A stretch of DNA of 6,076 nucleotides from Candidatus Heimdallarchaeota archaeon (GTDB lineage: Archaea > Asgardarchaeota > Heimdallarchaeia > Heimdallarchaeales > Kariarchaeaceae). A model generated the notes under the pieces. It searched no databases. It had not been told where the DNA came from and was given only the letters and a program-made list of their open reading frames with translations. The translations under genes and the position numbers were made by a program. Of this stretch, positions 1 to 6,076 are shown piece by piece (the first letter of the stretch is position 1; the number at the start of each line of letters is the position of its first letter). The DNA lies in assembly GCA_030149205.1 (NCBI GenBank), contig JASBSB010000012.1, positions 1 to 6,076 of the forward strand, written 5' to 3'.

Positions 1-128
1 TTACCCTCCTCAACCTGCTCTAACTTTTCTGGTTTAACTCCAATTTTCTTTGCTGCCTTATCTATATCCCACCCCATTTTAAGACGACTCCATGTCAATA
101 TTTTTGGATTAACTACAGAGTCTATCAT
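1..128 (-). CDS. Redundant partial copy of the 5' end of the Xre-HTH/ImmA gene (same bases as 5943-6070)
   Basis: ATG at 128-126 reads MIDSVVNPKILTW... and runs off the window edge. It lies within the terminal repeat, so it is not a separate gene if the molecule is circular. Confidence 0.9.
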   Translation of the reverse strand, partial: MIDSVVNPKILTWSRLKMGWDIDKAAKKIGVKPEKLEQVEEG

Positions 129-134
129 ACCTAC
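1..134. repeat. Terminal direct repeat, left copy (134 bp, identical to 5943-6076)
   Basis: TTACCCTCCTCAACC...GTCTATCATACCTAC at 1-134 matches 5943-6076 base for base by direct comparison. Confidence 0.98.
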
Positions 135-164
135 AATTAATAGCTTAATTTATGAACTCATAAA
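135..164. promoter_or_regulatory. Two abutting 16-bp inverted repeats upstream of the HTH-ImmA start; candidate autoregulatory operators
   Basis: AATTAA-TAGC-TTAATT (135-150) and TTTATGA-AC-TCATAAA (149-164) are both perfect and lie 7-36 nt upstream of the ATG at 128. The operator function is inferred. Confidence 0.5.
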
Positions 165-356
165 CCTTCTACTTGATAATTTAACAAAATGAAAAATCTT
201 AATGACGTTGACTTGCAAACCTTTATGGATCTATTGAATCAAATTTCAACCCTTATGTAATTACAACATTTATTCTTGTTATCTCTCAAACTCCGAAGCA
301 AACAATATACATCTGGCTTACGATATTTTTTTATGATATGAAGTGAAAAAAAGACC

Positions 357-1880
357 GTGAAAAAAATATTAGGAAAAATTAGAACAATTAGAAAGATTCA
401 TCAGGTTTACATATTGGAGACCGCGTTTTATCTTCTAATTATTTTTGCCTCATTTATTGAATTCAACTTACAAGCAGAGGTAACTCACTATGTTTCCAAT
501 AAAGTAAATACGTACAGTTTAACGAGTGAAAAAATCAGTTTTCCTCAAATTCATGAAATTCTTCTATTCCCATTAACATTTTGTCTTTATGGAATCGCAC
601 GTATCATCTATAGGTATAAGAAAAAGGTCGCGGCAATATCTTTTGAGTATCTTTATTTTCCATTCGGGGTTTTCATTTTATTTTATCAAGAATTCATCAG
701 ATATTTTCTTTCTAACTTAGTTGGATTTACTGCTCTTTTACTTGCCACCTATTTACCAATATCAATGATATTTGTTAACTTAATAATCCGGGTCAAGTTT
801 GTTTCTTTCTTGATTTTTAAATTATCATTTGTAACTTTATTCTTACTCATAATTTTAACTTTATTAGGAAAAAACATTTATTCACTTTCAAAACATAACC
901 AACATCTTATCTCTGCCACATACCCTGAAAAAACAACTCAGAGGCAATTTATATCAATGGATAAAAACAAAGGTACCCTAGTCGAATTTTTCCTTATTTT
1001 TCTGGTATCTCAGTTAAATGTCATATTGTTCCTTCCTTTTGATTTTATTGGATTCAGAGAGATTGGATGGTTGTTGCATAACACAATAATTGTTCTCAAT
1101 TTAACCCTCTTTGTGCTCCTCTTGGTCTCTTACAGATATTTCTTTGAAAATCACACTACCTTAAAACTAACACATATTATTGTTGAAAGATACAAAATTA
1201 ACTCTGATTTTTCAAGAAAGACTCTAAAATTTGCAATCGTAACACTACAATTTTTGATCGTGGTTATTGCATTTGAACTGGTAGTGTTTAAATTCGGAGG
1301 TCCGTTATACATATTTTTCTTATATCTAGGGGAAAGTCTTCTTAAATACAGTCTTATTTTTATCTTTATTATTATTATAATCATAGCTTTTGAAAAATTC
1401 AACAGAAGAACATTTAGAATAAAGGGAAACAAACTTGTTGTAAGCTCAACTTTAACTGTAATGCTCCTGATTTTAGCCATTATGAGTGGGTCAGTATTTA
1501 CCACATTAAACTCAAATCAATTTATGTTCAAACGACACATGAAACTAACCGTCACAAACATAACCACGACAAACATTGAAGCGTATCTCTCAGCACCTTC
1601 AGGTTATCATCCATCTGCCTATTTCTCAAACATTGTTCTTACAACACAGAACACAGGTGAAATTATTGTGGATAGATGTTTAAATATCACCCAGGTGGTA
1701 AGTAATTCAACCGACGTCTCAGTCAAAAATTATAGTTCACCAATTTTCTACTTTGCCTATCAAAATTCAGGCCGGCTTTGGTTGACAATTACCGTTAATG
1801 AAACTATAATAATCCAGCACCATCAAACAATTCAGTTGGCAAGAATGCTCAATGGGGTTTGCGTACCTTATAGCTACTAA
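357..1880 (+). CDS. Hypothetical multi-pass membrane protein (about 10 hydrophobic segments) with a C-terminal ~125-aa soluble, probably exported domain
   Basis: 507-codon ORF with a GTG start. Repeated 18-28-aa hydrophobic runs extend to about residue 381. The S/T/N/V-rich tail has 5 N-X-S/T sequons (NIT, NIT, NST, NYS, NET) and two Cys. I recognise no family motif, and the start codon is uncertain. Confidence 0.8.
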   Translation: MKKILGKIRTIRKIHQVYILETAFYLLIIFASFIEFNLQAEVTHYVSNKVNTYSLTSEKISFPQIHEILLFPLTFCLYGIARIIYRYKKKVAAISFEYLYFPFGVFILFYQEFIRYFLSNLVGFTALLLATYLPISMIFVNLIIRVKFVSFLIFKLSFVTLFLLIILTLLGKNIYSLSKHNQHLISATYPEKTTQRQFISMDKNKGTLVEFFLIFLVSQLNVILFLPFDFIGFREIGWLLHNTIIVLNLTLFVLLLVSYRYFFENHTTLKLTHIIVERYKINSDFSRKTLKFAIVTLQFLIVVIAFELVVFKFGGPLYIFFLYLGESLLKYSLIFIFIIIIIIAFEKFNRRTFRIKGNKLVVSSTLTVMLLILAIMSGSVFTTLNSNQFMFKRHMKLTVTNITTTNIEAYLSAPSGYHPSAYFSNIVLTTQNTGEIIVDRCLNITQVVSNSTDVSVKNYSSPIFYFAYQNSGRLWLTITVNETIIIQHHQTIQLARMLNGVCVPYSY

Positions 1881-1945
1881 CTAAACAAATACATGGCTCA
1901 TTCATATAATTATTAAGAACTAAGTAAACACAAAAGAAACTAATT

Positions 1946-1994
1946 CTCCACACATCCTTCTGCTAGAATCCTACAGCTGTTTTCAAATTTGTAA
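1946..1994 (+). repeat. 49-bp direct repeat, copy 1 (42/49 identical to 4232-4280); candidate recombination/att-like site
   Basis: CTCCACACATCCTTCTGCTAGAATCCTACAGCTGTTTTCAAATTTGTAA aligns without gaps to copy 2, including a 17-bp exact core CCTTCTGCTAGAATCCT and a 12-bp exact TCAAATTTGTAA. Confidence 0.9.
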
Positions 1995-1999
1995 AAAAT

Positions 2000-2629
2000 T
2001 TATTCTATCTTCCACCTTCGCTCTACTTTTTTTGCTAAAATCATAAGAATTAGTGATGTAAAAAAGCCGGGAAGGATAAAGGAAATTTTATAATCATCTA
2101 CAGGATAGAAAACACTTTTTGCATAGGCTGATTGAAGATGAATTGTACTAACACCTTTGCCAAGGTGTATAAAAATCAATTTAGCCTTATATGGGTCATC
2201 CAGATGTATTTTTGAGTAAGAAACGTTCTCCCCAGACCAGGTGTCCATCAGGTTCAAATACTCCTTTGTCTTGTTATAATCTGTTACTTGAAATTGTGTT
2301 GGATATGGAAACGTTCTGTTAATTGGGTGCGAGAAATTAGTGTACTCATGAAGGTTGATAACCTTACTTTCATTTGCCATAAAAATAACTCTGATAATTG
2401 AGAAATTGGTTGAGAGGGAAACATTCAAACTACTATAAATTACACCGACATGATCAGAAATGTTATATTTCTGTGGAACAACAACCAAAACCTCTTTGAC
2501 ACCAAAACCAGTAAATTTGAATTCTAAGTCTAAAAACGGTGGAGAAGCAAATGAAGGCAAACTGCTACCTGATGCAGTTTGGTTGACTGACAGTACAATC
2601 ATTATTATCACAATAACCTTTAGCTTCAT
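2000..2629 (-). CDS. Secreted, C-terminally membrane-anchored surface (glyco)protein, 209 aa
   Basis: I prefer the start at ATG 2629 (MKLKVIVIIMIVLSV..., signal-peptide-like) over 2713. It overlaps the subtilase stop (ATGA, 2629-2626) and has GGAGGTG 4 nt upstream. The C-terminal hydrophobic helix ISFILPGFFTSLILMILA is followed by KKVERR. 9 of 11 Asn are in N-X-S/T sequons. Confidence 0.8.
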   Translation of the reverse strand: MKLKVIVIIMIVLSVNQTASGSSLPSFASPPFLDLEFKFTGFGVKEVLVVVPQKYNISDHVGVIYSSLNVSLSTNFSIIRVIFMANESKVINLHEYTNFSHPINRTFPYPTQFQVTDYNKTKEYLNLMDTWSGENVSYSKIHLDDPYKAKLIFIHLGKGVSTIHLQSAYAKSVFYPVDDYKISFILPGFFTSLILMILAKKVERRWKIE

Positions 2630-3945
2630 TCCCCACCTCCTGGGAGAGAACCAGCTCCCATCAGATACCCCCAATTCCAAAGCTCTTGATAGACAGATAA
2701 AGCATTTAACCATCCATAACCCATGTGTTGAGTGAAATAATATTGAGATGATACCCCTTTTAATAAGGAATAAAGAGTATCTGTAGAAAGAAGTGGTGGA
2801 TTTCCACCTCCTGCTCCCCGATATCCAATATTATAAGCATAGTTTGCCACCATCACCAACCCCGCAAAATATGGTGTGCTGAAGCTGGTTCCAAAACCAT
2901 AATAGAAAATTCTTTCTAAATTAGTAAAATAGTTAACAATAGGCACTCCATTCCCAGGCATTACGAAATCAATTTTTCGAGAATTATCTTTCTCTGTTGA
3001 ATCTGGTCCATATGACTCACAGAATACGGAAATAGAATCCTTGTCTTTGCATTCAGTTGGATGGTCTTTTGCAAAATCTGAGTTTCCACTATATTGACCC
3101 TTCACTGATTTGTAGTCTAAATCATAATACGTGTAGGGGTACCATCCCCATAAAAGGACCGTTCGATCGCCTCCCCTATTTTCGTGATCTACAGATCCAA
3201 TTCTATATATCAAAGGGTGATTTGCAGGAAAATAATCAGGTCGGTACTGCCCATCATTTCCTGAAGCAGCAATTAACATGACTCCTTTGTTATATATAGA
3301 TTGAATTTTTGAAGTAACATTCGAACTTACCTGACTCATCGGTACTCCTGCTACAAAAGACATGCTTATGGTCTTAATCTGATATCTTGCTATGTTTCGA
3401 TCAAGCCAGTTCCACAATAATGTTTGTTTGTGTAATGCTTCAAATCCATGATCATCACTAAGATCTATATCAACGAATATTATGTTCCCACCTCGAATGA
3501 TACTTGCGTATGCCATAGCCACTCTATATCCATGCGTACTTAACCACCCATATTTTAGAGAACCACCTAAATCACGATCATCAATTCCAGACAAGCTATC
3601 CTTCCCATAATTTCCATATTCGATAATTTTATTCGTAATCTTATCAAAAGTCAAAAATTTAATTATATCAAGAGAAAAAGGCTTTCCAGTATTATAAATG
3701 TACTTTTCTAGGTTTTTATACTCCTCTACTGTTAACCCAGAATCAAGTATTACAGTTGTTCCAAAATAATTTTTATCGACTGGTGTTCTTTCTAGCCACA
3801 AATTGCACCCAATAAAGGAAAGAGCTGGATCTGCACAGTTTTCAACATCCCAGGAAGGGGCAGGAGATAATAAGAATCCCGCAGCTAATGGAAATTCATA
3901 CACTGATTCATCATCCTTAGATTCAACATCTATATTGAGAACCAC
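2626..3945 (-). CDS. S8 family (subtilisin-like) serine peptidase; its probable signal peptide is encoded out of frame at 4012-3946
   Basis: Subtilase motifs appear in canonical order: VILDSG (Asp68), THGYRVA (His138), AASGNDG (oxyanion Asn230), GTSFSTPYFAG (Ser354). ISMSF, YFPA and DFVMPG segments and a C-terminal GYG also fit the family. Confidence 0.92.
   Translation of the reverse strand: MVLNIDVESKDDESVYEFPLAAGFLLSPAPSWDVENCADPALSFIGCNLWLERTPVDKNYFGTTVILDSGLTVEEYKNLEKYIYNTGKPFSLDIIKFLTFDKITNKIIEYGNYGKDSLSGIDDRDLGGSLKYGWLSTHGYRVAMAYASIIRGGNIIFVDIDLSDDHGFEALHKQTLLWNWLDRNIARYQIKTISMSFVAGVPMSQVSSNVTSKIQSIYNKGVMLIAASGNDGQYRPDYFPANHPLIYRIGSVDHENRGGDRTVLLWGWYPYTYYDLDYKSVKGQYSGNSDFAKDHPTECKDKDSISVFCESYGPDSTEKDNSRKIDFVMPGNGVPIVNYFTNLERIFYYGFGTSFSTPYFAGLVMVANYAYNIGYRGAGGGNPPLLSTDTLYSLLKGVSSQYYFTQHMGYGWLNALSVYQELWNWGYLMGAGSLPGGGE
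2634..2640 (-). promoter_or_regulatory. Shine-Dalgarno GGAGGTG for the 2629 start, embedded in the last codons of the subtilase
   Basis: The minus strand reads AGGAGGTGGGGA-ATGA, a strong SD-like sequence in an AT-rich background, with stop/start overlap. Confidence 0.75.
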
Positions 3946-4012
3946 CCCCCCCTCCCGTAAAACTCATAAGGAATAAAATACCTACAATAAAAATTAATTT
4001 AATTCTTATCAT
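3923..4012 (-). CDS. 29-aa ORF MIRIKLIFIVGILFLMSFTGGGGGSQYRC; likely the frameshifted signal-peptide segment of the subtilase
   Basis: ATG at 4012 has a basic n-region and a 13-aa hydrophobic core. It is 67 nt from GTG 3945, one base out of frame. Removing one G from G8 gives MIRIKLIFIVGILFLMSFTGGGVVLNIDVESK..., continuous with the subtilase. Confidence 0.65.
   Translation of the reverse strand: MIRIKLIFIVGILFLMSFTGGGGGSQYRC
3945..3952 (-). repeat. G8 homopolymer (C8 on +) at the signal peptide/subtilase junction
   Basis: Positions 3945-3952 are eight consecutive C, within CCCCCCCCTCCC, in an otherwise AT-rich region. Confidence 0.95.
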
Positions 4013-4231
4013 AGTTAAATCATTCAGTTATATAAATAAAAAATTTATGTATCTAGAAACCTCGATTTTATATTTTTTTCGATTTATGATACAAAATTTG
4101 TCTACATATACCCTAGATTACTAAACTTTAGGAAGTTTGAAAAAAGTATTTGCTGCAATCACAAAGCTGCTAAACTTTAGGTATAAGAATGGGTTGCTCC
4201 CCATTGAGCTGGCAAATGGTATTGTCTCGCG

Positions 4232-4280
4232 CTCTACATACCCTTCTGCTAGAATCCTTCAGTTATTGTCAAATTTGTAA
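4232..4280 (+). repeat. 49-bp direct repeat, copy 2 (42/49 identical to 1946-1994)
   Basis: CTCTACATACCCTTCTGCTAGAATCCTTCAGTTATTGTCAAATTTGTAA lies 2286 bp from copy 1 in the same orientation. Confidence 0.9.
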
Positions 4281-4295
4281 TAAAAAATTATTACA
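4276..4295. terminator. Inverted repeat TGTAATAA-AAAA-TTATTACA containing an A6/T6 tract; possible terminator downstream of the PIN gene, or a protein-binding site
   Basis: The 8-bp arms are perfect with a 4-nt spacer. The minus strand has a T6 run about 95 nt after the PIN stop. Function is inferred only. Confidence 0.35.
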
Positions 4296-4382
4296 TCTTG
4301 CATTTCATTTGAAATAATAAATGGTTCGTTTCGCTAAGGATTAGAGAGTTCACAACACTCAAATCATTATTTACTTTAGATA

Positions 4383-4904
4383 CTACTTAAATTTAGCAAC
4401 CAACTGTAGTAGATTATAGCAGTCAATCCCCTCTAATTTGCATATTTCAGGTATTTTGGTCTTATTGCTCACATCTTGATGCTTAAAATTTTTTAGTCTA
4501 TTTGAGTTACTTTTTTCCTCACTAAGAACAGCATAATTGTTTGCTTTTGCAAGAGCCACAACATGATGATCTGCAATTGTTGAGACATTTGGAGGAATCC
4601 ATTTTGGATATTTTCCCATCAAGTCCTTAAGAATTAAAAGTGAATTCTCCTCGTTTTTTGCTTTGCAGGAATTCGCCAATTGGTAAATAGATAATTTTTC
4701 GTAATTTTTTCCTTTTTTTAGTTCTTCAATTACTGTACGACTTACAACAAAAATGTTATTGCGAGAGCAAAGTCTTAGAATATCCCAAATATCTGGGTTA
4801 TTGTCTTCTGAATAGTATTTTTCGATTTCAATAAAGACAGAGGTGTCAACTGCAAACTTTAATCCTGAAAGAAACAATTTAGAGAAAGACGTCTCAGAAG
4901 GCAT
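4383..4904 (-). CDS. DUF4411-like PIN-domain protein (putative RNase toxin), 173 aa
   Basis: PIN-type acidic residues occur in the expected order: AVDTSVFI, VIEEL, IADHHVVALA, VLSEE. A C-terminal KIPEIC..EGIDC segment is typical of DUF4411 as I recall it. I prefer the start at ATG 4904, 2 nt after the upstream stop with GGAG 10 nt upstream, over 4928. Confidence 0.82.
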   Translation of the reverse strand: MPSETSFSKLFLSGLKFAVDTSVFIEIEKYYSEDNNPDIWDILRLCSRNNIFVVSRTVIEELKKGKNYEKLSIYQLANSCKAKNEENSLLILKDLMGKYPKWIPPNVSTIADHHVVALAKANNYAVLSEEKSNSNRLKNFKHQDVSNKTKIPEICKLEGIDCYNLLQLVAKFK

Positions 4905-4906
4905 GT

Positions 4907-6070
4907 TTACAATTCTCCATTCTCCCACATCTTTTCAAAATGTTCAAGACCCTTCAAACTAAGACCAGATACCCTATAAAGTTCTACATCTGAAATAAAT
5001 TCTTTTTGTTTTGCTTCAAACAGCAGTTTAACAGACCTCCGCCCAAAATCACTTAGATATGTGCTGTAATAGTTCCCCCCTCCTTTCTTTTTAGGACGTA
5101 TCGGGGGTGTGGGAAATGAATCTCTTTGTTTATAAAACAACTTCAAATCCCTAAAGGTGTAATTCACAACTGAATAACTAACTTTAAACCTGTTAGAGAC
5201 TTTATGAAAAATAGTTTGCAACTCTTTTTCAGTCAAATTCATTCGGGAATCATCCCATCCAATTTCAGCTAAGTAATTCCTCAATTCATCATTTGGTAAC
5301 AGAAACAGAGAAGCTGTTTTGTTACAAATTCTTTCAATTTTTGGAATGGAGACTGGAGACTCTTCTGTTAACTTACTATCACCAATGCAAACCCCAGATT
5401 TATTAAGCAGAAGGTGAGTAAGTTCATGTATCAATGTAAAGTTTCTACCATAATAACTGTCCTCTTTGTTTAAAGCAATCAAGGGAAGAGGGGTTTCCGA
5501 AAATGAAAACCCTCTGGTAACTTCTAATGGGATCCCTTTAAATTGAACTGTTAAAATGTCATTGTTTTCTATGAGTTCCCTAATGTAATTTAGAGCTGCG
5601 TTATCTCTTAATTTTATTAATTTGGTATGATCAATCGAAAGTACCTCCTCAACTTTTAGTACCGTGCGCTCTATCGCTTGTTCAATGGATGTGTCCTCTA
5701 TATTTATTGACCCAACAAACTCGTATCTGTTCGTTTTAATTGATTTGAAAATTCCAGCTAGATTCTTTTTTCTTTCATAAAGTTCTCTAATAATAACCTC
5801 AAGCTTAGCAGGAATTTTTGATTTTGTACCTCTAAAATCGGGAAGATTAATGTCCACAGGAGGTTCATCCATGAGAAAGGTTGCTATGGACCTCTTATAT
5901 GCTTTTGATAATTTGAGTAGTTGGTTGAATGTTAGAACCGTCTTACCCTCCTCAACCTGCTCTAACTTTTCTGGTTTAACTCCAATTTTCTTTGCTGCCT
6001 TATCTATATCCCACCCCATTTTAAGACGACTCCATGTCAATATTTTTGGATTAACTACAGAGTCTATCAT
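4907..6070 (-). CDS. Xre-family HTH fused to an ImmA/IrrE (peptidase M78, COG2856-type) Zn metallopeptidase; putative antitoxin/regulator
   Basis: N-terminal HTH (LTWSRLKMGWDIDKAAKKIGVKPEKLEQVEEGK...LLKLSKAY) followed by PDFR. It has RNFTLIHELTH (HEXXH, H215/E216/H219) and ERICNKTASLFLLP (third-ligand Glu motif). Confidence 0.92.
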   Translation of the reverse strand: MIDSVVNPKILTWSRLKMGWDIDKAAKKIGVKPEKLEQVEEGKTVLTFNQLLKLSKAYKRSIATFLMDEPPVDINLPDFRGTKSKIPAKLEVIIRELYERKKNLAGIFKSIKTNRYEFVGSINIEDTSIEQAIERTVLKVEEVLSIDHTKLIKLRDNAALNYIRELIENNDILTVQFKGIPLEVTRGFSFSETPLPLIALNKEDSYYGRNFTLIHELTHLLLNKSGVCIGDSKLTEESPVSIPKIERICNKTASLFLLPNDELRNYLAEIGWDDSRMNLTEKELQTIFHKVSNRFKVSYSVVNYTFRDLKLFYKQRDSFPTPPIRPKKKGGGNYYSTYLSDFGRRSVKLLFEAKQKEFISDVELYRVSGLSLKGLEHFEKMWENGEL

Positions 6071-6076
6071 ACCTAC
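5943..6076. repeat. Terminal direct repeat, right copy (134 bp); implies a 5942-bp circular or tandem unit
   Basis: Identical to 1-134. Joining the ends places the 135-356 intergenic region directly upstream of the HTH-peptidase start codon. Confidence 0.98.

What the first reader, a model, noticed from the sequence alone, without database searches (positions are those of the whole stretch)
1..6076. Window closes into a 5942-bp circle with no Rep, integrase or transposase
Seen: the 134-bp terminal repeat is exact and falls inside a gene. Closing the circle gives the HTH-ImmA gene an upstream region with operator-like palindromes, divergent from the 507-aa gene. Seen: none of the five genes carries replication or recombinase motifs I recognise. 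Inference: this is a non-autonomous excised circle or cassette intermediate, a satellite-like element that borrows host or helper functions, a unit of a tandem array, or a de Bruijn/overlap loop. 134 bp is not one of the k-mer sizes I most associate with common assemblers, but that does not exclude an artefact.
Basis: partly seen in the sequence, partly recalled or inferred. Interest (0 to 1): 0.7.

Follow-up and report, generated by a model that had tools for sequence, protein, structure and literature searches.

The report
Assembly-graph loop, not a circle
The apparent 5.9-kb circle is what a k=141 de Bruijn assembler leaves when a chromosomal segment lies between two copies of a 148-bp exact repeat, so it is most likely an ordinary piece of an Asgard archaeon's defence island, not a free replicon.

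Summary
Bases 1-134 equal 5943-6076 exactly, the repeat covers codons 1-42 of the HTH-ImmA gene, and no Rep, integrase or transposase was found.

The circle does not follow from this. The window is a whole contig (C6) of a 12-contig Heimdall-group MAG. The same 134 bp also ends contig C5 and starts the reverse complement of C11. The shared exact block is 148 nt, running 5936-6076 and then 1-141.

C6 starts exactly 141 nt before the first mismatch with C11 and ends exactly 141 nt after the first mismatch with C5. Nearly every contig end in this assembly shares its terminal 141-mer with another contig end, which is the mark of a k=141 de Bruijn graph. The figure 134 is simply 2x141-148.

Logan k-mer depths are 71-75 for C6, 80.7 for C5 and about 76-79 for C11. 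This argues against a multicopy element or a tandem array.

C5 and C11 carry HerA, PLD/helicase, CARF and type I-B cas genes plus a CRISPR array. C6 holds two relics of a C5 gene's 3' end.

The best reading is the linear order C5-C6-C11rc inside a rearranged defence island. Occasional excision by recombination between the repeats cannot be excluded without reads. An earlier scan report reached the same kind of verdict for contig C3.

The parts
1..134 (.). Left copy of the 134-bp terminal overlap. It is part of a 148-nt exact repeat (5936-6076 then 1-141) that is also found at the end of C5 and at the start of C11 reverse complement.
5936..6076 (.). The terminal 141-mer of the contig, identical to the last 141 nt of C5. 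The first mismatch with C5 is at 5935 (G here, A in C5). This is the in-fork k-mer of the graph.
   Evidence: (table 3)
1..141 (.). The initial 141-mer of the contig, identical to the first 141 nt of C11 reverse complement. The first mismatch is at 142 (A here, T in C11). This is the out-fork k-mer of the graph.
135..356 (.). Divergent intergenic (promoter) region. Positions 135-197 are identical to the C11 copy except for one SNP, and the rest is about 80% identical. Short palindromes at 135-150 (AATTAA-N4-TTAATT) and 149-164 (TTTATGA-AC-TCATAAA) are kept in both copies.
357..1880 (+). Gene for a 507-aa protein that by its sequence looks like a polytopic membrane protein (reading, not computed). 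No family matches. Its only homologue among 5.8 billion proteins is the 512-aa paralogue on C11 (42% aa identity).
1945..1994 (+). 50-nt relic of the 3' end of the C5 gene 5966-7291 (98% identical, 41 nt exact), ending at that gene's stop codon.
2000..2629 (-). Gene for a 209-aa protein, read here as exported and rich in N-glycosylation sequons. Its start overlaps the stop of the subtilase gene. No family matches.
2626..3945 (-). Gene for a 439-aa Peptidase_S8 (subtilase) family protein.
   Evidence: (PF00082, 1.1e-07)
4137..4280 (+). 47-codon relic of the C-terminus of a homologue of the 441-aa C5 protein (74% aa identity, 85% nt identity over 4147-4281).
4383..4928 (-). Gene for a 181-aa DUF4411 protein (regarded as PIN-like; my knowledge), the putative toxin partner. 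It overlaps the end of the upstream HTH-ImmA gene by 22 nt.
   Evidence: (PF14367, 4.2e-16)
4907..6070 (-). Gene for a 387-aa XRE-type HTH + M78/ImmA metallopeptidase (HELTH motif). It resembles RmrA, the RosmerTA antitoxin/repressor.
   Evidence: PF06114 1.1e-14, PF01381 4.9e-06; RmrA 5.8e-13; spr1629-family antitoxin, far below its cut-off

Best explanation
C6 is a unitig of a k=141 de Bruijn assembly. It begins and ends inside one 148-nt exact repeat that occurs twice in the chromosome of a Heimdall-group Asgard archaeon.

The repeat is the 5' end of an XRE-HTH gene plus the first bases of its divergent promoter. One copy heads a truncated 63-codon HTH gene at the end of C5. The other heads the full HTH-ImmA gene at the end of C6. 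Each copy faces a paralogous membrane-protein gene: 507 aa on C6 and 512 aa on C11.

The repeat is longer than k, so the graph has a node with two ways in (C5, C6) and two ways out (C6, C11rc). The assembler printed C6 with both fork k-mers, and these overlap by 134 nt.

The most likely true order is linear, C5 - C6 - C11rc. This would be a roughly 41-kb stretch of a defence/variable island built by duplication and accretion of alternative cassettes.

Shown: the graph geometry, the shared ends, the depths and the gene content. Inferred: the linear order, and gene conversion as the reason for the exact core.
For: (1) Shared ends. The same 134 bp ends C5 and starts C11rc.

(2) Geometry. C5 and C6 share exactly 141 terminal nt, and C6 and C11rc share exactly 141 initial nt. 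The first mismatches are at 5935 and 142.

(3) Assembly-wide pattern. 19 of the 24 contig ends share their terminal 141-mer with another contig end. Of the other five, four lie in or within about 35 nt of a CRISPR array. This break pattern is therefore general in this assembly.

(4) Depth. Logan contig depths are 71.3 and 74.5 for the C6 body and 80.7 for the C5 end. The repeat contig is at 134.6. A 41-nt stretch shared only by C6 and C11 is at 150.5, which puts C11 at about 76-79. C6 is thus present about once per flanking contig.

(5) Chromosomal flanks. C5 and C11 carry radical SAM, epimerase, HerA, PLD/DrmC-like, SF1 helicase, CARF, Cas3/Cas5/Cas7 and a CRISPR array. C5 also shares a fork 141-mer with C10, and C10 shares one with the 123-kb C9.

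(6) Local history. C6 contains two relics of the 3' end of the C5 gene 5966-7291, one of them 98% identical. This points to origin at this chromosomal locus.

(7) No maintenance genes. No Rep, integrase, transposase, tRNA or known RNA was found, so nothing in C6 could maintain a circle at about one copy per genome.

(8) No targeting. None of the 140 repeat-spacer units extracted from the genome's six CRISPR arrays matches C6.
Against: No read or contig spans the 148-nt repeat, so the pairing of flanks is not observed directly (one search shows no joints). The alternative (C5-C11rc chromosome plus a C6 circle) fits the same graph.

C6 depth is 5-12% below its flanks. This could be noise, or it could mean that part of the population lacks the segment.

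Logan depths are one mean per contig, and the tool warns that they are not copy numbers.

The main chromosome's depth was not obtained.
Confidence: 0.8

Rival explanations
1. Mixed state. C6 is integrated in most cells. It is occasionally lost, or looped out as a non-replicating 5,942-bp circle, by homologous recombination between the two 148-204-bp direct repeats. The population would then contain linear, empty-site and circular forms.
For: The segment is flanked by direct repeats of 148 nt exact identity, or 204 nt with one SNP. C6 depth is 5-12% below C5 and C11. Integrated Asgard elements that coexist with circular forms are described, including a 2.6-kb mini element (PMC11529989).
Against: No junction evidence of any kind exists. 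The depth difference is within what contig-mean k-mer depths can vary by. There is no recombinase in C6, and none was found among the C5 and C11 genes scanned (C11 1-6600 not scanned).
Confidence: 0.12
2. C6 is a separate circular episome (plasmid-like or satellite-like) that shares the 148-bp block with the chromosome, where C5 joins C11rc directly.
For: The graph allows this pairing. C6-like DNA and the 507-aa protein were not found in 40 related genomes, so the segment is accessory. It carries a toxin-antitoxin-like addiction module.
Against: There is no replication, partition or recombination gene. Depth is about equal to the flanks, not independent of them. Two relics of a chromosomal gene's 3' end lie inside C6. 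The overlap is 134 nt and runs through a node shared with other contigs; I would expect a private loop to overlap by 141 nt (my inference about the assembler). No CRISPR spacer targets it.
Confidence: 0.05
3. C6 is the unit of a tandem array with two or more copies.
For: A terminal overlap is what a collapsed tandem array gives in a graph.
Against: C6 depth (71-75) is not above that of C5 (80.7) or C11 (about 76-79). The repeat node is at about 2x, not 3x or more.
Confidence: 0.02

Closest known systems
Repeat-induced loop in a de Bruijn assembly graph (false 'circular' contig)
   Same: The contig ends lie exactly k = 141 from the first mismatch. The terminal k-mers are shared with other contigs. 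The same pattern occurs at nearly all contig ends of the assembly. The repeat node is at about twice the depth.
   Different: The overlap is 134, not k, because the intervening 148-nt repeat unitig is missing from the assembly. It was probably shorter than the minimum contig length (inference).
Integrated Asgard mobile elements that coexist with circular forms (Yucahu-i and mini-Yucahu-i of Atabeyarchaeia; PMC11529989)
   Same: Both are small accessory segments in an Asgard chromosome bounded by direct repeats. The mini element likewise lacks an obvious replication gene.
   Different: Those elements were shown by reads spanning circular and empty-site junctions. They have an 11-bp attachment motif and integrases on the parent element. 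Here there are no junction reads and no integrase, and the repeat is a 148-nt core within about 2 kb of paralogous sequence.
RosmerTA (RmrT/RmrA) toxin-antitoxin phage-defence systems (PMC10440598; bioRxiv 10.1101/2022.05.11.491447)
   Same: The antitoxin-like protein has an N-terminal HTH and an ImmA/M78 protease domain (13 RmrA/capP PADLOC models hit, best RmrA 5.8e-13). It is paired with an adjacent, overlapping small gene. ImmA antitoxin nodes are reported to pair with PIN-like toxins.
   Different: The partner is DUF4411, which matched no PADLOC RmrT model. The host is an archaeon. Function is untested.

Membership tests
De Bruijn graph repeat loop (assembly artefact) | Contig ends lie exactly k bases beyond the first base that differs from another contig | tested here: met
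   C5 and C6 share exactly 141 terminal nt, and C6 and C11rc share exactly 141 initial nt. The mismatches are at 5935 and 142.
De Bruijn graph repeat loop (assembly artefact) | The terminal repeat is shared with other contigs (extra in- and out-edges) | tested here: met
   The same 134 bp is at C5 9043-9176 and at C11 26574-26441.
De Bruijn graph repeat loop (assembly artefact) | The same k-sized sharing is seen at other contig ends of the assembly | tested here: met
   19 of 24 contig ends share their terminal 141-mer with another end. Four of the other five ends lie in or next to CRISPR arrays.
De Bruijn graph repeat loop (assembly artefact) | The repeat node has about the summed depth of its neighbours, and the loop has about the depth of its flanks | tested here: met
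   Depths are 134.6 for the repeat, 71-75 for C6, 80.7 for C5 and 150.5 for C6+C11 together. These are contig-mean k-mer depths only.
Autonomous circular replicon (plasmid or virus) | Replication initiator, or other replication or partition gene | tested here: not met
   No such hit in Pfam, NCBIfam, PHROGs or PADLOC.
Autonomous circular replicon (plasmid or virus) | Reads or contigs spanning the closing junction, with no other flank | tested here: not met
   No joint was seen in the Logan contigs, and other flanks exist. Raw reads were not available.
Integrative element or excised circle | Integrase or recombinase on the element or beside it | tested here: not met
   None was found in C6 or among the C5 and C11 6575-26574 genes scanned. 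The genes of C11 1-6600 were listed but not scanned.
Integrative element or excised circle | [quoted passage not shown] | tested here: inconclusive
   148-nt exact direct repeats would flank C6 in the linear order. However, they sit within about 2 kb of diverged paralogy, which is more like a duplication than an att core.
Integrative element or excised circle | Empty-site and circular junctions present in the population | not testable with these tools
   Only k=31 Logan contigs of the source run could be laid.
RosmerTA-like toxin-antitoxin pair | HTH + ImmA/M78 zinc peptidase antitoxin with an HExxH motif | tested here: met
   PF01381 and PF06114 match, RmrA models match, and the HELTH motif is in the translation.
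RosmerTA-like toxin-antitoxin pair | Adjacent co-oriented toxin gene; toxicity and neutralisation; phage defence | tested here: inconclusive
   An adjacent DUF4411 gene overlaps by 22 nt. The same pair occurs in relatives G003 and G004. There is no RmrT model hit, and activity is not testable here.

The most novel reading that the evidence does not exclude
The 5.9-kb segment is a real excisable cassette of an Asgard defence island. Recombination between the 148-204-bp repeats (the HTH gene's 5' end plus its operator) loops it out as a non-replicating circle. The conserved 'handles' (the HTH 5' end and the 3' end of the HerA-partner gene, with relics at 1945-1994 and 4137-4280) let alternative cassettes be swapped or stacked at this locus without a dedicated recombinase.
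Probability: 0.1. Interest if true: 0.45.

Novelty: not a real feature. Interest (0 to 1): 0.1.

Why it matters
If taken at face value, this contig would be reported as a replication-gene-free circular element of an Asgard archaeon. That would be a striking claim for a group in which few plasmids or small mobile elements are known.

The terminal overlap is an arithmetical by-product of k=141 graph forks, so that claim should not be made. The same test can screen other 'circular' contigs: check whether the terminal k-mer is shared with other contigs, and whether the ends lie exactly k from the first mismatch.

What remains is ordinary. It is a rearranged defence or variable island with a RosmerTA-like pair, a subtilase operon and an orphan pair of membrane-protein paralogues.

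Tried and rejected
- **Logan contigs of the likely source run X1.** With k=31 they break at the repeat, so there was no joint across it. They gave only contig depths and loose ends leading into C5 sequence.
- **Exact-protein look-ups of the 387-aa and 507-aa products in public assemblies.** Neither is on record.
- **A 51-nt piece of the repeat in JGI metagenome contigs and IMG/VR.** No match, so there is no independent assembly of the junctions.
- **DNA search of C6 in 40 related genomes.** Only chance-level short matches, so no synteny test was possible.
- **The 507-aa protein in 40 relatives, the 5.8-billion-protein collection and the ESM Atlas.** Only the C11 paralogue was found.
- **Homologues of the C5 441-aa protein in same-genus genomes.** Its C-terminal ~190 aa occur there as separate ORFs in unrelated contexts. 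There was no integrase beside them, and nothing that placed C5 next to C11.
- **PLD-protein homologues in relatives.** They lie in other contexts and were uninformative.
- **CRISPR spacers of this genome against C6.** Only 11-17-nt chance matches.
- **Palindrome count in 129-356 against shuffles.** Not clearly enriched.
Full report
**1. The observation**

The window has an exact 134-nt direct repeat at its two ends (1-134 = 5943-6076). The repeat lies in the 5' end of a minus-strand gene (6070-4907, 387 aa) and covers its ATG, codons 1-42 and six upstream bases.

The plausible genes are:
- a 507-aa protein that reads as a polytopic membrane protein (357-1880, +);
- a 209-aa protein that reads as exported and sequon-rich (2000-2629, -), whose start overlaps the stop of the next gene;
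- a 439-aa Peptidase_S8 protein (2626-3945, -);
- a 181-aa DUF4411 protein (4383-4928, -);
- the 387-aa HTH_3 + Peptidase_M78 protein.

No Rep, integrase or transposase model matched in Pfam, PADLOC, NCBIfam or PHROGs. There is no tRNA, Rfam family or tandem repeat.

**2.

The window is a complete contig, C6, of a 12-contig, 3.31-Mb genome (93.5% complete). Earlier notes of this scan call the organism a Heimdall-group Asgard archaeon. The likely source run is a sediment metagenome.

The same 134 nt is also the 3' end of contig C5 (9043-9176) and the beginning of C11 in reverse complement (26574-26441). The repeat therefore has two ways in (C5, C6) and two ways out (C6, C11rc). This topology fits two resolutions equally well: the linear path C5-C6-C11rc, or a C5-C11rc chromosome plus a separate C6 circle.

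**3. Why the overlap is 134**

Alignment of the flanks shows that the exact shared block is 148 nt, running 5936-6076 and on through 1-141. The first mismatches are at 5935 (G in C6, A in C5) and at 142 (A in C6, T in C11).

C5 and C6 share exactly 141 terminal nt. C6 and C11rc share exactly 141 initial nt. Each contig thus stops exactly 141 nt past the last base that distinguishes it. The two fork 141-mers overlap by 2x141-148 = 134.

The same signature runs through the assembly:
- C1 and C2 share their first 141-mer.
- C1 and C4 share their last 141-mer.
- C2 and C7 both end with the first 141 nt of C3, and diverge at exactly base 142 from the end.
- The C3 end matches the C7 start in reverse complement.
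- The C5 start matches the C10 end in reverse complement.
- C9 and C10 share their start.
- The C8 end matches the C12 start in reverse complement.

That is 19 of 24 ends. Four of the remaining five lie in or within about 35 nt of a CRISPR array (C4 start, C8 start, C9 end, C11 start).

This is the mark of a k=141 de Bruijn assembly. From my own knowledge, 141 is the default largest k of MEGAHIT, which drops contigs under 200 nt; that would explain why the 148-nt node is missing. This last point is inference. An earlier report of this scan reached the same kind of verdict for contig C3 (e1-5423267). I re-checked only the shared 141-mers at the C3 ends.

**4. Copy number**

Only Logan's k=31 contigs of the probable source run could be laid. 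None crosses the repeat. Their mean k-mer depths are still informative:
- C6 body: 71.3 (291-1865) and 74.5 (1965-5965).
- The contig continuing into C5: 80.7.
- The repeat contig: 134.6.
- A 41-nt stretch (1836-1876): 150.5.

I showed that the 41-nt stretch is shared only by C6 and C11, which places C11 at about 76-79. C6 is therefore present at about 0.9-0.95 of its two candidate flanks.

This argues against a tandem array and a multicopy element. It is what an integrated single copy gives automatically. A circle with no replication gene would have to sit at nearly one copy per chromosome by coincidence. The tool warns that such depths are contig means, so I treat this as moderate evidence.

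**5. The neighbourhood**

C5 encodes a radical-SAM protein, an epimerase, a DNA-alkylation-repair protein, and a HerA-type ATPase followed by a 441-aa protein of no known family. Two further proteins of no known family (372 and 130 aa) follow. At its very end is a 63-codon HTH gene, 90% identical to the first 62 residues of the C6 HTH-ImmA protein.

C11rc begins with the same HTH start. It continues with a conserved intergenic region and a 512-aa paralogue of the 507-aa gene (42% aa identity). After that come a zinc-ribbon protein, a PLD/DrmC-like nuclease, an SF1 helicase, two CARF proteins, Cas7, Cas5 and Cas3, and a CRISPR array.

This is a chromosomal defence island. C5 also shares a fork k-mer with C10, and C10 shares one with the 123-kb C9.

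C6 fits this setting. Its HTH-ImmA protein matches 12 PADLOC RmrA models, the antitoxin of RosmerTA (best 5.8e-13). ImmA-type antitoxins are reported to pair with PIN-like toxins (PMC10440598). The HTH-ImmA/DUF4411 pair recurs in relatives G003 and G004 in other contexts.

**6. Signs of local history**

C6 contains two relics of the 3' end of the C5 gene 5966-7291. One is 50 nt at 1945-1994 (98% identical, 41 nt exact). The other is a 47-codon piece at 4137-4280 (74% aa identity).

The homology between the two repeat copies extends over about 2 kb: the HTH 5' end, the intergenic region and the membrane gene. It is mosaic, with 204 nt carrying one SNP in the centre, about 80% identity beside it, and 42% protein identity over the membrane gene.

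The simplest reading is a locus built by duplication and stacking of alternative cassettes, with recent gene conversion or crossover at the HTH/promoter core. A segment that carries relics of its chromosomal neighbour's gene is most easily explained as chromosomal.

The upstream region that 'closing the circle' gives the HTH-ImmA gene is supplied equally well by C11rc. It includes both short palindromes (135-150, 149-164) and a divergent membrane-protein gene.

**7. What stays open**

No data here phase the two sides of the repeat. I cannot exclude that some cells have lost the segment, or that it loops out by recombination between the repeats. Integrated and circular forms do coexist for some Asgard elements (PMC11529989).

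C6-like DNA and the 507-aa protein were not found in 40 related genomes, so the segment is accessory. No CRISPR spacer of this genome matches it.

**8. Verdict**

The terminal repeat is real. The circle is an assembly-graph loop. The most likely structure is C5-C6-C11rc (about 0.8), and occasional excision is the main rival (about 0.1). Interest is low. The useful by-product is a simple rule for rejecting such false circles.

Noticed in passing
window 357-1880; G000 C11 24697-26217 (L016 18120-19658, minus): The 507-aa protein and its 512-aa paralogue on C11 (42% identity) are each other's only homologues among 5.8 billion proteins. Neither was found in 40 related genomes. They are an orphan pair, and each is divergently transcribed from an HTH gene.
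   Followed up: partly
window 1945-1994 and 4137-4280; L015 (C5) 5966-7291: Two relics of the 3' end of the 441-aa gene that follows a HerA-type ATPase on C5. One is 98% identical over 50 nt. The other is a 47-codon fragment of a diverged allele. In three same-genus genomes the C-terminal ~190 aa of this protein occur as separate ORFs.
   Followed up: partly
L015 (C5) 8979-9170, minus strand: A 63-codon HTH-only gene, 90% identical to residues 1-62 of the C6 HTH-ImmA protein. It is either a truncated relic or a stand-alone repressor that would recognise the same operator.
   Followed up: partly
window 5936-6076 plus 1-197, compared with C5 and C11: The identity profile is mosaic. 204 nt with a single SNP are embedded in about 80% identical flanks, which suggests recent gene conversion or a crossover at the HTH start and promoter.
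   Followed up: no
all contig ends of G000: 19 of 24 contig ends share an exact terminal 141-mer with another end. Four of the other five lie in or beside CRISPR arrays (C4 22-2444, C8 8-1981, C9 120791-123281, C11 30-515). Any 'closed unit' reading of the small contigs (C3, C5, C6, C10) should be checked against this.
   Followed up: yes
L015 (C5) 3989-7291: A HerA/DUF87 ATPase (PADLOC HerA models, best 1.1e-22) is followed directly by a 441-aa protein with no family hit. This is a possible two-gene HerA-partnered defence system.
   Followed up: no
L016 (C11) 10970-16336: An SF1 helicase (AAA_11/AAA_12, 936 aa), a 350-aa protein of no known family and a 505-aa PLD/DrmC-like protein lie in one row, next to two CARF proteins and type I-B cas genes. 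This is a further candidate defence module.
   Followed up: no

What the first reader, a model, noticed from the sequence alone, without database searches (positions are those of the whole stretch)
3923..4012. G8 tract disconnects a signal peptide from the subtilase: candidate phase-variation switch
Seen: ATG 4012 encodes MIRIKLIFIVGILFLMSFTGG.... With G8 the frame ends at TGA 3925-3923 after 29 aa. With G7 or G10 it fuses in frame to the 439-aa subtilase. The paired Cys residues and the exported partner suggest the protease is meant to be secreted. Known: poly-G/C tracts near 5' ends of surface genes mediate slipped-strand ON/OFF switching. Inference: the assembled allele is OFF for secretion. 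The tract also forms GGGAGG 5 nt before GTG 3945, so the G8 state might yield a signal-less isoform, switching location rather than expression. A +1 ribosomal frameshift or a homopolymer sequencing error are the alternatives.
Basis: partly seen in the sequence, partly recalled or inferred. Interest (0 to 1): 0.8.

Follow-up and report, generated by a model that had tools for sequence, protein, structure and literature searches.

The report
Poly-G frame-break gating Asgard secreted protease
In an Asgard (Heimdall-group) archaeon a run of eight G's really does cut the export signal off a secreted protease gene. The same out-of-frame design recurs in related genes and genomes, so it looks like a maintained slippage switch or gate, not an error, and such switches have not been described in archaea.

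Summary
ATG 4012 opens a 29-codon signal-peptide ORF that runs into G8 (3945-3952) and stops at 3923. G7 or G10 would fuse it to the 439-aa S8 subtilase.

It is not an assembler artefact. A separate Logan assembly of run SRR23576960 is identical over 3481 bp, G8 included. In this genome 8 of the 9 G8/C8 tracts lie in frame inside ORFs.

The design is a family trait of Heimdallarchaeial secreted proteases. I found 8 loci (9 alleles, 21 sequences) with signal-peptide ORF, G8-G15, then the mature ORF. None is in frame, and both frame offsets occur.

Five of these loci form a deep, well-supported clade under purifying selection. One gene with an identical protein product carries G8 in three assemblies and G9 in two, both out of frame. 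Sister paralogues carry G6-G10 between the TATA box and the ATG instead.

Best reading (0.4): a replication-slippage ON/OFF switch that rests in OFF, like the Bifidobacterium breve pilus G-tracts. No ON allele was seen anywhere, so slippage at the RNA or ribosome level (0.25) remains a serious rival. Other rivals are separate initiation of a signal-less protein (0.12) and plain decay of this copy (0.15).

This scan has reported similar poly-G gates in bacteria.

The parts
4028..4036 (-). TATA-like box TTTATATAA. The A of ATG 4012 is the 25th base counted from its first T, the spacing of a leaderless or short-leader archaeal promoter.
   Evidence: Read. The same spacing (ATG at +25 to +28) is seen in paralogues L003, L004 and L010. 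This is inspection only; no archaeal promoter tool was available.
3923..4012 (-). Signal-peptide ORF of 29 codons plus TGA: n-region MIRIK, h-region LIFIVGILFLM, then SFT-GGGGG-SQYRC.
   Evidence: The best 10-residue Kyte-Doolittle mean is 3.43. It resembles the signal peptides of homologues P0003, P0006 and P0007.
3945..3952 (-). G8 homopolymer (C8 on the + strand), the frame-break. G7 or G10 would join the signal peptide to the subtilase.
   Evidence: An identical G8 is found in the independent Logan contig L112.
3951..3956 (-). GGGAGG, Shine-Dalgarno-like, 5 nt before GTG 3945. The tract plus TGGT can also pair with the 16S 3' end.
   Evidence: This genome's own 16S rRNA ends ...GGATCACCTCCT.
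2626..3945 (-). S8 subtilase body, 439 aa counted from GTG 3945. It has Asp68 (VILDSG), His (STHGY), Asn230 (SGNDG), Ser354 (GTSFS) and the Cys pair C37/C47.
   Evidence: PF00082 scores 31.9 bits against a cut-off of 21.8. Alignment A1.
2000..2629 (-). Partner gene of 209 aa, overlapping the subtilase stop by ATGA. It has its own signal peptide, many N-X-S/T sequons and a C-terminal membrane anchor.
   Evidence: A partner of 192-220 aa follows the subtilase in nearly all complete homologous loci.
1946..1998 (+). Direct repeat copy 1. Together with copy 2 it brackets the subtilase operon and its promoter.
   Evidence: 53 nt, 85% identical.
4232..4284 (+). Direct repeat copy 2.

Best explanation
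The G8 tract is a real, evolutionarily maintained slippery frame-break. It decides whether the leaderless signal-peptide ORF (ATG 4012) is joined to the subtilase. In the sequenced majority state (G8) the secreted pre-protein cannot be made. Losing one G or gaining two restores it. I take the most likely mechanism to be slipped-strand mispairing during replication: a heritable, reversible contingency switch in which most cells rest in OFF and a minority are ON.

Shown: the tract, its frame effect, its recurrence across loci, purifying selection on the gene bodies, and one length polymorphism in a relative.

Inferred: that switching happens at the DNA level, that it is reversible, and that ON cells exist.
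For: (1) G8 is reproduced in an independent assembly that is 100% identical over 3481 bp. In this genome 8 of the 9 G8/C8 tracts lie in frame inside ORFs.

(2) The same layout (signal-peptide ORF, then G8-G15, then the mature ORF in another frame) occurs in 8 loci, 9 alleles and 21 sequences. These include a second, unrelated HEXXH protein gene in this genome with G11.

(3) Tract length differs between paralogues (8, 9, 10, 15). It also differs between strains carrying an identical 395-aa product: G8 in L100, L102 and L103, and G9 in L101 and L104. The tract therefore mutates faster than the gene body.

(4) The genes are not decaying. dN/dS is 0.22-0.34, and pN is 0.18 against pS 0.84. The signal-peptide ORFs stay intact and hydrophobic in all loci. 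Five such loci form a deep clade with 99/98 support.

(5) Both out-of-frame offsets occur, and they swap between the G8 and G9 alleles. That argues against a single directional ribosomal frameshift.

(6) Precedent: in Bifidobacterium breve, intragenic G-tracts in pilus genes stand OFF in the consensus, and the genes are expressed through replication slippage in a sub-population (PMC9187656).
Against: No in-frame allele was found among 9 alleles. By my own arithmetic, the chance of that under a random frame is (2/3)^9 = 0.026. No in-frame form appears among the 52 homologue N-termini read either.

The L005 lineage keeps G8 in all 8 sequences examined, whose copies are 91-96% identical. These copies are not fully independent, because the 5' region is identical in all of them.

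The genome encodes MutS, which should damp one-base slippage.

No read-level data could be obtained.
Confidence: 0.4

Rival explanations
1. Non-heritable slippage gate. The out-of-frame tract is the permanent, selected state. A small fraction of secreted pre-protein is made in every cell, either because the archaeal RNA polymerase stutters on G runs of 8 or more (giving n-1 and n+1 transcripts) or because ribosomes slip on the G run. The break then acts as an expression attenuator, not as a switch.
For: 0 of 9 alleles are in frame, yet the gene bodies are under purifying selection through deep divergence. The shortest intragenic tract is 8 in every locus, about the length of the RNA:DNA hybrid. 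Promoter-side tracts in sister genes go down to 6. The G8 and G9 alleles of one gene are both out of frame; transcriptional slippage can serve both offsets. In the L005 lineage the tract reads AA G_GGG_GGG GTA, a formally perfect -1 heptamer.
Against: As far as I know, and in the papers seen (PMC1088944 and PMC6260861), elongation slippage is documented for A/T runs, not G runs. Archaeal RNA polymerase is untested. A ribosomal mechanism would need +1 in some loci and -1 in others. No conserved downstream stimulatory structure was found: the window's 70 nt downstream fold with z = -0.55. A hairpin between C-rich signal-peptide codons and the tract exists in the clade but not in the window.
Confidence: 0.25
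2. Out of frame by design with separate initiation. The G tract serves as the Shine-Dalgarno element for the body ORF, which is translated without a signal peptide by its own initiation or by termination-reinitiation. The upstream hydrophobic ORF is then a separate micro-peptide or a relic.
For: GGGGGTGA pairs with this genome's own 16S 3' end. All five clade members have an in-frame ATG 2-19 nt after the tract. In the G9 allele the upstream ORF's stop overlaps that ATG as ATGA. Sister paralogues use tract, then TGA.., then ATG as their true start region. This reading explains why no allele is ever in frame.
Against: The window has no ATG after the tract, only GTG 3945. The upstream ORFs keep full signal-peptide features (a basic n-region and a hydrophobic core) across roughly 39% identity of the bodies, and those features have a purpose only if the peptide is attached to a passenger protein. 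The family is otherwise exported, has conserved Cys pairs and has an exported partner.
Confidence: 0.12
3. Ordinary inactivating frameshift. This particular copy, which sits on a small 5.9-kb circular or repeat-bounded element, simply gained one G and is a young pseudogene.
For: The family decays often: several split or stop-containing copies exist in same-genus genomes. The window gene has no close orthologue, the best match being 44% identity, so selection on this copy cannot be measured. Earlier notes of this scan judged several single archaeal cases this way.
Against: The rest of the ORF, the catalytic residues, the coupled partner gene and the signal-peptide ORF are all intact. The identical architecture recurs in 7 further loci that are under purifying selection.
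Confidence: 0.15
4. Homopolymer sequencing or assembly error. The true sequence is G7.
For: The contig is short, and the assembly (12 contigs) is probably based on long reads. G8 is an error-prone context.
Against: An independent Logan contig from SRR23576960 has the same G8 with no mismatch in 3481 bp. In this genome 8 of the 9 G8/C8 tracts and most G7/C7 tracts lie in frame at the assembled length. The same break occurs in short-read assemblies of other genomes.
Confidence: 0.04

Closest known systems
Bifidobacterium breve UCC2003 sortase-dependent pilus genes with an intragenic G-tract (Penno et al. 2022, PMC9187656)
   Same: An intragenic poly-G puts a surface or secreted protein gene out of frame in the genome consensus. 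Equivalent tracts are conserved across relatives. Expression depends on a minority of cells with a different tract length.
   Different: That system is bacterial. Its tract is not at the signal-peptide junction. Slippage was measured there by maximum-depth sequencing, whereas here nothing was measured at the read level.
Neisseria pilC (poly-G in the signal-peptide coding region) and the opa family (CTCTT repeats in the signal-peptide coding region). This is from my own knowledge; opa phase variation is also mentioned in PMC11868660.
   Same: The repeat lies inside the signal-peptide coding region of a multi-copy family of exported proteins. A change in length uncouples the export signal from the body.
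   Different: In Neisseria both ON and OFF alleles are readily seen, and switching has been shown experimentally. Here there are 0 ON alleles among 9. The organism is a free-living sediment archaeon, not a host-adapted pathogen.
Promoter-spacer homopolymer switches (N. meningitidis porA poly-G and opc poly-C; my own knowledge)
   Same: Sister paralogues of both protease families carry G6-G10 (one carries C10) between the core promoter element and the start codon.
   Different: The promoter here is an archaeal TATA/leaderless architecture, not -35/-10. No effect on expression has been shown.
Transcriptional-slippage genes such as Shigella mxiE and Thermus dnaX, and the rescue of poly(A) frameshifts in endosymbionts (review PMC5009743)
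   Same: An out-of-frame homopolymer is conserved among homologues that remain under purifying selection.
   Different: The known cases use A/T runs and a fixed direction. Here the run is G and both offsets occur.

Membership tests
Homopolymer (SSR) phase-variable contingency locus | A tract of about 7-8 or more identical bases in the 5' coding region or the promoter | tested here: met
   G8 lies at codons 21-23 of the signal-peptide ORF.
Homopolymer (SSR) phase-variable contingency locus | One-base length changes toggle the reading frame between full-length and truncated product | tested here: met
   Simulated G6 to G10 give 26/461/29/27/462 aa.
Homopolymer (SSR) phase-variable contingency locus | Tract length is polymorphic among closely related strains or within a population | tested here: inconclusive
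   Met in a relative: G8 against G9 with an identical 395-aa product. Not seen in the L005 lineage, which is G8 in all 8 sequences.
Homopolymer (SSR) phase-variable contingency locus | Both ON (in-frame) and OFF alleles occur in nature | tested here: not met
   0 of 9 alleles in 21 sequences are in frame. No SP-GGG-body protein appears among the 52 homologue N-termini read.
Homopolymer (SSR) phase-variable contingency locus | High-rate, reversible switching | not testable with these tools
   This needs reads or cultures.
Programmed recoding site (ribosomal frameshift or transcriptional slippage) | The out-of-frame arrangement is conserved in diverged homologues under purifying selection | tested here: met
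   A clade of 5 loci with 99/98 support. pN/pS is far below 1. All are out of frame.
Programmed recoding site (ribosomal frameshift or transcriptional slippage) | The same shift direction and shift site are conserved | tested here: not met
   By allele, five need the +1 frame and four need the -1 frame. The G8 and G9 alleles of one gene need opposite shifts.
Programmed recoding site (ribosomal frameshift or transcriptional slippage) | A conserved stimulatory element (downstream structure, SD-like element or adjacent stop codon) | tested here: inconclusive
   The tract is itself SD-like. The downstream fold is unremarkable, with z = -0.55 in the window. An upstream C-rich/tract hairpin of -11 to -20 kcal/mol exists in the clade, but it is only -3.8 in the window.
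Peptidase S8 (subtilase) | Profile match above the curated cut-off | tested here: met
   PF00082 scores 31.9 bits against 21.8.
Peptidase S8 (subtilase) | Catalytic Asp, His and Ser in subtilase order, plus the oxyanion Asn | tested here: met
   VILD68SG, STHGY, SGN230DG and GTS354FS are conserved in alignment A1 wherever the sequences cover these positions.
Sec-type signal peptide | A basic n-region, a hydrophobic core of 10-15 residues and a small-residue c-region | tested here: met
   MIRIK / LIFIVGILFLM / SFTGGG. The 10-residue Kyte-Doolittle mean is 3.43. No dedicated signal-peptide predictor was available, so the cleavage site is not assigned.

The most novel reading that the evidence does not exclude
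The break is never meant to be repaired in the DNA. In Heimdall-group Asgard archaea, a clade of secreted-protease genes and some unrelated exported proteins are kept permanently out of frame at a G run of 8 or more. They are read through by polymerase stuttering or ribosome slippage, which doses or conditionally gates the export of costly extracellular enzymes. This would be the first recoding system described in Asgard archaea, and the first G-run elongation slippage by an archaeal (Pol II-like) RNA polymerase.
Probability: 0.2. Interest if true: 0.8.

Novelty: new member of a known kind. Interest (0 to 1): 0.6.

Why it matters
Homopolymer switches that uncouple an export signal from its protein are classic bet-hedging devices of host-adapted bacteria. 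A 2025 review still lists archaea as unexplored for phase-variable loci (PMC11868660), and known archaeal recoding cases are few (PMC5009743).

Here the design is a lineage-wide trait of extracellular proteases in Heimdallarchaeia, the closest known archaeal relatives of eukaryotes. It would mean that slow-growing sediment archaea generate cell-to-cell heterogeneity, or tightly dose, their public-good enzymes.

It also matters for annotation. Gene callers start these genes after the tract, so the proteins appear signal-less (P0001, P0002, P0016, P0157-P0159) and would be counted as cytoplasmic.

Tried and rejected

(2) The metagenome-contig scan returned only 2 loci, each with 85 nt upstream, which was uninformative.

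(3) A quadruplet-decoding or missing tRNA-Gly as a cause of +1 shifts: aragorn found only 19-23 tRNAs and no tRNA-Gly in this genome, presumably because of introns. No conclusion can be drawn.

(4) A downstream frameshift-stimulating structure: none stands out in the window (z = -0.55).

(5) An alternative genetic code: TGA=Trp does not open the frame, because TAA follows.

(6) My first hand reading of the second own-genome locus (G11), that it needs one G fewer, was wrong. Simulation shows it needs one G more. The automatic frame column was also unreliable and is superseded.

(7) Treating the eight G8 copies of the L005 lineage as strong evidence for stabilising selection: I down-weighted this, because several encode identical proteins and the 5' region is identical in all, so recent ancestry or gene conversion is possible.

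(8) Pfam gave nothing for the G11-gated 522-aa HEXXH protein or for the partner protein. One search was a mistyped reference.

Full report
**1. The observation**

On the minus strand, ATG 4012 opens MIRIKLIFIVGILFLMSFTGGGGGSQYRC and stops at TGA 3925-3923. The tract is exactly G8 at 3952-3945. GGGAGG (3956-3951) lies 5 nt before GTG 3945, which opens a 439-aa ORF (2626-3945). That ORF matches Peptidase_S8 at 31.9 bits against a cut-off of 21.8.

Simulating tract lengths gives ORFs from ATG 4012 of 26, 461, 29, 27 and 462 aa for G6 to G10.

A TATA-like TTTATATAA (4036-4028) places the ATG at +25, the spacing of a leaderless-type archaeal start. This is inspection only.

The downstream gene (2000-2629) overlaps the subtilase stop by ATGA. 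It has its own signal peptide, many N-glycosylation sequons and a C-terminal anchor.

**2. Origin**

The window is the whole of contig C6 of a 3.3-Mb, 12-contig, 35% GC archaeal genome. Relatives carrying the gene family are labelled Candidatus Heimdallarchaeota.

The contig has an exact 134-nt terminal repeat, which makes a 5942-bp circle. A 53-nt direct repeat brackets the subtilase operon. The rest of the contig encodes an HTH-ImmA/IrrE protein, a DUF4411 protein and a 507-aa polytopic membrane protein.

**3. Not an artefact**

A Logan assembly of run SRR23576960 carries the same locus, 100% identical over 3481 bp and with G8. In the genome, 8 of the 9 G8/C8 tracts, and most of the 57 G/C tracts of 7 or more, give the longest ORF at their assembled length. 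The assembly is therefore generally accurate at such runs.

Glycine runs do not require homopolymers. Of 339 Gly-runs of 3 or more residues in long ORFs, only 4 contain a pure G stretch of 8 or more.

**4. The protein is meant to be exported**

Full-length homologues start with typical signal peptides (P0003, P0006, P0007). The catalytic Asp/His/Asn/Ser and an N-terminal Cys pair are conserved. A partner gene of about 200 aa with a signal peptide follows in nearly every complete locus.

**5. The same break recurs**

The same-genus genomes G001-G003 hold 12-17 matches to the subtilase, while this genome holds one. Reading the 5' ends of all copies that reach the N-terminus shows three classes.

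- *No tract.* Most copies have a normal in-frame signal peptide directly after a TATA-proximal ATG.
- *Arrangement A.* G7-G8 (once C10) lies between the TATA box and the ATG (L003, L004, L010, L040).
- *Arrangement B.* As in the window: ATG, signal peptide, G run, then the body in another frame.

By simulation, arrangement B comprises the window (G8), L026 (G15), L093/L094 (G10), L100/L102/L103 (G8), L101/L104 (G9), L105/L106 (G8), L107 (G9) and the L005 lineage (G8 in 8 sequences, with the tract after codon 7). It also includes an unrelated 522-aa HEXXH protein gene of this same genome, with G11 at C8:487599-487609. Homologues of that protein in G001 and G003 carry G6, G7, G9 or G10 in arrangement A.

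None of the 9 alleles (21 sequences) is in frame. By allele, five need one G fewer and four need one G more. None of the 52 homologue N-termini read shows a fused signal peptide-GGG-body form.

**6. Evolution**

In a maximum-likelihood tree, L105, L107, L026, L043 and L051 form one clade (99/98) with long internal branches. The window and L005 sit unresolved nearby. The architecture is therefore old.

The bodies evolve under purifying selection. dN/dS is 0.22-0.34 within the L005 lineage. pN is 0.18 against pS 0.84 for L093 versus L103, and pN is 0.28 against pS 0.81 for L105 versus L107. The upstream ORFs keep start codons, basic n-regions and hydrophobic cores in all loci. These are not decaying genes.

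The tract does change. One gene whose 395-aa product is identical in five assemblies has G8 in three and G9 in two, both out of frame. Conversely, the L005 lineage shows G8 in every copy, at 91-96% DNA identity. Those copies share an identical 5' region, and several encode identical proteins, so they are not independent.

**7. Mechanism**

The data exclude an assembler error. They make plain decay unlikely as a general explanation.

They fit a slippage-dependent gate. The export signal can be attached only after a shift of plus or minus one base at the tract.

*DNA-level slippage.* This is a contingency switch resting in OFF. It is supported by the length polymorphism, by the occurrence of both offsets, and by the B. 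breve precedent, in which the consensus is OFF and a minority ON fraction is functional (PMC9187656). The weak points are the total lack of ON alleles ((2/3)^9 = 0.026 by my arithmetic) and the presence of MutS (NucS was not found).

*A permanent gate read by polymerase stuttering or ribosome slippage.* This explains the absence of ON alleles, the tolerance of both OFF lengths and the minimum length of 8. However, elongation slippage on G runs is not documented in the papers I could read. Archaeal recoding cases are few (PMC5009743). No conserved stimulator was found in the window.

*The tract as the Shine-Dalgarno element of an independently translated, signal-less body.* The 16S rRNA 3' end is GGATCACCTCCT. 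All five clade members have an in-frame ATG 2-19 nt after the tract. This reading cannot explain why the upstream ORFs stay signal-peptide-like, and the window offers only GTG 3945.

My odds are: DNA switch 0.40, RNA or ribosome slippage 0.25, separate initiation 0.12, simple inactivation of this copy 0.15, and error 0.04.

**8. Comparison and novelty**

Functionally, the nearest systems are the B. breve pilus G-tracts, Neisseria pilC/opa and promoter-spacer homopolymers (see Closest known systems). Membership in the class of phase-variable contingency loci is not established, because the ON/OFF criterion was tested and not met, and the switching rate is untestable here. Membership in the class of programmed frameshift sites fails on conserved direction.

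A 2025 review treats archaea as still unexplored for phase-variable loci, and my searches found no Asgard case. Earlier notes of this scan report comparable always-out-of-frame poly-G gates in uncultured bacteria, and a poly-C promoter tract in an ammonia-oxidising archaeon. Those are leads, not evidence.

I class this as a new member of a known kind, with a real chance (about 0.2) of being a distinct, permanently out-of-frame recoding gate.

**9. Limits**

No reads, RNA or protein data were available. Signal peptides were judged by composition only, and promoters by eye. The census is small, and its members are partly related.

Noticed in passing
G000:C8:487599-487609 (locus L068:3600-3610, minus strand): A second gate in the same genome. 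The ORF MIKINSLLLILLLNVSQFAGGG runs into G11 and is out of frame with a 522-544-aa HEXXH protein that has no Pfam match. One more G would fuse them. Homologues in G001 and G003 instead have G6, G7, G9 or G10 between the TATA box and the ATG.
   Followed up: partly
G000:C5:7464-7476 (locus L069): A C13 run lies directly upstream of a TATA-like ATATTTAAA (the BRE position) of a 372-aa signal-peptide gene on another small contig (9.2 kb). The run is about 38 nt before the ATG. It may be a promoter-side homopolymer.
   Followed up: no
L003:2543, L004:3984, L010:752, L007:34; L071-L074: Arrangement A. G6-G10 (or C10) fills the spacer between the TATA box and a start codon at +23 to +29, in paralogues of both protease families. 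Changes in length would move a leaderless start relative to the transcription start site.
   Followed up: partly
G000:C8:566533-566539 (L108:768-2600, minus strand): A 610-aa, C-terminally anchored HExxHxxGxxH (metzincin-like) glycoprotein has G5-TA-G7 right after its signal peptide, here in frame. Homologues in other genera lack the tract.
   Followed up: partly
window 1-134 and 5943-6076; 1946-1998 and 4232-4284: An exact 134-nt terminal repeat means the contig closes into a 5942-bp circle. A 53-nt direct repeat (85% identical) brackets the subtilase operon like a cassette. I recognised no replication or integrase gene.
   Followed up: partly
window 4383-6070 (minus strand): An HTH_3 + Peptidase_M78 (ImmA/IrrE) gene overlaps a DUF4411 (PIN-like) gene. 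This is a common toxin-antitoxin or defence-type pair.
   Followed up: no
G001-G003 against G000: The subtilase family has 12-17 matches in each same-genus genome but a single copy here, on the small circle. Several copies in G001-G003 are split or carry stop codons.
   Followed up: no
L101:approx. 600-640, L093, L105 (5' of the tract): In the arrangement-B clade, the C-rich signal-peptide codons (CCTCCC and the like) pair with the G run in a hairpin of -11 to -20 kcal/mol. In the L005 lineage the partner (CTCCTCC) lies downstream. The window lacks such a partner.
   Followed up: partly
L008, L009, L012, L052-L067 (upstream of tract-less paralogues): The tract-less paralogues share a conserved T-rich element (reading ...TTTTTTTCGTAC...) ending about 10 nt before the ATG. 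This suggests a common leaderless promoter module for the family.
   Followed up: no
G000:C2:3257-3265: A C9 run lies in an unusually GC-rich stretch at a contig end. One base fewer lengthens the ORF from 134 to 206 aa. It may be a mobile-element gene.
   Followed up: no
whole genome G000: aragorn finds only 19-23 tRNAs and no tRNA-Gly, probably because the tRNA genes are intron-rich.
   Followed up: no
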